Source: a virus. Taken from it: a DNA stretch of 64,000 bases. The DNA is taken from IMG/VR virus record IMGVR_UViG_3300020411_003715, positions 32,001-96,000 of that record; one strand, given 5' to 3'. Every line of letters starts with the position of its first letter. Within the stretch, counting starts at the first letter, position 1. Positions 1 through 64,000 of the stretch are shown here, one piece after another. The translations under genes were made by a program, and so were the position numbers. The notes below the pieces were generated by a model that saw nothing but the letters and a program-made list of their open reading frames with translations, was not told the DNA's origin and searched no databases.

Positions 1-1
1 A

Positions 2-3000
2 GGCGGTGCGGCTGCGTGGCCAACCCCTCTTTGGGGAGGAAATGCGGGGCTTGCTACAACACTTTCTGGTGGTGCAGACCCGATTGACTTCTCTGCGGAC
101 GCTTCGGCAACGCAGCAAGTTGGGCCGCAAGGCGCGACGGTTGCAGAAGATCAGCAACAGGCTTGGGTTTGTGGAGCGGTCAACATTGGCGGTGGCGACA
201 CGGCGGCTGACCTTGGCATTACTGCCGAGACCCTAAAGGTTTCAATTGACGGCGGTGCCCCTGTTTCGATTACATTTGCGGGTACGGATGTTGTTCACAG
301 CACCATCAACGCCGCTCTGGGAACACAGGGTGGTTGTGCGATTACTGGCTACGACGTGACCAACGCGTTGGGAGAGACGTTTACACCTCTTCGCATACAT
401 TCGGCCTCGTCAAACGGGCACGACTCCACTGTTGAGATCTCCGCAAATAACCCCCTGGTTATCCAAAGATTGTTCAGTGGGTCAACCTCAGAGACAAGCG
501 CTCCGGTTAGCTCCGGTGTTGCCCTCACTCAAGGTCGAGGCATTTCGCTTAACAGCGCGGACTACAACCCTATTGGCTCTCTGAACCACACTTCTTTCCA
601 GAAGTCTGTTGTTCCTGGAACGCTCAAAGCCGTCTTCAGTGATGTCATCGCACTCCCCCATATTGCTTTGGAGGGAGAGCCTGACGCATTGCTTGTGGAG
701 GCGGGTAACACGGTCAATCTTGGCATTAAGATTGATGGGGCTGGGGCCATTGCTGTGCCCATTGTTGTTCCTAACACCGGGTTCATCACACAGGAAGGCG
801 GGACTACTGCACAGGAAAAGCTTGTTGACGCCCTGAACACCGGGCTTGCTGCCGCTCCTGGGGGAGATCTCAGCGGAGTCTTAATGGCCTCTACGCTCGA
901 TGGTTCCGTCCTAATCTCCCACCACAATGCAAACGACAATAGCACTCTTGAGTTTGAAGACGCTGCTGGCGCATCTGACGCCGCCACGGTTACCCTTATG
1001 GGGGCTAGCTGTTTTGGGGTCGTTTCTACCGCTGCAAGAGTGTCAGTCACCGTTTCTGATAGCGGGACAGACTTTGCGCTAGTGTGTGAGTCCGTTTCAA
1101 ACGGCTTCGGCAACGCAGTCAATCCCCATTCGGCTGACATTCAAAACTGGTGCTTCGGCTCCGGAAGTACGAATGTCGGAAACGCTGGTATTGCTTCTAG
1201 CACCATGGACTACTCGTCCGGAGATCTGGTTATCGCATGGTCCGGAGATAGTGAGACGGCCTTAGCCGCTCAAGCGCTGCCGGCCACACTTAGGAACGAT
1301 GGGTCTACCCTTGTCCAGGTCACCTACAACCGGTCATGGGCTAACGCTGTCCAAGCCGCCCCACAGGGGTACTCTGGCAGAGTTCATCATGGAACAAGTA
1401 TCGCTACCGAGCTTTCAGATATGGCTTGGAATAACGGTCAGGTTCTTGCCCGTGTCGTTGAGATTAATCCTGCTAACGGATTTGCAGGCTCATCCCTTAC
1501 CCTGTCCGAGTTCGCTGTCGACAATAAGGCGAAACTTAGCAAGTGGTACGTTGTCGCTGAGGGTCTTCCTAGCAGCGGTAGAACGCTGCAGCCAGAGGCT
1601 ACGGGTAACGACCTAGAGCAAACGTACAGCATCAAGCACGCTCTCAATAGGGACGCTGGCGGGGTTGCTGTTTCGGGAGGCGCGGATGTTTACGTTGATT
1701 ACAAGGCTCTCCGCCTGGACGTTTCGGCAAAGGCTTCTAGCCCAGGACTACTGGTGTTTAGTAGCATTGCAGAGGTTGAGGCCAATATTGGGCCCATCGA
1801 CACTCGCAACCCCCTTGCTTTCGGCCTTTATCTGGCATTCCTGAACACCACCAATATTAATATTGCTGGCATGGGTGTGGATGAGGTTACGGCGGATGCT
1901 CCGGACGGAACTGTGAAGGCTTACGCCAATACGCTTGACTACCTTAAGCTTAAGGAGGTTTACGCGCTGGCCCCGCTTACTCACGATATGGAGGTCTTCA
2001 AGGTCTTCAATCAGCATGTCACTGACATGTCTGCTCCGACGGCCAAGAAAGAGCGTATGGCAATCGTATGCCCCAATCTCCCAACAGAGAAGCCTGCCAC
2101 TTTGGCATTCTCCTCTTCGGACTTTGAGATTGCGGCTGCAGGTGGCGGTAAGTTTACTGTCACAGACGCTACAGGCGGAAACATCATGCTTGCCCTGAAC
2201 GAGTCTACCGTTAAGGACTCCAAGGGTAATCCGCTTGATATCTCTGTGGGTGGGTCCTTCGCGCCAGAGCAGGATGTCTATCTTGACCGAGAGGGTGATC
2301 CCTACCGGTACTTGATTACCGGACTTCCTGATCATCCTACGGGATCGGCTATCACAATTGAGCCCACTAACGACGTTTGGCGTCCAGGGTTGTTTGGTCC
2401 GGGAACCGGCGGGAACGACGATGCGTATTACCACACGTCCAACCCTGTCGACTGGGCCGCTTCAGGTGAGGCCGCGACCATCTTTGTCCGACAGCCGTCT
2501 ACGGACCTGTCTACTACGGGTGGCAAGCTTGCAACCTGCGAAACCCTCGCAGAGTGGGCTGGCGGTGTGACTGGTTTTCAGAATAGAAGACTTGTCATGC
2601 TTCAGCCAGATCAGGTTGGCGTTAGCATCGGTGGTCTTGAGACGCTTGTTCCGGGCTACTACTTGACCGGTGCTATTGCGGCCATGATTGGTCAGCAAAA
2701 CCCGTCGCAACCGTTCACTAACCTCCCAATGGTTGGGTTTACCCGCCCGGTAGGTTCGAGTGACTTATTTAGTGAGAACCAGATGTCAACGGCAGCCGCT
2801 GGTGGTATCTACTGGGTTATTCAGGATATCCCTGGAGGAGCACTGGTCTCCAGGCATCAGTTAACCACTGATCTCACCTCAATTAAGACAAGAGAGTTAT
2901 CGATTCTTAAGTCGGTTGACTATGTTGCCAAGCTTCTTAGAAGTCAGGTTAAGCGTTTTATTGGGAGAAACAACATTACCAAGCAGCTTCTTGAGGCTGT

Positions 3001-3169
3001 GTCTCTTGGTATCAGCGGCGCTCTTGCAAGCGTTACTGGGTCTGTCGTGGCGGGAGCCTCTTTAGATGCCATTACGCAAGATAAGGATGCACCTGATACA
3101 ATTCAGTGCGAAGTTTCGATTACGCCGTTCTACCCGGCTAACTACATTAAAATCACTATTTTCGTGTAA
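2..3169 (+). CDS. Contractile tail sheath protein, 5'-truncated by the window edge (>=1055 aa)
   Basis: The frame is open from nt 2 (GGAAAWPTPLWGG...) into the 356 ORF. The C-terminus SRHQLTTD..TRELSILKSVDYVAK..FIGRNNIT..PFYPANYIKITIFV is typical of sheath C-terminal domains, and a tube-like gene follows. Confidence 0.85.
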   Translation, partial: GGAAAWPTPLWGGNAGLATTLSGGADPIDFSADASATQQVGPQGATVAEDQQQAWVCGAVNIGGGDTAADLGITAETLKVSIDGGAPVSITFAGTDVVHSTINAALGTQGGCAITGYDVTNALGETFTPLRIHSASSNGHDSTVEISANNPLVIQRLFSGSTSETSAPVSSGVALTQGRGISLNSADYNPIGSLNHTSFQKSVVPGTLKAVFSDVIALPHIALEGEPDALLVEAGNTVNLGIKIDGAGAIAVPIVVPNTGFITQEGGTTAQEKLVDALNTGLAAAPGGDLSGVLMASTLDGSVLISHHNANDNSTLEFEDAAGASDAATVTLMGASCFGVVSTAARVSVTVSDSGTDFALVCESVSNGFGNAVNPHSADIQNWCFGSGSTNVGNAGIASSTMDYSSGDLVIAWSGDSETALAAQALPATLRNDGSTLVQVTYNRSWANAVQAAPQGYSGRVHHGTSIATELSDMAWNNGQVLARVVEINPANGFAGSSLTLSEFAVDNKAKLSKWYVVAEGLPSSGRTLQPEATGNDLEQTYSIKHALNRDAGGVAVSGGADVYVDYKALRLDVSAKASSPGLLVFSSIAEVEANIGPIDTRNPLAFGLYLAFLNTTNINIAGMGVDEVTADAPDGTVKAYANTLDYLKLKEVYALAPLTHDMEVFKVFNQHVTDMSAPTAKKERMAIVCPNLPTEKPATLAFSSSDFEIAAAGGGKFTVTDATGGNIMLALNESTVKDSKGNPLDISVGGSFAPEQDVYLDREGDPYRYLITGLPDHPTGSAITIEPTNDVWRPGLFGPGTGGNDDAYYHTSNPVDWAASGEAATIFVRQPSTDLSTTGGKLATCETLAEWAGGVTGFQNRRLVMLQPDQVGVSIGGLETLVPGYYLTGAIAAMIGQQNPSQPFTNLPMVGFTRPVGSSDLFSENQMSTAAAGGIYWVIQDIPGGALVSRHQLTTDLTSIKTRELSILKSVDYVAKLLRSQVKRFIGRNNITKQLLEAVSLGISGALASVTGSVVAGASLDAITQDKDAPDTIQCEVSITPFYPANYIKITIFV

Positions 3170-3199
3170 TAGAGGAAATTACACACAGGAGGAAATAAA

Positions 3200-3970
3200 A
3201 TGGCTAGCAAGTCTTTTGGAAGTAAGAAGCGACCGGCCGGAAAAGAGTTCCGGGATGGTATTGTGGGCGAGGCCCTCGATGATGTCTACAATGACATCGA
3301 AGAGGCTTTCGCTGGATTAGAGGGTGGTAGCTCGTCTCCGAGATGTCACACAATAAAGGGAGCGGCCTCAGCTGCGGCAGACTGTGAGGTTTCCTCTGTT
3401 GAGATTTCTGGGGCGAACTTTCTGCTCGGCGGTACCATTGGTGCTGCATCGTTAGAGATTAAGAACGCTGCAACCCCTGCGAACACGTTAGTTTTCGACG
3501 CGCTCGACGTTGGTAAGGCTGGTAACGACATCACTATCACTATTGACGCGGGTGAGGCTGACGCCGTTACAGTGGACGGGAAAGCTATCACTATCACCCT
3601 TGATAATGATAACGCCACCACAGGTACCGAAATCAAGGCCGTATACGACGCTGTCGCAGATGCTGTTGCTCTTGCGACTTTGACGCTTGGCGGCAATGCA
3701 GGTGACACTTGGCATTCAGCGAATGACGCTGCTGAAGCCACCAAGCTTGATGGCGGTAAGGGTGATACTCTGGAAGTGTTTATTGGTGGTGAAGCGGGTG
3801 AGCAGAAGGTTGCCATGTTGGCCGCCAGCCAGCCGACGGACACCTTGATTAAGCTTGCTACCGAAAACATCTCTGTCGCCACGAACAATGGTGCGGCCAA
3901 TCAGGGGTTGGGCGTGATGTTGAAGTACGGCGACAGCATCTACCAGATTGGAAGCCTCACCCCTGCTTAG
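3200..3970 (+). CDS. Putative virion structural protein
   Basis: AGGAGG SD; Ala/Gly/Thr-rich; lies between sheath and tube genes. Confidence 0.5.
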   Translation: MASKSFGSKKRPAGKEFRDGIVGEALDDVYNDIEEAFAGLEGGSSSPRCHTIKGAASAAADCEVSSVEISGANFLLGGTIGAASLEIKNAATPANTLVFDALDVGKAGNDITITIDAGEADAVTVDGKAITITLDNDNATTGTEIKAVYDAVADAVALATLTLGGNAGDTWHSANDAAEATKLDGGKGDTLEVFIGGEAGEQKVAMLAASQPTDTLIKLATENISVATNNGAANQGLGVMLKYGDSIYQIGSLTPA

Positions 3971-4005
3971 TAAGTTAATCTATGCGAATAGATAAGGAGT
4001 AAATA

Positions 4006-4770
4006 ATGCCCGGTTTAGAAAATTGGTCACCATATAAGACCCACGTTCAGGGTGGTCTGCGAGAGGGCAACTTCCTTAACGGGCAGTTTATTCTCATCTG
4101 TGCAGGGCCCCCGTTTTTTAGTCAGTTAGCAATGGGATCAGGCGATTCCGATATGGCCAACACGATTGTGTACCCTATCGGTCTCACCCAGAACATTGCC
4201 CTTTCTCAGAATAAGGCGATTAGTCGAATCTTTGAGATCGGATCGGATCGAAGTTACTTTATCTCTGGACGTAGCGTTGGCCAGCTTTCTCTTGGCCGAG
4301 TTGTGTACCACGGACCAAGCTTGCTCCGATGCATGTACGCGTACTACGACACCACAAATGGTGGACCAGACGAGTACAGAATCCGACCCCTCATGGAGAC
4401 GGCTGGTATGGGCATCAATCCGTTTGCAACGGATGGTGCTGACGGTGTTAGTTCGGGACTTCATAGCGTTAAGATTCCTCCCGGCTATGACAATATGTTC
4501 CTCAATCTGGCGTCCGACTTGTTTAGCCAGCCTTTAGGCTTGCTTCTCATCTTTAAGGACAATGAGGAGAACAACATCGCCAGCGTCTATCTGGACCAGT
4601 GCTATATTCCTCAGCACTCGTTGGCTGTGGATGCTCAAGGTCTTCTTATTCAAGAGTCTGTAGGTATTCAGTACGAAAAGATGGTCCCGATTAAGCTCGC
4701 ACAGCTTAACCTCGTTTCGGGAATTCTCGCTGATGATACTGGCGGCTTCGGGTCTGCGGATCAGGTGTAA
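4006..4770 (+). CDS. Tail tube protein
   Basis: AAGGAG SD; PIGLTQNIALSQNKAISRIFEIGS..YFISGRSVGQLSLGRV pattern resembles myovirus tube proteins; downstream of sheath. Confidence 0.7.
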   Translation: MPGLENWSPYKTHVQGGLREGNFLNGQFILICAGPPFFSQLAMGSGDSDMANTIVYPIGLTQNIALSQNKAISRIFEIGSDRSYFISGRSVGQLSLGRVVYHGPSLLRCMYAYYDTTNGGPDEYRIRPLMETAGMGINPFATDGADGVSSGLHSVKIPPGYDNMFLNLASDLFSQPLGLLLIFKDNEENNIASVYLDQCYIPQHSLAVDAQGLLIQESVGIQYEKMVPIKLAQLNLVSGILADDTGGFGSADQV

Positions 4771-4775
4771 TAATT

Positions 4776-5078
4776 ATGCCGCCACTGATGGAGTTAGCTG
4801 CTGTTTTGTTCTTGTCTGGCGTAGTAAGCTACGGCCTGACTCAAGTTCTAAAAGCTCTTGCTGGTAAATGGGTAGGACGAGACGTAAACAGCAGTGACCC
4901 TCCTCTTTGGCAGGCATTTTTCAGGGTCATTCCGATCATCATCGGAACCTCTATTGGGTGGTTCTTTTTCACCCCCCAATGGGGTCTTTCCGTAGGGGCA
5001 TCGGGCGGGGTACTGTCAGTTATTCTTTATAAGAAGGCCACTAGCTTGGTCGAAGATATTAGGAGTCCTCAAAAATGA
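4776..5078 (+). CDS. Small membrane protein, holin candidate
   Basis: 100 aa, about three hydrophobic segments, charged C-terminus. Confidence 0.45.
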   Translation: MPPLMELAAVLFLSGVVSYGLTQVLKALAGKWVGRDVNSSDPPLWQAFFRVIPIIIGTSIGWFFFTPQWGLSVGASGGVLSVILYKKATSLVEDIRSPQK

Positions 5079-5881
5079 AGAAGATGAATCCGCTAGAAAA
5101 GCTTGCTGCTAAAAGGAAGCTTGCGAATCTCATTAAAGAGGCAAACCCCGACAATGCCGCAGGAATCACTGTGACCCAAAAGGGCGCTCCGGGCGGAGTC
5201 AAGACTGCTCCTATCAAGACTCCTGGCGGAGAAGGCTCTGTGAAGAGTGTTCCGGTTCAGAAGTACCAAGCCGCAGCTAAGCTTATTCAGGGTCGGCCGA
5301 AAGTCCGCTTTGGTTCACTTCTTGGCGCTAAGGCCGATGACACTCCTCGAAACAGAGCAATCGCTGCCGAGCGGAAGCGCGCCAAGACAGAGAGACGCTC
5401 TAACTACGAAGACCAGATGAAGCGCTTAAGGCTCTTTGGATCAAAATCCCTCCAAGAGGGGTGGAAGCCTCCTACTGCTGGGAAGGATGGTCGCCCGTTA
5501 ACTGGTATGCAGAGAGATTACATCGCCTCCCTCGGCGGAAAGCCTGCTAAGGCGCATCTCACTGCTTCCGGAGAATTCATTAAAAAGAAGAAGCGAGACC
5601 TCCGACACTTAGAGAGTGATCGCTCATACGCACAATGGCAGAAGAAGCAAAAGCCCTCTTCCGCCCCTGCTCCAGCGGTCGCGAAAGCCGCTCCTGCTAA
5701 ACCAAAGGCACCAGCAGCTAAGCACGACTGGGCCAACATGGGCTATAAGCAGCGTGTCGCCCTAAAGAAGACAATGAGCAGAAAAGAGTGGAGAAAAGGA
5801 ATGAATACGTGGTGGAACGCCCGTAAAGCACGCCGAAGACTCGCCCGCGCAGCAACCCCAACAGCTCCCCCGGCTACTTAA
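5075..5881 (+). CDS. Highly basic Lys/Arg/Ala-rich protein (possible DNA-condensing or internal virion protein)
   Basis: Composition; PAPAVAKAAPAKPKAPAAK histone-H1-like stretch; ends the structural operon. Confidence 0.5.
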   Translation: MKKMNPLEKLAAKRKLANLIKEANPDNAAGITVTQKGAPGGVKTAPIKTPGGEGSVKSVPVQKYQAAAKLIQGRPKVRFGSLLGAKADDTPRNRAIAAERKRAKTERRSNYEDQMKRLRLFGSKSLQEGWKPPTAGKDGRPLTGMQRDYIASLGGKPAKAHLTASGEFIKKKKRDLRHLESDRSYAQWQKKQKPSSAPAPAVAKAAPAKPKAPAAKHDWANMGYKQRVALKKTMSRKEWRKGMNTWWNARKARRRLARAATPTAPPAT

Positions 5882-5924
5882 GGTCTAAGCGGGCCCTATA
5901 ACTTATATTCTCTCTTTGACACAC

Positions 5925-5949
5925 AGCCCCCGCTTGGGGGCTTTTTATT
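5925..5949 (+). terminator. Intrinsic terminator between convergent operons
   Basis: AGCCCCC-GCTT-GGGGGCT followed by TTTTATTT. Confidence 0.75.
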
Positions 5950-5985
5950 TGAGAAGTGTACGGGTGCGACACAGCTTGTCGCACA

Positions 5986-6405
5986 CTACTCAGTGGAAGG
6001 GTGCACCGCGTAAACGATTCCGATTGTTGCAACCGTTGCCACCACGAAGCCTAGGGCGAAGTAGAACTCGTTTGTTTCGTACCAAGCGGTTTTTTGTACC
6101 GTTGATATCCCCTGCAACTGCTGGAACAAACTATCACCTCTTTTCTGCTCTATCGTAAGAAGGGATTTATACCGCTTCTCCCGACTCTCCCAGAGGCGCT
6201 CCTGGTACTCCAGATCTAGCTTTAGCTTGGGTAGTTTGATCTTCAAGCACTGAAGGCCCTCAGTGGCGGCTGACGTGGGCAGGAGCACCCCAGAGCATGG
6301 AGAGGTCACAGCCACGGGATCTTTGCACGCAGGGGTCTCTGCGTGAACCACTGCGGGAGTGAGGGCTAAAAAGAGAGAAAGCGGTAGCGCTAAGAGTGTT
6401 TTCAT
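5986..6405 (-). CDS. Secreted coiled-coil protein with C-terminal TM (spanin-like partner candidate)
   Basis: Probable start MKTLL at 6405 (AAGGAG SD, ATGA overlap with upstream stop); signal peptide ending AVVHA; coiled coil; C-terminal TM FYFALGFVVATVATIGIVYAV. Confidence 0.5.
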   Translation of the reverse strand: MKTLLALPLSLFLALTPAVVHAETPACKDPVAVTSPCSGVLLPTSAATEGLQCLKIKLPKLKLDLEYQERLWESREKRYKSLLTIEQKRGDSLFQQLQGISTVQKTAWYETNEFYFALGFVVATVATIGIVYAVHPSTE

Positions 6406-6785
6406 TTCTCCTTCCTCCCGGACAGAAACTCCTTCCATTCGTTAGCAACAGCCACTGGTCCCTCAGAAGCAGCTTCCATAATGATGCGCTCTTCTTCTCG
6501 AAGCTCTTCAATGCGTTCCTCGAACTCTGCGTTTATAGCTTCCTCTTCTTCTGTGGACGTGTTGTGTATTTCGGTAATGGCCTCTGCGCGGTCTTTTTCA
6601 GTATTGGCCACCTCTCGCTGAATTTCCGTCAACCGGGCCTGTGCCGCTGACCTCTGTATCAGCCACCAAGCGAACGCGAACAAAAGAAGGAAGGCGATTA
6701 CCGCCCAGTGTGGAAGTTTTTTAATAGCCTCCCACGCCTTTGAGAAGAATCCTTTAATCCCTCCCCATATGGATACCCAATTCAT
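6402..6785 (-). CDS. N-terminal TM plus coiled-coil protein (i-spanin/Rz-like candidate)
   Basis: TM WAVIAFLLLFAFAWWLI followed by a Glu-rich coiled coil; translationally coupled to the next gene. Confidence 0.5.
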   Translation of the reverse strand: MNWVSIWGGIKGFFSKAWEAIKKLPHWAVIAFLLLFAFAWWLIQRSAAQARLTEIQREVANTEKDRAEAITEIHNTSTEEEEAINAEFEERIEELREEERIIMEAASEGPVAVANEWKEFLSGRKEK

Positions 6786-6841
6786 ACCTACTCCTAAGTT
6801 ATGGCTAAAAAAACGCGCCCGGTTAGGACGCGTTTATAATA

Positions 6842-7264
6842 TTATCCTCTCGCAAGGACAACAAGCTTACCACCTTCCTCTTTAACCTTGGCAGTCAGCC
6901 CCTGACTTTTTAAAGCCTTCTGTGCTTTTAGGGCGCTATACCATTGGTTTACAGATTGTGAGAAGCTTTCAGATGCGCTGGTCTCTCTTACAAGACCACC
7001 TCGGTCATCCATGTCATCGACATGAATCCCATAGGTACCGTCAGGGTTTTTTGAAAACCCAAAACCTGAGTACCCGTTGTGGAAGTCCTTCTCTACCAGG
7101 ATATCGACCTCCGCTTTTGCGGATGAGTAGTATCCCTGAAGAGTGAGAGTCTTCCCTTCTTCCGCAACCTGAATCATAGAGGCCGGAACCCCCAGCTTCT
7201 TCAGAGCGGATAGAACAGTCTTCTTGTCTTTCATGCAAGACTTGCATGTTACTAAGTGCGACAT
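6842..7264 (-). CDS. DUF1257 (Ycf35-like) protein
   Basis: N-terminal MSH..C...KDKKTVLSALKKLG and GF-x-K..DGTY.I..D motifs; C-terminal Y..A..QG pattern; co-located with DUF2997 and Ycf46-type AAA. Confidence 0.8.
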   Translation of the reverse strand: MSHLVTCKSCMKDKKTVLSALKKLGVPASMIQVAEEGKTLTLQGYYSSAKAEVDILVEKDFHNGYSGFGFSKNPDGTYGIHVDDMDDRGGLVRETSASESFSQSVNQWYSALKAQKALKSQGLTAKVKEEGGKLVVLARG

Positions 7265-7267
7265 TTT

Positions 7268-7852
7268 TTACCCCTTGATCTCTTTGTTCAGTTCATAGCG
7301 AAGATCTTTTGAGGGGAAGCCAGCCACAGTGACAAGGTCATCATCAAGATGAACCTCAACCTGTGGAAGATCTTCCAGATCTTCTTCAGTTATTTTGTCC
7401 GACAGAAATATAAGCTCTTGGTTCGAAGACCCCCTTAAGGGTTCTTCACAGTGAAGCTCTTTTACGTATGGCCCCGCCACAACAAGGTCTAAAACGTCCC
7501 GCATCTTGCCCCAGCCATCATGCTCCTCTAGCTCGGCTAAAGACAGGCCGGTAAACATCAACCTGTTGATCCCCGCGTTCATCGCCTTAGTAAGACACAG
7601 AATCTGGTACACAGGAACCCACTGCTCCATAGGCTCCCCACCGCTTATTGTTATGCCGTCAGGGTTATCAGACGTAAGCTCTGTGTACACAGCGTGCCAT
7701 CTTCGGTCCTCGCCACCGGACTTTTTCCATGTGTGCGGATTAAAGCAACCCTTACACTTAATACTACAGCCCTGAAGATGGAGAACATTCCTTCTTCCGG
7801 GCCCGTTGACATAGCTTCCTTTGGTTACGGAGGATACTCTTACTGAACTCAT
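7268..7852 (-). CDS. Radical SAM protein, NrdG/activase-like (4Fe-4S single cluster)
   Basis: GPGRR..LHLQGCSIKCKGCFNP (CxxxCxxC), GITISGGEP, C-terminal LRGSSNQ. Confidence 0.85.
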   Translation of the reverse strand: MSSVRVSSVTKGSYVNGPGRRNVLHLQGCSIKCKGCFNPHTWKKSGGEDRRWHAVYTELTSDNPDGITISGGEPMEQWVPVYQILCLTKAMNAGINRLMFTGLSLAELEEHDGWGKMRDVLDLVVAGPYVKELHCEEPLRGSSNQELIFLSDKITEEDLEDLPQVEVHLDDDLVTVAGFPSKDLRYELNKEIKG

Positions 7853-8124
7853 TCTCCACCCACCATCTCCAAATGGTCCCCGAGGAACTCTTCCACGTCA
7901 GACCACGCCAGCCAAGACTCATGCGCTGGGTACGAGGGCTCATTTTCATTCGGGCCTACGAAAGGCCAGACATCTAAGGATATACCATCCTTGTTTACAA
8001 GCACCCCAATATCGGCAGAGGGCCCCCCACCAGGGCGAGTAACCTTTATCCACAGGCGCTCATCTCCATACGCCTCCGTTCTTACAAACTCTAAGTCGCC
8101 CACCTGGGCCAGCGCCATCTTCAT
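7849..8124 (-). CDS. Hypothetical protein
   Basis: 91-aa ORF overlapping its neighbours within the operon. Confidence 0.6.
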   Translation of the reverse strand: MKMALAQVGDLEFVRTEAYGDERLWIKVTRPGGGPSADIGVLVNKDGISLDVWPFVGPNENEPSYPAHESWLAWSDVEEFLGDHLEMVGGE

Positions 8125-8306
8125 TAGTTTTTCACGCTGTTAGAGTCAGTCTCGTAGTAAGAAGGCTTAAGCTCTTCCTTTAGGACTTCCCCTCCAAGGG
8201 CCTTGATGACTGCGTCGGTGTATTGTTTGCAGCCGGTCCCCTTAACCCCATTAACTTCAGTTTCTACCGACCCATCCTCATGGATCGTTACTTTGACTTC
8301 CACCAT
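8124..8306 (-). CDS. DUF2997 protein
   Basis: VTIHEDGSVETEVNGVKGTGCKQYT..LGG..EELKPSYYE is the characteristic family pattern. Confidence 0.85.
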   Translation of the reverse strand: MVEVKVTIHEDGSVETEVNGVKGTGCKQYTDAVIKALGGEVLKEELKPSYYETDSNSVKN

Positions 8307-9150
8307 TGTAGTACCTCCAGTACTTATTGAATTCGTTTTCGATCTGCTTTGCGGCCTCTAGATACCCAGGCCCTAGCGAAGACCCGTCTGGGCTCTTCAA
8401 ATAAGCGCCCGCTTGGGATAAAGTATTATTCGCTAATAGTGCGCGCATAAGCTCAAAACCTCTATTAAAACCTTCTTGGTTGAACAAGAACCCATAAGCT
8501 CTGTCGCTGGGTGGGCACACAAGAGATCTGTAAATGTTAAACCTTACTTTAAGGTAGGCTAACTTACCGTACTCATTTCGTGTCTGTTCTCTCAAGGTTC
8601 GTATGCGGACCGCACACAGTTTGTTTATGGTTCCTTCAAAAGAGGATCTGGGCTTTGGGACCAAATCATTTACCGCTACCCTTAGTTGATTCACCACTAT
8701 AACTAAGGAGTCTCTTTTTATGGCCTCCTCTCTGAGCAGGCTAAGGCCATGAAAAGCAGCCTTTCTTGATGCGAAGGGGACGAAATCTCCGACCCCTAAC
8801 GCTTTATCGCAAAGAGGCTCTGTTGCAGAAAGCGTATCAATAGCCACTACTCTGAATCCTTCTCTTAGCGCTTGGTACGCGGACTCTATGGCCGACTCCA
8901 TGCTGTCTGGGACTACGGATAGGAGGTTTTTTGGCCCAGCGGTTGTTATGTATCGCCTGTCTGGAAGTCCCTCAGTGTGAATTAGGGCAGTAGGGAGGCC
9001 CCCGAAAGAGGCCTCCCTCATCACACTTAAGCAGAGTGTTGATTTACCACTGGCGTCTTCGCCTATGATTTCACACACCCCGCTAGGTAGACCGCCCAGA
9101 AGGAATTCATCTAGTTGGTAAATACCTGTGCGATGTCGCCCGTTAAACAT
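8278..9150 (-). CDS. RecA/UvsX-like recombinase
   Basis: TGIYQLDEFLLGGLPSG..EIIGEDASGKSTL (Walker A), VVAIDTLSA (Walker B), VVNQLR. Confidence 0.8.
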   Translation of the reverse strand: MFNGRHRTGIYQLDEFLLGGLPSGVCEIIGEDASGKSTLCLSVMREASFGGLPTALIHTEGLPDRRYITTAGPKNLLSVVPDSMESAIESAYQALREGFRVVAIDTLSATEPLCDKALGVGDFVPFASRKAAFHGLSLLREEAIKRDSLVIVVNQLRVAVNDLVPKPRSSFEGTINKLCAVRIRTLREQTRNEYGKLAYLKVRFNIYRSLVCPPSDRAYGFLFNQEGFNRGFELMRALLANNTLSQAGAYLKSPDGSSLGPGYLEAAKQIENEFNKYWRYYNGGSQSNDP

Positions 9151-9157
9151 TAAGGGT

Positions 9158-10756
9158 TTACTCCGCCTTCTTCAGGTCGCCCCACCCGCCTGCTTTCTTA
9201 TCAGAAACCACTCGGGCAGTGCGCCTTTTGCTCTTGGAAGGACTCTTCTTTTTACTACTGTCCATCTCCTCGTTGGCTCGTAACGCTCGTCCGCTTGCCC
9301 ACTTCCGGAGAGACTCAATCCTCTTCTCCATCGTTACAGACAGCGGGACCGTTCTAGCTGCGGCAGACTCCATGTCCTCGATAGTCAATTCGCGGCCATT
9401 ATCAAAGGCGGCGTATAGACCATCAACGACAACCTGCTCAATCTCTGCGCCAGTAAAGGACTCCGTTGCTGACACAAGACTTTTGAGATCAAAGTTTTGA
9501 GGCTCTCTCCCCATTCGGTTTAGGTGAATCTTAAACACCTCTTCCCGATCGGAAGCATTTGGGAGGTCAACGAAGAATAGCTCGTCAAACCGACCCTTTC
9601 GGAGCATTTCAGGCGGAAGCGCTGAAACATCGTTTGCGGTAGCAACCACAAAAACCTGGGAAGTCTTTTCTGACATCCAGGAGAGAAAGCTACCAAAAAC
9701 ACGCGCAGACGTACCGCTATCATGTGATCCTTGAGCAGAACCAAAGCCCTTCTCGATCTCATCAATCCAAAGAACGCACGGAGAGATTGCTTCAGCAGTC
9801 TTGATGGCTTTTCGAAAATTCGCTTCCGATTGACCAACGTACTGCCCAAATAGAGCCCCAACATCCATACGTAGAACGGGCATATTCCAAGCAGCGCCGA
9901 TACACTTAGCAGTGAGCGACTTCCCTGTGCCCGGGATTCCTACAATCAAGACCCCCTTTGGGTGAGGTAGTCCGAATTTACGGGCATCTTCACTAAAGGC
10001 TTTTCCTCGCTGACCGAGCCAGCTTTTAAGAGTGACGAGCCCCCCAACGTCTTTCATCTCACGATCTACGTCATGGAATTGCAGCACACCGGACTTGCGT
10101 ATGATGTGCTTTTTCTCTTCCATAACAACTCGTGGGTCGAGGGTCTCACACTTAGCCAGAGATTTGGAGAATACGTTCTCTACCTCTCCGAGCGTAAGAC
10201 CGAGGGCTGCACGACAGCCAACACCCACTAATTGATCCTGCTCTTCTTTTGGGACAGCGTCCCCGAAAAAGTCATTCACAATTGGAGAGGTCCATACGCG
10301 AAGCTCATCGGCGCTTGGTAGATCAAAGTCCACAACAGACATAATCTTCTCAAGGCGTGGTGGGATTTTAAGCTCACTATCAATTATTACAATAGTAATA
10401 CCTGGGTTCATCGAAGACGTAAGGTCACGAAGCTTCCTTTGTACCGGATAGCATGGCCCCTCGTTCAACCAGTAACCGAAGTCCTTCAAAAGAAAAACCG
10501 CTGACTGGTCGTGATCCCCGATTTTATCCAGAATCTCTAGGGGTGTCTCGATGTCAGGAAAGTGATCTTTCCCGCAATAGGCACCCTCTGTAAAAGACCA
10601 AGTCCACAGTGCGGAGTTGGCTTCACTAAGTTTGTTCTTGCCCTCAACGATTCTGGACAAGGCTTGCGCAACCCGGTGTTCTTCGTGACTAACCACGTAA
10701 ACCACCGGGTGCGCTGCCCTGATCAGAACGTCGAGTTCTTCGACGCTTTGGTTCAT
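9158..10756 (-). CDS. Ycf46-type AAA+ ATPase
   Basis: Degenerate N-terminal AAA domain plus [18 protein letters not shown] (Walker A), LWIDEIEKG (Walker B), [21 protein letters not shown]. Confidence 0.9.
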
Positions 10757-11667
10757 TACTCTCCTACTCGAATGCGACGCTTGCGCTTCACAGTCTTCTT
10801 CTTAGAAGTGCTCGCCTCTTCCACTACAGGCTCCTCTTCGGAGTCGATAATGTTGAGAAGCTCTTCGGTTTCAAGCTCACAGAAGTACCATCGAACAACA
10901 CGATCGATAGCATCTCGATACTCTTTGTCGAGTTCTGTGTCCCGGTTGTTCGCGATATACGTACGAATCTCTTCCATCTCCTTCTTGGACCTGTAAGTCT
11001 TCGCCCGCTTCCGCTGCTTAGTCTCAGGAACCTCGTCCTTACCCATTCCGAGAATCTGCTCCAGGATCTCATCCTGTCCCTTCTCGTTCGGGGTGCCGTC
11101 TTGGTTGACAACCTTGGCCAGCTTTTTGGCCTGGGTCATCGTGATACGGCCATGACGAAGCGCCTCAAAGGCTACCGTGCTCAACCCCTTATAGGTTGAA
11201 CAAAGGACACTCACTTGAGGCTGCGAAATATTAAGCATGCTGGCGACCTTTTCCTGTGTGCCTACACGCTCATTAAGTCGATAAACAGCCTCACACTTAT
11301 CAGCAAAGTTCAACGTCTCGCGCTGAAGGTTCTCACTGATGTTTAGTGCGAGTGCGTCCTCAAGGTTACCATCGTGGACACCACAAGAAATGGTATCGAA
11401 AAACCCTCCGGTGTCACCACCACTGTCCAGACGCGTCTGACGTTCGTCAGCAATTGCCTGCATGCGGCGATAGCCCGCAACAAGGACTACCCGCTCCTCA
11501 CCATTAGCGTCAGTTGTGATGTGAACAATAGGAGGGTTCATCAAACCATCAGACACAATAGAGGCCTGAAGGTCTCTTGTGTCACCGATGTCGGACCGGC
11601 TATTCCTAAAGCCGAGCACATTCTTCTCAATCTTCTCAATAGGAAATGTTCGCTGTTCTAGCTGCAT
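10756..11667 (-). CDS. parB: ParB/Spo0J-like protein (ParB-N plus HTH)
   Basis: DLQASI..DGLMNPPIV..LVAGYRRMQA, NISENLQRETL, HTH TQEKVASMLNISQPQVS. Confidence 0.75.
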   Translation of the reverse strand: MQLEQRTFPIEKIEKNVLGFRNSRSDIGDTRDLQASIVSDGLMNPPIVHITTDANGEERVVLVAGYRRMQAIADERQTRLDSGGDTGGFFDTISCGVHDGNLEDALALNISENLQRETLNFADKCEAVYRLNERVGTQEKVASMLNISQPQVSVLCSTYKGLSTVAFEALRHGRITMTQAKKLAKVVNQDGTPNEKGQDEILEQILGMGKDEVPETKQRKRAKTYRSKKEMEEIRTYIANNRDTELDKEYRDAIDRVVRWYFCELETEELLNIIDSEEEPVVEEASTSKKKTVKRKRRIRVGE

Positions 11668-11770
11668 TTTCTTCTCCGTGTTGGTGTTCCTAACACCTGA
11701 ATCATCGTTTTGGGTTACCAGTAGTCAAAGTTTATAACCCGTAATATCTCCATGTAAATCGTGTCTATTG

Positions 11771-11886
11771 ATGACAATGTAGTTATTGTCAGTGACAGGT
11801 TTATTGTTGTCACCGAATAACTATTAAATTCAAACACTTACACAAAGGTGTCTTCTAGGGACGTGTGACAATAACTACTCTGTCAC
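11771..11886. repeat. Left array of three palindromic TGACA-N10-TGTCA boxes
   Basis: Boxes at 11772, 11793 (adjacent pair) and 11866. Confidence 0.9.
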
Positions 11887-11892
11887 CCCTGC

Positions 11893-12969
11893 CTAGTTCT
11901 TAGTCTTCGCTGCAATGTTTCTTCTTCTTCTCTTGGGAGCGCCTTCTGTGGCGACAGCTCCAGAAGTTCCCATATAGGTCTTTAGCGCTGCTGGGTCCCC
12001 TTCAACCTTAACTCCTGAGGAGGTCAGAATGATCTTTAACCCAGTAAGATTTACGACCACGTTATCCCCATGGACGCTGATCTTGCTTAGTGAAGGGAAC
12101 CATTGGCCAAGCTGACCAAGCTCATGACTGAGTGTTCCTATATGCGCTGGTATAGAGAAAGGATCTACTTGCTCAGAGTCTACTCTGAACTTATGAATGG
12201 CTTCCCTCTCAAACCTGGAAAAGTTTACTCTGTTTAGAGCATTGACTGCTGCATTGATTCGATCAGTCTCAGAAGATGCTCTTACGTAGTCAGTATCTCT
12301 TCCAACTTCCATACTCAGCTTATCAAGAAGCTTTGCTATTCCGCCTTGTCTATTTTTGACCTCTGAGATCATTTCTCTAAACCAAGCGAACTCTTTTAGT
12401 ACAGAGTCTAGATCTTCTTGAGTAAGAATCTTCAACTCACTTGTTACACTACAACGCTTCTCTCTGAGAGCTTGTATGTCAGAAATAAGCTTAGCTGAGT
12501 CTGTAACTAAAAGTTCTATCTCAGAAAGTAAGCTCTCCAGATTGACTTCATCTTTTTCAATTATACCCCCATTTGAGATAACTCGGCTAGAAAAGATTTT
12601 GAAGTCAGTCTTACTGATAGAGAAGTCTTGAAGACAAGATCTCATTTTTCTCACTAAGACTTGGGGGATGTTTCTAGCTATGTATGGTCTCAGACTCTTA
12701 AAAGAGTTTAATGAGACTAGGAAAGAAGCAGTGACAGAGTCCATAATTCTGAATGGCATATGTACATGAATCTCTCCTGTATTTGTTTCTTTCCATAAGT
12801 AAACATGACCTTTTTCAACAGGCGTAAGGTCATCGTCGTAAAAGGCTGCCTCTTCTGGATCAGATGGGTCACAGAATAAGTTCTCTGAATATGTAGAGGT
12901 CTTCTTCGTAACCAGCCCCTTTACCAGAATCGGTGGATCAACCCTATCGTTGGTTAGTCGTAGTTCCAC
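11893..12969 (-). CDS. Orphan coiled-coil protein in an AT-rich segment
   Basis: GTG start with AGGAG SD; 358 aa; visibly more AT-rich than flanks; basic tail PKRRRR. Confidence 0.75.
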   Translation of the reverse strand: MELRLTNDRVDPPILVKGLVTKKTSTYSENLFCDPSDPEEAAFYDDDLTPVEKGHVYLWKETNTGEIHVHMPFRIMDSVTASFLVSLNSFKSLRPYIARNIPQVLVRKMRSCLQDFSISKTDFKIFSSRVISNGGIIEKDEVNLESLLSEIELLVTDSAKLISDIQALREKRCSVTSELKILTQEDLDSVLKEFAWFREMISEVKNRQGGIAKLLDKLSMEVGRDTDYVRASSETDRINAAVNALNRVNFSRFEREAIHKFRVDSEQVDPFSIPAHIGTLSHELGQLGQWFPSLSKISVHGDNVVVNLTGLKIILTSSGVKVEGDPAALKTYMGTSGAVATEGAPKRRRRNIAAKTKN

Positions 12970-12994
12970 AGGTTCTCCTAAGATGTGTGATAGC

Positions 12995-13110
12995 GTGACA
13001 AGTTATTCTCTGTCACCATGCTTATACCACAAATGTTTGTTAACTAGCTGTAATCACTGGATTACATGTGACAGGATAGAGTCTGTCACTGACAACAACT
13101 AGTCTGTCAC
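12995..13110. repeat. Right array of three palindromic TGACA-N10-TGTCA boxes (mirror of left array)
   Basis: Boxes at 12996, 13069 and 13090. Confidence 0.9.
13020..13028 (-). promoter_or_regulatory. GGTATAAG promoter-like motif
   Basis: One of about nine intergenic copies oriented toward gene starts (see findings). Confidence 0.55.
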
Positions 13111-13163
13111 TATTAGTGATCTATGTATACAGATCAATACATAGCATATCAAGGATTAGTTGT

Positions 13164-13532
13164 TTAATCGGAACCCGCTGTGAGATAGCTTAGGTCTGGG
13201 AGCCTCATCTCTGGGTCCGTGTCTGTGCGCTGAATCTTTCTTCTCTCCTCACGAACTCGTTTGTCATGAGACATGAGCATGCACTCAGCATCTACTCGGA
13301 TATGTCGAGGGTCTCCGCCCTGGCAAATCCTTACCCGGTCCCCGTCATGTAAGACTATGACCGGATCACCGGACAGCACGTGGGGGAGCTTGACAAAACT
13401 TAGGGCGGACATCGGGTGGGCATACCGCAGGTGTCTTGGGGTGAATTTGTTTGTCGAGAATTTTCCGTCCACGGCGTCAACTGACACCCGCGACCCCTCG
13501 AATAGCCACCGTATTTGTCTTATGTCTATCAC
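13164..13532 (-). CDS. Hypothetical protein
   Basis: 122-aa ORF in operon orientation. Confidence 0.55.
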   Translation of the reverse strand: MIDIRQIRWLFEGSRVSVDAVDGKFSTNKFTPRHLRYAHPMSALSFVKLPHVLSGDPVIVLHDGDRVRICQGGDPRHIRVDAECMLMSHDKRVREERRKIQRTDTDPEMRLPDLSYLTAGSD

Positions 13533-13580
13533 ACAGTAATAATAGCAGTGTCCGGGTTTGCTTAGAACTCTTGGTTTAAA

Positions 13581-13606
13581 TAAAAAGGAGAGGATAACCC
13601 CCTCCT
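13581..13606 (-). terminator. Intrinsic terminator
   Basis: Minus strand AGGAGGGG-GTTAT-CCTCTCCT followed by a T tract; one G.U pair fits the minus orientation. Confidence 0.6.
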
Positions 13607-13646
13607 AGGCGACTACACCCCCTTTCGGGGGTGCGTCACCAAAAGG

Positions 13647-14372
13647 CTACTTAGTAGCCGAGACCTTCTTTTTCTTACGGGACCGACGGACCCGCTGAAA
13701 CCGAAGGCCTGCTTCGGACATGAGCTTGACGTGAGCCCACGGAAGAGCGCTAGTAAGCGCAACCCTCTCACTCTCGTCATCCCATTCCCCCTCGACAACC
13801 TTTGCGTAGCTTGGCTGTACGTGCTTGGCCATGAACTCTTTGATGTCCACGGTAAACCGCAAGCCTCGACTAGCCGCAAAGCTGACAAGGTAAGCAGGGA
13901 CTTGGAGAAGAGCCATGAGGTCCTTGTCCTCATTTGTCATCTCCCCAACGAGGACCTTAAGCCCTGTATCCCTTTCGAGAACAGAGATCATCTCCTCATT
14001 CTTCTCAAGCCCAACGAGCATGATCGCCGAGCTTACAAATGCTCGGATAAACTCTGCTCGGGACTTTGCCTTCTCCTCGACAGAGGGCTTCTTGGTGCCT
14101 CGGCCCCATCCACCTTGGCAGATGAAGTTCATTGCACCGCTTCCGTCGAAGTACCCATTGGTCTCAAGCTGGAAGGCGTACTTACAACGCATTCCACTCT
14201 CCGAGACCGGGTTACCGACATAGGAGACGGAACCATCTCCGTTCTCCCGCTTCAGCAACTCGGTTACCGTTTTGTTGTACGTGATCGTGATCACGTCGGG
14301 AGCACGCTTAGGATCAATAAGGCTTTGCATTGGGAGACCAGACGCCCAACTTTTCTTAGTATCAAAACTCAT
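13647..14372 (-). CDS. Hypothetical protein directly downstream of E1
   Basis: 241 aa, GGAGG SD, basic tail RRSRKKKK. Confidence 0.7.
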   Translation of the reverse strand: MSFDTKKSWASGLPMQSLIDPKRAPDVITITYNKTVTELLKRENGDGSVSYVGNPVSESGMRCKYAFQLETNGYFDGSGAMNFICQGGWGRGTKKPSVEEKAKSRAEFIRAFVSSAIMLVGLEKNEEMISVLERDTGLKVLVGEMTNEDKDLMALLQVPAYLVSFAASRGLRFTVDIKEFMAKHVQPSYAKVVEGEWDDESERVALTSALPWAHVKLMSEAGLRFQRVRRSRKKKKVSATK

Positions 14373-14406
14373 AACAAGGACCTCCTAGGACACTGTGGTT
14401 TATGAA

Positions 14407-15072
14407 TTAAGCGGTCCGGTTCAACCTCCAGTTTGTAAAGTCAATCTCTACAACCTTGAAGTTGATCGGCTCGCAAATAACACTCTTTGCCACGGCAGAG
14501 CAGATAAGCGAAGCCAGCCCGTATGCGCAGAAAATGGTAGCTTTCTCCGTACACGGAAGTGGCATAGCTTCTTCATCACTGAATAAACTTTTCTCATAGT
14601 TTTCGACAGTTTCGCGATCCCCCTTATCTACAAAGAAAACCTGTCCAAAACGCGCAGCCATTCGACCGTCAATAAAGAATCTTGCTGACGGGCTCATGAG
14701 AAATGATTCGAAGATGGCCTTCCTGGAAGACATGCTGTCCACTGCGGACACTACGTAGGTTTCTTCAAACGTGTGACCCTCTTCGACTCTAGCAAATTCA
14801 GCGATAATTTCAGCGCCAGTCCCTTCGGATAAACGCTTAGCTAAGGCTTCAACTTTCTTATACCCAATTTCTGGTATGAAATAGCCTTGGTTGGCTAGGT
14901 TATGGGACTCTACCGTGTCGTCATCAAAGACCTTGATTCTTCGAACACCCATTTTAGTTAGCGTCTCGACGGTGTGGGAGCCGATAGCCCCAGCACCGAC
15001 AACGCCTACAGTGATGTTATTGATTAGGCCATCAGGAATAATCCCTGATTGCCGAGTAGTATCGATCATCAT
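14407..15072 (-). CDS. E1-like (ThiF/MoeB family) Ubl-activating enzyme
   Basis: VGVVGAGAIGS, DDDTVESHNLANQ, KKVEAL, SAVDSMSSRK, FIDGRM, candidate catalytic Cys in PLPCTEKAT; TAATG coupling to the JAB stop. Confidence 0.9.
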   Translation of the reverse strand: MMIDTTRQSGIIPDGLINNITVGVVGAGAIGSHTVETLTKMGVRRIKVFDDDTVESHNLANQGYFIPEIGYKKVEALAKRLSEGTGAEIIAEFARVEEGHTFEETYVVSAVDSMSSRKAIFESFLMSPSARFFIDGRMAARFGQVFFVDKGDRETVENYEKSLFSDEEAMPLPCTEKATIFCAYGLASLICSAVAKSVICEPINFKVVEIDFTNWRLNRTA

Positions 15073-16133
15073 TAGCATACCCCCTTCTTCAAAAGCTCTG
15101 GATCGGTCATGTAGCCAAAGGCACTTTCCTCTTCCTCATCATCAAAACCCTCATCGACATCGAACTCTTCGTCCGATTTATCGTCGGGGTTCCCAACGAG
15201 CGTGTAGTTGTGAACCTCTTCAAGCTCCTGCTCCACCTCCTCGGTAGACAGCTCTTTAGCGCACCACTTTCCGAAAAGCTGAACGGCCTCGTTAGAGTCA
15301 ATATCCCCCCCATCATAAGCGTCTTGGAGGTGTACCAACTCATCCGGGAACTTAATGTCCTGGTCGTCGTAGCGATACTCGTACCCCCGGGTAGTTACCT
15401 CTTCTTCCGGAGCCTCTTCCTCTTCAACATCGCTTTCCCACATCCACCGGTTTCCGTGGAGGACACGGCTTCCGTTTGTTACGATTGGGCGAGAAGACCG
15501 ACTCCAGTCGGAGTACCCTGAGTACCAAGACTTATTCTTACCGGCACGCTTCACGGACGTAAGTGTTTCCACAGTCCGGGCAGACCGTGTCACATATTTT
15601 TCCACCATCTCTTCACCCCACCCATCCGGGAGGATGTTGATCTGGTCGACTGACCATGTGCACCTTTCAAAGGTCTGCCTAAACGGCTTAAACATTTCTA
15701 CACGAACATTAAGCTCGCGCTTCTTGTTAGCGATGATGAAGATACCAACGTCACCGAGAAGCTCGTTACCAGCAATAGTCTCAATCCACTGCTCATCTAC
15801 ACCTGACTGGGATACCCCCATATTCACGTGGCTGTGGAAGTGGACAGCCCTCCGCTTCCCAGGGTTCTCCCAGCCCTCATCCTTCAAGGACATAAGCTGG
15901 TCTGTCAGACCATCTGAGTCCATCTCAGTGTACGTTCCTGTACACGATTGAGAGGAGGGTCTGAACTCTGAGATATAGAAGTCCTCCTTAACGCCTGCCT
16001 TTTTCTTGTCTTCGTTGGTAGCCAAAAACCCCATTGCACTAATTTCGATGTCGCACGCATCTACTAAGGCAAACATTTGCTGATACGCACGAGTAGTAAA
16101 CCTAACTGTTGGTTTCGTCGTTGTTTTGGACAT
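15072..16133 (-). CDS. JAB/MPN (JAMM) isopeptidase with acidic C-terminal tail
   Basis: Upstream Glu in CDIEISAMG; HSH-x7-S-x2-D motif (HSHVNMGVSQSGVD). Confidence 0.85.
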   Translation of the reverse strand: MSKTTTKPTVRFTTRAYQQMFALVDACDIEISAMGFLATNEDKKKAGVKEDFYISEFRPSSQSCTGTYTEMDSDGLTDQLMSLKDEGWENPGKRRAVHFHSHVNMGVSQSGVDEQWIETIAGNELLGDVGIFIIANKKRELNVRVEMFKPFRQTFERCTWSVDQINILPDGWGEEMVEKYVTRSARTVETLTSVKRAGKNKSWYSGYSDWSRSSRPIVTNGSRVLHGNRWMWESDVEEEEAPEEEVTTRGYEYRYDDQDIKFPDELVHLQDAYDGGDIDSNEAVQLFGKWCAKELSTEEVEQELEEVHNYTLVGNPDDKSDEEFDVDEGFDDEEEESAFGYMTDPELLKKGVC

Positions 16134-17208
16134 TTGCTTCTTCTCCGTAAGTTTGGATTGTCTTTAATGCCTCTTCGGCCATACTTATAAACGGGACCAC
16201 CTCTGCCAGAACACACTGCCCATTCTTAGAGGAAGGGTGACTATTTCGGTGGTAGAGCATGCATTCTGAGTGCGTTAGTCCACACGCAGCCTTTTGCTGC
16301 TCTTCCGATTCCTTCGCACACTCCGGACAATTGAGCTTGAATTCGCTACTATGTCTTGGGCAGCTATGGTGATCCCATAGATTCTGGACACCCAAGTCCC
16401 TAAGCTTAATATAGGGGTCTGCGGGGTTATACGTACGAAGATATTCAGTCATTGTATAAATGACGTTTGCCACATCATAGGATCCCATATGCTCGATGAG
16501 CATACGCTCAACGTTTCCAAGACAGGGGTTACCCTCTGATTGAACGTGTGGATGGGCATACCCACGCACGCTAATATTATCCTCAAAAGGGATAACTTTG
16601 GCCTGGACTCTTCGATATCCGCCCGAGTAGTAAAACAAGACCGACACCTCGAACCTACCGAAAGAGTTAGGGAAGGACTCGGGCTTGAAACGCCTCTTTA
16701 TGTAGATGTCGTTAGTGAACCACTTTAGCGTAGTTCTTTTCTCCGCCTCATCATGACTAAACACAACAGGCTTTGTCCTATCTACATACTCCATAACGGA
16801 GCTGAGCATGAATGCCCTATTTTCTATTGATTGCTCAGTATAAAGCTCTTCGTGACGATTCCCGTAGGCCGCACTTTCATTAAGTTCTCTTTGAAGCTCG
16901 TCGCGAGTTGTTTTTACCTTGTAGAGAACATCTTGGTTGTTCATCAACTTACGTCTAGCGTCTGCCCAAGATTTCTTTCTCTTCTCAAGTCTTGCCCTGG
17001 CCAGATCAACAGACTTAGCTGTTTCCTCTAGAACTCTTGAGCGCTTGTTGAACTTTTCCTCTGCTGCTGAAATCTTGCTTGATAACTTTTTGATCTCTGA
17101 CTCAAGGGCTTGAATCTGTGCCTGATTTCTCTCACCAGAGGTCGCAACTATATTAGAAAGTAATTCTTTAATTTCCTGATCGCCCCGAAGCTCGATTGCG
17201 ATATCCAT
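16102..17208 (-). CDS. Coiled-coil, prokaryotic E2 (UBC-fold), Cys/His-cluster protein
   Basis: Start MDIAIEL at 17208 (AGGAGG SD); HPHVQSEGNPCLGN matches the E2 HPN..G.xCL active-site pattern (Cys codon 16522-16524); C-terminal CPRH..CPEC..C..H..C. Confidence 0.75.
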   Translation of the reverse strand: MDIAIELRGDQEIKELLSNIVATSGERNQAQIQALESEIKKLSSKISAAEEKFNKRSRVLEETAKSVDLARARLEKRKKSWADARRKLMNNQDVLYKVKTTRDELQRELNESAAYGNRHEELYTEQSIENRAFMLSSVMEYVDRTKPVVFSHDEAEKRTTLKWFTNDIYIKRRFKPESFPNSFGRFEVSVLFYYSGGYRRVQAKVIPFEDNISVRGYAHPHVQSEGNPCLGNVERMLIEHMGSYDVANVIYTMTEYLRTYNPADPYIKLRDLGVQNLWDHHSCPRHSSEFKLNCPECAKESEEQQKAACGLTHSECMLYHRNSHPSSKNGQCVLAEVVPFISMAEEALKTIQTYGEEANVQNNDETNS

Positions 17209-17224
17209 GCTTCCTCCTGGTAAC

Positions 17225-17257
17225 AAAAAAGGGGCGAAGTCAAAAAGACTCCGCCCC
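17225..17257 (-). terminator. Intrinsic terminator between Ubl and E2 genes
   Basis: Minus strand GGGGCGGAGTC-TTTTT-GACTTCGCCCC-TTTTTT; 11-bp stem with G.U only in the minus orientation. Confidence 0.8.
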
Positions 17258-17285
17258 TCTTAGTGGGTCTATGTTTGCTGTGTAT

Positions 17286-17738
17286 TTAGCAGGCGTTGCC
17301 GCCGGCCACTTTGCCCGAGATGAAGATCTCATGCTCACCACTACCAAGCTTTTCGTTGATATTGGTGATCTCTACCGTCTGACCTGGGCCGACGCGCTTC
17401 TTAAAGGTAAAACCATCAACAGCCCAATCAAGGGTTACCATCAGGTCTGCCAATGATGTGTCAGCAGGAACCTGGACGCACCGGTCACTCTTACCGCTTC
17501 GGATGAGAGAGACCACAGCGTTAGTATCGCTGTCTACAGGCGTAGCGACCTGGACGTTCAACTTAGCGGCTTCGGCAGCCTCGATTGCCGCCTTGCTGTC
17601 TGACACCATCTTCTGGAGCGCGGAAAGGCGATCCATATCCTGCTGGCAGAAATCATCGGCCATGGACTTAAGGTGGTCATCTCGCTGAGTAACAGCCTGT
17701 GCAAGCTCTTCTTTGAGTCGTGCTAGATTATCCGACAT
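17286..17738 (-). CDS. Ubiquitin-like protein (N-terminal coiled coil plus beta-grasp) ending in GG-NAC
   Basis: Start MSDNL at 17738 (AGGAG SD); C-terminal ~75 aa alternate beta/alpha segments; ends EIFISGKVAGG-NAC*; first gene of the E2-JAB-E1 run. Confidence 0.75.
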   Translation of the reverse strand: MSDNLARLKEELAQAVTQRDDHLKSMADDFCQQDMDRLSALQKMVSDSKAAIEAAEAAKLNVQVATPVDSDTNAVVSLIRSGKSDRCVQVPADTSLADLMVTLDWAVDGFTFKKRVGPGQTVEITNINEKLGSGEHEIFISGKVAGGNAC

Positions 17739-18087
17739 TAACATTCTCCTCTTCTTCCCAGGAATATCCCGGAAAGGTTTCTTCAATCTTTTTCGTTAGT
17801 TCTTCTAGATTTCCTCCCGACCACCAGATTACCGATTTCTGGTCGAAGTCAACGCGCATAGCTCCGCCTTTTGATAGGTCGGGCTCTTCGCTAGCGTTCT
17901 TGTTTTCTGTTGTGGCAGAGGCTGAGAATTCTAGGCATTTAACGCCCCCTGCTACATTTGGTGCTGGACCAAAGTAGGCGGTGACGTACCATCCTTTGAA
18001 TTTTCTATTCTTTACTATCTTTTGTTTGCCGAGGACGGCGAACTGTTCTTCCATCTGATTGAGGTAATCAGAGCTTTGCTTATCCAT
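17728..18087 (-). CDS. Hypothetical protein upstream of Ubl
   Basis: 119 aa; overlaps the Ubl start region. Confidence 0.65.
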   Translation of the reverse strand: MDKQSSDYLNQMEEQFAVLGKQKIVKNRKFKGWYVTAYFGPAPNVAGGVKCLEFSASATTENKNASEEPDLSKGGAMRVDFDQKSVIWWSGGNLEELTKKIEETFPGYSWEEEENVNVG

Positions 18088-18139
18088 AACACTCCACGTA
18101 AGTTTTTTGACTACTGTGTTTGTGGAGATCTAGTGTGAT

Positions 18140-18811
18140 TCAGAGTGACAGTCTATTCTTTGAACGTTCGCGCTTAAGGAACCGTAGGTTTCTTTTGACG
18201 CTTCTGGAGTATCGGGCTGGTCGTCCACACTTTTTACAACGAGCCTCAGGGTTCTCAGCCAGCTTACACTTTTCAAGGCAGCGGGCTTTGACTTTTTCCC
18301 AACTAGGACCACCGTTGTAACAAGCGTATACCTTCTGCTTGCGACACCTCTTATATTTCTTTCGCATCAGCTGCATTATATGCACGCCCGCACGAACACT
18401 GTTTTCGACGGACATCATGTCCTTCTCACAGTCTTTTAAACCAAAGACTTTTTTCAGTCTTTTTCTGTGTATCCTGCAGTTCACCTGCATCAGGCCGTAG
18501 TCCCCAGTGTGACTAATCGCAGTTGGGGTAAGCCTTGACTCAACCAGGGCAATAGCTATGACTTCTAGTGGGTCCACACCCTCAGGGATATGGGGAACCA
18601 TCTGAGCAATAACCTTCATCTGTCGGTCAGAAATCTTTCGCGGGGGCTTCCGCCCACTACCGCTGTAACTCTGTCCGAGCGCAGTGCTCAAAATTGTAAG
18701 TAAGAAAAGGGACGTCAGTGATAGTATTAACTTAGTTTTCAAAATCTTGTCTCCACGCTCGAAATTAAAATTGGACGGCCAACCGGGAGGCGCAGAGATT
18801 ACTCCCCACAT
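18140..18811 (-). CDS. Lytic transglycosylase (SLT domain) with N-terminal signal/TM
   Basis: IAIALVES (catalytic Glu), GDYGLMQVN, CYNGG; probable start TTG near 18742. Confidence 0.8.
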   Translation of the reverse strand: MWGVISAPPGWPSNFNFERGDKILKTKLILSLTSLFLLTILSTALGQSYSGSGRKPPRKISDRQMKVIAQMVPHIPEGVDPLEVIAIALVESRLTPTAISHTGDYGLMQVNCRIHRKRLKKVFGLKDCEKDMMSVENSVRAGVHIMQLMRKKYKRCRKQKVYACYNGGPSWEKVKARCLEKCKLAENPEARCKKCGRPARYSRSVKRNLRFLKRERSKNRLSL

Positions 18812-19289
18812 CTCCCAGTTGTCCAGCCCTAAGGCCTTGTTTCGGCAGAAGGCTTGTCCTAGCCGGTCCTTGATTGTCTCCTCGGAGATCGAAGTCCCAT
18901 GAATATGCTTTGTCGATGTGTATAGGACCTAATCGGTCACGCACCACGTATCATATTCCGTCTTTCCGGGCTGTCATCCCGTCTCCACCCGTCTACACGG
19001 AAAACCGTGCAGGGAGCGACCGAACCGGGAGCGGTCGAGCGGTCCTAAACAGTTAACCTCAAGAAGCTCACGCGTAAGCTACTCGCTGCTAATAGTCTAG
19101 AAGCACTCAATAGTATTATACCCATACATTATTTATTTTTGCGCGGGCACAGAGGCTAGTATTACTCACTAATAATGTATCCTCTGCGAGACGCGGGGCT
19201 CTCCCCGGTGACCGTAAGATACATAGCAAGCGCCATACAAATTGACGCGAGGGCAACTAACAAACGAACATTATTCATAAAAGCTCCGT

Positions 19290-19574
19290 TTAGTCTAGCA
19301 CGCGAAGCCCCTCGTTACTTGAGTAAGCATTCGCGAAATCCACAATGCTTGTCCCCACAGCATCACTGTAGTAGCTGCCATCTAGAGTGCATAGGTGCCT
19401 GTGGATAATCCTCGCTGCTTCGATTAATTCAAGGCTTTTTGGGTCGTAGGTTCTGGTAAAGAACCCGTGATCTTCTAGAGTATTAAAGAACGCCTTTGCC
19501 CGCTCCCTCTTTCCGTCTGGCAGATCCCCCAGGTGACCGTAGACCTCAAAGTCTCTTTCTACACTTTCACTCAT
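19290..19574 (-). CDS. Hypothetical protein
   Basis: 94-aa ORF coupled to the upstream gene. Confidence 0.6.
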   Translation of the reverse strand: MSESVERDFEVYGHLGDLPDGKRERAKAFFNTLEDHGFFTRTYDPKSLELIEAARIIHRHLCTLDGSYYSDAVGTSIVDFANAYSSNEGLRVLD

Positions 19575-20298
19575 TTTCTTTCTCCCATTCGCGCTCAGCT
19601 TCTTTTAACATTTCCAGGTCATCCTCGCAGAACGCGTATACAAGCCTCCCCGTAGAGGTCTCGTCATCAGGGGCCCCGTCTGATCCCCGAACAAGCTCCC
19701 CATTTATATATTCTTTAAATCCCGCAAAGAACATCCCTAGCTCAGAGTACTCAAGGGTGAACACTAGGTCTGGGTAGAGCAGCGACGTTTCAGCAACCCA
19801 ACCCTCTGGAGGACTCCATGCCGTTTCAAACGAAAACTCCCAGTAGGTATCTTCATCCATTCGGGCCGCTGGGAGGTAGTCATTATGTAGGTCATCTACA
19901 GACACGTCCCACTTAGTTCCCCAGTTTTCAACACACCAACTGTACCAAGTCAGATGGCCATGGGTGTCCATATTGTGTTTGTATTGATCCGCCTTTTCTT
20001 TGGAAAAGCCGCGACCCTCTTTGGAGAAGTAGTCGATCAACTTCTCTCTGCAGTCTGGGTCCTCTTTAGTGATGCCGGAGGCAAGGACGTCCGCCCAGCC
20101 AAAGATGTACGAAGGGATCTCCCCGTAGTATATGTGATACATAAGCTCCTCGCTCCCAGCACTTACGGAGGTAAGCTCTTCCGGGGGAGGGAAGGTTGCG
20201 GAGAATATCTCTCCGTGCTTTTTTATCTTAGAAACAAGAAGGGCCAGCGTCTTTGCTGGCCCTGAGATTTTCACATTGTTTGTGCACCAATTAGGCAT
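19567..20298 (-). CDS. YubB/DUF1281 ferredoxin-like domain protein
   Basis: MPNWCTNNVKISG, WYSWCVENWGTKWD, FETAWSPP, LEYSELGMFFAG. Confidence 0.8.
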   Translation of the reverse strand: MPNWCTNNVKISGPAKTLALLVSKIKKHGEIFSATFPPPEELTSVSAGSEELMYHIYYGEIPSYIFGWADVLASGITKEDPDCREKLIDYFSKEGRGFSKEKADQYKHNMDTHGHLTWYSWCVENWGTKWDVSVDDLHNDYLPAARMDEDTYWEFSFETAWSPPEGWVAETSLLYPDLVFTLEYSELGMFFAGFKEYINGELVRGSDGAPDDETSTGRLVYAFCEDDLEMLKEAEREWEKENE

Positions 20299-20311
20299 AA
20301 GCCTCTCCTAG

Positions 20312-20524
20312 TTATGTTACTTCTTTGAACTTAATACTCCACAGCGTCTCCTGATCTCCCCCAGTAATATCTGAGATACGTATGCCATCATTATCTACGC
20401 TAACAACGATACGCTTGTTGTTTGTAGAGGACTCGCTTGGAAGAATATCTACCCGCTTACTATCGTGCGGCTTCCCGCTTTCACCCAGGTAGACTGTAAG
20501 AGGATTGTTTTCATAAGTACTCAT
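20312..20524 (-). CDS. Hypothetical protein
   Basis: Probable start MSTYENN with AGGA SD. Confidence 0.5.
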   Translation of the reverse strand: MSTYENNPLTVYLGESGKPHDSKRVDILPSESSTNNKRIVVSVDNDGIRISDITGGDQETLWSIKFKEVT

Positions 20525-20535
20525 TGAGAAATCCT

Positions 20536-21144
20536 TTAGTTGTGAAGGTCCACAGCCACAAGCCACTGCATTTCTGGCTCTTCTTTACATCTAGCATCTA
20601 CTCCGTTGCGCCAAACCCCGCCTTCTTCCCCGTCCAGAAATGGGGTGTCATACGTGTAGTCACCTTTAACAATTCTACACAGCTGTTCCATAGTCCAGGC
20701 AGCCATACTTTTATCACCGAGCGCATCCGGAGTTCTTGGAACTCTCTCCATAGCCATCACGCGCTTAAACGCATCTGCGTACTTATCATTCATTTCGTTA
20801 TTTCTTGCGACGTATGCTTCTTTATCAGAGATTGGTAACCCAAATACGTTATCCGTATCGGATACGTCTTCTAGGCTTATGTGCCTTCCTGTGATTCTAT
20901 CTTTTAGGTCGTTAAAGGTGCGGTCCATTCTCTCAAAGACAGCATCGATCGTCGCGCCCCATAGCTCCGGATTATCGCTATACCTGAGGGTGTTTTTTCC
21001 ACCCAGAGCACCATTCCACCTACCTCCAACATCGAACCAGTCCCAAACCCGCCCTTGACCATAGGGCTCTAGGGCGCTTTCTGCTGCCAAGATGGCATCC
21101 TCTTCATCCTCTGCAACTACCGCAATAATGTGTAATGTGTGCAT
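20536..21144 (-). CDS. Conserved phage hypothetical protein
   Basis: MHTLHIIAV..WDWFDVGGRWNG..WLVAVDLHN pattern seen in phage proteins. Confidence 0.7.
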   Translation of the reverse strand: MHTLHIIAVVAEDEEDAILAAESALEPYGQGRVWDWFDVGGRWNGALGGKNTLRYSDNPELWGATIDAVFERMDRTFNDLKDRITGRHISLEDVSDTDNVFGLPISDKEAYVARNNEMNDKYADAFKRVMAMERVPRTPDALGDKSMAAWTMEQLCRIVKGDYTYDTPFLDGEEGGVWRNGVDARCKEEPEMQWLVAVDLHN

Positions 21145-21320
21145 AAATTATTCTCCCGTTGTTGGGTACCACCGTGCGCAGGTCCTAAGGGCCTTGACGG
21201 CGGAAGCTATTTTTTCTTCGTCTGACCCCTCCGCTTTGCAGCAGAAGAGCAGGGCCTCTTTTATGGCCTCTATATGCTCCTTCCTGTTCAGGTTAAGCAT
21301 TGTTTCACTGTAGAAGTTAC

Positions 21321-21569
21321 TCACTTTTCCTCCACGACTATCACGTCAACTGGGTTGTGGGTCTCTATCCACACTTGGGCCCCACAACTTAAAGGTTTCT
21401 CAGGACGGTAAACAACACGCGCAACTTCGTTATCGTTGCTGTCGTACAGTATAGCCTCATGCCCGTAAACGTTCTGCTTGTAGGTTTTCACTGTAAGCAC
21501 GGGCTCACTTACCCCGTTCTTACGGTTGCTTTTTATTACATGCTGATTTACGTGTATGACCGTCTTCAA
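21321..21569 (-). CDS. Conserved phage hypothetical protein
   Basis: IHVNQHVIKSNRK..PVLTVKT..PLSCGAQVWIET pattern. Confidence 0.75.
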   Translation of the reverse strand: MKTVIHVNQHVIKSNRKNGVSEPVLTVKTYKQNVYGHEAILYDSNDNEVARVVYRPEKPLSCGAQVWIETHNPVDVIVVEEK

Positions 21570-21598
21570 CGCCTTAACCTTCCGGGCTTCAAACTTAT

Positions 21599-21675
21599 TG
21601 GCACCCCCTAGTGGACTCGAACCACTGACCCTCGGCTTAGAAGGCCGATGCTCTATCCAGCTGAGCTAAGGGGGC
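21599..21675 (-). tRNA. trnR: tRNA-Arg(TCT), CCA encoded
   Basis: GCCCCCTTAGCTCAGCTGGATAGAGCATCGGCCTTCTAAGCCGAGGGTCAGTGGTTCGAGTCCACTAGGGGGTGCCA cloverleaf. Confidence 0.95.
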
Positions 21676-21681
21676 TAAGTT

Positions 21682-22188
21682 TTATGAAGAGATCGCAGAT
21701 CTCGTTTTTGGGTTAGACAGGTCCAAGAACTTGACTTCGTTACTTAAGATCTTTGGCGTCCAACTTCCGTCAAGCTTCTCACTAAAAAAGCATAATGCAA
21801 CGTCTTTGCCACCTCGGTCCTTAAGCAGGTCAAAGGATCTCAGAAGAGCTGAGTCGTTAGACATGATAACGATTTTTTCGTGACTTGACATCGCCGCCAC
21901 AACTCCAAGCTCAACCGAAAAATTCGGCTTAGTGTTGAAGTCGTAAACGTTTAGCCCAACACCAAGTTCGCCCAGCCTTGTGAGAAACTTTGACTGAGAT
22001 TGGTTTTTGGGGTCAGCAATAGTGAAAGCCTGAATGTCTACTATCGATGTAGACGGATTATCACCGCTCTCAAACAACTCCGAAAAGGCTGTCGTTTTTA
22101 ACCAACCAACCAGCTTTTCGTAGTTTACGGTGATGTTCAGACCCCTTATCGCAAAATATAAAGAGCTGAGGTCGATACATACCAACAT
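21682..22188 (-). CDS. NYN/LabA (PIN-like) domain protein, apparently degenerate
   Basis: LVCIDLSSLY..NYEKL, KIVIMSNDSAL..LKDRGGKDV follow the NYN layout, but several acidic residues are replaced. Confidence 0.6.
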   Translation of the reverse strand: MLVCIDLSSLYFAIRGLNITVNYEKLVGWLKTTAFSELFESGDNPSTSIVDIQAFTIADPKNQSQSKFLTRLGELGVGLNVYDFNTKPNFSVELGVVAAMSSHEKIVIMSNDSALLRSFDLLKDRGGKDVALCFFSEKLDGSWTPKILSNEVKFLDLSNPKTRSAISS

Positions 22189-22229
22189 TAGTTTTTCCTC
22201 CTAGTACGATCAATAAAATTAATAATTTG

Positions 22230-22302
22230 TGAGCCGGGTGGGGTTCGAACCCACGACTTACGGATTAAAAGTCCGCTACTCTGCCAACTGAGTTACCGGC
22301 CC
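22230..22302 (-). tRNA. trnK: tRNA-Lys(TTT), CCA not encoded
   Basis: GGGCCGGTAACTCAGTTGGCAGAGTAGCGGACTTTTAATCCGTAAGTCGTGGGTTCGAACCCCACCCGGCTCA followed by CAA. Confidence 0.95.
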
Positions 22303-22340
22303 GATAGCGAATGGGGAGCAACAGGCCCCCCCATACGCTT

Positions 22341-22610
22341 TTACCCCGTTGTGAAGTTTATAGCTAGTTGTTGCTGAGGAGTTAACTCAAGCGTATAGGA
22401 CGAGCCGGAGGAAATGAGAGCATAAAGCTCATCTATTTCGAGGTTCGTATCTACTTGAGTATGGTCGCAAAGCGTTATCCTTCGGGCATTCTCGTAGTCC
22501 CTACTGGCATCCACACAAACAACAAAACTCGTTTCTATCAGAATGCTTTCTACGATTGGCTCATTAGCCAACCCCTTTTCGCCTACTATGGCGGGTATCT
22601 TTATCAGCAT
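22341..22610 (-). CDS. Hypothetical protein
   Basis: 89-aa ORF with GAGGAGG SD. Confidence 0.6.
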   Translation of the reverse strand: MLIKIPAIVGEKGLANEPIVESILIETSFVVCVDASRDYENARRITLCDHTQVDTNLEIDELYALISSGSSYTLELTPQQQLAINFTTG

Positions 22611-23183
22611 CTATCCGCCTTCCTCGCTTACGAGTTGGATCACTTTTCCGCCTTCCCCTCTTCCGGCTTCGATCCAACTGTGGATAGCGTTTGCGATTGA
22701 GTTGTACTGGAAACCTCTACCCATCTTCGGCTCGAAGCTTACGTCCAGATCCCGTGCGAGAGCATGGATGACGTCTAGTCCGTAGACAGCCTCCATCTCC
22801 TCAACAACCTTACCGTCTTTCCATATAGATAGTTTTGGATCCCAAGAAGAGATCTCCTCAAAACCCTGCTCGATAAGACTAGAAAAGACACCTTCAATCA
22901 TGTCCTCTATCGAGAAATTATCCAACATCGTCTTCAACGTATCGCCTTCGGCATAGCAGGTTTCTGCATATTCTCGGGCAACACCTTGGGCGACCTCTAG
23001 CGCTCTGTGGTTGCAGGTCTTTTTGCTCTTGTGGATCGACTTTATCTGGTCGACCACCTCTTGGGGCAGACCTACCTCCAAGTAAGTTGACGCCTCGAAC
23101 AGCGTGTGTCCATCACCGACGCCAATGATCTCTTTGATTGTTTTCGTGGGCAGCTTTTTCGCCCAACCCTTTTCGGCAGCCAT
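22611..23183 (-). CDS. Hypothetical protein
   Basis: 190 aa with GAAGGAGG SD. Confidence 0.65.
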   Translation of the reverse strand: MAAEKGWAKKLPTKTIKEIIGVGDGHTLFEASTYLEVGLPQEVVDQIKSIHKSKKTCNHRALEVAQGVAREYAETCYAEGDTLKTMLDNFSIEDMIEGVFSSLIEQGFEEISSWDPKLSIWKDGKVVEEMEAVYGLDVIHALARDLDVSFEPKMGRGFQYNSIANAIHSWIEAGRGEGGKVIQLVSEEGG

Positions 23184-23409
23184 AAGGCCCTCCTTCTGAA
23201 GTTATTTCATAATAATATTTGCCGTACGCGTTATGCCAACAGTACGGACAATGAGGTGTATCCAGCAGAAACACCTGTTTACAGTTCGAACATCTTGTTA
23301 CCAAGCTTATCTCTTTTGCTTGCAGACGTGGTAACCACACTTTGGGCAGGCCCTTATGGGCACCCCACGCTTTAACTTTGTTCGATACTTCTCGCCACAT
23401 TCGGGGCAA
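23113..23409 (-). CDS. Possible zinc-ribbon protein
   Basis: CSNC..CPYC; overlaps the downstream ORF, so extent is uncertain. Confidence 0.4.
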   Translation of the reverse strand: MPRMWREVSNKVKAWGAHKGLPKVWLPRLQAKEISLVTRCSNCKQVFLLDTPHCPYCWHNAYGKYYYEITSEGGPYGCRKGLGEKAAHENNQRDHWRR

Positions 23410-23485
23410 CTGATCGACACCACTTTTTTAGCCATAAGTTGGCGTAACCCTCCATAACCGAAATAAAAAATGAGACATCTGTTTA

Positions 23486-23718
23486 GCTACTCTCTACGAC
23501 CGTCGAACAGATTTACTGGACAGCGGCGCTCCCCCATGCCTCCCTGCGGGTGCTCACGGAAAGAGGTAGTGCTGGTGGATTTTCCCAAATGCCGCCACCG
23601 AACAGCTTTTGGGGCTGCCCCGAAAGGGGTCGCGATAGCGGGGCGCGAGCACTATGTCTTTCCGGAATCTGGTAGATCATAGGGAGAGTATACGTCAGTA
23701 AATCAATCTTGTGGTAGC
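23486..23718 (+). ncRNA. Candidate structured ncRNA (6S-like architecture, unassigned)
   Basis: Nested stems: GATTTACTG/CAGTAAATC, CTCCCT/AGGGAG, CGGAAAGA/TCTTTCCG, GTAGTGCT/AGCACTAT; inner hairpins include CCCC-GAAA-GGGG. Confidence 0.6.
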
Positions 23719-23784
23719 AGTTAATATACGCGCTTAAAATTATTCCCCCAGAGCCCTTAAAAGGGGTGGGGGAATTGATTGTAT

Positions 23785-23861
23785 TGGTGGACCCTCTCGG
23801 ACTTGAACCGAGGACCTACCGGTTATGAGCCGGGGGCTCTGACCAACTGAGCTAAGGGTCC
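23785..23861 (-). tRNA. trnI: tRNA-Ile2(CAT, lysidine type), CCA encoded
   Basis: GGACCCTTAGCTCAGTTGGTCAGAGCCCCCGGCTCATAACCGGTAGG...GGGTCCACCA; G1-C72 pair and GGACCCT-TAGCTCAG 5' end resemble Ile2, not initiator Met. Confidence 0.8.
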
Positions 23862-23871
23862 GATAAGTGGG

Positions 23872-24279
23872 TTATATGAAATCCAATCCTGATTTGTAGA
23901 ACCTCAGGATGGAAATGTTTGGGGCGTAGGGTCCGCCCCTAAGGCGGTGGTCCTTAAACTTGAAGCGCTGCCAGCGTGCGTATCGGTCACCCAAACGGTT
24001 TGCTCTGGCGTCCAGAATGTCTGAGGACACCTTAATGGCGTGCCTTGATTCCAAGTAGGCAACAATCGCTTCCTGGTGCTCCCTAAGCGCTTGCATACAG
24101 ACTCTGCTTACGATTCCCTGGGCAGAATAGTAAAGATCGGAAAGCTCCGATTCTTCTGGCATGTAGTTCCCGTCGAACTCCAGAACAATGTCTTTGTTAA
24201 CGCTGACCTCTAGCTTCACAGGCATAGCGGTGTCTTCGCTGCACCCAATCTGATTCTCCAGACTCAGTTCTTCTTTCAT
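23872..24279 (-). CDS. Hypothetical protein
   Basis: 135-aa ORF between tRNA genes. Confidence 0.55.
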   Translation of the reverse strand: MKEELSLENQIGCSEDTAMPVKLEVSVNKDIVLEFDGNYMPEESELSDLYYSAQGIVSRVCMQALREHQEAIVAYLESRHAIKVSSDILDARANRLGDRYARWQRFKFKDHRLRGGPYAPNISILRFYKSGLDFI

Positions 24280-24322
24280 GGTCTTGCCATAAATTCCTCT
24301 CGACAGTTGTCAAGAGAGCAGG

Positions 24323-24409
24323 TGGTGGGGCTGGAGGGACTCGAACCCTCAATCCCAAGTGGGCGACAGATTTTAAGTCTGTTGCGTATACCAGTTCCGC
24401 CACAGCCCC
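24323..24409 (-). tRNA. trnL: tRNA-Leu(TAA), CCA encoded
   Basis: GGGGCTGTGGCGGAACTGGTATACGCAACAGACTTAAAATCTGTCGCCCACTTGGGATTGAGGGTTCGAGTCCCTCCAGCCCCACCA; long variable arm. Confidence 0.95.
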
Positions 24410-24418
24410 CAAGGACTA

Positions 24419-24775
24419 CTAGTTGAGCAGATCCTTGTCCATGTTCTTATATGCGGCGTAGGCCATAAGCTCTTCTTTTGTTAACCCGTGAGGGTTGCTT
24501 ACGGGAGCTTCCTTCATCTCAATGATTGCGTCTTTTAGCATCTCTAATTTCTGGTTGTGGTCTTCTAGGGTCGTACACACAAAAGCCAGCAGGGACGATA
24601 TTGACGGGTAATCTGAACTAAACTTTTTTGAGTCTCGAAGCTGGGCTTCGAGTCCCTCTATCATAGGGAGGATAGACTCACGTATGTCCTCATCCTCTTC
24701 TGCACGCTCTCGAATGAATTCCCCGAAGTGCTCGATTATCTGGAGCAGATCAGGTGCTTCTTTGTTCTTTGCCAT
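24419..24775 (-). CDS. Hypothetical coiled-coil protein
   Basis: AAGGAG SD; 118 aa. Confidence 0.65.
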   Translation of the reverse strand: MAKNKEAPDLLQIIEHFGEFIRERAEEDEDIRESILPMIEGLEAQLRDSKKFSSDYPSISSLLAFVCTTLEDHNQKLEMLKDAIIEMKEAPVSNPHGLTKEELMAYAAYKNMDKDLLN

Positions 24776-24908
24776 AGGGCAACTCCTTTTCCTAAGGGTT
24801 GGTTACGCTTGGATACTCAGACACTAACAGCTACTGGATTAAAATTGATAGCAGCTACAGACGGGTCCGACAAAGTGCTTATACCCCATAAGAAGTCATG
24901 ATTGCGCT

Positions 24909-25289
24909 CTAGAACTCGTCGTCCGATTCGGGCGGAACACGACCCTCGCACAGGGCGGTGTACTCTTTGTAAACATGGTTCCGAGCCTCTTCCGATCTAG
25001 GGCCTTCAAATATAAGCTCAAGCGCCATAGACGACAACATATGAACATAACAGCCACAGTTTGCCGAACATGGGAAGTTTTCTTTGCTTAGATTGTCTTG
25101 GCAATCCTTGTCAAATGAACCCCGATATTTCGTGGCCATATTCATACAAGCAATTGTGACCACCAAATCCTGTATGGCCGTTTCAGGGATCTCCAGAAGA
25201 GAAGCTATCTTCTCTTTCTGATTAACCCGGTCCATGGGAAACGGTATCACGTTCCCAAAACACCCGTCTTCGTTTTTATCGTCAGACAT
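24909..25289 (-). CDS. Hypothetical protein
   Basis: 126 aa; NVIPFP motif; Cys cluster. Confidence 0.6.
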   Translation of the reverse strand: MSDDKNEDGCFGNVIPFPMDRVNQKEKIASLLEIPETAIQDLVVTIACMNMATKYRGSFDKDCQDNLSKENFPCSANCGCYVHMLSSMALELIFEGPRSEEARNHVYKEYTALCEGRVPPESDDEF

Positions 25290-25567
25290 TTCAATAACCT
25301 AGATGCCCCCCGGCGGACACGTAAGGATAGAGACACATTCTAACCCTAACCCTGGGGCGGTAAAAGCACCACGTATTACGATGTAATAAGCAATACAGGA
25401 TGTATATAAATAATTACCAAGATGTGGCCAAAAAAGTAAGCACTTACGGGCACATACAACACCCTGTATATCAAAGAGTAAACCTGTAGAGTCTGCGGGT
25501 AATTATGGTTCCTTTGTTGGTATAAGCTTTTTGCGGAATCCCCCGCACGCCACCACCTAAGGAGTTT

Positions 25568-26083
25568 GTGATGGAAATTAAGTTTGAGACTGTTAAGGGA
25601 ACTCTTTTCGGGGAGTTTCTAGGTTGTGCTTTTCAGGACCTTTTGCGGCAGACGCTCCTGGAAACACCAGAAGCCGCTGGCGAGTTAAATTGTGATATGC
25701 TTGATATACAGACAACGCTGAACGGGAAAGCGTTGGATTTTCAGAGACTGTTCTCCGCCTTTGAGGGAAAGCTCCCCTCTAGTAACGGCGAAGCCTCTAC
25801 TGAAGGTTCGGGCGATATGATCCTGGTTGACCGTAACAAGCTCAAGGAGGCTCTTGAGCAAGTAGACTACGCACAGAGCGAGTGTGGCAGCGTAGATAGC
25901 CGTGTTGAGGAATCCTTTAATGACGGAATCGCTGCGGCGTCTAGCTCATACTACTGTGGCGAGTACGCAAGTGAAGCTGCCTCTGAGGCTGGGTATGAGC
26001 ACTCACCGGGAGGGGAAGTGACGCACGAGATCTACAACCACCTTGACTCGGCTTCAGATATCCTCAGAGAACTCACTGATTAA
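25568..26083 (+). CDS. Hypothetical acidic protein
   Basis: AAGGAG SD; GGTATAAGC motif at 25519; terminator-like hairpin at about 26091-26119. Confidence 0.7.
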   Translation: MMEIKFETVKGTLFGEFLGCAFQDLLRQTLLETPEAAGELNCDMLDIQTTLNGKALDFQRLFSAFEGKLPSSNGEASTEGSGDMILVDRNKLKEALEQVDYAQSECGSVDSRVEESFNDGIAAASSSYYCGEYASEAASEAGYEHSPGGEVTHEIYNHLDSASDILRELTD

Positions 26084-26121
26084 TATAGATAAGTGGGGGC
26101 TCGCGCCCCCGCTTTTTTTAC

Positions 26122-27609
26122 CTATCCGTATAGATCTTGCGGAGGACCGTGTATGACAGCGATAAGCCCTCGGTCTTTGTCGTGGAGGTACAGAGGGAGA
26201 CTTTTCGGAGAACCCACGTACCCAGAACGTGCGTGCCACCTGTCAGGGCCGGACAAGCTAGGAAGCTGTCGTCGCGTCACACCATACGCAACGTCGGTTT
26301 CGGTCTTTTCGTAATGGAGGTGCCCGGTGTAGACCGTTCGGAACGGGCAGCTTGACCAGTCTTTAGCCGCCTCTCTTGCCATATGGCCAGCTAGATCTTT
26401 AGTCTTAGAGACGCCGTCTCCGTGAACAAACCCTATCAAGTTCCTTCCGTAGGCGATGTACTGACGGGGGACTTTTTCTTGAATTACGTTAACGTCGTCA
26501 GCCCCACGATAATACGCGCTAAGATATAGGAGCAGCACAAACCCCATGGCCCGGTCGTGGTTTCCGCTCATTAGTATAAGCTCCACCGGTGCCACTTGTC
26601 GGAGAGAGTCTACCCACTCCTCCATAAGCATACATGCGGACTCAATGATGTCGTAAAAGTTCCCGTCAGTATCTTGCGGAGTCCCCCGAGTGGTGTTCAG
26701 GAGGTCGTTATCAATGTGGAGGAAGTCACTCCCGATAGGCACTATAATCTTTTCCGGCTTACCGAATGGCGTCATCCGTGAAAGCACATCCTCTGTACAG
26801 GAGAACAATCTTTTCTTTGCGATGCTCCGGTCGTAAACTTCCCAGTTCTCTGAGTCTGAATACTTCCCCCAGTGGAAATCTGTCAGACCTACAACCACAG
26901 CGAACGGCTTGTCTGAGGTCTTGAGTGACAGCTGCTTTGCTTTTGGCGGCTTCCTGTCGCCTATTGCCTCTAAGATTCTTCTGAATACGTGGTCTTCAAA
27001 CTCACGCCATTTTTTAGCTTCCTTCTGGATGTCCTTCCACTTCTCTTGCTCAAACTTTCTGTAGAAGGATGCACGGCGCATCTGAAGAGCTTCAGACAGC
27101 AGGTCACTTTCTGACCGCTCCATCATCTCATCATTGGTGAAGGGCTCGTGGTCTTTTGTCCATCCGTGTATTCGCTTGTACTTCTCAAACCAAGCGCGGG
27201 GCATTTTGAACTCTCGGCAGATCTCGTTTATTGTCGCGGGATCACCGTCGAAGTTTGAGTAGGCCCTTAACATATCCCTGTGGACATCCCCAGGAACCTC
27301 AAGGGGGTGGGGCACGCCCGGAACAAAGGTAACGTATACATCCCTGTCGCCGTCGTACCAGTATCTACTGTCACTGACGTACCTTGCCGAACCATCGCCG
27401 TCTTCAGCGCCAACCTTTTTGGCTTCTTGCCGGACCCACTTTCCCCACGCCACAAGCTCGTCGTAGTCCATGGAGAAACGCTCACCGTATCTCTTGTGAA
27501 GAGCCCTCCACTCACGATGAACCAGCTGATTAAATAACCTGTCTCCGTATTCGGCTTTTAACTTCGCCCACTTGGGCGGTATTCCTGCGTCACTCAAAAG
27601 CGCCTCCAT
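26122..27609 (-). CDS. HTH-containing N-terminus plus calcineurin-like metallophosphoesterase
   Basis: GLTDFHWGK, PIGSDFLHID, SGNHD, FVHGD, TGHLH; TINEICREFKMPRAWF HTH-like segment. Confidence 0.8.
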   Translation of the reverse strand: MEALLSDAGIPPKWAKLKAEYGDRLFNQLVHREWRALHKRYGERFSMDYDELVAWGKWVRQEAKKVGAEDGDGSARYVSDSRYWYDGDRDVYVTFVPGVPHPLEVPGDVHRDMLRAYSNFDGDPATINEICREFKMPRAWFEKYKRIHGWTKDHEPFTNDEMMERSESDLLSEALQMRRASFYRKFEQEKWKDIQKEAKKWREFEDHVFRRILEAIGDRKPPKAKQLSLKTSDKPFAVVVGLTDFHWGKYSDSENWEVYDRSIAKKRLFSCTEDVLSRMTPFGKPEKIIVPIGSDFLHIDNDLLNTTRGTPQDTDGNFYDIIESACMLMEEWVDSLRQVAPVELILMSGNHDRAMGFVLLLYLSAYYRGADDVNVIQEKVPRQYIAYGRNLIGFVHGDGVSKTKDLAGHMAREAAKDWSSCPFRTVYTGHLHYEKTETDVAYGVTRRQLPSLSGPDRWHARSGYVGSPKSLPLYLHDKDRGLIAVIHGPPQDLYG

Positions 27610-27806
27610 ACCTATAGGACCTGTTTATGCCTACCAACAAAATATCTCTCTCTACTTGTTCCACTGGGTATGAAGATAAGCGCGTGTCTGTGGTAATAAA
27701 AAATAGATAATGAGAAGCCTTTGCTGGTCTGTCCCTACCCGGCATTATAACCGGCAGGGGCAGCCCAACAAAGGCACTCAAAAACCTAAAGGACACTTTG
27801 GATATT

Positions 27807-28478
27807 TTAGGGCAATGGCGATGCTGTCCAATTTCTCCAGTTATCAGCGGATAATACGGGGTCGGCAGATAGCGCCGACACAAGCGCCGATGTCTCAGTA
27901 TAGTCCTCATTGAGAAGCAGGTCGTAGGTCTTGTCAAAATATCGGTCTCGGAACTTAGGAAATCCGCTGACTCTGTATGACTCCGCGATACCCTCCTCAA
28001 TAAACCGCTCACGAATTCTATTGTATAGAGACCAAGCGCCTTCTCGATAAGTAGGGTCCTCGAAGCACTCACGCCTTGTAGCGTGTCTACTTGGGTACTC
28101 TGGCTGGAGAACAGCAAGACCGATCTCCACCCTTCCAGGGTGAATATTATTTGGGTCAAGAAGGACCGATTTTGTACAGGCAGTCCCGTACGGGCCTAGC
28201 TCGTAAAAAGACGTTTGTATTTGAGAAGCACCGGCTGCGCTGATCACCGCGAATGGGTGATGAGAGGTGCTTCCAAAGTCGTATCCCAGCGACTCAGGGC
28301 GCGCTGTAACTCGATCTAACTCATTGTAGTTGTCAAAACCTTGAAGAGCGCGTATAAAAGTCAGGCGCGCTAGGGAATCGCCGTACAAATGTATAAGACA
28401 TTCTATGTAATCTTTCCCTAGTATGCCTGAATGGTTTTCTAGGAATTTTTGGACGAACTTATGATTTGGGTATGTCAT
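27807..28478 (-). CDS. Hypothetical protein
   Basis: 223 aa, AAGGAGG SD, promoter-like motif at 28509. Confidence 0.65.
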   Translation of the reverse strand: MTYPNHKFVQKFLENHSGILGKDYIECLIHLYGDSLARLTFIRALQGFDNYNELDRVTARPESLGYDFGSTSHHPFAVISAAGASQIQTSFYELGPYGTACTKSVLLDPNNIHPGRVEIGLAVLQPEYPSRHATRRECFEDPTYREGAWSLYNRIRERFIEEGIAESYRVSGFPKFRDRYFDKTYDLLLNEDYTETSALVSALSADPVLSADNWRNWTASPLP

Positions 28479-28628
28479 TTAGCCTCCTTAGGTTATCTTT
28501 CCCAAAAGACTTATACCAACAAGTGGCTAAAACCTGCTACAAAACCACTCAATCAATACAGATACATTTCTCCACAACTTTGTGGGAAATGCCTAAGAAA
28601 CATAACAACTTAATTGGGAGGGCGATGA

Positions 28629-30608
28629 ATGATTTTTGCTCAACAAGAAGAAGGCCGCAAAGTTAGAAACTTTTCCTTAAGCACTGCATTCCTGGAACAG
28701 TACATCGACAAGCAGCCAGAGTGGGGGCCTCTCGGCTACTTCACATATAAGAGAACATATGCAAGGCCTCTTGAGGAAGGGGGCACGGAAGAATTTTGGC
28801 AAACATGCAAGCGCGTCATCGAGGGTGTTTATAATGTTCAGAAGATTCACTGCAGGGCCTTAAGGCTTCAGTGGAACGAGCCTAAGGCACAAAAGTCTGC
28901 CCAGGAAATGTTTGAGCGTATGTGGGCGTTCAAGTGGCTCCCTCCTGGAAGAGGGCTCTGGGTCATGGGGACCGACATGGTCCATGACAAAGGCTCTGCA
29001 GCACTAAACAACTGCGCTTTCGTAAGCACCGAAGAGATCGACGTAGATTTTGCCGCCCCCTTCACCTTCTTGATGGATATGTCCATGCTTGGCGTAGGCG
29101 TCGGCGGAGACACAAAGGGCGCAGGTAAAATCAAAATCCAGGTGCCCCGATTCACTGAAGAACCCTACGTGGTCGAGGACAGTCGAGAGGGGTGGGTAGA
29201 GTTAACCAAGGTTGTTTTAAACTCGTTTGTTGGCAAGGGGTACTACCCAAAGAGCATTGATTACTCACAGGTGAGAAAGCGCGGAGCCAAGATAAACGGA
29301 TTTGGTGGGGTGGCTTCTGGACCCCAGCCCCTGATCGATCTTGTAGAGAACCTCACAGAGCTTCTCATGCCGAAAGATGGAGAGCCTTACAGAATCAGCA
29401 GCGCGCACATAGTTGATATCTTTAATTTCGTAGGCAAGTGCGTTGTTAGTGGGGGGATCAGAAGAACGGCTGAGATAATGTTCGGCTACCCAACTGATAC
29501 CGAATTCGTAACCCTCAAGCAGGACAAAGAGGCATTAGAAGATAGAAGATGGGCCTCTAACAACAGTGTCTTTGGCTCCGTAGGCATGGACTATAGCAGC
29601 ATCGCCGATTCTATCGCCGTTAACGGTGAGCCCGGGGTGATATGGCTTGAGAACATGCAGCACTATCGACGGATGAACGGAAAGAGGAACAACTACGATG
29701 TTCGCGCTATGGGGAGCAACCCGTGCTCAGAGCAAACGCTTGAGTCCTTCGAGCTTTGTTGCTTAGTGGAGACTTTCCCTGCGCATCACGATAGTTTTGA
29801 GGACTACAAGCGGACCCTTAAGTTTGCCTACCTGTACGCCAAGACTGTCACCCTAATACCCACACACGACCCGAGAACGAATGCGGTCATGATGAGAAAT
29901 AGGAGAATAGGGTGCTCCATGAGCGGCATCGTGCAGGCCATGAACAAGCACGGACGCAGAGATTTCTTGAATTGGTGTGATTCTGGTTATGGCTATATAA
30001 GAGATTTGGACAGAAAGTACAGCGAGTGGCTGTGCATACCTAGATCAATTAAAGTCACGAGTGTGAAACCTAGCGGGACTGTGAGCCTTCTTTGCGGAGC
30101 AACCGCAGGGATACACTACCCACATAGCGAGTATTACATACGTAATATTAGGGTGGCCAACACGTCTCCATTGGTGGCTGCCGCAAAGGATGCCGGGTAT
30201 GTGGTGGAGCAGGATGTGTACGCCGATGACACCTCTTGCATCAGCTTCCCTGTAAGAGAGAAGGATTTCCAGAAGTGCAAAAAGGACGTCTCCATATGGG
30301 AACAGTTCGCCAATGCTGCTGATATGCAGGAGCACTGGGCAGACAATCAGGTTTCTATAACGATAACCTTTGGCGAAAGGGAGTCTCAGGACATAAAGTC
30401 TTGTCTTGAAATATATGAGACCAAACTCAAGTCTGTTTCGCTTCTTCCTCTTCTTGATGGCGATCACGGGTACAAGCAAGCGCCCTACATAGAGATCGAC
30501 AAGGAGACTTACGAAGCCATGTCTGCAAAGGTTCTTCCGATAGACCTGTCTAAGTCTAGGCACGAGGTCACGGAGAAATTTTGTGACGGGGACTCTTGCG
30601 TAATATAG
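28629..30608 (+). CDS. nrdJ: Class II (adenosylcobalamin) ribonucleotide reductase, monomeric RTPR type
   Basis: PPGRGLW, LNNCAF, NPCSEQTLE..ELCCLVE, TSVKPSGTVS, C-terminal CDGDSC. Confidence 0.95.
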   Translation: MIFAQQEEGRKVRNFSLSTAFLEQYIDKQPEWGPLGYFTYKRTYARPLEEGGTEEFWQTCKRVIEGVYNVQKIHCRALRLQWNEPKAQKSAQEMFERMWAFKWLPPGRGLWVMGTDMVHDKGSAALNNCAFVSTEEIDVDFAAPFTFLMDMSMLGVGVGGDTKGAGKIKIQVPRFTEEPYVVEDSREGWVELTKVVLNSFVGKGYYPKSIDYSQVRKRGAKINGFGGVASGPQPLIDLVENLTELLMPKDGEPYRISSAHIVDIFNFVGKCVVSGGIRRTAEIMFGYPTDTEFVTLKQDKEALEDRRWASNNSVFGSVGMDYSSIADSIAVNGEPGVIWLENMQHYRRMNGKRNNYDVRAMGSNPCSEQTLESFELCCLVETFPAHHDSFEDYKRTLKFAYLYAKTVTLIPTHDPRTNAVMMRNRRIGCSMSGIVQAMNKHGRRDFLNWCDSGYGYIRDLDRKYSEWLCIPRSIKVTSVKPSGTVSLLCGATAGIHYPHSEYYIRNIRVANTSPLVAAAKDAGYVVEQDVYADDTSCISFPVREKDFQKCKKDVSIWEQFANAADMQEHWADNQVSITITFGERESQDIKSCLEIYETKLKSVSLLPLLDGDHGYKQAPYIEIDKETYEAMSAKVLPIDLSKSRHEVTEKFCDGDSCVI

Positions 30609-30610
30609 GT

Positions 30611-30642
30611 AAAAAAAGGGGGGGAATAACTCCCCCCTTTTT
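30611..30642. terminator. Bidirectional intrinsic terminator
   Basis: AAAAAAA-GGGGGGA-ATAAC-TCCCCCC-TTTTTT between convergent genes. Confidence 0.85.
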
Positions 30643-30669
30643 ACTTATATACCTCCACACCAAGGACAG

Positions 30670-32142
30670 CTAGGGGCTCCGAACACCGTAGCGGTTGAGC
30701 GTTCTTTTATACCCTTCGCTCCAAGCCGCACCGTATTTAGATGCTACGGTAAACAGAGAGTCTTGGACCATCTGGTTCCCCCGACTTTTAGGAATCTCCG
30801 CCTTGGTTACGCCTTTCGCCGTAGCGATAAACATGCGCCCCAACTCAGACATTGCCACTAGGCGGTCGTCCATTTTATTATCCCTGGAAAGGGCCTCTTT
30901 CTTAGTAAGCTCCCATTCGTCGGGCACGTCTATCCCTGCGAATGCTTTACTCTCTAGTAGCAACGCAATGTTTGGGATCATCTTGTCGAGAAGCCTTTCA
31001 AGTAGAACATCTATGTCGGAAACAAGCCCGTCCTGAAGACTTCCCGTTCCATATTGAGCGGGTCTAATAACCTCAATTCCGGATCGATTAGGAATAACCT
31101 CGTTCACCCAAGCATCCCGTCGCTGTACTTCACCAAGAACAAACCTCATTTGGACGAGATAGTCCTCCATAACCCTCAGCCCTTCTTCTTTGCTGCCATA
31201 GCGCCCCGCCTTCAGCTGGTCTAAGACCGGGTGGGAAATACTTTCGTCGACAGGTTTTGAGAATTCTCCGGCGTAAATCTTAGCCTCAATTTCTTCCATG
31301 GAAGTTATCTCTCCAGACTTACATCCCTCAACGGTTTCTTGGATACGGACAACAAGCTCTTCCATTCTTTTTAGTTGCTCTCTGTCCATGTCCGCAGGGT
31401 CGTTGTTTGTAAGGCCGGACACGCTTGTAATCTTATTAATATCGATGTCGTCGTACCCCATGAACCATCTTGTGGTTTCTGTGTATTTATTTTGGCAGAT
31501 AGACCAATTCATACATGATATTGTTGGGTCCATGGCGGCCATGGTCATATGCGGGTTTGATAGGGGGTCGTAGATTGCGACCCTAGTAATGGCACGCGCA
31601 GGTATGACGCCCTTATAACTACAGTTCCCCAAAAACTTTATGGAGTCCTCTGCCATATGGGCAAACCTTTGGATGTTATCCCTCAGCCAGATGGTCCTTT
31701 CTTCCATCCCGCTTTCCCACGGAAATCCATCGAACATATCCAAGAGCCTCCGGTCCCCGCTTTCAAGAGAGATTTCTACTAGCTTCTCCGGAGAGTACTG
31801 GCGCATCATCTGCTCAAGGAAGTCTTCGTCCGGAAGAAGACGAACCCCATGTCCGGAGCCATGGAGATCGTTAACGAGATTGGTGTTGTTTTGCTCGTAT
31901 ACAGGAGTGAAACTTCTATATATTTTTGACGTTTCAATTTCTACGATACCCCACTTCTCTCCATCTTCAGCCACGCATCCCGCAAAGTAGGGGGCGTACC
32001 CTGCTGTCATATATACACGATCATCTCCAGAAGGGACGGAGTGTTCCCAGTTTCCTGTTGCGCCAGAGTTACCTCTAGGGACAATCCCTTCCACCATAGC
32101 TTTTCTAGCTATTGTTTCAGTTGTTCCGTGGTACAGCTTCAT
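30670..32142 (-). CDS. Putative ADP-ribosyltransferase-fold (H-Y clade) protein with helical C-terminal region
   Basis: KLYHGT..GIVPRG, RVYMT..YAPYFA, late YKGVIPARAITRV strand as in Tpt1/DarT/Arr-like folds. Confidence 0.45.
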   Translation of the reverse strand: MKLYHGTTETIARKAMVEGIVPRGNSGATGNWEHSVPSGDDRVYMTAGYAPYFAGCVAEDGEKWGIVEIETSKIYRSFTPVYEQNNTNLVNDLHGSGHGVRLLPDEDFLEQMMRQYSPEKLVEISLESGDRRLLDMFDGFPWESGMEERTIWLRDNIQRFAHMAEDSIKFLGNCSYKGVIPARAITRVAIYDPLSNPHMTMAAMDPTISCMNWSICQNKYTETTRWFMGYDDIDINKITSVSGLTNNDPADMDREQLKRMEELVVRIQETVEGCKSGEITSMEEIEAKIYAGEFSKPVDESISHPVLDQLKAGRYGSKEEGLRVMEDYLVQMRFVLGEVQRRDAWVNEVIPNRSGIEVIRPAQYGTGSLQDGLVSDIDVLLERLLDKMIPNIALLLESKAFAGIDVPDEWELTKKEALSRDNKMDDRLVAMSELGRMFIATAKGVTKAEIPKSRGNQMVQDSLFTVASKYGAAWSEGYKRTLNRYGVRSP

Positions 32143-32401
32143 TACATACCCCCGATTTAATTAGGTGTGTTGCCATTCGCCCGTAGTGCCCCTGAAGACT
32201 CCACGCCATTCCCGTGTTTATAAGGCTTTGGAAGAATGCGATTACCTCTTCGTCAGACATTAAGCCTGCTTCATAATCACCAAACATTGCCGCACTGATT
32301 GGGTTTATTTTCTTGTGAGCTATGTCTTCGTCCGCAACGCGGGTAGTATTGTCTTTGATGGGACTACTTTCTACAGAAGACGGATCTTTCTTTTTCGTCA
32401 T
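32117..32401 (-). CDS. Small conserved phage protein
   Basis: Probable start MTKKKD (AAGGAG SD); FFQSLINTGMAWSLQGHYGRMA motif common in phages. Confidence 0.7.
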   Translation of the reverse strand: MTKKKDPSSVESSPIKDNTTRVADEDIAHKKINPISAAMFGDYEAGLMSDEEVIAFFQSLINTGMAWSLQGHYGRMATHLIKSGVCNEAVPRNN

Positions 32402-32768
32402 TGATTTCTCCTTAAACGGGGCCCCTTGGGAGGTTGCGTGTAGCATCTCCCAAGAGGTCCGCAGGTATGAAGGCATGGCCTATCGGGCCGTTGATACTTT
32501 TTATATAGAGAGTGCGACGTCCGGAGACCAAGTACTCGACGGGGAGGAGTGGAAGCTTCTCCTAAGCGAGAATAAAGAAGAGAAGACTAGCTTCTGGCGG
32601 GCGGTCACCTCACACTTGTTGATGATGGCGAACGCGCACGCGATGGAGCACTACGAGGCGTAGGTTAGTCTTCCCTGGTCACGTTGAAATAGACGATGCA
32701 GAAACCTGATATTAAGATTAGAAGCACTAGCGCTAAGTCGGCCATATGCAATTAAAGCTTTTGCGTCG

Positions 32769-34346
32769 CTAAACAGCAACTTCCTTATCAGCGAGAAAAC
32801 CGATCATCTCCCTAAGTTCCTCAACCGTGTAGGGCTTCTTCTTGGTTCCTCGACTATGGATGTACTTGTGGCATTCATAGCATACAGGCACTAGATCTTT
32901 TATAGGGTCGACCACATGCTCTTCGCCCACTTCGTGGAGCGGGTTTACGTGGTGAACCTGAAGGTACTTTGCTACCAAGTGCCCAAGCTTGTGATGCTTT
33001 TCGGGCTCGTAGTCGCACACCTTACAGATAAAGCCGTGGTGCTCTAAACATGCGGCCCTAGCCTTAGGGTCACGCTCGTACACGTTCAGGACAACCTCTT
33101 TAGCTCGGCCTTCCTTATAGATGAAGTCTTTCAATAGCTTGTGCTTCTTTTCTTGCGAAAGGGTGAACCCGTATTCGCGTGGTCCCGCATCAACCTCTTT
33201 GTCCGGATTGATAAGTACCGGCTCAAGCCAAAGCTCCTCCATGCTTCTGATTTTCTCACCACCGCGCTCATGTCCCGCAGGGTAAGTCGCAACATCCCAA
33301 GCCTCGTATGGAATCCACTGACCCGCGCCTTCATGCCCAACCGGGTACTTCTTTGGCCCAGACCAGAAGTTGTGGTTGTGCCCGCGCCGCCACTGTCGCT
33401 TTGCCTCCCAGGAGAACCCGGGGGAATTTACAACAAGAGCTTCGTCCCGCTCTCCAATGTAGCGGACTGTTGCCCCGGAAACCCGAGAGAGCATTGTTTT
33501 GTAGCGTCTAGCCTTTTTACCATTTGGCTTCTTACAATTACGGAGCTTAGCCTTAAGCCTGTTTCTCTCCTCTATCCCGGACCTATCCTTCCGGATACTC
33601 GGGTCTTTTGTGTTTATGTACATCAAGAGGGAAACGAAGACGCGGTAAACACTCATGAAGGTCTGGACGTTCACGGAGTTCCCATCCTCAGCAGCCTTCT
33701 CTACGCCCGGTGAGGAGTACTCCCTAGACGGGTCAGACAGGATCCTTTTTACGTAATCTTTTACGCACTCGAAGTCTCGAAAACACCGAACCAGATCTAG
33801 GTTCATAAAGAACTTTGAACCAAATTCACCCCCCGCTCCCTCAGCGTGGAGGAAGAAGAGAAGCTGGTCCACCTCATGGTCTGACTTTCTATTATCCCGT
33901 AATACGTAGAATCCCGAGATTGGGTAGTAGCATTCGTCGTACAAGCTCCAAAGCTTCCACCCACATGAGCGCATGTTCACATAGAAGCACGGGTACGGCA
34001 TCCTCCCCAATTCCTCGATTCCTACTTTAGATATATCTGTGGCATCGAGCTTTTCCTGCATAATTTTGGGGATACAGAATACCTGCTGCCCCCACCTATC
34101 GTAGTCAAGCATACAGTGAAGCTCGTTTTTAAAGACCTCATCATACGGGCCGGCAGCGAAGTCCCGGACAAGCCATTCGGCCAGCGTAGCGGACGCTTCC
34201 GGGGCAGGGCAGTCGCTATCACCGGTAGCCGACTTAGACACCCTAAGGCCGTCAGACATCTCTTTTGCCAGGGCAAGCCCTGCTCCGATCTCTGGCTGGG
34301 ACTTCAGTAACCAATCATAATGTGGGACGGGGTACGTAGCATCCAT
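32769..34346 (-). CDS. Unknown N-terminal domain fused to McrA-type HNH endonuclease
   Basis: YERDPKARAACLEHHGFICKVC..LQVHHVNPL..DLVPVCYECHKYIH; RRGHNH motif upstream. Confidence 0.8.
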   Translation of the reverse strand: MDATYPVPHYDWLLKSQPEIGAGLALAKEMSDGLRVSKSATGDSDCPAPEASATLAEWLVRDFAAGPYDEVFKNELHCMLDYDRWGQQVFCIPKIMQEKLDATDISKVGIEELGRMPYPCFYVNMRSCGWKLWSLYDECYYPISGFYVLRDNRKSDHEVDQLLFFLHAEGAGGEFGSKFFMNLDLVRCFRDFECVKDYVKRILSDPSREYSSPGVEKAAEDGNSVNVQTFMSVYRVFVSLLMYINTKDPSIRKDRSGIEERNRLKAKLRNCKKPNGKKARRYKTMLSRVSGATVRYIGERDEALVVNSPGFSWEAKRQWRRGHNHNFWSGPKKYPVGHEGAGQWIPYEAWDVATYPAGHERGGEKIRSMEELWLEPVLINPDKEVDAGPREYGFTLSQEKKHKLLKDFIYKEGRAKEVVLNVYERDPKARAACLEHHGFICKVCDYEPEKHHKLGHLVAKYLQVHHVNPLHEVGEEHVVDPIKDLVPVCYECHKYIHSRGTKKKPYTVEELREMIGFLADKEVAV

Positions 34347-34681
34347 TAGTCGCTAGCCCACCCAAAGAACAGGTACAGAGGTGTGTCTTCAGACGAGCCC
34401 TCTCGCTTCTCGTATCCCCTTGTGGTCTCTGTCAGGTCTATACACCCAGCAGGCCCCCATTTATCAGAGACCCTCGGGTCTCCATTATCAATAAGCTGAC
34501 TAGCGAACTGGTACGGCTCTTTGCCCTCGGGGACAGGGATAATAACAAATTCTGACTTTTCAGCCACTGTTCCGGTGTAACCACCATGCCCATGCTCCCA
34601 CTTGGCATCTCTAACGGCGCTCCAAAAAGCGCTCTCTGGGGTCTTCCCCCAAGATTCTTGATAAAATGTGCTCGCGCCCAT
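34346..34681 (-). CDS. Conserved phage hypothetical protein
   Basis: MGASTF..AFWSAV..EHGHGGYTGTVAEK..DKWGPAGCI..FFGWAS. Confidence 0.75.
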   Translation of the reverse strand: MGASTFYQESWGKTPESAFWSAVRDAKWEHGHGGYTGTVAEKSEFVIIPVPEGKEPYQFASQLIDNGDPRVSDKWGPAGCIDLTETTRGYEKREGSSEDTPLYLFFGWASD

Positions 34682-34824
34682 AAGTAACTTCTCCCATTAT
34701 TCTTATCTTTCTTCTCCTCTAATTTTTACTATTAACCAGCTCCAGAGGATGCCGGGGACGGACACCATCCACAGGATCGCCCCGGCAAACTCTTTAGCTG
34801 ATTCTCTATCGTGTATCGGAGTCA

Positions 34825-35220
34825 TTAGGCTGCCCGACGCTTCTTATACAAAGATCTAGCGTTCTTGTTAGAGCAGTCCCGAGAGCAGTACTTTGACCTT
34901 TCGCGTGGGGGGTTATTACACGGCCCCCAAGCGCATGCGGAATCTGCACTCTTAGTGTGCGGAATCTGCACACCCCCGCTGGGTTCGCAAACCACAAGCT
35001 GTCTTGGCCGATCCTCTAAGGGTGGCCGCACAGAGCAGTTTTTGTACCAGCAAGCCTCAAGGGAGGCCGGCAGCTTTGCGGAAGGGCAGTGGATTTCACA
35101 AACCCAGAAGTCAAAACTCAACCATTTTGCGTTTTGTCGCATGTTTTCCATTCCGATAGGGGGACCGTCCCCCGAACTGTGTTTGGACCATTGGGTGAAT
35201 CCCCAGAGAAGTCCTGCCAT
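34825..35220 (-). CDS. Possible zinc-finger protein
   Basis: CAWGPC..KYCSRDCSNKNAR; start uncertain. Confidence 0.4.
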   Translation of the reverse strand: MAGLLWGFTQWSKHSSGDGPPIGMENMRQNAKWLSFDFWVCEIHCPSAKLPASLEACWYKNCSVRPPLEDRPRQLVVCEPSGGVQIPHTKSADSACAWGPCNNPPRERSKYCSRDCSNKNARSLYKKRRAA

Positions 35221-35594
35221 AGCCGTGCCTCAATTTCGATAAATTGACGAACATCGGCCAGCTCTACCTGCACCGGGTCTCCCCGGTTATTTACGCGAAC
35301 TATATACCCGCCTTCATTGTCAGTGGCTACTTCATAAAAGCTCCCCAAGAACCCGATAACCGCGCATGGGCCGTAGTTGTCGCCAGGGCCGTTACGGGCC
35401 AGGAAGTGCGCACCACGCGCACAAGCCTCAACGAGTTCATCGTATAGCGCGTAGTTGGCTTCGTAGAAAATAACCGACGTGTAGCCTTCGCCCTCACACT
35501 CCTCAACCTCATCACCTTCGTCTCCAATAGCACCAACTAACAGGTCAAGGTGATCAGTGCGAACATTTATATTTAACCAGCACCGATCACCCAC
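35118..35594 (-). CDS. Hypothetical protein
   Basis: Probable GTG start at (V)GDRCWLNI overlapping the upstream stop. Confidence 0.55.
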   Translation of the reverse strand: MGDRCWLNINVRTDHLDLLVGAIGDEGDEVEECEGEGYTSVIFYEANYALYDELVEACARGAHFLARNGPGDNYGPCAVIGFLGSFYEVATDNEGGYIVRVNNRGDPVQVELADVRQFIEIEARLWQDFSGDSPNGPNTVRGTVPLSEWKTCDKTQNG

Positions 35595-35853
35595 CAGAGA
35601 CCACCATACATGGTGAAGCGAAGGGACAGGCGGGGCAGCCAATATAAGTACCCTTGCCCTTTCCCCCTTTAAGGAGCGGCTGATTCATCTCAACCGTTAT
35701 CTCCATAAGCTCGTTACAGCCGCAGTTTGGGCACGGCATGTCAGCAGCCTTCCCTTCTAACATTTTGGCCACAGGGACCCCAACAGGCTCACCCTGCGGG
35801 AGCCCGTAGTTCCTATCAAAATCCTTCATAAGCCCTCCTGAAATTAATACCAA
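35587..35853 (-). CDS. Zinc-ribbon protein
   Basis: CPNCGC..CPACPF. Confidence 0.6.
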   Translation of the reverse strand: MVLISGGLMKDFDRNYGLPQGEPVGVPVAKMLEGKAADMPCPNCGCNELMEITVEMNQPLLKGGKGKGTYIGCPACPFASPCMVVSGG

Positions 35854-36608
35854 GCATGCATACTGTGACCCTCGCTGCCCCAGAATTTACACCAGTTCGC
35901 TGCCTCTTTTACTAACTCAACCTCGGACATCGCGTCGCTAGGCGCTTGGGATGACAAGATTTCCTCTGGCATCGACAGGATACTTTTCTCAAAAGATTCA
36001 GCAGCCTCCAAAAGGCGCTCTCCGTAGTCAAGCAGATCTTCCGGGCTATGGTCCTCCCAGGCCTCACTGACAAGCGCTTCGTCTAACCAGTCTATATAGC
36101 CAAGAACCTTTCCTCTGAAAGATTCTGGACCAACACAAATACCACTAGGGCCAACCATGCCCTCCTTGCGAGTGGCAAGTTCAGAGACATACTTCCCTTG
36201 ACTATCCATGATATAGTCTTCCACGGTGGGGTATTTAGCTCTTAATGCTTCGCCCCCAGGGGAGCTTGCGACTTCTTTGTAGTGTTCCCTGGCCCACTCA
36301 TCGGCCTCTTTAGACATGCCGATTTGAGGAGCGCCTAGGGTATCCATTGGCGTAACAACGCACACGCTTTTAGCTAAGCGCCACTTTCTTGTCCTCTCTA
36401 GAATGTTTATAGCGTTAGGGGTTTTCTCCCAACGATCCACCAAAGGGTTCGGGTAGATTGTTGGGACATCCTCCCCAAGCTCTTTACAAAATGCTATGAA
36501 GTCCTCACTTCGCTCTTCCATAAGTTTATTGAGTTGAGCATCAGCAAACATAAGGTTTACCTCTTGACTCTCAATAGTCTTATCTCTTACGCACCAGTCT
36601 AGACCCAT
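35844..36608 (-). CDS. Hypothetical protein
   Basis: 254 aa, MGLDW start, AAGGAG SD. Confidence 0.7.
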   Translation of the reverse strand: MGLDWCVRDKTIESQEVNLMFADAQLNKLMEERSEDFIAFCKELGEDVPTIYPNPLVDRWEKTPNAINILERTRKWRLAKSVCVVTPMDTLGAPQIGMSKEADEWAREHYKEVASSPGGEALRAKYPTVEDYIMDSQGKYVSELATRKEGMVGPSGICVGPESFRGKVLGYIDWLDEALVSEAWEDHSPEDLLDYGERLLEAAESFEKSILSMPEEILSSQAPSDAMSEVELVKEAANWCKFWGSEGHSMHAWY

Positions 36609-36772
36609 AAAGATCTCTCCTTTCTTTACCGCAAGTAGCGGCTTGTTATTTACTTAACGTAGTGCTTATACTGAAATACAGATAATGTTTGCTGTACTAC
36701 AACTAATATTGTATACACACATTGTTCGTGGGACCCACTTTGGCCGAAGAAGCATCTTCAAAAGACGCAAGA

Positions 36773-37339
36773 ATGAAGAAAAACATAAAAAGCGCAATAA
36801 CTTACGGCAGCGGGACTATAAACACCTGGAGCGGTGGGAAGTTCTCTTTCATCGAGCCTGACCCAAATGATATACGGATAGCTGATATCGCTCACGCACT
36901 TTCATTACAATGTAGATTCAATGGTCACGTGAATGAGTTTTACTCCGTGGCAGAACACTCCATATTAGTTAGTGATATCGTTTTAAAAGATACCGGCGAC
37001 GCCTACTTAGCCCTTTCCGGGCTGTTGCATGACGCAGCGGAGACCTATGTAGGTGACGTTGTCAGCCCATTGAAAAGGATGCTACCCAAGTACCTATCTT
37101 ACGAGTCTCTGGTTGAGGGGTGCATTTCCGAGAAGTTCGGGGTGCCTTACCCGCACCCCCCTCAAGTACTCTCTGCGGACAAGCGCGCACTAAGACAGGA
37201 GTTCCTTAAGCTCGCCCCGTTCACCGACAGCGCGGAACCACATAAACCGATGAGCCCATCCGATGCCGAGTCCGCCTTCATGAAGAGGTACGAGGAACTG
37301 GTACAGATGTGTAAAGATGGGACCCCTGGGGATGATTAG
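36773..37339 (+). CDS. HD-domain phosphohydrolase (YfdR/YfbR-like 5'-deoxynucleotidase)
   Basis: DIAHALSLQCRFNGH, YSVAEHSILV, LLHDAAETYVGDVVSPLK. Confidence 0.85.
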   Translation: MKKNIKSAITYGSGTINTWSGGKFSFIEPDPNDIRIADIAHALSLQCRFNGHVNEFYSVAEHSILVSDIVLKDTGDAYLALSGLLHDAAETYVGDVVSPLKRMLPKYLSYESLVEGCISEKFGVPYPHPPQVLSADKRALRQEFLKLAPFTDSAEPHKPMSPSDAESAFMKRYEELVQMCKDGTPGDD

Positions 37340-37583
37340 AGCGAGTCACCAGAGGGGGCTATGGGAGCTAGTGGGGCTCGCGGAGGCCAAAACCCGAGAC
37401 CGGGATAATGGTATAGGCCCTTTCGAGCTTACGGGAACCGAGCAGGTTTCAAGACATCTTGATTGCCCAAACTACGACTATTGCCTTAACTTTGCTGCGG
37501 AAAAACGATGGGAGTCTTTTGGTTGCGAGGGCTGCAGAAAGACGGAGCACGGTAGGTTCGAGGAGGTAACGAGACCCTTATGA
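37317..37583 (+). CDS. Small Cys-rich protein
   Basis: CPNYDYCLNFAAEKRWESFGCEGC. Confidence 0.6.
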   Translation: MGPLGMIRASHQRGLWELVGLAEAKTRDRDNGIGPFELTGTEQVSRHLDCPNYDYCLNFAAEKRWESFGCEGCRKTEHGRFEEVTRPL

Positions 37584-38437
37584 GTACAGCGGAAGAATAT
37601 AATGCACGAACCATGGAAAAGTTTGGATGGGGCAGGGAGCACTTAAACTTGCCCCATGACTGCTCCATGCAGGAGGTAACCAAGGCCGTACTCCTGTTCC
37701 AAGCGGATCAGGGGCTTACCCAGGACGGCAAGGTGGGCCCCGCCACTTGGCGAAGACTTGAGGCCAAGCGACAATTTGACATGGCAGAGGGGTCTGGCTC
37801 AGAGGGACACGTCCTTATTGGCGGCGTCCCGGTAGCGGTGAACTTTAAGTCCGAGATGTGTACGCAGGACTCCCCGTATTCTCTCATCGGCCTTGGGGGC
37901 CACTCAACAAGGACATACGATCCCACAATGGTTGTTTGGCACTGGGACGCTGCGCTTAGCGGTGCGTCTTGCTACAAAATCCTGAAGAAGCGGAAGATCT
38001 CTTCTCACGGAGTTATCGACAATGATGGGACGTTTTATCAGTTCCTAGATTTAGCGCATCACGTTGGTTGGCACGCTGGGGACAGGGGTGTCAACAAACG
38101 TTCTATAGGCATAGACTTATCTAATGCCGTTTATACAAAGTACCAATCTTATTACGAGCGGCGGTGGGGCTCTCGGCCTGTGATCAAAGCTAAGGTCCAC
38201 GGAAGGAGCCACACCCTGCTCGGTTATTATGCCGCGCAATTGGAGACCGCTGGAAGGCTGGCCTCTTTTCTCAAAGAGCACTTTGGGATTCCTCTGGAGT
38301 ACCCAGAGGTGACGTCATCGATAGATGACCCTGAAGATTTCAAAGGACACATTGCCCACTATCACATCACAAAGAAGAAGTGGGACGTAGCAGGATTCCC
38401 GTTTAAAGACGTTTTGGAGGGCAAGTACAATGTCTAA
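37580..38437 (+). CDS. Endolysin: peptidoglycan-binding domain plus N-acetylmuramoyl-L-alanine amidase (Amidase_2)
   Basis: FQADQGLTQDGKVGPATW; VVWHWD, SSHGVID, WHAG..NKRSIGIDL, IAHYHI..KWD. Confidence 0.9.
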   Translation: MSTAEEYNARTMEKFGWGREHLNLPHDCSMQEVTKAVLLFQADQGLTQDGKVGPATWRRLEAKRQFDMAEGSGSEGHVLIGGVPVAVNFKSEMCTQDSPYSLIGLGGHSTRTYDPTMVVWHWDAALSGASCYKILKKRKISSHGVIDNDGTFYQFLDLAHHVGWHAGDRGVNKRSIGIDLSNAVYTKYQSYYERRWGSRPVIKAKVHGRSHTLLGYYAAQLETAGRLASFLKEHFGIPLEYPEVTSSIDDPEDFKGHIAHYHITKKKWDVAGFPFKDVLEGKYNV

Positions 38438-39158
38438 TACCCAGAGACCCGACATCAGCAAGATCAAACAGAAGATTGCTGGCCGGGATATTGACCATGA
38501 AGAGCCTATCGAAGAGGCCCCAAAGCCCGCGAACACCGGACCCTTGATGCGCCCGGAGACAATTGAACAGGTCAAACAGTTTGCTAAGGACGTTCAGGAA
38601 CTCCGAGAGCAGGAGGCCCAGGAAGAGGTAGTTCGGACAGAGATCGAAGAACTCCCTGAAGAGCTTGAGGGCACCGATGCCACCGGTGACAACATGTTCT
38701 ACAGGTATACTGCCGCCGATAATCCGGATGTCCGAAGGGCTATTGAGGAGAGAGCGTCCGAGATGGATTTTGCCGACCTCATAATCACCGGCCGGGTCTC
38801 TCAGCACATCCCCATCATTAAGGATAAGTTCGAGATTGAACTTCAATCTCTTCTCGCGGCCGAGAACTTTTGGATTGAGCGGCGAGCAGAAAAAGAGGGC
38901 ACTACCGACTGGGCACTTAGGAGTTGGATGGGCTATGCGCGGCTAGCCCTCTCCATCGTAACGATTAATGGCAAGACGATGCCCCCGTGCTCGGACAACA
39001 AGGGCGTTGTCGACGAAGAGCGTTTTGCCGAAAGGTTTAGCCACTTAATGGGTATGGGGGAGAAGCCTGTTGAGTACCTTCTTGTCAACCTGACTTGGTT
39101 TAATGACCGTGTTGACCGCCTAGCCGAACACGATTTCGAGCAGCTAAAAAATGGATAG
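38430..39158 (+). CDS. Probable tail assembly chaperone (gpG-like)
   Basis: Acidic protein ending ..QLKNG* on the slippery heptamer A-AAA-AAT (39146-39152). Confidence 0.55.
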   Translation: MSNTQRPDISKIKQKIAGRDIDHEEPIEEAPKPANTGPLMRPETIEQVKQFAKDVQELREQEAQEEVVRTEIEELPEELEGTDATGDNMFYRYTAADNPDVRRAIEERASEMDFADLIITGRVSQHIPIIKDKFEIELQSLLAAENFWIERRAEKEGTTDWALRSWMGYARLALSIVTINGKTMPPCSDNKGVVDEERFAERFSHLMGMGEKPVEYLLVNLTWFNDRVDRLAEHDFEQLKNG

Positions 39159-39478
39159 AGTCTCCTCTAGGCTGGGCACGAGCCAACTTGTTTTACGACA
39201 AGGTGGAAGCTCCACCCGTTCCCGGAAGCCTTCAGGAGGCTCTCTGCATATTGGTTTTTCGTTACAGGCAGGAGCAAGATTTTTACGGAAAGTTGGCGAG
39301 TTTACAGCCAGAAGGATCGGAAGAGCAGCGAGATGCGTTTGCGAAACTCCGGGCCGCCAAGTTCCCGTACGTATTTAAGACAGCCCGTGATGAGAGAGCC
39401 AGAACACAAGAAACGCTCGATAGAGCATTTGCAATGGGACCGATACTTGTTCGGCCCCTAACAGCGGAGGAAAGATGA
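39149..39478 (+). CDS. -1 frame extension (gpT-like) of the 38430 ORF
   Basis: The -1 frame is open from the slip site (KWIESPLGWARANLFYDK...) to 39478; the annotated TTG start has no evident SD. Confidence 0.55.
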   Translation, partial: KWIESPLGWARANLFYDKVEAPPVPGSLQEALCILVFRYRQEQDFYGKLASLQPEGSEEQRDAFAKLRAAKFPYVFKTARDERARTQETLDRAFAMGPILVRPLTAEER

Positions 39479-39834
39479 TTGAGGTAAATAAGGGCGTCCT
39501 TGTTATAGGACTTTCGAACACCATACTTTTTGGGGGCGAGTCTACTGTAGAGCTTATTATGCTCAACGTCTCCACGGGACAGGACTTCTCCCTTCCGCTC
39601 ACAGAGGAACAAGCCGAGCTTTTGCTCTCCCAGGTCTCCGTCGAGGAGATGCTTAATACTGAGCCCGAGGAAGAGCCTAGCTATGAGAGCGTATCTGCAA
39701 CTAGCGCAAACAGCGTACGGGTGGGAACAGACTCTGATAAAATGCGTGCCGAGCTTAATAACATTATTGGGGTACAGGACCCGGGAGCGGTAGTGGATGC
39801 TTGGCAAGCTTCTGAAGAAACACCGCAACTTTAA
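39475..39834 (+). CDS. Hypothetical acidic protein
   Basis: GGAGG SD, ATGA overlap with the upstream stop. Confidence 0.65.
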   Translation: MIEVNKGVLVIGLSNTILFGGESTVELIMLNVSTGQDFSLPLTEEQAELLLSQVSVEEMLNTEPEEEPSYESVSATSANSVRVGTDSDKMRAELNNIIGVQDPGAVVDAWQASEETPQL

Positions 39835-40222
39835 CGAGTATTGGACGTGCGCAACATGCGGAAGACCAAGAAGAAAGAAAACCCCAAAAAGGAAGCCGTG
39901 CCACCAGTGTTATTCAACTTTGCCCCCGAGGATAAAAATTACCCACAAACGGGGAAAGGGGGATCGAGCACACCAGGACTCTGCCGTGGCAAAGCAGCTT
40001 ATGCGCACAGCGGTCTTCGCCAGAAAGGGGTTGGGTTATGGCGTAAACACTTTCCCTCAAGGAAGCCCGTCGAGACGACTGCTGGACGCCTCAAGGGTAT
40101 TCGAAACAAACAGTCGCAGGAAGAAGTGGTTTTGTCAGGCATTCATCTCCGGAGAAAGGTATGCCGGACATCTAGACCACGATATCTGTTTTTATAGAAT
40201 TGTACCGGAGGTAAGGAGACAC

Positions 40223-40387
40223 ATGTCATCTAAAAAAATGATGCAGATTCGCATTTCATCTGACCTGCACAAGTGGCTGAAGCTGCACGCGGCGCAGAAC
40301 GAAACAACTATGACCACTATAATTATTAACTACCTTGAGCGTATGCGGCAGAAGTCCCAGAAAAAGGTTAAGGTGGATCAGATATGA
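40223..40387 (+). CDS. Ribbon-helix-helix DNA-binding protein
   Basis: AAGGAG SD before ATG 40223; MMQIRISSDLHKWLKLHAAQNETTMTTIIINYL is Arc/ParG-like. Confidence 0.7.
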   Translation: MSSKKMMQIRISSDLHKWLKLHAAQNETTMTTIIINYLERMRQKSQKKVKVDQI

Positions 40388-40929
40388 CCGAGAGAGCCGA
40401 GGCCCCAGACACACTATCGCTTTCCGTTGAGGAGCTGGATTGTCCGTCTACGGTTGAGGGGATCCTATCTGTGCTAAGGCGCGTCTTAAGCAAGCCGTAC
40501 GTCCAGTCCGTTTCCTTGAGAGCCGAGCGCCCGATAGAGGTCGCTTGGTATAAGGACATATCAGACTCGCTATCAATAGGTGACCCAGAAGAGAGCCCTG
40601 ACTCAGTCCTTGCCCGGATAGACCTTGAGGAGTTTTCTTCCGCAAAGCCGGCAAGAGAGGCCCTAATGGAGGGCATCATGACCTTGAACCAGAAAGGGTT
40701 GCAGGCGACACATCTGTTCGTGGGCTCGGCCAGCTTTTTTAAGGGCTGGATAGAGCTACCGTCCGTTCTTAGCCTCCCACCCTTTGAGGGCACCGAGTAC
40801 AAGAACTTTATTGGGCTGCGTGTCCTTGAGACCGACTTTCTTGAGGAAGATGTGGTCGTTTTGCTTGGCGCAGGCTCTAGCGCATCAACAAGAACGGAGC
40901 TTACGAAAGCTCTTAAGATAGTCACCTGA
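40384..40929 (+). CDS. Hypothetical protein
   Basis: 181 aa, coupled operon. Confidence 0.7.
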   Translation: MTERAEAPDTLSLSVEELDCPSTVEGILSVLRRVLSKPYVQSVSLRAERPIEVAWYKDISDSLSIGDPEESPDSVLARIDLEEFSSAKPAREALMEGIMTLNQKGLQATHLFVGSASFFKGWIELPSVLSLPPFEGTEYKNFIGLRVLETDFLEEDVVVLLGAGSSASTRTELTKALKIVT

Positions 40930-40942
40930 AACGGAGGGCCTC

Positions 40943-41383
40943 ATGGCATCTAAAAAGAAAACAATGGAAAAATTACAGCTAGAAGTCAAAGATACGCTTG
41001 AGTCTCTCGGCTGCATGGAGGTTGTCTCAGCGTCAAGCCGTGGCGGGGACGCTAGGTTTTTGTGCCGAGTGTCGGACGAGGCCCGGTGGTTAAGGATTCT
41101 GTTCGAGTACCTTGGCGGGGAAGGCGACTGGTACTCCTTTATTGGAAAAAAGTACTTCATTCATGAGGGAAGGCTCGTATTTGGATGGGTGCTCATCTTT
41201 GAGTCTTCTGAGCTTGATAAGGCCATACAATCTGTAAGGTCTCTTTTTATAGAAAGCCTTGACGTTGTAGACGAGGCCGATGCAAAGACCGCTGAGGATG
41301 AGCCTGGGATGATTGAGGTGAAGCTCCCATCAAGCGCTGGTTTTTCTAAGAAGCTTCAGGCAAGAGTCCAAAACTTGAGGTAG
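40943..41383 (+). CDS. Hypothetical protein
   Basis: GGAGG SD; 146 aa. Confidence 0.7.
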   Translation: MASKKKTMEKLQLEVKDTLESLGCMEVVSASSRGGDARFLCRVSDEARWLRILFEYLGGEGDWYSFIGKKYFIHEGRLVFGWVLIFESSELDKAIQSVRSLFIESLDVVDEADAKTAEDEPGMIEVKLPSSAGFSKKLQARVQNLR

Positions 41384-41390
41384 TCCGTAG

Positions 41391-42035
41391 ATGGTAACTA
41401 TATTAGACCCTAATAATGCAGTAGCTGATTATGTGATACAGGTTAGCACGGTCTTTCGGCCGAACACGTCGAATCGATTAGGCTCCTTCAACCTTTGGTC
41501 GAAGGGCGGATGGTTTGGACAAGCTGACGAGCTTCTTAAGTTTTGCCCCGCAAATGGTTGCCTAGGCTTTCACTCCGACTCCTTCTCGTTAACGGAGCAG
41601 GAAGCGGAGCGTATCGGCGACCTTACCCAGGGCGAGGTGTCTAAGTGGCCCTTAGATTTACAGGCCAAGTATCACAATTGGTATGAGTTGCCTGTCGTGT
41701 GTGATCTTTGCGGAACTATAGGCATCCGAGAAAACCTCCCGGACAGCTACGGGTTCAATATGGATACGACGAAGATTGCCAACAGGATGGCGCAATTCTA
41801 CACCGCTCTCGGTGGGCTGGCTGATATTTATATGGTCAGGACCAAGAAGGATATGGTCTTCCAAAAAGCCCGGGAAGAGCTATACTCAACCGACTATAGC
41901 TTTAATAGGTATCGAAAAACCCTCGAATCCGCTCGCGATCGGGATTGCGTATACTACCCGCTGAAGAGTATTATCAAGGACACCGCTAGTGGCGGGGACT
42001 TGGCAAAAAGATTTAAAGCCTTACTGGATGCTTGA
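41391..42035 (+). CDS. Hypothetical protein with Cys pairs
   Basis: CPANGC, CDLCG. Confidence 0.7.
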   Translation: MVTILDPNNAVADYVIQVSTVFRPNTSNRLGSFNLWSKGGWFGQADELLKFCPANGCLGFHSDSFSLTEQEAERIGDLTQGEVSKWPLDLQAKYHNWYELPVVCDLCGTIGIRENLPDSYGFNMDTTKIANRMAQFYTALGGLADIYMVRTKKDMVFQKAREELYSTDYSFNRYRKTLESARDRDCVYYPLKSIIKDTASGGDLAKRFKALLDA

Positions 42036-42370
42036 CAAATATGAATATTCAAGAGGTATTATCCGAGATCGTTAAGAGGCAACACAGCATTGCTGTGTAC
42101 AGCGACGTAATTGATTACCTCGAAGAGTACCTTCCTTCGGACACGGAGCCCGTTCCCGAAGAAACCTTGACTGTAGAGGGCTCTTGCTTTGAGCCAAAAG
42201 TTACCCAAGAGGCCATAGAGGCTGTTATAGAAACCTTGTCTGGGATTCTTTCTGAGGAGCAGAAAGAGCTAGATAAATTAAATTCGATGGAGATAAAACC
42301 AAATGAAAAACCCCGCAAGCAACCAGCAAAGCGTTCCGCCACAAAACCAAAGCGAAAACAAGGAAAGTGA
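42032..42370 (+). CDS. Hypothetical protein
   Basis: 112 aa; basic tail. Confidence 0.6.
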   Translation: MTNMNIQEVLSEIVKRQHSIAVYSDVIDYLEEYLPSDTEPVPEETLTVEGSCFEPKVTQEAIEAVIETLSGILSEEQKELDKLNSMEIKPNEKPRKQPAKRSATKPKRKQGK

Positions 42371-42662
42371 GGCCACCTTTGAGGAGGTTGTCGCTGGCCG
42401 ATTAGCTGTTTCTGAGCAGCTTCTTAATGAGCTTCTCAAAGGGTTTGGCATGGCTGGTCAGGCCGTTAACAGACTTGAAAGCTTCACGTTTAGCTTAGTA
42501 GCACTGCTCTTGAAGAAGGAGATTGCCACTATCGAGGAGATTCGCGAGCTACAGGAGCAGTTACAGGGACACGACGATCTGAATGTTTTCTGGGGCGTCG
42601 AGCCGCCAGAAGGCGCTGATCCCGCCGATGTGGGCACAGAAGATACCGCCACCGAAGAGTAG
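42303..42662 (+). CDS. Hypothetical acidic protein
   Basis: 119 aa. Confidence 0.6.
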   Translation: MKNPASNQQSVPPQNQSENKESEATFEEVVAGRLAVSEQLLNELLKGFGMAGQAVNRLESFTFSLVALLLKKEIATIEEIRELQEQLQGHDDLNVFWGVEPPEGADPADVGTEDTATEE

Positions 42663-42764
42663 CGCGGTATTTCTAAGCTTGGGTATTTGAAGACACTGCT
42701 TGCGAAGATATAATCAATTTGAAGCACGGCTTGTCTTATTGATGCATTATCTGGAGCCCACTGT

Positions 42765-43103
42765 ATGGACACGACCTCATTAGTAACCACCCTTGTAGCA
42801 GCACTGGGTGCGTTAGCGCCCGCCATTCTGCTTGTTTCGGCGCACTACAAGAAGTTACGTGATGATGTCGTGGCCGCGAGAACTGAGTTTAGTGTTGGAA
42901 TAACGGCGTTTAAGGCTGAGCTTAGCTCTGGACTTCAACTCGTCAACCAGAAGATTGCGTCCATTGAGAGGCAGATCGCGGACCAACAGCAGCACGTGGC
43001 TAAGCTTCAGGATGACCACGTCAAGCTTGCCGAACGATTGGCTGTGGCCGAGACCCAGATACGGGCGGTCGCCGGCACTTCAACAAACAGCAAGATTATT
43101 TAG
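42765..43103 (+). CDS. N-terminal TM plus coiled-coil protein
   Basis: LVTTLVAALGALAPAILLV followed by heptad repeats. Confidence 0.65.
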   Translation: MDTTSLVTTLVAALGALAPAILLVSAHYKKLRDDVVAARTEFSVGITAFKAELSSGLQLVNQKIASIERQIADQQQHVAKLQDDHVKLAERLAVAETQIRAVAGTSTNSKII

Positions 43104-43141
43104 CCGTCATCCGAATTTCCAATGCTTACCGGGGGTTTCAT

Positions 43142-43357
43142 ATGTCTTTTGACCACTCTGGTAGGCACGGCGGCAACGCGATAACGCATCCACCAATAGG
43201 TTCATGGGTAACCATTAAAGAGGGGATGCTCTTCGGAGGCGAGCGCCTCAGGGTTCTGGACGTAAAGGGTTATCTGTACGCTATCGCCTATCGAGTCTAT
43301 GTGGACGCCCCCGATGGGACGAGCACGTGGTATTGGCCGTGGGAGCTTACCTTCTAG
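43142..43357 (+). CDS. Small SH3/KOW-like protein
   Basis: PPIGSWVTI..LRVLDV..YRVYVD..WYWPWEL. Confidence 0.5.
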   Translation: MSFDHSGRHGGNAITHPPIGSWVTIKEGMLFGGERLRVLDVKGYLYAIAYRVYVDAPDGTSTWYWPWELTF

Positions 43358-43405
43358 TCTTAGGTAAAAACGGGGAATCTCTTCCCCGCCGCCCCAAAAC
43401 TGGGG

Positions 43406-43720
43406 CTACCATCCGACATACTCGTCGTCCGGCCTCTTCTGCTCCTTTTCCCACTCTCGTTGGGCTTTATCGTCCGCCTCCTGGTAGAGCCTCTCGGTAT
43501 CAGAGAGCCACTGCTCTTTAGTCTCTTCTGAAGTCAGTGCCGAGATGACAGTTGCCACACCGAACGCGAGCCCTACGATCAAGCCTTCGTACAAGGGCCG
43601 ACCCAGCGGCACAGCCAGCGCGACTGCGATGATGGCGGGGATAGCGGAAGCAAAGATGGTGTCGAAGATGACTGCGAACACTCGGTATTCACGAAGCTCT
43701 TCTTTTTGTCGATCATTCAT
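43406..43720 (-). CDS. Small membrane protein
   Basis: Two TM segments; GGAGG SD. Confidence 0.65.
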   Translation of the reverse strand: MNDRQKEELREYRVFAVIFDTIFASAIPAIIAVALAVPLGRPLYEGLIVGLAFGVATVISALTSEETKEQWLSDTERLYQEADDKAQREWEKEQKRPDDEYVGW

Positions 43721-43883
43721 TTGGACCTCCTAGTCTCTGTCTGTTTGGCGCGTTAGATAGTAGCACGCTATAAAAGATTGTGAATTCAATCCTTCAAAGT
43801 TCTTATAACGAAAAAGAGGGCCCCCCTTGCGAGGGGCCCTCAGTGACCCTTGAGCGATGATCCTTAAAAGGAGGGGGACAGGG

Positions 43884-44351
43884 TTAATGAACCATCGGAT
43901 TCAAGAGCCACATAGCATTCTTAAGAAAGAAGTCTTCGTTTGAGTCATTTTCCGCTGGCTGTATGTGATCTAAGCACTCGATCGCGTCATCTGACCCTCT
44001 AGAGAAAAAGGCTCTTATGTCAGCGGCCGTCTGCTTATCCCCCCTCCTGCAGAATAGGGTTATCCTGCTTGATGCCTCAACCTCTTCCGGCTCATCAAGG
44101 CCGGCGGACTGAAGCACAGCAGCGATGTCACTCTCGCTGGGAGGGTCTAGGTCCATCCCGTAAAACAACACTCGGTCTTTGTGGGAGAGCATAAGGTACA
44201 TTGTGTCACCCCCCTCCTCGTCCTTAAACCTCCCAAAGTCTGATGTTACCCCGGGGGCGGATAGGACCCCTCCCGACGTAAATGGACCAACAGTCTCTAT
44301 CGTGTAGTTATGTATGTCCGAAAGTATCGCTGATCTTGGATCACCAAACAT
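43884..44351 (-). CDS. Hypothetical protein
   Basis: GGAGG SD; terminator-like hairpin at about 43811-43842. Confidence 0.65.
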   Translation of the reverse strand: MFGDPRSAILSDIHNYTIETVGPFTSGGVLSAPGVTSDFGRFKDEEGGDTMYLMLSHKDRVLFYGMDLDPPSESDIAAVLQSAGLDEPEEVEASSRITLFCRRGDKQTAADIRAFFSRGSDDAIECLDHIQPAENDSNEDFFLKNAMWLLNPMVH

Positions 44352-44432
44352 GGGACCTCCATATCCGAAATCTTCCCCGATTATATGCTAATAAAGGGGG
44401 GCACATAAAACCCCCCTTTAGGAATCACCCCC

Positions 44433-44696
44433 TCAGGCACCCTTAGCGCGCCTAGCCTCCTCTTTCTTTATTACATCGACCATTTTCGCCTGCGACCCGT
44501 ATCTCTCAACAAGCTCCTTTAGGTATTTCATATCACCGCCGAGAGACGGGTTATTCTTGCGTAGATTGTTGTTCTCTTCTGTAGCCATAGCTAACCTCCC
44601 GATATTCTTTGAAAGTGTATCTACTACGCTCACGATCTGCGGAAGCGTAGCATTAAAAAATTGTTGGGTATTACCAGCGTTCTGCCACCATCCCAT
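44433..44696 (-). CDS. Hypothetical protein
   Basis: GAGGAGG SD; promoter-like motif at 44753. Confidence 0.65.
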   Translation of the reverse strand: MGWWQNAGNTQQFFNATLPQIVSVVDTLSKNIGRLAMATEENNNLRKNNPSLGGDMKYLKELVERYGSQAKMVDVIKKEEARRAKGA

Positions 44697-44843
44697 AAAA
44701 AACCTCCTCGATTTTTTTTATTTGGCAAAAAGTACATATTGAGCTTCGAGGTGCTTATACCCATACAAAAGGCTGTCTTGCGCCACAGTTCCCCCCTTCC
44801 ACTTCGTTAATAATGCCAGCTAAACTGGTAATATTCACTGTTA

Positions 44844-45215
44844 GTGGAGCGAAAAGCTATGGAAAATGGGGATAAAAAAATTGTTTTATTACACGCCCTG
44901 AATTTCTTTGACGCTCTGCTCACGCTTTACGCCGTCCGTCTTGGCGTTCTGGAACTTAACCCGCTGATGGCTTGGGCTATCGATGCGGGCCCCGTAGTGT
45001 TTCTGGTGACAAAAGTTCTAGTCGTTTCGGTCGGCATCGAATTTTTAAACAGGCACCTAAAAGAGGATGCTAGACGACTTCTTTCGTATTTATTTTATAT
45101 TTATTGCGCGGTAATACTTTGGCACCTATTCGGAGTATTAGCGCTTTATAGCATATCCCCAAGCGAGAACGTCAGGCACCTAGGGGCCTATCTGGGGAAG
45201 GGCTATGCGGATTGA
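44844..45215 (+). CDS. DUF5658-family membrane protein
   Basis: LNFFDALLTLYAV..ELNPLMAWAI..FLVTK. Confidence 0.7.
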   Translation: MERKAMENGDKKIVLLHALNFFDALLTLYAVRLGVLELNPLMAWAIDAGPVVFLVTKVLVVSVGIEFLNRHLKEDARRLLSYLFYIYCAVILWHLFGVLALYSISPSENVRHLGAYLGKGYAD

Positions 45216-47328
45216 TCGTGTTTATTGTCTTCTTGTCGTTGCTGTTTGCTTCCTTGTGTCTTGTAATGCTCCTGACAGAGCAACGGGCGCAGGCGGCACG
45301 GGACCGGTCGACGCCCAGATCGAAACCCAAGATGCGGATATCCACACACTCGATACGCCCGACGACACATCATGTCTCCCTCATTGTGGGGATGAGTACG
45401 AGTACCAACAGAGATGCTGGGACACCGTACTATACTTCTGCACACCCGACGGGGGACTGCCCGGGAGCGACCCGGCCATCTACCAACAAGAGATTGTTAT
45501 CGACAAGTGCGACGAGGAGGGGAATCCTTGCGTACCAGAATACGCAAATGACCCCGATTGCCGATGGGAGATTATCTCTACCGGAGAATGTGAAGACTGG
45601 CTTGAGTGCGACCCCACCGACCCAAATGCAATTGTACAGGAAGACGTACCCTGCCAAGACGTGGACGAATCCGGGAACGAGTACGAAGGGTTTCAGGACA
45701 TCCACTGTCAGAAGGGACAGCTTATCGCAGGTCCGTGTGAGCCATGTGGTGAGGAGATCTGTGACGCTATCGACAACGACTGCGACGGAGACGTGGACGA
45801 AGGACTATATCCTTGCTCAAGTGAATGCGGAGAAGGGGAGGCTATTTGCATCGAGGGAGAGCTACACCTCTGTTCCGCACCCCAGCCCGAAGAAGAAATA
45901 TGCGACTACATCGACAATAACTGTAACGGAGTGGTTGACGAGAATCAGCTTAACGCTTGCGGCGCTTGTGGGCCTATACCTGATGAATCTTGCAATGGCA
46001 TAGATGACGACTGCGATGGTCTGATTGATGAAGACCTTATTGAGCAGTGCGAAACCCCTTGTGAGATAGGGCTCACCATATGCGTAAACGGGGTGTGGTC
46101 CCCATGTTCAGCGCAGTCTCCTGAAGACGAGGTCTGCAATGGCTTTGATGACGACTGCAATGATTTAGTTGACGATGGGATCCTATGCGAGTGTCAGGAA
46201 GAGGATGTGGGCGTTCTGATCCCGTGCATGGAAGATCCTCTTATCTGTGGGCAGGGATTCAAAACGTGTGAGTGCGTCACCCCTTTGTGTGACCAGACGG
46301 CGATGACTCCGTGCAAGGCAGCTTGCGCGTACATACCTCCACAAGGGGATGGCGTTTGCGATGAGCAGCTTGGGATGATTATGCCGGAGCTTTGCAATAA
46401 TTGGGACGACAACTGCAACCAGCTTATTGATGAAGACTTATTCTCAAATTGCTACAGCGGACCCGAAGGAACCGTGGATGTTGGGATCTGCCTTCCTGGA
46501 TCTATGATCTGCCTTGAGGGGCAATGGGGGCATTACGCAAACCCGGAACAGGAAGACATATTTATGCCGGACCATTGTCATGGAGAAGTCCTGCCAATGG
46601 AGGAAGACATATGCAATGGGGCGGATGACAACTGCGACGGTGTGATCGAAGAGGTGATGGAGGAGACAGACATAGTCTTCATAATCGATGGTTCTGGGTC
46701 TATGTCAGATAATATAAACGCTGTTGTCGCAGCGCTCACCGCCTTTGCAGCAAACTACTCAGACGCCGTGGTCATTCAGTGGGGGCTCGTTGTGGGCCCC
46801 ATGAATGGTGAGCAGTTAGTAGCTGTACAGAACCTAGCACCTTTCGAGCAGTTCATGCTTTCCCTCGTAGGACTCCCCCCGGAGGTCGGAAACGCAGGTG
46901 GGAACGAGATGCTTTATGACGCCTTATACCTAGTCGTCCACAACCTTATCGACCCCGCCAGCCTTCCGAAACATCCCGCTGCACTGGCCTGGATAGACTC
47001 TGTGGACGGGTCTGTTCCACCGATCCCCCAGTTCCAGTTTAATTGGCGAGAGGACGCAAACAAAGTTGTTGTCGTGTTCACTGATGAGGATGGGCAGTCG
47101 TACACGAACCCGGAGATAACACAGCAGAACATTATAGATGTTCTAAATCAGGCAGATGACGTGAGCGTGTATACGTTTACTCCCGAAGGGGTAAAAGAAA
47201 ACTCAATATTTTCGCAGGGCTGGCTGCCTGTTTCTGTAAACGGTGGTTGGTACGAGCTTACAAGCAGTGCCGACGAAATGTTTACTGACCTAGCTGAGGT
47301 GCTAGACGAAACAGTGTGCGGGCAATAG
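45205..47328 (+). CDS. Lipoprotein with six MopE-type Cys/Asp repeats and a C-terminal vWA domain
   Basis: Lipobox FLVS-C; six E.C...D.(D/N)C(D/N)...DE repeats; MIDAS FIIDGSGSM and VFTDEDG. Confidence 0.85.
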   Translation: MRIDRVYCLLVVAVCFLVSCNAPDRATGAGGTGPVDAQIETQDADIHTLDTPDDTSCLPHCGDEYEYQQRCWDTVLYFCTPDGGLPGSDPAIYQQEIVIDKCDEEGNPCVPEYANDPDCRWEIISTGECEDWLECDPTDPNAIVQEDVPCQDVDESGNEYEGFQDIHCQKGQLIAGPCEPCGEEICDAIDNDCDGDVDEGLYPCSSECGEGEAICIEGELHLCSAPQPEEEICDYIDNNCNGVVDENQLNACGACGPIPDESCNGIDDDCDGLIDEDLIEQCETPCEIGLTICVNGVWSPCSAQSPEDEVCNGFDDDCNDLVDDGILCECQEEDVGVLIPCMEDPLICGQGFKTCECVTPLCDQTAMTPCKAACAYIPPQGDGVCDEQLGMIMPELCNNWDDNCNQLIDEDLFSNCYSGPEGTVDVGICLPGSMICLEGQWGHYANPEQEDIFMPDHCHGEVLPMEEDICNGADDNCDGVIEEVMEETDIVFIIDGSGSMSDNINAVVAALTAFAANYSDAVVIQWGLVVGPMNGEQLVAVQNLAPFEQFMLSLVGLPPEVGNAGGNEMLYDALYLVVHNLIDPASLPKHPAALAWIDSVDGSVPPIPQFQFNWREDANKVVVVFTDEDGQSYTNPEITQQNIIDVLNQADDVSVYTFTPEGVKENSIFSQGWLPVSVNGGWYELTSSADEMFTDLAEVLDETVCGQ

Positions 47329-47353
47329 CGGACAGCAGCAGGGATCTACAAAC

Positions 47354-47620
47354 GTGAGCACTTACGGACTTTACGAAGAAGGAACAAAACTCTCATGTAA
47401 AAAGGCGGTGGAGATTGTTGTCTTCAAGGATGACGGCCCCGAGTCGTATGTAATAGAGGAGGGCACGGAATGCGTTATTTCTGCAGACGGCCTGTTCCCC
47501 ACGGTGGAGATTTCCTGCGACGCCATGGACGTGGTCTTACGGGTAAGAATACCGTTTGATTTTGATTGGAGAGGGCACTTCTCTGTAAAAAAATACAGGC
47601 ACCTGTCTATAGTAAAGTAA
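47354..47620 (+). CDS. Hypothetical protein
   Basis: 88-aa ORF. Confidence 0.55.
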   Translation: MSTYGLYEEGTKLSCKKAVEIVVFKDDGPESYVIEEGTECVISADGLFPTVEISCDAMDVVLRVRIPFDFDWRGHFSVKKYRHLSIVK

Positions 47621-48020
47621 TTATCGGCCGGACAGCCACCCCATTACAAACCCACCAATCAGGGCCAGAAGGACCAGACCAACCCACAGTTGGATGCCCA
47701 ACTCACAGTTGGTCGCAGAGGTGTTCCTGGACCGCTGACGCACTACTTCCCTTAGATCCCCCACCGGGGCACCACATTCAGAGCACTCATCTGTATTGGG
47801 CATTCTGTGACTCAAGGGCACTCCTAGCTAAAAACAAGGGGGATAACCCCCTTGCCGATTGCTTACGCAATCTCTTTTCGATCAACCCATCTGGTAATGC
47901 TACCGCCATCGCGAGCATCATACCAAGTGATCTTGAAGCTGTCCCCGCTGATCTCAAGGATCTTAGCGAGAACACCCCCAGGACCGATGGAGTGGACCAG
48001 AACAGTCTCTCCTACCCTCA

Positions 48021-48758
48021 TCACTTCCTCCCCATTGAAGGTTTAAGCCAGATATCCTCACCAAGGAAAGCTTCCTGAAGCTCGGATGCAACGAAGTCCT
48101 CGTTGAAGAGAACACGCGCTGCTACAAGAGAATCGTGCTTGAAGATCTTATGAAGCTCTTCACGAATTCTCTCACGACTCACACTCTTGAGTAGGCTGGT
48201 AATATGACGGCTCTCGTAATGAGTGCTGTCGTTCACGAGAACGTTTTCCCGAAGCATCGCAGTGAGATCATAGTCCAGGTCCAGATCCTTCGTGAGAAAG
48301 AACCTAAGTGCACGCATGATGCGCAAGGCGTCTTCCTCAACCCGTTCTGCAGAGTTGCCTACACAGCGGATTACTCGATCCTGGATGTCCTCTCTCCCAC
48401 CGAAAGGATCGAACAGGTCGCCAGTACTTACCGATCGCGCAATAGCGTTCATGGTGAAGTCCCGACGGGCCAGATCATCCTCAAGGGTCCCAGGCTCTAC
48501 CGAGTCGGGATGCCTCCCGTCACTGTAGGCACCCTCTTTCCGGGCCATGACAATGTCAAAGACCTCTTTGTCCTTGATACCACGGATGGTGAAGAACTCA
48601 GGAGTCACGAGGAAGAGCTTATCAAGTTCATCCTCAGCCCACTCAAGAAGGCCGTCCCACCCAGAAGGGCAGACGGCCACGAAGTCTCGGTCACTGTTTT
48701 TCAGCCCGAGAAACTCATCGCGGATAGATCCGCCAACCTCAAAAAGCTCCACACCCAT
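48021..48758 (-). CDS. cca: tRNA nucleotidyltransferase (CCA-adding/PolyA_pol family), compact
   Basis: VGGSIRD..DRDFV, DDLARRDFTMNAIA, LFDPFGGREDI, EDALRIMRALRF. Confidence 0.85.
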   Translation of the reverse strand: MGVELFEVGGSIRDEFLGLKNSDRDFVAVCPSGWDGLLEWAEDELDKLFLVTPEFFTIRGIKDKEVFDIVMARKEGAYSDGRHPDSVEPGTLEDDLARRDFTMNAIARSVSTGDLFDPFGGREDIQDRVIRCVGNSAERVEEDALRIMRALRFFLTKDLDLDYDLTAMLRENVLVNDSTHYESRHITSLLKSVSRERIREELHKIFKHDSLVAARVLFNEDFVASELQEAFLGEDIWLKPSMGRK

Positions 48759-48772
48759 AACAACCTCCTAGG

Positions 48773-49570
48773 TTAAATGGCCCACGCGATAGTCGCACCG
48801 CGAGCAACTTTTGCTCTGGACTTCTCTATCGACGCTATGGGGTTGATAGAGAAGTCCCCGCGTAGGCCTTTGTAGAATAGAATTGGGAAATCCCTCTTAA
48901 GAACTTCCCACGCCTCATCACTCACATACGACGCATACATTTTTGTAATGCCCGCATCACGAAGTTTGTACTTGTCTATGCAGTACGCGTAGTGCTCGTA
49001 CACAGAAAGAAGCTCCTTCATAAGAGACTTCTTAATAGCATCCACAAGTTTGCGCCGCCGATCGTCGCAACTAAACACACGTTCGTTCAGGGGGGTGGCC
49101 GGAAACGACCCTCCCCCAAACAACTTCTCGGCGCTCAAGTTGACAACAAGATCGACCAGCAAGACCAAGTTGTCCGAACTCCTAGGGCTCCAATCGCAAG
49201 GGTCCAAGCCCAGCGTAAACGATGGCCAGCGCAAACGAGCCGTACACCCAGGATCACCAGAGGCCCAGTCGGTGAGCACGCCCCACCCACGAGTATCCAG
49301 GGAAGGCTCAGTAAAGCTATCCCGAAGACCGAGGTGGATCTCCCGCTGACGGGTCCACGAGCTTGGGACAGCAGACCCCGACACCGGATGCGCCGGCAAA
49401 GCAATTCTAGACTCACCATACGGGTAGTTCTCGTTCTCAGAAAAAACACAAAGCCTCTTGCGATCAATCTGAGCCCTAAACCCCGCTAACCTTCCGAAAC
49501 GTCCACCATCAGCAGGGTCCATAACATAGTAGTCGTATACACCGTTGGACGTCCTATCAATAATCCCCAT
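48773..49570 (-). CDS. Hypothetical protein
   Basis: 265 aa, GGAGG SD. Confidence 0.6.
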   Translation of the reverse strand: MGIIDRTSNGVYDYYVMDPADGGRFGRLAGFRAQIDRKRLCVFSENENYPYGESRIALPAHPVSGSAVPSSWTRQREIHLGLRDSFTEPSLDTRGWGVLTDWASGDPGCTARLRWPSFTLGLDPCDWSPRSSDNLVLLVDLVVNLSAEKLFGGGSFPATPLNERVFSCDDRRRKLVDAIKKSLMKELLSVYEHYAYCIDKYKLRDAGITKMYASYVSDEAWEVLKRDFPILFYKGLRGDFSINPIASIEKSRAKVARGATIAWAI

Positions 49571-49866
49571 CCCTAACCTCCATTAGCAATGGACAACATC
49601 TTCATCAGCGCCATGCCAACTCCGAAACTGCCCAAAATTGTGATCACGTAGTTGCCTACCTCGATCTCAAACGTTTGCTGCATCTGCAGCGCCTTAAGAA
49701 TCTCCTTCATTTTCGACCTCCTTATAGGAGAGTAATTCTCCTTCACAGTTCTTATACCCATCCAACACCTCAGTATTGCCCTTATTACGGGTTAATAAAA
49801 AAAGTGGTTCCACGTAATATCTTTGTTAAATAGGATCGCCAATACCGGAGGGGTAAGGATAATAAA

Positions 49867-50187
49867 ATGGAGATCGGCGGTGTTGGTTCGGCAGGAATGG
49901 GTGGTTCAGGAGTAAATCCGGCAGCCCCAGCGCAAGCACCAACTGCAGATAATGGAGCCCCTACAAATGTTCAACCCGATGTTTCTGAAGCAGGTCATGA
50001 AGCTGCTTCTTGTTGTGGCGGTCACAGCAGTGCTGTGGCTAGCGTTAACTTCAGCTCACAAGACTTTTTACAACTTCACCAAACAGTACGAGGAGCATCT
50101 GCGCCCGAGGGCACAAATTTCGATATGCAAAAGCTCTTGGAGTTAATAATGGCCATGAAGCTTTTGGAGCAGATGGATCGCGGGTGA
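49867..50187 (+). CDS. Low-complexity hypothetical protein
   Basis: 106 aa; helical C-terminus. Confidence 0.55.
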   Translation: MEIGGVGSAGMGGSGVNPAAPAQAPTADNGAPTNVQPDVSEAGHEAASCCGGHSSAVASVNFSSQDFLQLHQTVRGASAPEGTNFDMQKLLELIMAMKLLEQMDRG

Positions 50188-50319
50188 TAGACAGATCTGT
50201 CCAGCCATTGAGCACTACCGAGGAAGGGTGTTTGTTAGCTAGCGCCCTCGTTCTATCATATGTTCACGGCACTGTTTGGACCCGTGCTCGTAAACTCAAA
50301 ACCTCTAGGAGAAAAAATA

Positions 50320-51681
50320 ATGGCATATAAGTGGCAACAAGCAGCCGCAGAGAATGTTTGGTTCGAGACCGCATTTTCTGGTGGCACATTTGCAACATGG
50401 TCGGGCAGCGCATCGTCCCTCGCGGGCGCGCTTTCCCCATATCTTACTTCCTCAAACGCGTCCTCGACGTATTTGACCCAGTCGTCTGCGGCTTCGACGT
50501 ATTTGACTATTTCAAATGCTGCGTCGACGTACCAGACCGCGTCTGCAATGTCGAGCTACTCGACTACTTCGCAGATGAACACCGCTATTGCTGCGGCTGT
50601 TTCTGGCGCGAAGGTTCCGACGTCCTGGCTTGACCCAGTCCAGAGCACGGTATCTTCGGCACCCAGTGGCCCCTCCTCTGGCGACCGACACCTTTGCTCT
50701 GGCTCTATTTCTGGCGTCAGCGGAACTGCCGCTGGTGACATCATCGAGTATAACGGATCGGCGTGGACAGTAGTGTTCGACAGCAGCGCTGACGGTGAAG
50801 AAGGGGTGATGTTCTATCACCAAGGTCTTGACCAGCTTTACTTCTTACCGTCTGGCGGTGGAACTTGGCAGCAGATTGGTAGCGCCCTCGGTGGCGATGT
50901 CATGCTCGACTCCGAGTTTGCTAGTGCGTTCGCAAGCGCAGTTGCTTCTGACAGCACTATTGCTGCAAACACCGCTAAGGTAAGCAACGTTTCGACAAAT
51001 CTGTCGAACACCGCCAGCACCACCGCCGTTACGATTCACTCGTCTGATGGTAATGATACCTCTATTTCTGCAGCAAGCACTAGTGCTGCGGGTGTCATGA
51101 CCGCCGCTCATGCTACTGCGATTGCGGCAAACACCGCAAAGGACACCTTCCCTGGGTTTGGCACTTCGTCGGGAACGGCACTTGAGGGTAACACGACCAC
51201 CATCACTGGTGCTCAGGCTTCGGCCATCGCCGCAAGCACTTCTGGTGTTGCGAGTAACTTGAGCGCTATTGGTACCATCAACAATCTTACCACGGCCTTG
51301 GGTGCTAGTGACCTTGTTGCTGCTGTTAATGCTCTTGCGAGCCGACAAAGCAACGCTGGTACTGCACTTGATCCTGCCGACGCCTCTACCGGGTATACTA
51401 TTAGCAGCCCCGGTAAGTACTGGATGCAGGGGACCCTGTCCGCAGACGCGACCTTGACGCTTCCCGCTTCTTCGGGGCTTTCGGATGGCGCGACTATTGG
51501 GATCAAGCTTCAGGGTTTAGGATCGGGTAAACACCTGACCGTTGACGTGAATTCGGCGGACTCGGGCGTTAAGATCGATGGCCAGGATGAAATTGATATT
51601 GATGTTGCATACGCAGCGCTTTCTTTCGTTTACCAGAGCAACAGTGATGGCAACAACACTAAGGCCTGGATGGTCATGTAA
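50320..51681 (+). CDS. Tail fibre/virion appendage-like protein
   Basis: Start MAYKW (AGGAG SD); Ser/Thr/Ala-rich; DUF2793-like PSGPSSGDRH..GDIIEYNGSAW; C-terminal TLTLPAS..IGIK..IDG fibre-type domain. Confidence 0.6.
   Translation: MAYKWQQAAAENVWFETAFSGGTFATWSGSASSLAGALSPYLTSSNASSTYLTQSSAASTYLTISNAASTYQTASAMSSYSTTSQMNTAIAAAVSGAKVPTSWLDPVQSTVSSAPSGPSSGDRHLCSGSISGVSGTAAGDIIEYNGSAWTVVFDSSADGEEGVMFYHQGLDQLYFLPSGGGTWQQIGSALGGDVMLDSEFASAFASAVASDSTIAANTAKVSNVSTNLSNTASTTAVTIHSSDGNDTSISAASTSAAGVMTAAHATAIAANTAKDTFPGFGTSSGTALEGNTTTITGAQASAIAASTSGVASNLSAIGTINNLTTALGASDLVAAVNALASRQSNAGTALDPADASTGYTISSPGKYWMQGTLSADATLTLPASSGLSDGATIGIKLQGLGSGKHLTVDVNSADSGVKIDGQDEIDIDVAYAALSFVYQSNSDGNNTKAWMVM
50456..50545 (+). 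repeat. Degenerate 30-nt (10-aa) tandem repeat, AASTYLT-type, three copies
   Basis: TCGACGTATTTGAC / TCGACGTATTTGAC / TCGACGTACCAGAC at 30-nt spacing. Confidence 0.75.
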
Positions 51682-51711
51682 TCCGGTCTGAGCTTAGTAT
51701 TAGCTAAAAAT

Positions 51712-51749
51712 AAGGGTGGGGGCTTAATTGCCCTCACCCTTTCTTTTTA
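51712..51749 (+). terminator. Intrinsic terminator
   Basis: 12-bp stem AAGGGTGGGGGC/GCCCTCACCCTT followed by TCTTTTT. Confidence 0.8.
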
Positions 51750-52235
51750 TGTCACGTTTGTGTTCCTCGTGTACGCGCCAGCAAGGTCTTCTTGACCGTC
51801 TGCCACAAGCGCATGCTCTTTCCAGAACGCAACACAACGTGCGTACTCTTCCATTTCCCGTGCATCCCATGGCTCGCGAGGGCTCGAACTCTCTGCCCTA
51901 GAACCGTACATGGTGAAACAAACTCCGCCACGAATACCGATAACCACAATATTCCTAGCGGGGCGGTATTCACGACGAACCATTCTAGAGGGGCCCCGAC
52001 GCTCCCCCCGCTGCATGTAGAACACGCTTGACTCTTCAACAGGAGCGTCCCCCGCTGCGGGACCGTATAGCCCGCATGGGACAGTCCCCAGGTGCTCGGG
52101 GAGAGGAACCACTTCAAGGATGAAGGACTCCTCCGGCCTATCGAGAAGCCGGGGTAGGGTTTGTACGTAGTTTGTCTGCTCTTCGGTCAGATCGTGATCG
52201 TCATGAGCGACGTGGGTAAATACCGTGGGTGACAT
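51747..52235 (-). CDS. Hypothetical protein
   Basis: AAGGAGG SD; 162 aa. Confidence 0.7.
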   Translation of the reverse strand: MSPTVFTHVAHDDHDLTEEQTNYVQTLPRLLDRPEESFILEVVPLPEHLGTVPCGLYGPAAGDAPVEESSVFYMQRGERRGPSRMVRREYRPARNIVVIGIRGGVCFTMYGSRAESSSPREPWDAREMEEYARCVAFWKEHALVADGQEDLAGAYTRNTNVT

Positions 52236-52495
52236 AAGTCCTCCTTGTGATCTTTTTTCTGCATTTAGTTGAAATAGCTATTTGCTACCCAACTATTACT
52301 GAGTAATAATTATAATTGTAGACAAAGGATTGCGCGTGGCTGAACCCATTCCCCCGAAAGATCTTACCGAGAAGATTGTAGAGGAATGGCTACAGAAGGC
52401 CACAATGCGAGAGCTTAATATATTCCACGACAGGAATAAGATTATAGTCTGGCTATGTCGCGCCTTGCTCAGGGCCTGGAGGGACAAAGCCCCTC

Positions 52496-52987
52496 CTAGC
52501 CCTTGACTACAATCTGACGCTTTCGGCGGTGAAAGCTTGGGTTAAGTGCCGCTGCTTTGTATTCAATGATACAGCACCCGTAACCAATATCTTTCACCCT
52601 ACCGTCAATGCACTCGATCTTTTGGTAGTCACCCACACGCTCGTGGAGGACAACACCCAGGCCGTACTTCCTAGATCTTTGGTACCAATACTCGCCATTG
52701 AACACTTCCCACCCGCAGGAAAGCATAGCCTCCCATCGAGCCATAGCCCCATCCATGCTGTATGTGCTGCAGTAGTCTTCGCCAGCAATACCGATAGAAA
52801 CAACCCTTACGGCGGGCTTGTTCCTAAGATCAAACAGGATGAACCATTCAGGGGTGTCAGACAAAGAACCCTTCTCGTCTATACTGTTGCGTGCACTACT
52901 CTCTCGCGCAGGGTTTACCAGAAACTGAGTAGCCCCATTGCTTATAATATCAAAAGAAGTTGGGTTTGGTGGCAGTTCATTCCTCAA
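52496..52987 (-). CDS. Hypothetical protein
   Basis: 163 aa. Confidence 0.55.
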   Translation of the reverse strand: MRNELPPNPTSFDIISNGATQFLVNPARESSARNSIDEKGSLSDTPEWFILFDLRNKPAVRVVSIGIAGEDYCSTYSMDGAMARWEAMLSCGWEVFNGEYWYQRSRKYGLGVVLHERVGDYQKIECIDGRVKDIGYGCCIIEYKAAALNPSFHRRKRQIVVKG

Positions 52988-53346
52988 ATCTTTTCCCCTT
53001 ATGTTTTAGATTTCTAGACCTCCCCACAAGGACATCATAGTCCCTGTTGTGGTGTTTTCCTGCGTGGTTCCCAGACCTAACTGCTAGCATCATGCTCGCC
53101 ACACATCGCTGCTTCGGCAGCTTTTTCTTTTTCGATTTCATGTCCGCCTCCGGAGTTCATGTGGTTGTAGATAAGTGTTTTTATGCAGGGCTCGCACCAA
53201 GCGCCCGAGTGCTCCGTGGATACGTACCTGTCGCCCGAAGAACTCTTACACCCAGAACAGCTACCATCCCCACTATCAGTGCGTCTTAGGAACATTTTAT
53301 TTATCCTCCTTCCTTACCCTAAAAGGTATCCGCTAATATATTATAT

Positions 53347-53685
53347 ATGAAGAGGCACTCCATATTATTAGCGTCCATCATCCTTGGCTTAATTGGGTTT
53401 GGGACACTTTTGGGGTGTTCCGAGGGCCAAAAACAGCGACCGCCGCTTGTCTGCCAATGGTCAATTATTACCATGCAGGGCGGGATCTCCGTAGTTAGAG
53501 ATGGAAATCCTTCGGAAAAGGATGTAAAAGGCCTAATTGGTTCTGGGGTCGGTTTCTCACAGAGGGTCGAGAAAGAGATCGTCTGTAAGGCCGAAGCTGC
53601 TAATAATACATTTATTAGCAATCAGCCAACGCCTACTACCGCACCCCCTAAGACCGATGAAGGAACCTGGGCTTATAATTATTAG
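53347..53685 (+). CDS. Putative lipoprotein
   Basis: Hydrophobic leader with lipobox LLG-C. Confidence 0.6.
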   Translation: MKRHSILLASIILGLIGFGTLLGCSEGQKQRPPLVCQWSIITMQGGISVVRDGNPSEKDVKGLIGSGVGFSQRVEKEIVCKAEAANNTFISNQPTPTTAPPKTDEGTWAYNY

Positions 53686-53696
53686 CGAGTAATAAT

Positions 53697-53951
53697 TTGA
53701 AATTCTGGAAAGTATTAGCGACAGTCCTGCCTACTGAAGAGAAAATCAGTTTTATTGTGCAGAGTCCTGACATCTACTCAGCGTCCAAGATCAAGGACAC
53801 ACTTATCGAGGTTCATCCCGAGTACAAGAGTGTCCGTGTCAAAGAGACCGAGCGACCCTCTTGGATGGAGTTCTCTTACGGCGAAGCGGATAAGAAGCCA
53901 CCAAGACCTAAGCCTTCCGAAGCTCAAGAAGCTCCTCAAGAAGAGGCCTAA
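53697..53951 (+). CDS. Hypothetical protein
   Basis: 84 aa. Confidence 0.55.
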   Translation: MKFWKVLATVLPTEEKISFIVQSPDIYSASKIKDTLIEVHPEYKSVRVKETERPSWMEFSYGEADKKPPRPKPSEAQEAPQEEA

Positions 53952-54195
53952 GCCAATTCCAGCAGGCATCGTCTAGTTGGAATGTAGATCCTTGCCCGTT
54001 TTCACCTACGTAGACAGAGACACCAGGGCCCATGGCTACTATGGAAGCGCCTAGATCTTTTACGAGTTCTAGGTCTTCTTTGATTATATCACCAAGAGCT
54101 TCCCGGTCATTTACTAAATATCTAGGGGTGTAGTCTGCGCTTTGAATCGTGCTTCTTCCCATCTTCCGGCCTCGTGGTGGGTTGGGGTTTCTCAA
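53908..54195 (-). CDS. Hypothetical protein
   Basis: 95 aa; start uncertain. Confidence 0.5.
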   Translation of the reverse strand: MRNPNPPRGRKMGRSTIQSADYTPRYLVNDREALGDIIKEDLELVKDLGASIVAMGPGVSVYVGENGQGSTFQLDDACWNWLRPLLEELLELRKA

Positions 54196-54236
54196 AAATG
54201 AATGACTGCTCGTAGTCAGGGTAATTGGTGTGCGCC

Positions 54237-54446
54237 TTAGTTGTCATCAGGTTCTCCGATCCCGAGAAAGTTATAATCGCCGGACCTTACCGCACAAACG
54301 TCTGCAGTAACAGCGTCTTTATAGTCATTTCTCTTTGTCTCCGAGTCCTTACAGTCGAAGCATATCAATCGAGTAGAATACATAGACATGATATGACCGT
54401 TCGTACTTTTGTTGCACCTTTGGCATACACCCTCCCATTTTGTCAT
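54237..54446 (-). CDS. Small zinc-ribbon phage protein
   Basis: CQRC..MSMYSTRLICFDC..E motif. Confidence 0.65.
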   Translation of the reverse strand: MTKWEGVCQRCNKSTNGHIMSMYSTRLICFDCKDSETKRNDYKDAVTADVCAVRSGDYNFLGIGEPDDN

Positions 54447-54569
54447 AGAATGATCTCCACCACCCTTGAACAGCTAGCGTCGTTGCCGCATCCTGGGCAC
54501 ATGCTGCTGAACACAGACCCGTGCTCAACGCTAAGGAAGCTTGTGTTGCAACCAGGGCATTGATGCCAT

Positions 54570-55058
54570 TCATTCGGACTCATAGAGATCTGGGGTTGGT
54601 GATAGTCGTTTCCGGGGGCGTGTAATCTCAGTGACATCTGATTTGTTGATCCTAGCATTGGATTCTCCTTCCCACAAAGGGGCTAGAACTAGAGTTTTTG
54701 CATTTACTTCGGCTACGATCCGAGATCGAAACCCATTCTTGTAGTATGTGACGACATCACCCTTCTTAGGCTTGTTAGCCCCTACCGAGGCGTGTGCGTC
54801 ATACACAGTCTTATATTTTCCGGCCTCAAGAGTGATCCATGCTTTACAGAGAATGGTCTTAAACCACTTCCTAAACTCTGCAGCATTCCACCGACCACTG
54901 GGGCATTTGTTTTTCCTGAACCATTCCGCAAGCTCGTCGCTAATCTCAAGATCGATAATTGTTTTCTTCTCGTCTGTCACAGCGTCGAACACAGATACGG
55001 AGAACTTTTCCTCTTCCATAAAACCTCCAGTATCAACTGTTAATAAAAGAAAAGACAC
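54570..55058 (-). CDS. Hypothetical protein
   Basis: Probable start MEEEK with GGAGG SD. Confidence 0.6.
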   Translation of the reverse strand: MSFLLLTVDTGGFMEEEKFSVSVFDAVTDEKKTIIDLEISDELAEWFRKNKCPSGRWNAAEFRKWFKTILCKAWITLEAGKYKTVYDAHASVGANKPKKGDVVTYYKNGFRSRIVAEVNAKTLVLAPLWEGESNARINKSDVTEITRPRKRLSPTPDLYESE

Positions 55059-55221
55059 TCATCGCAGCCACCATTGTTTTGGTGACTGCGACGAGTGTCC
55101 AAGTAGGCACCGTGTCGCCGATGCCTGTGCGTACCAACGCCAGTCCCACAGAGAGGAAGGAGGGCCCTCTGGAGCATAAATCGCTCCTAAGACAGCGTGG
55201 TAATTCTATACGCTGGGATCG

Positions 55222-56805
55222 TTACCCATCCAGATCGACTAGCTCGATCTCACCCACGAAATTCTCGGGCTCGTAGTTCCCCGAGGCAAAACGTGAGATA
55301 ACCTCAAACGTATTGTCGGAGAACCCGCCGATATTGAGGATGTCCTCCCTATCGTGAGCCTGCGTAGATCCGTAGGGCTGGATGTCGATACAGACCAGCT
55401 TCGCGTTGGGGTTACGCGACTTATAGGTGTTCCACTCCTGCATCACAGAGGTACCGGCGTCGTTATACCAGTAGCTCCGCTCCTCACCCTCAGGCCTGAC
55501 CCAAGACTCGTTATCGCTAACGTACACCACAAGGTTACCCGTGTGGTTAGTCTCATTCAGATGCTGAAGAGCGAGTGCGCAGTATGTACCGCCACCACCG
55601 TAGTTGGCCAGCGTTTGAGCGTTCTCAAGAACACTCTCACTGTCCCACTTAACGGTGTGCACGCTCGTATCAAAAGGCACAACCGTACAACGGTCTCCAG
55701 CCTTATGATGGAACGCGGACGCCACGAGAGCGGCTACGTCAATGCAGCGAACCTTAGAGGATGCGCCTGGACGATCACCTGTAACAGACCATGACATCGA
55801 CCCCGAAACATCCGGGAGGATGGCCACACCACCATCTACGTCAGGGATGTTCGCAAGGGAACTATCCACTGCGCTCTCAAGCGCCTGACGGATGGGAGCA
55901 GGAACCTGCTCGTCGGCATTCATGTACGCAGCCAGTAGCTGGTACGGGAATACCCGTGCTTTGGCAATGATATCCTTATCGGAAAGTCGCTCAGCGACCA
56001 CATCAATAAGCTCCGGATGACTCTCGAACACTCCGTGTCTTTGTGCGGTGTTCAGGTTCATGCGGGTCATATGCCAGCCACCCTCCCGGATGATCGCCGC
56101 CCACTCCTCAGTCCCCAATTCCTTGGAGGTGAGAAGCTGGAAAGGGGCCCAAGACACACTGTTGAAAGAAACGTCTTCGCCGTTCTTCCATCGGATGTAG
56201 TCTCGAACCCGCATGGGCAGATGTTCCATGTCGTAGGGTTTGTCTATAAGATACGAGAACATAGCGTTCTGCGCAGGATTGACCGCCTTAGGGTGAACCA
56301 TCTTGATGATGTCCCCCAAGGAGGGCTTATTGCCAACACTGTCTCGAAGCAGTTGCTCGGGAGTTCTACCCGTAAGGTAGTTCCGAACAAGGCGACGAGG
56401 AGCATGGCCGAAAGACTTCCTACCAGTCACGCCGGAACGGATAGTCTGCGCGAAGTTTCGCAGCATCTTTCCGTTGTCGATGACCCGAGGGAAAACCTTC
56501 TTCAGGTTATCCAGGTCATGCTTGGCAAGCCAAGCGCATAGAACAGCAGGGACATCTTTCATGTATCCCTTCGTTCGGGCATAGACCGCAGCCTTTGCGA
56601 CGAACTCAGATTCAATCTGCGGAAGAACGTTGTCCATCAGGTTGGTCAGTTGCTCTTGCGCGCTGCTGTATGCAGCATTCGAGAATGTGCCAGTCATTGC
56701 GTACTGGGCAAGCTCATGCTTCGGGTCAAAGGCGTATGCCTCACCACCAGCGTTGTTTGTAGTGTTGACAGGTCGGGTGCTTGTTGTGAACAAGTCGGTA
56801 TTCAT
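55222..56805 (-). CDS. rsr: Ro60/TROVE ribonucleoprotein with C-terminal vWA
   Basis: NNAGGEAY..PKHELAQYAMTG..Y, A..AR..GYMKD, MLRN, LLRNLN-like MTRMNLN, SRVFPYQ-like ARVFPYQ, DVSGSM, GGGT, SDNESW, IGGFSD. Confidence 0.95.
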   Translation of the reverse strand: MNTDLFTTSTRPVNTTNNAGGEAYAFDPKHELAQYAMTGTFSNAAYSSAQEQLTNLMDNVLPQIESEFVAKAAVYARTKGYMKDVPAVLCAWLAKHDLDNLKKVFPRVIDNGKMLRNFAQTIRSGVTGRKSFGHAPRRLVRNYLTGRTPEQLLRDSVGNKPSLGDIIKMVHPKAVNPAQNAMFSYLIDKPYDMEHLPMRVRDYIRWKNGEDVSFNSVSWAPFQLLTSKELGTEEWAAIIREGGWHMTRMNLNTAQRHGVFESHPELIDVVAERLSDKDIIAKARVFPYQLLAAYMNADEQVPAPIRQALESAVDSSLANIPDVDGGVAILPDVSGSMSWSVTGDRPGASSKVRCIDVAALVASAFHHKAGDRCTVVPFDTSVHTVKWDSESVLENAQTLANYGGGGTYCALALQHLNETNHTGNLVVYVSDNESWVRPEGEERSYWYNDAGTSVMQEWNTYKSRNPNAKLVCIDIQPYGSTQAHDREDILNIGGFSDNTFEVISRFASGNYEPENFVGEIELVDLDG

Positions 56806-56845
56806 GAGAACCTCCTAAGGCCATGACAAAGAGTTGAGAGAGAAA

Positions 56846-57007
56846 TTTCCGACAAGGAGTTACTGAAGAAGTTAGTTGAGAGAGACAAGCTCTCTCGGTA
56901 AAGAGGAGAGTGCTCTCCTCAAACTCGGATAGTTTCTGTGTCCCAGAGGGATCAACTTACTATCGTCTGTTGCCTTCTTTGATGTATTCCTCAGTGGCAT
57001 TCGGAAA
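56846..57007 (-). ncRNA. Y-RNA-like gene 3 (long, multi-hairpin, 162 nt)
   Basis: TTTCCGA-ATGCC-ACTGAGGAA-TACAT ... TTCTTCAGT-AACTC-CTTG-TCGGAAA; internal hairpins. Confidence 0.75.
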
Positions 57008-57016
57008 AAAGAGAAA

Positions 57017-57081
57017 GCCCAACAAGGGTGTACACTAGAGATAATTAATCAGTGGTATGTACTCCAGCGCGGCATTTGGGC
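57017..57081 (-). ncRNA. Y-RNA-like gene 2 (65 nt)
   Basis: GCCCAA-ATGCC-GCGCTGGAG-TACAT ... CTCTAGTGT-ACACC-CTTG-TTGGGC. Confidence 0.75.
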
Positions 57082-57090
57082 AGAAAGGGC

Positions 57091-57152
57091 GGCTGACAAG
57101 GATGTGTAGCAGTTACTTTAGTTCGGTATGTAAACCGCTACGGCATTCAGCC
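57091..57152 (-). ncRNA. Y-RNA-like gene 1 (62 nt)
   Basis: GGCTGA-ATGCC-GTAGCGGTT-TACAT ... AACTGCTAC-ACATC-CTTG-TCAGCC. Confidence 0.75.
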
Positions 57153-57182
57153 AAAGTTAAAAACTCTACAAGAGAGAATCTC

Positions 57183-57268
57183 CCCCCCGAGGTGTAATGA
57201 TATACAGATTTATCTGTAGTACACAAGCGCGCATAGGCGCTCATTTATATCATTACCCCTCGGAGGGG
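57183..57268. other. Branched inverted-repeat element upstream of the Y-RNA cluster
   Basis: CCGAGG..GTAATGATATA / TATATCATTAC..CCTCGG enclosing two small hairpins. Confidence 0.55.
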
Positions 57269-57285
57269 AAGAGAGGCTCTCCGGG

Positions 57286-57606
57286 CTAGACCCAGCGACC
57301 CACGCTCGAAACGACATCGCTGTCGTTGAGCTTGTGGTCGAAGGCAGCATCCAAGTCGCCGAACTTGGAAGCCCAGAAGAGCCGAGACCCGCTATTGGTC
57401 ACGCACATCCAAATGGTGCGCTTGGTGACCCCGTCACCTTTCTGAATCTCGGTCCAGGAAAGGCCGGCGGAGACGACGTCGCAAGTGGCGTGCCACTCAC
57501 GTTCGTGAACTCCGAAGCGGATCCCCTGACCTTCGAGATGTTCAATGTCACGAAGGTCAAGAGCGCTGATGTTGCCAGCGCGGGCGATAAAGTTTGCGGT
57601 AGCCAT
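57286..57606 (-). CDS. Hypothetical protein
   Basis: AGGAGG SD; 106 aa. Confidence 0.65.
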   Translation of the reverse strand: MATANFIARAGNISALDLRDIEHLEGQGIRFGVHEREWHATCDVVSAGLSWTEIQKGDGVTKRTIWMCVTNSGSRLFWASKFGDLDAAFDHKLNDSDVVSSVGRWV

Positions 57607-57784
57607 AAGGCACCTCCTATAGGTTGTGGGTTATAAAAGCAGCATGATGAAATACATATGGACTCCATCACTATTCTTATCCCAATAAACACCCTCAGTT
57701 TTGCACCACGTATAGGGTAAAAACAGAGGGGGAAAATCCCCCCCTGCCTGCTGCTAAACCCACAAGCCCGTAGGCATGTGTAGG

Positions 57785-57946
57785 TTAGGAAGCTGACGTG
57801 GCCTCTGCGGCCTTTCGAGCCTGACGCTCGTTGAGCTTTACGTCGACTGCGTGAAGCACACGAGTAGTGGCCCAGAAAGAGGCAACGAAGCATGCGCAGT
57901 GAGTTGCGGTCTTTGCGAGTACGATAGCGAATTCCTTATTCATCAT
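57785..57946 (-). CDS. Small protein (53 aa) below the ORF-track cutoff
   Basis: AGGAGG SD, MMNKEFAIVLAK...EATSAS*; followed by a minus-strand terminator at about 57718-57746. Confidence 0.55.
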   Translation of the reverse strand: MMNKEFAIVLAKTATHCACFVASFWATTRVLHAVDVKLNERQARKAAEATSAS

Positions 57947-58095
57947 TCCCTCCTAGGGACAAGTTGTGTTTACGAAGCAATCCTAATGGATCCCTTCATT
58001 ATTCTTATGCCTAAAACAGAGGTCGTTTTTGCACTATTTTATGCCCAATTTATTATTAGCTAATAAACGCCCGAAGGCGCATAATGAGGTCTGAG

Positions 58096-58500
58096 CTAGT
58101 AGAGAGAGTCAGCGTCTGAAAATACAAACACTGTTTCCTCTTCATGGACGGATGCCCGCCCACGCTCAAACCCCAGCTTTGGTGCCAGCTCTCCTGCAAG
58201 GAGACTTAATACCTCACACGCTAGCCAGTTATCTGGCGACACGCAGATCGAATCATTAAGTATACGCACTCGCGTGCGACCAAATTGATCTTTGTCGAGG
58301 CTGCAATCCCCACTAGTATAATCCTGTAATACAGCGCGTGACACTAATCGAGCGGTGTAGTACAAGCGATAATGGATTGATACGCCTGCGTTCGGAAATA
58401 ATCGAACGAGTGGCCGCATCAAGAATACGGGGAGCAAGTATAAAATAAGCACCATAAGTACAATCGAAGCTAGAATTGCGGCTAGGACCGTTAGCATCAC
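58096..58500 (-). CDS. Membrane-anchored hypothetical protein
   Basis: N-terminal TM. Confidence 0.55.
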   Translation of the reverse strand: MMLTVLAAILASIVLMVLILYLLPVFLMRPLVRLFPNAGVSIHYRLYYTARLVSRAVLQDYTSGDCSLDKDQFGRTRVRILNDSICVSPDNWLACEVLSLLAGELAPKLGFERGRASVHEEETVFVFSDADSLY

Positions 58501-58726
58501 TCAATCTCTACGCGGAACTTTGAGTTCTTTGTCAACTCATCTACCCAAACCAACGCCAGTTGGCTTAGGACTTGTACCGCGACAGGTACGAGAACACTTG
58601 CTAAAAGCACTTTGCCTAGTTCTTTTCCATTCATGGAAGCCTCCTTCTATGTGAAACAGTTTGCGATGTACTGTGTACAAAGCGGGTCTAAGACGTTCAG
58701 ACCCATGATGCTTATACCAATCAAAT

Positions 58727-59116
58727 ATGAAATACTGCATAGCAGGAGGAAGCATGGCGATAGTCGTAGAAAACAGCAGGGTTCCAAAACTAGTGAGTTG
58801 GTTTTTTCCCGTGGCCGGGTTTACCTTTGGCCCCTTTATCTTCATTGATAAGAGCATCCAAAGAGGAACTCGACAGTTCGACACTTTGCTTAATCATGAG
58901 AAGATACATGTGGTGCAGCAGTACGAGCTTTTGTTCATTGGTCACTGGTTTCTGTATTTGCTGTTTACCCTTGTCGGCCTAATCAAGTACCGGAGCGTTC
59001 ACAAGGCATACCGCGAAAACGTGTTTGAGTTGGAGGCCTATAACAACCAAGATGACTTGCTATATTTACATAGGCGCAAGCTATACTCCTGGTTTAAGCT
59101 CATTTGGAAGAAGTAG
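58727..59116 (+). CDS. HExxH metallopeptidase-like small protein
   Basis: FTFGPFIF..LLNHEKIHVVQ..FELEAY. Confidence 0.7.
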   Translation: MKYCIAGGSMAIVVENSRVPKLVSWFFPVAGFTFGPFIFIDKSIQRGTRQFDTLLNHEKIHVVQQYELLFIGHWFLYLLFTLVGLIKYRSVHKAYRENVFELEAYNNQDDLLYLHRRKLYSWFKLIWKK

Positions 59117-59139
59117 TCCCATTGTGTTTGGAGTAACCC

Positions 59140-62100
59140 ATGCCAATTAGCTCAACCGACGTTAGCAATATAATCGGCGGACAGGTAGGGATGTTCAGCG
59201 CATCTGCGCAGTACGCCCAAGCCATATCATCTCAGTATGGGTTCGCCCCTTCCGGTGCCCCTTTCGGCCAAGACCCAAGAATGGCTGCCAATATCCAAAT
59301 GGGCGGCGCGATGGGGAGTGGTCTCGCCCGAGCACCCGGGATGGCTCTCGGCGGTATTGGGCTGATGAGTATGTTCGGGATGGCTCCCCGAATGTTTGAT
59401 CCCTTCACCTCTACAATACATGCGGGGGCAATGGGCATGCGTGCAGGAGGTGTAGGGGGAGCTATTGGTGCGGGTGGAATGGCGTTGGCAGGTTACGGTG
59501 CTTTAGCCGGAGCCGGTAGTTGGATGACAAACCAGATCGCAACTGGCGCTCAGAACAGAATGATGACAACGGGCGCTATCAACAATGTGTTCCCCGGCAT
59601 GGGCATGCAAGGGTTGAACATGATGGCGGGCCAAGTTGAAAGCATGTCTCGACAAGGCATGGGATCTATCCGCGAGCTTACAGGTGTGATGCAAGGCGGA
59701 GCCATGTCCGGTGCCTTGGACACAAGTACGCTTTCCCAGTTCTCCATGTCGTTTAGTAAGTTAGTCAATAACGTTCGTAACGTTGCGACGGCCCTAAATA
59801 CTTCCATGCAGCAAGCGCAACAGGCTATGCAGCAAGTGAAGTCCATCGGCATCAATTCAGATCAAGCGGCCGGCTTCCTTGGAACAGCCCGAGCATTCGG
59901 TGCAACAGCAGGAGTGTCCCCAGGCGCAATGATGAACTTTGCGGCGGGAGGAGCCTCCTTTGCAAGACAAGCCGGAATAGACCGAGCTGTTGGTGCTACG
60001 GGAGCTATTACACAGGCAGGGATATACGGGTTAGCGCAGAAACAAGGCATGGGCGGAATTTTGCCCGATTCCTACAGTAGACACATGCAAGGAGCATCTC
60101 GCTTCTTAATGGGAAGCCGAGGAAGAACAGTTTTAGGGGCAATGTTCGACCCCAATACTGGAGGGCTTGATCCACAGATGGCCCAACTCATGTCTGCGGG
60201 GGCCTTGACTAAGTCGGAGATACAGGCCGCATATAATAGGAATGTGACCGGCAACAGGGACATGTTCGGCGCACGTAGAGGAGAGTTGGCTGCATCATTC
60301 ATGTCTCAGTACGGGCCTCAAGCAGTTGGCGGGGCGCTAAACGCAATGACAGCCGGCTCGTCTAGACCGAGCATGCTTCAACAATCGCTTACTGGGCTCA
60401 CTCGAAGCGACATCCAAGGGCTCCAAACATTACGAGCTAATAGTGACGCACTATCAGGCCAGTTGATAAACGCTGCTCGTCAAGGGTTCAGAGAGGGACA
60501 GCAACAAATGTCCTTTGGCTCTGCCCTTGGTCAGCAGTGGGATAAGTTGATTAAGCCAATCAAAGATGAGTTCAGGCAGATTGGTGCGGGACTAACCAAG
60601 TCAATGATGGGCGCGTCCCAGCAAATGATGAGTGAGTTTGTTCGTCAGCCCAGCCTTCACGCTACCACTGGGCAGATGATGCAGCACATCTCTGCCACTC
60701 AGGGCGGCAACCGCGATTACATGTCTGCATGGAATGCCACCCAATCAAGACTTAATTACATTACCAACGCCGCGCCGAGTGATTCTTGGTCTGGGTACTT
60801 AGCAAGCAGATTGCCCTCGGGGTTCCGTCTCGGGAGGATGGCTCCGGGCACAACGCTTGATGAGCTACCCATGATGGGCTTTGGTACTGATAGCTATAGC
60901 CCTGGACAATCCCTGGCTCTTGGCGGGTTGGCTTTTGCTCCCGGCGGAAGAAACTACCTGGGCTGGGCAGGTCAGGGTATAAATCAATTAGGACGAGGAA
61001 TTGCTGCCCTTGGGGGCTCCCCGGCTTCTACTGGATTTATGGGTGCTGGTGGTATTGGCGGGCCGGGATCTTGGCTTCGCGGTGCTGGCAACTTGGTTCG
61101 CGGCGGTGGTTACGCTCTTAGGGGAATGGGTTTTCTCGGCAGGATCGCTGCACCAGCGCTCATTGCTGGTGACCTAATAACCAATGCGGCCCCAGCGGGA
61201 ATGAGGGCTTATGGTCAGACAGCCATATCCGAAGGAGCTATTACGGGTAATGAGCGCCGCCTCGCAATGTCATTAATCAACGCAGGAGTTATCGGGGAGG
61301 ACGGGTATTCCGATCTGCGCGTTGGAAGTATGGCGGGAGGAATCGGCAGCACCCCCGAGGGAATGACCCCATTAAGCGGTTTCGTGTCTGGACCATCAGG
61401 CGGACAAGGAGGGACGCAACGCTTCTTAACCAAGAAGGGCATGGAGGTATACGTTGGCGTCCAAGACGGGAGCAAAGAAAAAGAAGCGAGAAAGAAGCTT
61501 ATTAAGACCGATGGCGAAAGGGGCACTCCCGAGTCTGTGATTTCTTCTGTAAGGAGGATGATAAAGGACAATGAAAACTGGGAAGACATGCCTGCGTCCA
61601 AGCAGATAGGTGAGGTAACAAAACATATACAAAGCCTGGGGTATAAACGAATCACAACACAGGATGCGTTCTCTCTTGTTTCTGGCAAGGGCATCGTAAG
61701 CGATGAGATTCGTGCTTCAATGGAGCATGCCGATCCAAGCATTCTTCACGACAACGCGATAAAGCTCGCACGAGACACCCACCTTATCGGGGTGGGGTCC
61801 GACCTTGCGATGAGTACGGACGGAAAGCTTGACCACACAAAGTTTGGGGCGGAGCAGTTTACCGAGATGGCGGGAGCCTTTCAGAGGGCAGGCGGAAAAT
61901 GGATTAGCCTAGCGGGTATGCGGAGCAAGTTTGGTGACGACAAACAGCTTAACGAAATGGGCCTACTCCCACACAACTACCAAGATATGTCAGATGAAGA
62001 GAAGGCCATATTCATAGGAAATCGTGACCCGGCAGTGCTTGGCAACGTGTTCGCGGGCAGGTCGGACGCGTGGCAGGCTGTGGTTCGCGGAAGGGTAGCC

Positions 62101-63354
62101 AACAAAAGCAGAGCGGGAAGAATGGCCTGGGGCGTGGGATCGGCGGACAAGGATGATAACTTCAAATACGGCGTGGACAGCAAAAGGGGCCTCGGACGAA
62201 GCTGGGTAGCCGGTTTTGCGGCGACGTACTTTGATAACGGTGACAATATCGCAAGCCTAGCCGCCTTTAGGCGAAGGTACGCCCAGGCGGACGCGGATGG
62301 TAAAGCTGGAGTCTTGCGGGACTATGCGGCACAGCTTGGACACGACCCGACCTTTAGAAGAATGTCAGAGACAGGACAGGGCGGCCTCGGAGGTCCGGGA
62401 GCACTTTCAACAGCAAGGATGCTGTTAGCCGATGATGGCGAGTTTACTCTGGGTCAGGACCTCACCCAATCTTTTTACGCTAAAGATGTTCATGCCGTTA
62501 GGGAGGGATACCAGCGCCGCCGAAACGCTTTCAACGAATCCACAACGAGAGTGATAGGCGGAAACATCGCTATGCGCGCTTCCGGAGCGACAACGGCGGG
62601 ACTAGAGCATTACCAGGGGATCCAAAACATATGGGCACAGACGCCCACGGGTGATGGAACCAAGGGAACTATGGCTGCTCGGAGTCAGTTCATCAAGATG
62701 ATCCAGGCAAGAATGGAGGCGGGCTACTCAAACGCCACCGGTGCGCAGCACGCCGCAGCCGCAAAATATGGCGGCGCAATGACAATGCAAGATGCGCAAA
62801 GACTATATGCAGAGCTTATGGAGTCACCAGATGACGTCCATAGGGATATGGCCGCTGGTCTTGCGAACTTCATACAGACTCGACAGATGACGAGAAGCGC
62901 TGGCGGCGCAAGAAGAAGGGCCTCCCAAGTTCTTAGGAAGCTTGGCATCAAGGTAAGCGCTGAGGACAAGAGCTTCTTAAGAGGGAAGTCGGATGTTATG
63001 TCTGCGGCCCTTTCCGGAGAGATCATGAACATGGCTCAGCAGTCTCTCGAAGCACAGTTCGGTGCGAGTGGCTACACTACTGAGCAGATCAACGAGCGCC
63101 ATGCCGAACTTGTTACCGCCCTACGTAATAAGGGAGAAGGTGGGAAGTGGGACAGCTCCGACTGGGAGAACATTGTATCTAGTCAGGGTGGTATTCGTGG
63201 CGTTAGCCAAGGAACTGCCGGCGGGGGCCGAGGACAAGGACAACTTTCTAGCCTTGCCGATGACTTTGCCGCAGCACTTAGCACTGCGACCAGCGCCTTG
63301 AGAGGAAACAACATGACAAATCCGGATGGAACTCCGGGAAAGAGCCCCACATGA
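59140..63354 (+). CDS. Tape measure protein candidate
   Basis: 1404 aa, Gly/Ala/Met/Gln-rich helical protein with Gly-rich hydrophobic stretches, in a myovirus context. Confidence 0.6.
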   Translation: MPISSTDVSNIIGGQVGMFSASAQYAQAISSQYGFAPSGAPFGQDPRMAANIQMGGAMGSGLARAPGMALGGIGLMSMFGMAPRMFDPFTSTIHAGAMGMRAGGVGGAIGAGGMALAGYGALAGAGSWMTNQIATGAQNRMMTTGAINNVFPGMGMQGLNMMAGQVESMSRQGMGSIRELTGVMQGGAMSGALDTSTLSQFSMSFSKLVNNVRNVATALNTSMQQAQQAMQQVKSIGINSDQAAGFLGTARAFGATAGVSPGAMMNFAAGGASFARQAGIDRAVGATGAITQAGIYGLAQKQGMGGILPDSYSRHMQGASRFLMGSRGRTVLGAMFDPNTGGLDPQMAQLMSAGALTKSEIQAAYNRNVTGNRDMFGARRGELAASFMSQYGPQAVGGALNAMTAGSSRPSMLQQSLTGLTRSDIQGLQTLRANSDALSGQLINAARQGFREGQQQMSFGSALGQQWDKLIKPIKDEFRQIGAGLTKSMMGASQQMMSEFVRQPSLHATTGQMMQHISATQGGNRDYMSAWNATQSRLNYITNAAPSDSWSGYLASRLPSGFRLGRMAPGTTLDELPMMGFGTDSYSPGQSLALGGLAFAPGGRNYLGWAGQGINQLGRGIAALGGSPASTGFMGAGGIGGPGSWLRGAGNLVRGGGYALRGMGFLGRIAAPALIAGDLITNAAPAGMRAYGQTAISEGAITGNERRLAMSLINAGVIGEDGYSDLRVGSMAGGIGSTPEGMTPLSGFVSGPSGGQGGTQRFLTKKGMEVYVGVQDGSKEKEARKKLIKTDGERGTPESVISSVRRMIKDNENWEDMPASKQIGEVTKHIQSLGYKRITTQDAFSLVSGKGIVSDEIRASMEHADPSILHDNAIKLARDTHLIGVGSDLAMSTDGKLDHTKFGAEQFTEMAGAFQRAGGKWISLAGMRSKFGDDKQLNEMGLLPHNYQDMSDEEKAIFIGNRDPAVLGNVFAGRSDAWQAVVRGRVANKSRAGRMAWGVGSADKDDNFKYGVDSKRGLGRSWVAGFAATYFDNGDNIASLAAFRRRYAQADADGKAGVLRDYAAQLGHDPTFRRMSETGQGGLGGPGALSTARMLLADDGEFTLGQDLTQSFYAKDVHAVREGYQRRRNAFNESTTRVIGGNIAMRASGATTAGLEHYQGIQNIWAQTPTGDGTKGTMAARSQFIKMIQARMEAGYSNATGAQHAAAAKYGGAMTMQDAQRLYAELMESPDDVHRDMAAGLANFIQTRQMTRSAGGARRRASQVLRKLGIKVSAEDKSFLRGKSDVMSAALSGEIMNMAQQSLEAQFGASGYTTEQINERHAELVTALRNKGEGGKWDSSDWENIVSSQGGIRGVSQGTAGGGRGQGQLSSLADDFAAALSTATSALRGNNMTNPDGTPGKSPT

Positions 63355-63755
63355 GAGTAGATAAGAACACAGCGGGTATTATTATCGCCCTAATAACTTC
63401 AGTTGCTGGCTTAGGCACAGCGCTCATAAATCACTACTCCACCAACGAGGGTGCTGTAGTAGAGAGTGAGAAGAAGAACCGTAAGGGCTACAATGCCACC
63501 CGAAGATCTATTGTGAAGGTCGCAGAGGACGTGGACGCAAATGCAAAGCGTATCGATATGCTTGAGAACCACATCATACTTCAAGACCAAACCATCAGGG
63601 CTCTTCTCAGTGGAAGGGTGCTTACGTCTGATCCTCCTCCGGTTCCAAAAGACTTGACTGCTGATAGGAAGCGGCGGAAGAAACGACCATCTACAAGAAA
63701 ACGTGCTGAGCCACCGAGTTATGACGTGACACAGTCTCAGGGAGGCGGAAACTAA
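63351..63755 (+). CDS. N-terminal TM plus coiled-coil protein
   Basis: AGIIIALITSVAGLGTALI; ATGA overlap with the TMP stop. Confidence 0.65.
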   Translation: MRVDKNTAGIIIALITSVAGLGTALINHYSTNEGAVVESEKKNRKGYNATRRSIVKVAEDVDANAKRIDMLENHIILQDQTIRALLSGRVLTSDPPPVPKDLTADRKRRKKRPSTRKRAEPPSYDVTQSQGGGN

Positions 63756-64000
63756 TGAGTATGGACGTAAAGGAAAGAGGCTTCGGGGCATACTTCAGCA
63801 CCCTTGACGCGCTATTCAAGAGAATGGGGCGACAGTCCGATGAAGTAGAAGATCACATCCAGAGCGATGCTGATGGTCTGGCTGAGTACAGTAGCACGGG
63901 CCCGGGCTATAATGAGATTACGACATTCTACAAGTTTGATGCCGGTGGTCACCACGTCAGGTTCTTAAACCTTGTTTCTCCTGATATTCTCTTAGTTCAC
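63755..64000 (+). CDS. Hypothetical protein, 3'-truncated by the window edge
   Basis: TAATG coupling; the frame stays open to the end (MSMDVKERGFG...). Confidence 0.6.
   Translation, partial: MSMDVKERGFGAYFSTLDALFKRMGRQSDEVEDHIQSDADGLAEYSSTGPGYNEITTFYKFDAGGHHVRFLNLVSPDILLVH

What the first reader, a model, noticed from the sequence alone, without database searches (positions are those of the whole stretch)
11771..13110. Mirror-image arrays of six TGACA-N10-TGTCA palindromes bracket an AT-rich orphan gene next to parB
Seen: the left array has boxes at 11772, 11793 and 11866; the right array at 12996, 13069 and 13090. Start-to-start spacings are 21 then 73 on the left and 73 then 21 on the right, with a 51-nt gap in both arrays. 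The pair junction TGTCAGTGACA on the left is the reverse complement of TGTCACTGACA on the right, while the spacer sequences have diverged. Conserved geometry without conserved spacers suggests protein-binding sites under selection. The enclosed 358-aa gene is visibly AT-richer, and a GGTATAAG promoter-like motif lies inside the right array. Inference, alternatives: (a) three-site recombination or transposon ends (res-like I/II/III or Tn7/Mu-like multi-site ends) of a captured or invertible cassette; (b) parS-like or origin sites for the adjacent ParB; (c) looped operators.
Basis: partly seen in the sequence, partly recalled or inferred. Interest (0 to 1): 0.75.

Follow-up and report, generated by a model that had tools for sequence, protein, structure and literature searches.

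The report
Mirrored ParB-linked binding sites around gene
Six conserved protein-binding palindromes, three on each side in mirror image, bracket one unknown gene next to a ParB gene in a family of about 180-kb uncultured phages; they are most likely docking or operator sites for that ParB-family protein, an arrangement I did not find described.

Summary
TGACA-N10-TGTCA occurs six times in the window (0.05 expected). These are the only six copies in the whole 180,106-bp phage genome. They lie 21 then 73 bp apart on one side of a 358-aa gene and 73 then 21 bp apart on the other.

Thirteen related loci keep this 3+3 layout. The half-sites are conserved (consensus TGACAR-N8-YTGTCA) while the inner eight bases drift. 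More distant relatives keep mirrored arrays but use quite different palindromes, so the sites co-evolve with a phage-encoded binder.

The best candidate is the adjacent ParB/Spo0J-family protein (GYRR and ENLQRE motifs, an HTH, profile E 1.6e-13 to Spo0J). Two distant homologues of the enclosed gene that lack a ParB neighbour also lack arrays. The genome has no ParA and no tyrosine integrase, so a classical ParABS partition system is not supported.

One box sits at the predicted transcription start of the enclosed gene, just after a TGGTATAAG extended -10-like motif. I therefore read the cassette as ParB-linked operator or loading sites that loop or bridge. Binding was not shown.

Transposon, res-like and invertible-cassette readings are not supported. 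The gene's AT-richness is a family-wide trait, not a recent capture. This scan noted the same architecture before on another genome (e1-5704987).

The parts
13090..13109 (.). It is the outer member of the upstream pair, with its centre about 85 nt upstream of the predicted transcription start.
   Evidence: Exact TGACA-N10-TGTCA. The position is conserved in 13 relatives.
13069..13088 (.). Box U2, the inner member of the upstream pair, 21 bp from U1. Its centre is about 64 nt upstream of the predicted start.
13040..13048 (-). Conserved spacer element GCTAGTTAA (CTAsTTAC in relatives). A GTAAGT-like counterpart lies in the downstream spacer. Its role is unexplained.
   Evidence: Invariant columns in alignments A2 and A3 and the same element in L010, L025, L029, L031, L033 and L035.
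13021..13029 (-). TGGTATAAG, an extended -10-like promoter element of the enclosed gene, 5 nt upstream of box U3.
   Evidence: GGTATAAG is invariant in the four-phage alignment A2 and also present in further relatives. The genome holds 13 copies, against about 5.5 expected by my estimate, mostly in T-rich contexts. Related motifs also precede distant homologues of the enclosed gene in L039 and L040. It is a prediction; no transcript data exist.
12996..13015 (.). Box U3, the single inner box, 73 bp from U2. It covers about +1 to +20 of the predicted transcript and lies 26 nt before the start codon.
11893..12969 (-). Enclosed 358-aa gene (GTG start, AGGAGA ribosome-binding site). It has an N-terminal alpha/beta domain, a spectrin-like three-helix bundle, a small C-terminal beta domain and a basic tail. 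It is AT-rich with low GC3.
   Evidence: ORF; 79 representative clusters in the homology search; no Pfam, PHROG or NCBIfam family; AF2 mean pLDDT 90.9; fold searches; GC3 0.38 against 0.56-0.62 in its neighbours.
11866..11885 (.). Box D1, the single inner box, starting 7 nt after the stop codon of the enclosed gene.
11793..11812 (.). Box D2, the inner member of the downstream pair, 73 bp from D1.
11772..11791 (.). Box D3, the outer member of the downstream pair, 104 nt upstream of the ParB-like start codon.
10756..11667 (-). ParB/Spo0J-family gene (303 aa) with an N-terminal GYRR and ENLQRE nucleotide-pocket-like motif pair, an HTH (recognition helix SQPQVSV), a C-terminal domain and a basic tail. 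It is the best candidate binder of the boxes.
   Evidence: Pfam HTH_ParB and ParB_N, both weak; PHROG ParB-like families; phmmer alignments to Spo0J and Caulobacter ParB; family profile against PDB, Spo0J E 1.6e-13, plus Noc and CTP-bound ParB structures; TIGR00180 E 1.3e-10, below its cut-off.
13586..13606 (-). Intrinsic terminator-like hairpin plus T-run that closes the upstream Ubl-E2-JAB-E1-241aa operon, so the array and promoter begin a new transcription unit.
   Evidence: Equivalent hairpin plus T-run sequences lie directly before the upstream array in relatives.

Best explanation
The six palindromes are binding sites for a dimeric, sequence-specific DNA-binding protein encoded by the phage itself. 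The most likely binder is the adjacent ParB/Spo0J-family protein, which has no ParA partner in this genome.

The sites form two mirror-image, helically phased arrays (a pair plus a single box, 21 and 73 bp apart, roughly 2 and 7 helical turns). These clamp a conserved AT-rich gene of unknown function.

In this clade the upstream array encloses that gene's promoter. The single box covers the predicted transcription start and the pair sits at about -64 and -85. The downstream array lies between the gene's stop codon and the ParB-AAA(Ycf46-like)-RecA-like operon, with no terminator in between.

Proposed mechanism (inferred): the enclosed gene and the ParB operon are transcribed from the upstream promoter. 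ParB accumulates, occupies the boxes cooperatively on one face of the helix, and bridges or loops DNA within each array and possibly between the arrays. Mirror symmetry puts U1/D3, U2/D2 and U3/D1 in register in an antiparallel hairpin loop. The complex shuts the unit down, as in autoregulation by KorB, ParR or lambda CI. If ParB acts as a CTP-dependent clamp, the boxes would also be its loading sites and would concentrate it over the 1.1-kb interval.

Shown here: the sites, their exclusivity, their conservation, their covariation, their geometry, ParB-family membership, and co-occurrence of arrays with ParB. Inferred: who binds, the promoter and its start site, looping, repression, and any nucleotide dependence.
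For: - **Site statistics.** Six copies against 0.05 expected. They are exclusive to this locus in the own genome. In four relatives' 148-181-kb records the only exact copy elsewhere is one in G002; a fifth record (G005), whose boxes are degenerate, has none.
- **Conservation.** The same 3+3 layout occurs in 13 loci with 21-23 and 72-75 bp spacings. The half-sites carry 1.2-2.0 bits and the inner 8 nt carry at most 0.64 bit, over 66 boxes.
- **Covariation.** Distant relatives keep mirrored arrays with other palindromes: TCCAACA-N4-TGTTGGA, GCGGGACA-N4-TGTCCCGC, GTGGCAACA-N3/4-TGTTGCCAC and TGTCAAC-N5/6-GTTGACA. This points to a cognate phage-encoded binder rather than a host factor.
- **ParB is the only neighbour with a recognised sequence-specific DNA-binding domain.** Its family profile matches Spo0J, Noc and ParB structures. 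The HTH helix SQPQVSV is invariant in all 10 aligned TGACA-N10 phages, even where ParB identity falls to 51%, and it differs in clades with other boxes.
- **Arrays track ParB.** Two distant homologues of the enclosed gene whose neighbour is not ParB (L039, L040) have no arrays.
- **Promoter context.** An invariant TGGTATAAG lies 5 nt before box U3 and belongs to a genome-wide motif class. A terminator lies upstream of the array and none between the gene and ParB.
- **Phasing.** Within-array spacings cluster on multiples of about 10.5 bp (resultant 0.74), although these values are not phylogenetically independent.
Against: - No binding data exist, and the binder is inferred from adjacency and domain content.
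- The half-site centres are 14-15 bp apart, further than in canonical 16-bp parS.
- L032 (TGTCAAC) and L033/L029 (TGACAAC) carry the same ParB recognition helix (SQPNVSQ) although their boxes differ at one symmetric position.
- In L017 and L018 the promoter-like motif lies upstream of all three boxes, so overlap with the promoter is not the conserved feature.
- L015 and L036 have boxes only upstream.
- The closest architectural analogue, lambda OL/OR, encloses the gene of the binder itself. That analogy would point to the enclosed protein, whose fold is unassigned.
- The ParB_N Pfam hit is below its curated threshold (16.4 against 26.3 bits), and GYRR replaces the canonical GERR.
Confidence: 0.55

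Rival explanations
1. This is a lambda-immunity-like module. The enclosed 358-aa protein is itself the dimeric binder, and the mirrored 3+3 operators around its own gene mediate cooperative, looped autoregulation, as CI does at OL1-3 and OR3-1 around cI. ParB would be only a downstream regulated gene.
For: The architecture matches lambda closely (from established knowledge): three operators on each side in mirror order, outer pairs about two helical turns apart, an inner single site over the inward-facing promoter, and 1-2 kb between arrays. The boxes hug the gene tightly, 26 nt before the start codon and 7 nt after the stop. The protein has a basic C-terminal tail, and its N-domain gives weak hits to nucleic-acid-binding folds (XPB DRD, UvsW N-domain, MutS domain I; Z 4.4-5.6). 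The protein co-diverges with the boxes.
Against: No HTH, RHH or other recognised sequence-specific DNA-binding domain was detected. The fold hits are below meaningful thresholds. Homologues in L039 and L040 have no arrays at all. In L015 and L036 the boxes lie 300-600 nt upstream and on one side only.
Confidence: 0.18
2. This is a replication origin or partition centromere. The phased arrays act as iteron-like or parS-like sites that assemble an initiation or segregation complex on the AT-rich interval, comparable to incC-repA-incA next to par in P1 and F, or to the dyad-symmetric iterons of lambda ori inside gene O.
For: The site cluster is unique in the genome. The repeats are helically phased. 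The interval is AT-rich and conserved in all relatives. ParB and a RecA-like gene are adjacent. The palindromes are of parS type and ParB belongs to the Spo0J/Noc family.
Against: No ParA-type ATPase and no tyrosine integrase were found in the genome, and complete relatives have direct terminal repeats as packaged virulent-type genomes do. There is no GC-skew inflection at the locus; the extremes lie near 36, 87 and 157 kb of the genome, while the locus is at 43.8-45.1 kb. The AT-rich interval is coding sequence. No initiator-like fold was found.
Confidence: 0.12
3. The boxes act at the RNA level. U3 would form a stem-loop at the 5' end of the enclosed gene's mRNA and D1-D3 would form stem-loops at its 3' end, serving as stabilisers, processing sites or attenuators.
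For: U3 begins at the predicted +1 and D1 lies 7 nt after the stop codon. The predicted hairpins have -4.8 to -9.1 kcal/mol here and -10 to -20.6 kcal/mol in relatives.
Against: U1 and U2 lie upstream of the predicted promoter and downstream of a terminator. Within the TGACA clade the stem sequence itself is conserved, and single deviations (CGACA, TGCCA) are not compensated. The loops are long (8-10 nt) and unconserved. The fixed 21/73 bp helical phasing has no obvious meaning for RNA.
Confidence: 0.05
4. The arrays are ends of a mobile or invertible cassette (res-like, Tn7/Mu-like multi-site ends, or an invertase switch) that captured the AT-rich gene.
For: The arrays are inverted repeats of each other (49 nt at 71% here; 122 nt at 84% in L017; 203 nt at 79% in L018). 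The enclosed gene is compositionally deviant.
Against: The gene occupies the same place and orientation in all 18 ParB-linked loci, down to 24% protein identity. No empty site or inverted form was seen. No transposase or recombinase family or fold was found, and no tyrosine recombinase is present in the genome. All boxes have identical internal spacing, unlike res subsites I-III. No target-site duplication is visible at the outer edges. Low GC3 is shared by all relatives, so it is not a mark of recent capture.
Confidence: 0.03

Closest known systems
Bacteriophage lambda immunity region (OL1-OL2-OL3 ... cI rexAB ... OR3-OR2-OR1 with CI octamer/tetramer looping)
   Same: Both have three dyad-symmetric operators on each side in mirror order around a 1-2.4-kb gene-bearing interval. 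Neighbouring sites are about two helical turns apart. An inner site overlaps an inward-facing promoter. Both are unique in their genome.
   Different: Here the third site is 73 bp from the pair rather than adjacent. No CI-like HTH repressor is enclosed. There are no outward divergent early promoters on the upstream side. The candidate binder (ParB family) is encoded outside the bracket. The phage shows no lysogeny genes.
ParB-family DNA-binding regulators without a partition role at the site: KorB/OB operators of IncP plasmids and VirB/virS of Shigella (from established knowledge)
   Same: Both involve a ParB/Spo0J-fold protein with an N-terminal nucleotide pocket and an HTH, palindromic sites near promoters, action at a distance, and autoregulation of its own operon. 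For VirB, the regulated DNA is AT-rich.
   Different: KorB has a ParA partner (IncC) and 12 dispersed sites, and VirB uses one main site. Here there are six clustered sites in two mirrored arrays, no ParA, a different site sequence with a 14-15 bp half-site separation, and a phage context.
Centromere arrays that double as operators: parC of plasmid R1 (two blocks of five ParR iterons flanking the promoter) and parC1/parC2 of pB171 (from established knowledge)
   Same: Both have helically phased repeat blocks on both sides of a promoter core, arrays at both ends of a par unit, and a binder encoded downstream in the same operon that autoregulates.
   Different: Those repeats are direct, are bound by RHH proteins and are coupled to an actin-like or Walker-type motor. 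Here the sites are palindromes, the candidate binder is an HTH ParB, and no motor NTPase gene was found.
PRTRC (ParB-related, ThiF-related cassette) of plasmids and ICEs (NCBIfam TIGR03734 and TIGR03736)
   Same: Both show genomic linkage of a ParB-family protein with a ThiF-type E1 and associated Ubl/JAB-type genes. Both remain functionally uncharacterised.
   Different: Both hits are far below the curated cut-offs (27 against 278.6 bits and 61.3 against 144.75 bits). The other PRTRC proteins were not detected. I know of no arrays described for PRTRC.
Cluster O mycobacteriophages (Corndog group), 17-bp palindrome TGTTCGG-N3-CCGAACA (PMC4351075)
   Same: These are non-temperate phages with a ParB-like-domain gene, no parA, a homologous AAA ATPase (32% identity) and dyad-symmetric repeats predicted to bind a dimeric protein of unknown identity.
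   Different: There the phages carry 34 or more dispersed copies throughout the genome, mostly not at promoters. Here there are six copies confined to one mirrored cassette.

Membership tests
ParB/Spo0J/Noc protein family (the adjacent 303-aa protein) | Sequence homology across the N-terminal domain and the HTH DNA-binding domain | tested here: met
   The family profile A5 matches Spo0J 1vz0 at E 1.6e-13 (profile positions 14-193), H. pylori ParB 4umk at 1.8e-10, Noc 7ol9 at 5.2e-10 and further ParB-family structures. TIGR00180 gives E 1.3e-10 but is below its cut-off. The single-sequence Pfam hits are sub-threshold.
ParB/Spo0J/Noc protein family (the adjacent 303-aa protein) | Nucleotide (CTP) pocket motifs GxxRxxA (GERRxRA) and ENLQRxxL | tested here: inconclusive
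   AGYRRMQA aligns with vAGERRwrA of Caulobacter ParB, and ENLQRETLN aligns with ENvQRadLN. The two arginines are kept, but the glutamate is replaced by tyrosine. CTP binding and hydrolysis cannot be tested with these tools.
ParABS partition system | A cognate ParA (Walker/deviant Walker ATPase) partner | tested here: not met
   No PF13614 or PF01656 match in the complete 180-kb genome, although all 14 control genomes were positive. The neighbouring ATPase is a Cdc48/FtsH-type AAA.
ParABS partition system | Palindromic parS sites close to parB that ParB binds | not testable with these tools
   Palindromes adjacent to parB exist and co-occur with ParB. Their sequence differs from canonical parS as I recall its consensus, which was not compared here, and binding needs an experiment.
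Lambda-type looped immunity operators | Mirrored triple operators flanking the gene of an HTH repressor that binds them | tested here: inconclusive
   The mirrored 3+3 geometry is met. The enclosed protein shows no HTH or other recognised DNA-binding domain in Pfam, PHROGs, NCBIfam or fold searches, but absence from a search is not proof.
Tn3/gamma-delta res sites or multi-site transposon ends | An associated serine/tyrosine recombinase or transposase, and presence/absence or inversion polymorphism | tested here: not met
   The enclosed and flanking proteins match no recombinase or transposase family. No PF00589 match in the genome. Position and orientation are constant in 18 loci.
Tn3/gamma-delta res sites or multi-site transposon ends | Three subsites with different internal spacings (res I, II, III) | tested here: not met
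   All six boxes have the same N10 spacing, as do 66 boxes in 11 phages.
Iteron-type replicon (P1/F: iterons-rep-iterons) | A Rep initiator (winged-helix pair) between arrays of directly repeated iterons, with an AT-rich unwinding element | tested here: inconclusive
   The sites are palindromes, not direct repeats. The enclosed protein's model is a beta/alpha domain plus a three-helix bundle with no listed Rep match. There is no GC-skew inflection. An AT-rich interval is present.
PRTRC cassette | ParB and ThiF components scoring above the curated NCBIfam cut-offs | tested here: not met
   TIGR03734 gives 27 bits against a cut-off of 278.6. TIGR03736 gives 61.3 bits against 144.75.

The most novel reading that the evidence does not exclude
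A ParA-less phage ParB uses two mirror-image loading arrays to build a small, insulated ParB-DNA domain over a single AT-rich gene. The domain is a bridged hairpin loop with U1/D3, U2/D2 and U3/D1 in register. It acts as a timing switch or DNA anchor for the linked Ubl-E1/E2/JAB and Cdc48-like AAA/RecA-like machinery. That would be a new, non-segregational use of the ParB clamp in a virulent phage, and a first functional handle on PRTRC-like ParB-ThiF cassettes.
Probability: 0.25. Interest if true: 0.8.

Novelty: new variant of a known kind. Interest (0 to 1): 0.6.

Why it matters
ParB-family proteins are now seen as CTP-gated DNA clamps whose roles reach beyond chromosome segregation (KorB, Noc, VirB). 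Phage ParB-like genes without ParA are common and almost entirely unexplained.

This locus offers a compact, conserved and naturally varied system. It has six sites, fixed geometry, one candidate binder, and several specificity variants among relatives. With it, one could test how a ParA-less phage ParB recognises DNA and whether it loops or spreads.

It could also show how such a ParB controls neighbouring genes, including an unusual phage-borne ubiquitin-like conjugation operon and a Ycf46-type AAA module. The natural box variants paired with variant HTH helices amount to a ready-made specificity-swap experiment.

Tried and rejected
- **Search for a named relative.** Megablast of the locus and tblastn of the enclosed protein against GenBank phages found nothing. 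The AAA ATPase has only distant (about 32%) relatives in cultured phages.
- **Enclosed protein, family searches.** Pfam, PHROGs and NCBIfam gave no family, either for the protein or for 59 aligned homologues. The ESM Atlas gave no usable hit.
- **Enclosed protein, fold searches.** Foldseek and VIA-align on the whole model returned only spectrin-like three-helix bundles. The N-domain folded alone gave at best Z 6.0 (ACT-like) and Z 4.4-5.6 (XPB DRD, UvsW N-domain). I treat these as non-diagnostic.
- **Known RNA families.** An Rfam scan of 11400-13800 gave only chance-level hits at the terminator.
- **Origin test.** The GC skew follows transcription direction and shows no inflection at the locus.
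- **Sigma-70 consensus scan.** It did not exceed shuffles in the region (4 sites against 3.0 expected), so the ParB-proximal promoter remains undefined.
- **Host factor as binder.** Rejected because the box sequence changes completely between related phages.
Not found. The 122-aa ORF has no family hit and is absent from most relatives.
- **Literature.** Searches for the ParB, ThiF/PRTRC and Ycf46/DUF2997 modules found no functional study of this arrangement.
Full report
**1. The observation**

The window is bases 32001-96000 of a 180,106-bp IMG/VR virus record rated 100% complete. TGACA-N10-TGTCA occurs exactly six times in the window, at 11772, 11793, 11866, 12996, 13069 and 13090. Dinucleotide-preserving shuffles give a mean of 0.05, and none of 100 shuffles reached six.

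These are the only exact copies in the whole genome. Outside the locus there are eight one-mismatch sites, roughly what I estimate chance would give (about 5), and no other spacing of the two half-sites is enriched.

The enclosed ORF (11893-12969, minus strand, 358 aa) has 41.9% GC against a genome mean of 50.9%. That places it in the lowest 0.4% of equal-length windows. One small correction: the gap is 53 nt between 20-bp boxes, and 51 nt only for 22-bp boxes.

**2. Local anatomy**

All genes in this region are on the minus strand. In transcription order they are as follows.
- A Ubl-E2-JAB-E1(ThiF) operon plus a 241-aa gene, closed by a terminator-like hairpin with a T-run at 13606-13586 (and earlier notes e1-5770721 and e1-5770726).
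- A 122-aa accessory ORF.
- Boxes U1 and U2 (13109-13069).
- A 53-nt spacer ending in TGGTATAAG (13029-13021).
- Five nucleotides later, box U3 (13015-12996).
- An AGGAGA ribosome-binding site and a GTG start at 12969.
- The enclosed gene.
- Seven nucleotides after its stop, box D1 (11885-11866), a 53-nt spacer, then boxes D2 and D3 (11812-11772).
- After 104 nt, a ParB-like gene (11667-10756), followed by a Ycf46/Cdc48-type AAA ATPase, a RecA-like gene and further genes.

No terminator is predicted between the enclosed gene and parB. If TATAAG is a -10 element, the transcript starts within the first bases of U3. That puts U3 at about +1 to +20, U2 centred near -64 and U1 near -85.

GGTATAAG occurs 13 times in the genome (I estimate about 5.5 by chance), mostly after T-rich stretches. 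Related motifs also precede distant homologues of the enclosed gene. It therefore looks like a promoter class of this phage group. This is a prediction only.

**3. Comparative evidence**

Relatives were recovered through the ParB-like protein and through homologues of the enclosed protein. The synteny ThiF, a roughly 240-aa gene, the enclosed gene, ParB, AAA and RecA-like holds in every locus in which ParB is present. It holds down to 24% identity of the enclosed protein, on contigs of 150-190 kb.

In 13 loci the 3+3 architecture is retained, with spacings of 21-23 and 72-75 bp. Over 66 boxes from 11 phages, positions 1-6 and 15-20 carry 1.2-2.0 bits, the inner eight positions at most 0.64 bit, and the flanks at most 0.53 bit. 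The consensus is TGACAR-N8-YTGTCA.

Four relatives' 148-181-kb records carry their exact boxes at this locus, with one stray copy in G002. A fifth record (G005), whose boxes are degenerate, has no exact copy.

More distant relatives keep mirrored arrays built from other palindromes.
- TGTCAAC-N5/6-GTTGACA in L032.
- TGACAACC-N4-GGTTGTCA in L029 and L033.
- TCCAACA-N4-TGTTGGA in L017, with spacings 21/63.
- GCGGGACA-N4-TGTCCCGC in L018, with spacings 78/73.
- GTGGCAACA-N3/4-TGTTGCCAC in L016, arranged 2+1 with one further degenerate copy downstream.

These are documented. In L017 and L018 the entire arrays, spacers included, are inverted repeats of each other (122 nt at 84% and 203 nt at 79%). 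Two high-GC relatives (L015, L036) have two or three long palindromes on the upstream side only.

Conserved geometry with a changing sequence is the signature of sites that co-evolve with a cognate phage-encoded protein. It rules out a host factor and rules out chance.

**4. Who binds**

The 303-aa neighbour is a genuine ParB/Spo0J/Noc-family protein. A profile of 11 orthologues matches Spo0J (1vz0) at E 1.6e-13 across the N-terminal and HTH domains. It also matches Helicobacter ParB, Noc and further ParB-family structures.

AGYRRMQA and ENLQRETLN align with the GERRxRA and ENxQRxxL pocket motifs. The HTH recognition helix SQPQVSV is invariant in all 10 aligned TGACA-N10 loci, even where ParB identity is 51%. 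It differs in the clades with other boxes: SQPNVSQ, SQENVSV, SQSWVSQ, SQGSVSQ and SQPWVSN.

It is the only protein in the neighbourhood with a recognised sequence-specific DNA-binding domain. The enclosed protein, by contrast, gave nothing diagnostic.
- It has no Pfam, PHROG or NCBIfam family.
- Its confident AF2 model (mean pLDDT 90.9) matches only spectrin-like three-helix bundles for residues 144-264 (Z about 12, in the range the tool notes as common for helical bundles).
- Its N-domain gives non-diagnostic hits (Z at most 6.0).

The most telling comparison comes from two distant homologues of the enclosed gene, L039 and L040. Their downstream neighbour is an RNA-polymerase alpha-CTD-like protein instead of ParB (a weak Pfam hit in L040; inferred from its C-terminal sequence in L039), and they have no arrays at all. 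So the arrays track ParB, not the enclosed gene.

There are caveats. This is two loci. L032 and L033/L029 share one recognition helix although their boxes differ at one symmetric position, so other residues would have to set that base. No binding has been measured.

**5. What it does**

The genome has no ParA-type ATPase (PF13614, PF01656) and no tyrosine integrase, with positive controls in all 14 reference genomes. Complete relatives carry direct terminal repeats. A classical ParABS plasmid-partition role is therefore not supported.

In this clade the upstream array brackets the promoter: a site on the start point and a pair one face-matched loop upstream. The downstream array precedes the ParB operon. 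That layout matches autoregulatory operator/centromere hybrids such as R1 parC/ParR and KorB/OB. Architecturally its nearest match is the mirrored OL1-3/OR3-1 operators that loop around lambda cI.

Mirror symmetry has a simple geometric consequence. In an antiparallel (hairpin or plectonemic) loop, U1/D3, U2/D2 and U3/D1 come into register, so bridged dimers could zip the two arrays together with the enclosed gene in the loop.

Promoter overlap is not conserved in L017 and L018, and the L015 boxes lie more than 300 nt upstream of the promoter-like motif. The conserved function is therefore more likely nucleation of a ParB-DNA complex, by loading, bridging or spreading, than simple steric occlusion. 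Repression would be one output of that complex. All of this is inference.

**6. Rejected or weaker readings**

- **Mobile or invertible cassette.** The gene is always present, always in the same place and always co-oriented with parB. No recombinase was detected. The box spacing is uniform. The low GC3 (0.32-0.45 against 0.47-0.68 in the neighbours) is shared by all relatives of moderate GC and is still relatively low in the high-GC ones. It is therefore an old, maintained property, not evidence of capture.
- **Origin or centromere.** Not excluded, but without support from skew or from gene content.
- **RNA hairpins.** The transcribed boxes could form stem-loops (-4.8 to -9.1 kcal/mol here). 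However, U1 and U2 lie outside the predicted transcript, deviations in the stems are uncompensated, and the helical phasing argues for recognition at the DNA level.

**7. Relation to known systems and novelty**

The ParB and ThiF proteins give sub-threshold hits to the PRTRC (ParB-related, ThiF-related cassette) models. This places the locus near a recurrent but uncharacterised association. By the curated cut-offs it is not a member.

Cluster O mycobacteriophages combine a homologous AAA ATPase, a ParB-like gene, no parA, and 34 dispersed 17-bp palindromes of unknown binder (PMC4351075). That is a looser parallel.

I found no description of mirrored parS-like arrays bracketing a gene beside a ParA-less phage ParB. 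An earlier first-stage note of this scan recorded the same architecture on another genome (e1-5704987), without follow-up.

I class the finding as a new variant of a known kind (ParB/operator-type site arrays). It is well documented by comparative evidence, but the binder and the function are still inferred.

Noticed in passing
window 13164-13532 (-): A 122-aa ORF sits in a roughly 430-bp stretch between the upstream terminator and box U1. It is present only here and in the closest relative L014 (117 aa, 54% identity, E 5e-43) and is absent from L005-L007 and others. It has no family hit and is not repeated elsewhere in the genome. It looks like a small accessory gene inserted at the edge of the array.
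   Followed up: partly
window 13647-14372, 11893-12969 and 10756-11667 (all -): Three consecutive proteins (241 aa, 358 aa, ParB-like) each end in a short, strongly basic tail (RRSRKKKK..., KRRRRNIAAKTKN, KRKRRIRVGE). The tails of the 358-aa and ParB-like proteins are conserved in relatives. This may be a shared DNA-binding or targeting signal.
   Followed up: no
whole genome, e.g. window 13021-13028, 14864, 24885, 28517, 44761, 58718: GGTATAAG, often as T-rich-N-GGTATAAGC, occurs 13 times (about 5.5 expected by my estimate). Related motifs are conserved upstream of distant homologues in other phages. It is probably a promoter class of this phage group, with a non-canonical final G in the -10 element and no clear -35.
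   Followed up: partly
window 11893-12969 and orthologues in L005-L036: The enclosed gene has markedly lower GC3 than its neighbours in every relative, including the high-GC phages (0.77-0.78 against 0.83-0.93). This is a maintained compositional anomaly of unknown cause. Possible causes are codon-usage control, DNA flexibility or unwinding between the arrays, or targeting by silencers.
   Followed up: partly
L039:2663-2998 and L040:4163-4672: In two distant lineages the homologue of the enclosed gene is followed by a protein resembling the RNA-polymerase alpha C-terminal domain (a weak Pfam hit in L040; inferred from the sequence in L039), not by ParB. This hints that the enclosed protein family works with DNA- or transcription-associated partners.
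   Followed up: no
window 13040-13048 and about 11835-11842; relatives in A2 and A3: A conserved element sits in the middle of both spacers: CTAsTTAC upstream, with the roughly mirrored GTAAGT downstream. It is not explained by a sigma-70 -35 at the right distance. It may be a bend site or a second protein's site.
   Followed up: no
L015:3430-4000 and L036:1500-1790: In the high-GC relatives, 300-600 nt of ORF-free sequence lie between the upstream palindromes and the enclosed gene. This may be a long leader or a non-coding RNA.
   Followed up: no
window 14407-17786 and 6842-10756: The cassette sits between a phage-borne Ubl-E2-JAB-E1 operon and a ParB-AAA(Ycf46/Cdc48-like)-RecA-like-DUF2997-radical SAM-DUF1257 operon. 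The ThiF and ParB proteins give sub-threshold hits to the PRTRC (ParB-related, ThiF-related cassette) models.
   Followed up: partly

What the first reader, a model, noticed from the sequence alone, without database searches (positions are those of the whole stretch)
14407..17738. Complete phage-encoded ubiquitin-like conjugation operon (Ubl-E2-JAB-E1)
Seen: four consecutive minus-strand genes, the last three overlapping or translationally coupled. They encode a protein ending KVAGG-NAC, an E2-fold protein with HPHV..GNPCLGN, a JAMM protease (E..HSH-x7-S-x2-D) and a ThiF-type E1 with a PLPC Cys. Established: bacterial E1-E2-JAB-Ubl operons (Bil, Bub, PRTRC/Prok-E2 classes) perform protein conjugation, and Bil ubiquitin-tags phage tail proteins as an antiphage defence. 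Inference: here the machinery sits on a large lytic phage, between virion and replication genes. It could tag host proteins, sabotage co-infecting phages, counter host Bil-type defence (via the JAB), or regulate the phage's own proteins. No sulfur-transfer genes (thiG, moaE, rhodanese) are nearby.
Basis: partly seen in the sequence, partly recalled or inferred. Interest (0 to 1): 0.92.

Follow-up and report, generated by a model that had tools for sequence, protein, structure and literature searches.

The report
Phage-encoded ubiquitin-like protein tagging kit
An uncultured 180-kb marine phage carries its own ubiquitin-style tagging set (tag, activating enzyme, transfer enzyme, trimming protease), a kit studied so far only as a bacterial anti-phage defence, and the same enzyme trio sits in hundreds of other uncultured phage genomes.

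Summary

- **Ubl (17286-17738):** its C-terminal half models as a beta-grasp. All 15 family members end V(A/S)GG plus 1-3 variable residues.
- **E2 (16102-17208):** it models as a UBC fold, and the Cys of its HPH..C.G motif is invariant in 93 homologues. A core-only profile aligns that motif onto the HPH and catalytic Cys of UBE2W.
- **JAB (15072-16133):** it has an invariant E..HSH-x7-S-x2-D motif, and its profile matches Rpn11.
- **E1 (14407-15078):** it is a 223-aa ThiF-type adenylation domain with an invariant Cys176.

The complete 180-kb genome has no detectable sulfur-transfer partners.

The E2-JAB-E1 trio is syntenic in the 153 loci fetched from IMG/VR and from MAG or prophage contigs. 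A JAB-E1 pair also occurs in cultured crAss001.

It is not a member of Bil, Bub, PRTRC or Cap2/Cap3. I read it as a viral variant of prokaryotic ubiquitin-like conjugation, with the target unknown. I found no paper describing it.

This scan has already flagged similar phage cassettes on other DNA (e1-2147654, e1-5357637, e1-5320390, e1-879325 among others).

The parts
17728..18087 (-). orf119, a conserved unknown gene whose end overlaps the Ubl start by 11 nt; possibly part of the unit
   Evidence: ORF. Conserved at the same position in L001-L007. No family or atlas lead.
17286..17738 (-). Ubl precursor, 150 aa: N-terminal helical hairpin, then a C-terminal beta-grasp ending VAGG followed by NAC
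   Evidence: All 15 homologues end V[AS]GG plus 1-3 variable residues. AF2 residues 73-146 have pLDDT 82-89. Foldseek and VIA matches are Ubl, UBX, SUMO, MoaD, ThiS and the Bil Ubl 8tyx.
17225..17261 (-). Intrinsic-terminator-like hairpin plus U6 between Ubl and E2; candidate attenuator setting the tag-to-enzyme ratio
   Evidence: 15-bp stem, dG -26.8 kcal/mol, z -5.2. Non-homologous GC hairpins with U-tracts sit at the same place in L001, L002 and L003.
16102..17208 (-). E2: N-terminal coiled coil (about residues 17-136), UBC-fold core with HPH225-227 and Cys235, and a C-terminal Cys/His-rich probable two-zinc module (C289-C338; ORF numbering from 17226)
   Evidence: Start aligned with P0001. 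297 representative homologues. P, C and G invariant, both H nearly so. UQ_con hit in 15/93 relatives. Fold evidence. Core profile hits UBE2W-type E2s with HPH and Cys aligned. Cys/His conservation. Coiled-coil matches.
15072..16133 (-). JAB/JAMM (MPN+) metallopeptidase with a conserved C-terminal helical extension and acidic tail
   Evidence: E30, H100, S101, H102, S110 and D113 invariant in 27 sequences. Profile matches Rpn11 at 2.3e-7 with the active site aligned. Prok-JAB weak hits in 19/27.
14407..15078 (-). Minimal E1: a single ThiF-type adenylation domain, 223 aa, with invariant Cys176
   Evidence: Pfam ThiF 1.2e-19, above cutoff. PDB sequence matches to Uba1, UBA3, UBA5, MccB and Cap2 at about 1e-7. 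Cys176 is 100% conserved in 56 unique E1s, including crAss001 gp76.
13647..14372 (-). orf241, a conserved unknown gene 34 nt downstream of E1; the last gene before the terminator
   Evidence: Conserved after E1 in L001-L008. No family or atlas lead.
13586..13606 (-). Terminator-like hairpin closing the unit
9158..11667 (-). Context genes kept with the cassette in this phage family: ParB-family protein (10756-11667) and a CDC48/PAN-type AAA+ ATPase (9158-10756)
   Evidence: NCBIfam and Pfam. Synteny in L001-L008. The AAA+ gene is absent or only faintly matched in 5 other cassette-bearing phage genomes.

Best explanation
This is a working-looking, virus-encoded ubiquitin-like conjugation system.

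Proposed cycle (steps 1-4 are inferred from homology, not measured here):

1. The 150-aa pro-Ubl is trimmed by the JAMM protease, which removes the 1-3 residues after the invariant Gly-Gly. This is what BilC does to BilA (10.1101/2023.09.26.559546).
2. The minimal ThiF-type E1, probably a homodimer like UBA5, ThiF or MoeB, adenylates the exposed Gly. It takes the Ubl onto its invariant Cys176.
3. The Ubl passes to Cys235 of the UBC-fold E2. The E2's coiled-coil N-terminus and C-terminal zinc module would provide oligomerisation and built-in substrate choice, since no separate E3 is seen.
4. The Ubl is attached to amino groups of target proteins. The JAMM protease can also reverse this.

Shown here are the folds, the catalytic motifs, their conservation, and the synteny.

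The hairpin after the Ubl gene would make the tag more abundant than the enzymes.

In four independent lineages the cassette sits in replication, partition or nucleotide-metabolism blocks. I therefore expect it to act early, on host or phage proteins tied to takeover or replication, rather than in virion assembly. The target is unknown.
For: - **Each component is what the reading requires.** E1; JAB; E2; Ubl.
- **The Ubl looks like a processed precursor.** The variable tail after an invariant GG is the signature of a processed Ubl precursor (paper 10.1101/2023.09.26.559546).
- **The enzyme genes are coupled.** E2, JAB and E1 overlap one another.
- **The arrangement recurs.** JAB and E1 are adjacent in 150 of the 153 loci fetched with the JAB family, and the other three contigs end before E1 (80 IMG/VR loci; 73 genome-contig loci).
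- **An E2 is usually next door.** The E2 core is detected directly beside JAB in 53/80 and 52/73 of these loci.
- **A small candidate tag recurs.** About 60 distinct loci have a 72-137 aa ORF (mostly 75-80 aa) upstream, ending in G-G, G-A, N-A or S-A.
- **No sulfur-transfer partners.** None detected in the complete 180-kb genome.
- **Replication-module context.** Seen in the window, in crAss001 and in an Allochromatium prophage.
Against: - No biochemistry exists for any member.
- The window's E2, JAB and Ubl are below threshold in every curated library.
- The E2 fold match is moderate (Z below 7, Foldseek E about 0.01). The best sequence match of the core profile to a solved E2 is E = 0.001.
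- The third residue of the E2 motif is His, not the catalytic Asn of most E2s.
- The E1 lacks a separate catalytic-Cys domain and a ubiquitin-fold domain for E2 recruitment, so the E1-to-E2 hand-off is unproven.
- No target and no E3 were identified.
- Timing of expression is inferred from gene neighbourhood only.
Confidence: 0.72

Rival explanations
1. The cassette is an inter-phage weapon. Like bacterial Bil, it would tag a structural protein of co-infecting rival phages (superinfection exclusion), not host or self proteins.
For: [quoted passage not shown] Phages often carry defence systems. The E1 matches PADLOC Cap2-type E1-E2 models over its Rossmann part.
Against: The cassette is a fixed syntenic feature of whole phage lineages, embedded in replication modules. 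It is not a patchy accessory island. It occurs in lytic crAss001. PADLOC models do not match the JAB, E2 or Ubl. The E1 architecture differs from BilD.
Confidence: 0.12
2. The Ubl is a carrier rather than a protein tag. E1 would make an acyl-adenylate or thiocarboxylate for sulfur transfer, or the tag would be joined to a non-protein acceptor such as a lipid, nucleotide or cell-wall precursor. The E2-like protein would then be only a scaffold.
For: The best fold matches of the Ubl include MoaD and ThiS. The E1 is of the minimal ThiF/MoeB size. GenBank annotates the crAss homologue as a thiamine biosynthesis protein. An SLT transglycosylase gene lies just upstream.
Against: No rhodanese, ThiG, MoaE or TtuA-type gene was detected anywhere in the complete genome. 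The PH..C.G core of the E2 motif is invariant or nearly so, and the fold is UBC. A JAMM protease plus a GG-plus-tail precursor points to a conjugation cycle.
Confidence: 0.07
3. Counter-defence only. The important activity would be the JAMM protease stripping host Bil- or CBASS-type conjugates, with E1, E2 and Ubl being accessory or decaying.
For: JAB is the best conserved of the four and was the easiest to trace across phages.
Against: The catalytic residues of E1 and E2 and the Ubl GG are as strictly conserved as the JAMM motif. The enzymes are translationally coupled. The cassette occurs in phages of very different likely hosts, judging from the MAG assignments: Bacteroidota, CPR bacteria and Clostridia.
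Confidence: 0.06

Closest known systems
Bil (BilABCD, types I and II), a bacterial anti-phage ubiquitin-like conjugation system
   Same: It has the same four separate parts: Ubl, E2, JAB and E1. The Ubl has a conserved C-terminal Gly followed by a few non-conserved residues that the JAB removes. Some Ubls have coiled-coil N-terminal domains (10.1101/2023.09.26.559546; PMC11601596).
   Different: The E1 here is a single 223-aa adenylation domain, not the tandem IAD-AAD-CYS architecture. The E2 has a canonical-type HPH..C motif plus a coiled coil and a zinc module. No curated model links the proteins. The carrier is a virus rather than a bacterial defence island.
Bub (formerly 6E / DUF6527) operons
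   Same: Both use a minimal homodimer-type E1 resembling UBA5, a JAMM peptidase that matures the Ubl, and structurally varied Ubls (PMC11601596).
   Different: Bub fuses Ubl to E2 and JAB to E1, uses a catalytic Ser in the E2, has an E1 without a catalytic Cys, and always has the DUF6527 protease. Here the genes are separate, both Cys residues are invariant, and no DUF6527 was seen.
PRTRC (ParB-related, ThiF-related cassette) of plasmids and ICEs
   Same: A ThiF-type E1 with Ubl, E2-like and JAB-like partners lies near a ParB gene on a mobile element. PRTRC_ThiF is the second-best NCBIfam hit of the E1. The make-up of PRTRC is from my own knowledge.
   Different: All scores are far below cutoff: ThiF 61 against 145 bits, ParB 27 against 279 bits. 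None of the six cassette and flanking proteins scanned against NCBIfam hit PRTRC A-F.
Eukaryotic UBE2W-type E2 enzymes
   Same: The core profile aligns the HPH-x5-C motif onto HPHVYSNGHIC of UBE2W and 3we5, which also carry HPH instead of HPN.
   Different: Identity is only about 15%. The phage protein adds a 130-residue coiled coil and a zinc module. Whether it shares UBE2W's N-terminal-amine preference (from my own knowledge) is unknown.
Lambda/T1 tail assembly proteins TAPI (Ubl) and TAPK (JAB-NlpC/P60)
   Same: This is the phage Ubl-plus-JAB pairing known from comparative genomics (PMC1779556).
   Different: TAPI/TAPK have no E1 or E2 and sit in the tail module. The present cassette has the full writer set and sits in the replication block.
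Caldiarchaeum/eukaryote-type Ub-E1-E2-RING-Rpn11 operon
   Same: It is a compact operon with Ub, E1, a UBC E2 and an Rpn11-like JAMM. The Ubl model and the JAB profile both match its solved Ub-Rpn11 entries (6fno/6fnn and 6fjv).
   Different: The archaeal system has a separate small RING E3 and a larger E1, and it is cellular.

Membership tests
UBC-fold E2 superfamily | UBC alpha/beta fold | tested here: met
   The AF2 core has pLDDT about 97. Foldseek top hits are Rad6, UbcH10, UbcH7 and Cap2. VIA Z is 5.6-6.8 over 107-122 residues, and all 50 listed entries are E2s.
UBC-fold E2 superfamily | HPN-type motif followed about 8-10 residues later by the catalytic Cys | tested here: met
   HPH225-227 and Cys235. 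P, C and G are invariant and both H nearly so in 93 sequences. The motif aligns to the HPH..C of UBE2W and 3we5. The third residue is His, not Asn.
UBC-fold E2 superfamily | Passes Pfam UQ_con | tested here: not met
   The window protein has no hit. 15 of 93 relatives have hits, the best at E 6e-6.
JAMM/MPN+ metallopeptidases | E-x(n)-H-S/T-H-x7-S-x2-D zinc site | tested here: met
   The motif is invariant in 27 sequences and aligns to the Rpn11 active site at E 2.3e-7. The window protein itself is below the Prok-JAB reporting level.
E1 / ThiF adenylation superfamily | ThiF Rossmann adenylation domain above the Pfam cutoff, with a conserved Cys after it | tested here: met
   70.9 bits against a 28.1 cutoff. 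Cys176 is invariant in 56 E1s. Solved E1 structures match by sequence.
Beta-grasp ubiquitin-like modifiers | Beta-grasp fold ending in an exposed or processable Gly-Gly | tested here: met
Bil (BilABCD) | [quoted passage not shown] | tested here: not met
   The E1 is 223 aa with one ThiF domain spanning residues 19-195. The feature is as defined in PMC11601596.
Bil (BilABCD) | Recognised by defence-system models | tested here: inconclusive
   PADLOC gives no hit for JAB or E2 beyond coiled-coil noise, and one chance-level hit for the Ubl. The E1 matches only Cap2-type E1-E2 models in part. I could not verify which Bil models the library holds.
PRTRC | PRTRC_ThiF, PRTRC_parB and PRTRC A-F models above cutoff | tested here: not met
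   61.3 against 144.75 bits. 27 against 278.6 bits. No A-F hits among the six cassette and flanking proteins.
Bub | Ubl-E2 and JAB-E1 fusions plus the DUF6527 protease | tested here: not met
   The genes are separate. No DUF6527 was found among the neighbours scanned.
Type II CBASS Cap2/Cap3 | E2-E1 fusion acting on a CD-NTase | tested here: not met
   E1 and E2 are separate genes and no CD-NTase was seen among the neighbours scanned.
ThiS/MoaD sulfur-carrier pathways | Partner sulfurtransferase or acceptor enzyme (rhodanese, ThiG, MoaE, TtuA-type) | tested here: not met
   None matched in the complete 180,106-base genome, while the control genomes were positive.

The most novel reading that the evidence does not exclude
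The phage may run a miniature tag-and-unfold pathway. Its own Ubl writers would mark proteins. The Rpn11-like JAMM and the neighbouring CDC48/PAN-type AAA+ ATPase, kept next to ParB in this phage family, would then extract or unfold the marked proteins. That would be a virus-encoded analogue of the ubiquitin-Cdc48/proteasome-lid axis, used to remodel host or replication complexes.
Probability: 0.08. Interest if true: 0.95.

Novelty: new variant of a known kind. Interest (0 to 1): 0.8.

Why it matters
Ubiquitin-like conjugation in prokaryotes has been characterised only as a bacterial weapon against phages. Here the virus owns a full set. The same E2-JAB-E1 core is fixed in hundreds of uncultured phage genomes from oceans and guts.

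Cultured crAss001 carries a related JAB-E1 pair. Its E1 is currently annotated as a thiamine biosynthesis protein.

If the cassette is active, phages post-translationally tag proteins during infection. That would be a new layer of phage-host biology and a new branch in the evolutionary history of E2 enzymes. It is directly testable with recombinant proteins and, for the related pair, in crAss001.

Tried and rejected
- **Curated libraries.** Direct Pfam, NCBIfam, PADLOC and PHROG scans recognised only the E1. The E2, JAB and Ubl were blank or gave coiled-coil noise.
- **E2 word-based search.** It found a single homologue. A single-protein scan of viral contigs found none.
- **GenBank phages.** tblastn of the E2 found nothing, and tblastn of the JAB found one fecal phage.
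- **E2 profile against PDB.** The full-length profile was swamped by coiled-coil proteins. A single-sequence core search gave nothing. A core-only alignment solved this.
- **Small-ORF homology.** hhalign between the window Ubl and the 75-aa upstream ORFs of distant loci was not significant.
- **crAss001.** Comparisons of gp78 and gp79 with the E2 and Ubl profiles were not significant. Only JAB and E1 are securely shared with crAss001.
- **Diversity-generating retroelement idea for the neighbouring RT.** No A-biased template/variable repeat pair was found within the loci, and there were no Rfam hits in the E1-RT gap.
- **Flanking unknowns.** Atlas look-ups for orf241 and orf119 gave no lead.
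- **AAA+ co-occurrence.** No clear homologue in 5 other cassette-bearing genomes; one faint hit only.
- **E2 alignment for genome contigs.** It had no stretch conserved enough to scan with.
- **Literature.** Nine full-text searches found no description of a phage Ubl-E2-JAB-E1 cassette. The only near-mention is a gut phage protein family resembling UBA5 (10.64898/2026.03.05.709809). The library lacks most subscription journals.
Full report
**What the element is.** The window belongs to a complete, 180,106-base uncultured virus record. It encodes a tail sheath, a class of ribonucleotide reductase, an exonuclease and an HNH endonuclease, and four tRNAs. No tyrosine integrase was found. No cultured phage or plasmid is close at the DNA level.

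**The observation.** The four minus-strand ORFs exist as described.
- The JAB start overlaps the E2 stop by 32 nt. The E1 start overlaps the JAB stop by 7 nt.
- The E2 most likely starts at the Met at 17208, where its nearest homologue starts.
- The longer JAB start at 16133 is supported by conservation of the first 20 residues in 17 of its 26 aligned homologues.

**E1.**
- Pfam ThiF scores 70.9 bits against a cutoff of 28.1.
- By sequence, the nearest solved proteins are Uba1, UBA3, UBA5, MccB and Cap2, at E about 1e-7.
- At 223 aa it is a single adenylation domain.
- I aligned 56 distinct E1s taken from related loci, including crAss001 gp76.

**JAB.**
- No curated model reports the window protein.
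- Thirty homologues were found. In a 27-sequence alignment, E30, H100-S-H102, S110 and D113 are invariant.
- The profile of that alignment matches yeast and human Rpn11 at E 2.3e-7 with the HSH..S..D site aligned.
- 19 of 27 members weakly match Prok-JAB.

**Ubl.**
- Fifteen homologues all end V(A/S)GG followed by one to three unrelated residues.
- With this alignment AlphaFold2 gives two N-terminal helices and a C-terminal domain (residues 73-146) at pLDDT 82-89.
- Foldseek returns USP7 Ubl domains, UBX, SUMO, Caldiarchaeum ubiquitin and the bacterial Bil Ubl 8tyx.
- VIA-align gives Z 8.0-8.9 over about 70 residues to MoaD, ThiS, SUMO and ubiquitin.
- An invariant GG with a variable tail is what Chambers et al. 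describe for BilA, whose JAB removes the tail (10.1101/2023.09.26.559546).

**E2.** This was the critical test.
- An exhaustive HMMER search with residues 140-374 found 297 representative proteins at E up to 0.001.
- In 93 of them the Pro, Cys and Gly of HPH..C.G are invariant and both His nearly so.
- 15 of the 93 hit Pfam UQ_con, the best at 6e-6.
- The AlphaFold2 model has pLDDT about 97 over residues 10-140.
- Foldseek's leading matches are E2 enzymes at weak E-values of about 0.01.
- All 50 listed VIA matches are UBC E2s at Z 5.6-6.8 with 107-122 aligned residues.
- A profile built only from the core of 28 diverse members hit ten PDB sequences, nine of them E2s. The best was E 0.001. It aligned HPH-x5-C onto the HPHVYSNGHIC of UBE2W-type enzymes, which is their catalytic Cys.
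- In more distant members the motif relaxes to xPH..C.G.
- The N-terminal 130 residues give only coiled-coil matches.
- After the core, C289, C300, C303, C315, C322, H326 and C338 are conserved in 49-61 of 65 homologues. This suggests a two-zinc module.

**Sulfur-carrier alternative.** No rhodanese, ThiG, MoaE or TtuA-type domain was detected anywhere in the genome, while the control genomes were positive.

**Transcription.**
- A 15-bp GC-rich hairpin with a U6 tract lies between the Ubl and the E2 (dG -26.8 kcal/mol, z -5.2).
- Three related phages have different but equally strong hairpin-plus-U-tract elements at the same place. Two others do not.
- A further terminator-like hairpin follows orf241.
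- The tag may therefore be made in excess of the enzymes.

**Distribution.**
- Scanning IMG/VR with the JAB alignment gave 356 viral contigs. The 80 loci fetched all have JAB, and all but one (L003, whose contig ends there) have E1 beside it. 53 have a detectable E2 core directly beside JAB.
- The same scan of one genome per 185,579 species gave only 73 loci. Nearly all are MAG contigs, and they show the same trio.
- The one isolate hit, in Allochromatium, lies in a prophage replication module.
- About 60 distinct loci have a 72-137 aa ORF (mostly 75-80 aa) upstream of the E2, ending VVKADNA, VKADGG plus two residues, VKADGAR or VKANNA. Homology of these to the window Ubl is not demonstrable.
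- In GenBank phages only the E1 is widely detectable. It occurs in crAss-like, Flavobacterium and Xanthomonas phages, mostly labelled thiamine biosynthesis protein.
- In crAss001, gp77 is a JAB of this family and gp76 is the E1 with the conserved Cys. gp78 carries GYMHSHV..PCTG and gp79 starts with a Ubl-like stretch, but neither is statistically supported.

**Context.**
- In this phage family the order SLT-orf119-Ubl-E2-JAB-E1-orf241-orf358-ParB-AAA+-RecA-like is conserved. A much more distant relative (L008) keeps E2 through AAA+.
- The AAA+ is of the CDC48/PAN/FtsH type (3e-33). It is absent or only faintly matched in five other cassette-bearing genomes.
- In 65 of 80 viral loci and 35 of 73 genome loci, a reverse transcriptase follows the E1. 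The window genome has none.

**Comparison with known systems.**
- The composition equals Bil. However, the E1 architecture, the E2 type and the viral carrier differ.
- Bub, Cap2/Cap3 and PRTRC each fail a defining feature (see the membership test).
- Nine literature searches found no description of such a phage cassette.
- Earlier reports of this scan describe similar cassettes on other DNA.

**Verdict.** I read the cassette as a viral variant of prokaryotic ubiquitin-like conjugation, with the target and biological role unknown.

Noticed in passing
A2 alignment; L001:5968-6999, L007:5926-7035: Most JAB orthologues in related phages end in a Ubl-like tail after an acidic linker (VGGSK, KGGAK, IGGQG, FGGTA, VVGGSE). 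The window's JAB ends KKGVC instead. The tail could be an autoinhibitory product mimic, or itself a substrate of the E1.
   Followed up: no
L009-L080 and L085-L152, e.g. L014:7822-9054, L010:7612-8733: A 370-410 aa reverse transcriptase (RVT_1) follows the E1, usually after a gap of about 290 nt, in 65/80 viral and 35/73 genome loci. No DGR-type repeat pair and no Rfam RNA was found. 39-40 bp direct repeats flank the RT in L010 and L026. The window phage has no RT.
   Followed up: partly
window 9158-10756 (-): A CDC48/PAN/FtsH-type AAA+ ATPase (3e-33) with an unknown 235-residue N-domain lies next to ParB. It is kept with the cassette in this family and in distant L008, but not in other cassette-bearing phages.
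   Followed up: partly
L081 (crAss001 MH675552.1 81394-85804): gp79-gp78-gp77-gp76 of cultured crAss001 mirror the Ubl-E2-JAB-E1 order. gp76 is annotated as a thiamine biosynthesis protein and gp77 as a metalloprotease. Only JAB and E1 are statistically linked to the window family.
   Followed up: partly
window 16522-16554 (-), E2 residues 225-235: The E2 motif is HPH rather than HPN, as in UBE2W-type E2s. From my own knowledge, UBE2W modifies N-terminal amines. Distant members relax the motif to APH or NPH.
   Followed up: partly
L009:4008-4235, L010:4213-4446, L088:4002-4229 and about 60 others: ORFs of 72-137 aa (mostly 75-80 aa) upstream of the E2 end VVKADNA, VKADGG plus two residues, VKADGAR, VKADSAQ or VKANNA. 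The likely tags often end in Asn-Ala or Gly-Ala rather than Gly-Gly.
   Followed up: partly
window 21599-24409 (-); L014:1129-2181; L068:49-4496: tRNA gene clusters lie a few kb upstream of the cassette, on the same strand, in the window and in two unrelated cassette-bearing gut phage loci. L068 also has a sub-threshold RAGATH-36 match.
   Followed up: no
window 19567-20298 (-): A DUF1281 / Api92-like ferredoxin-like domain protein (2.4e-11) is conserved upstream of the cassette in this phage family.
   Followed up: no
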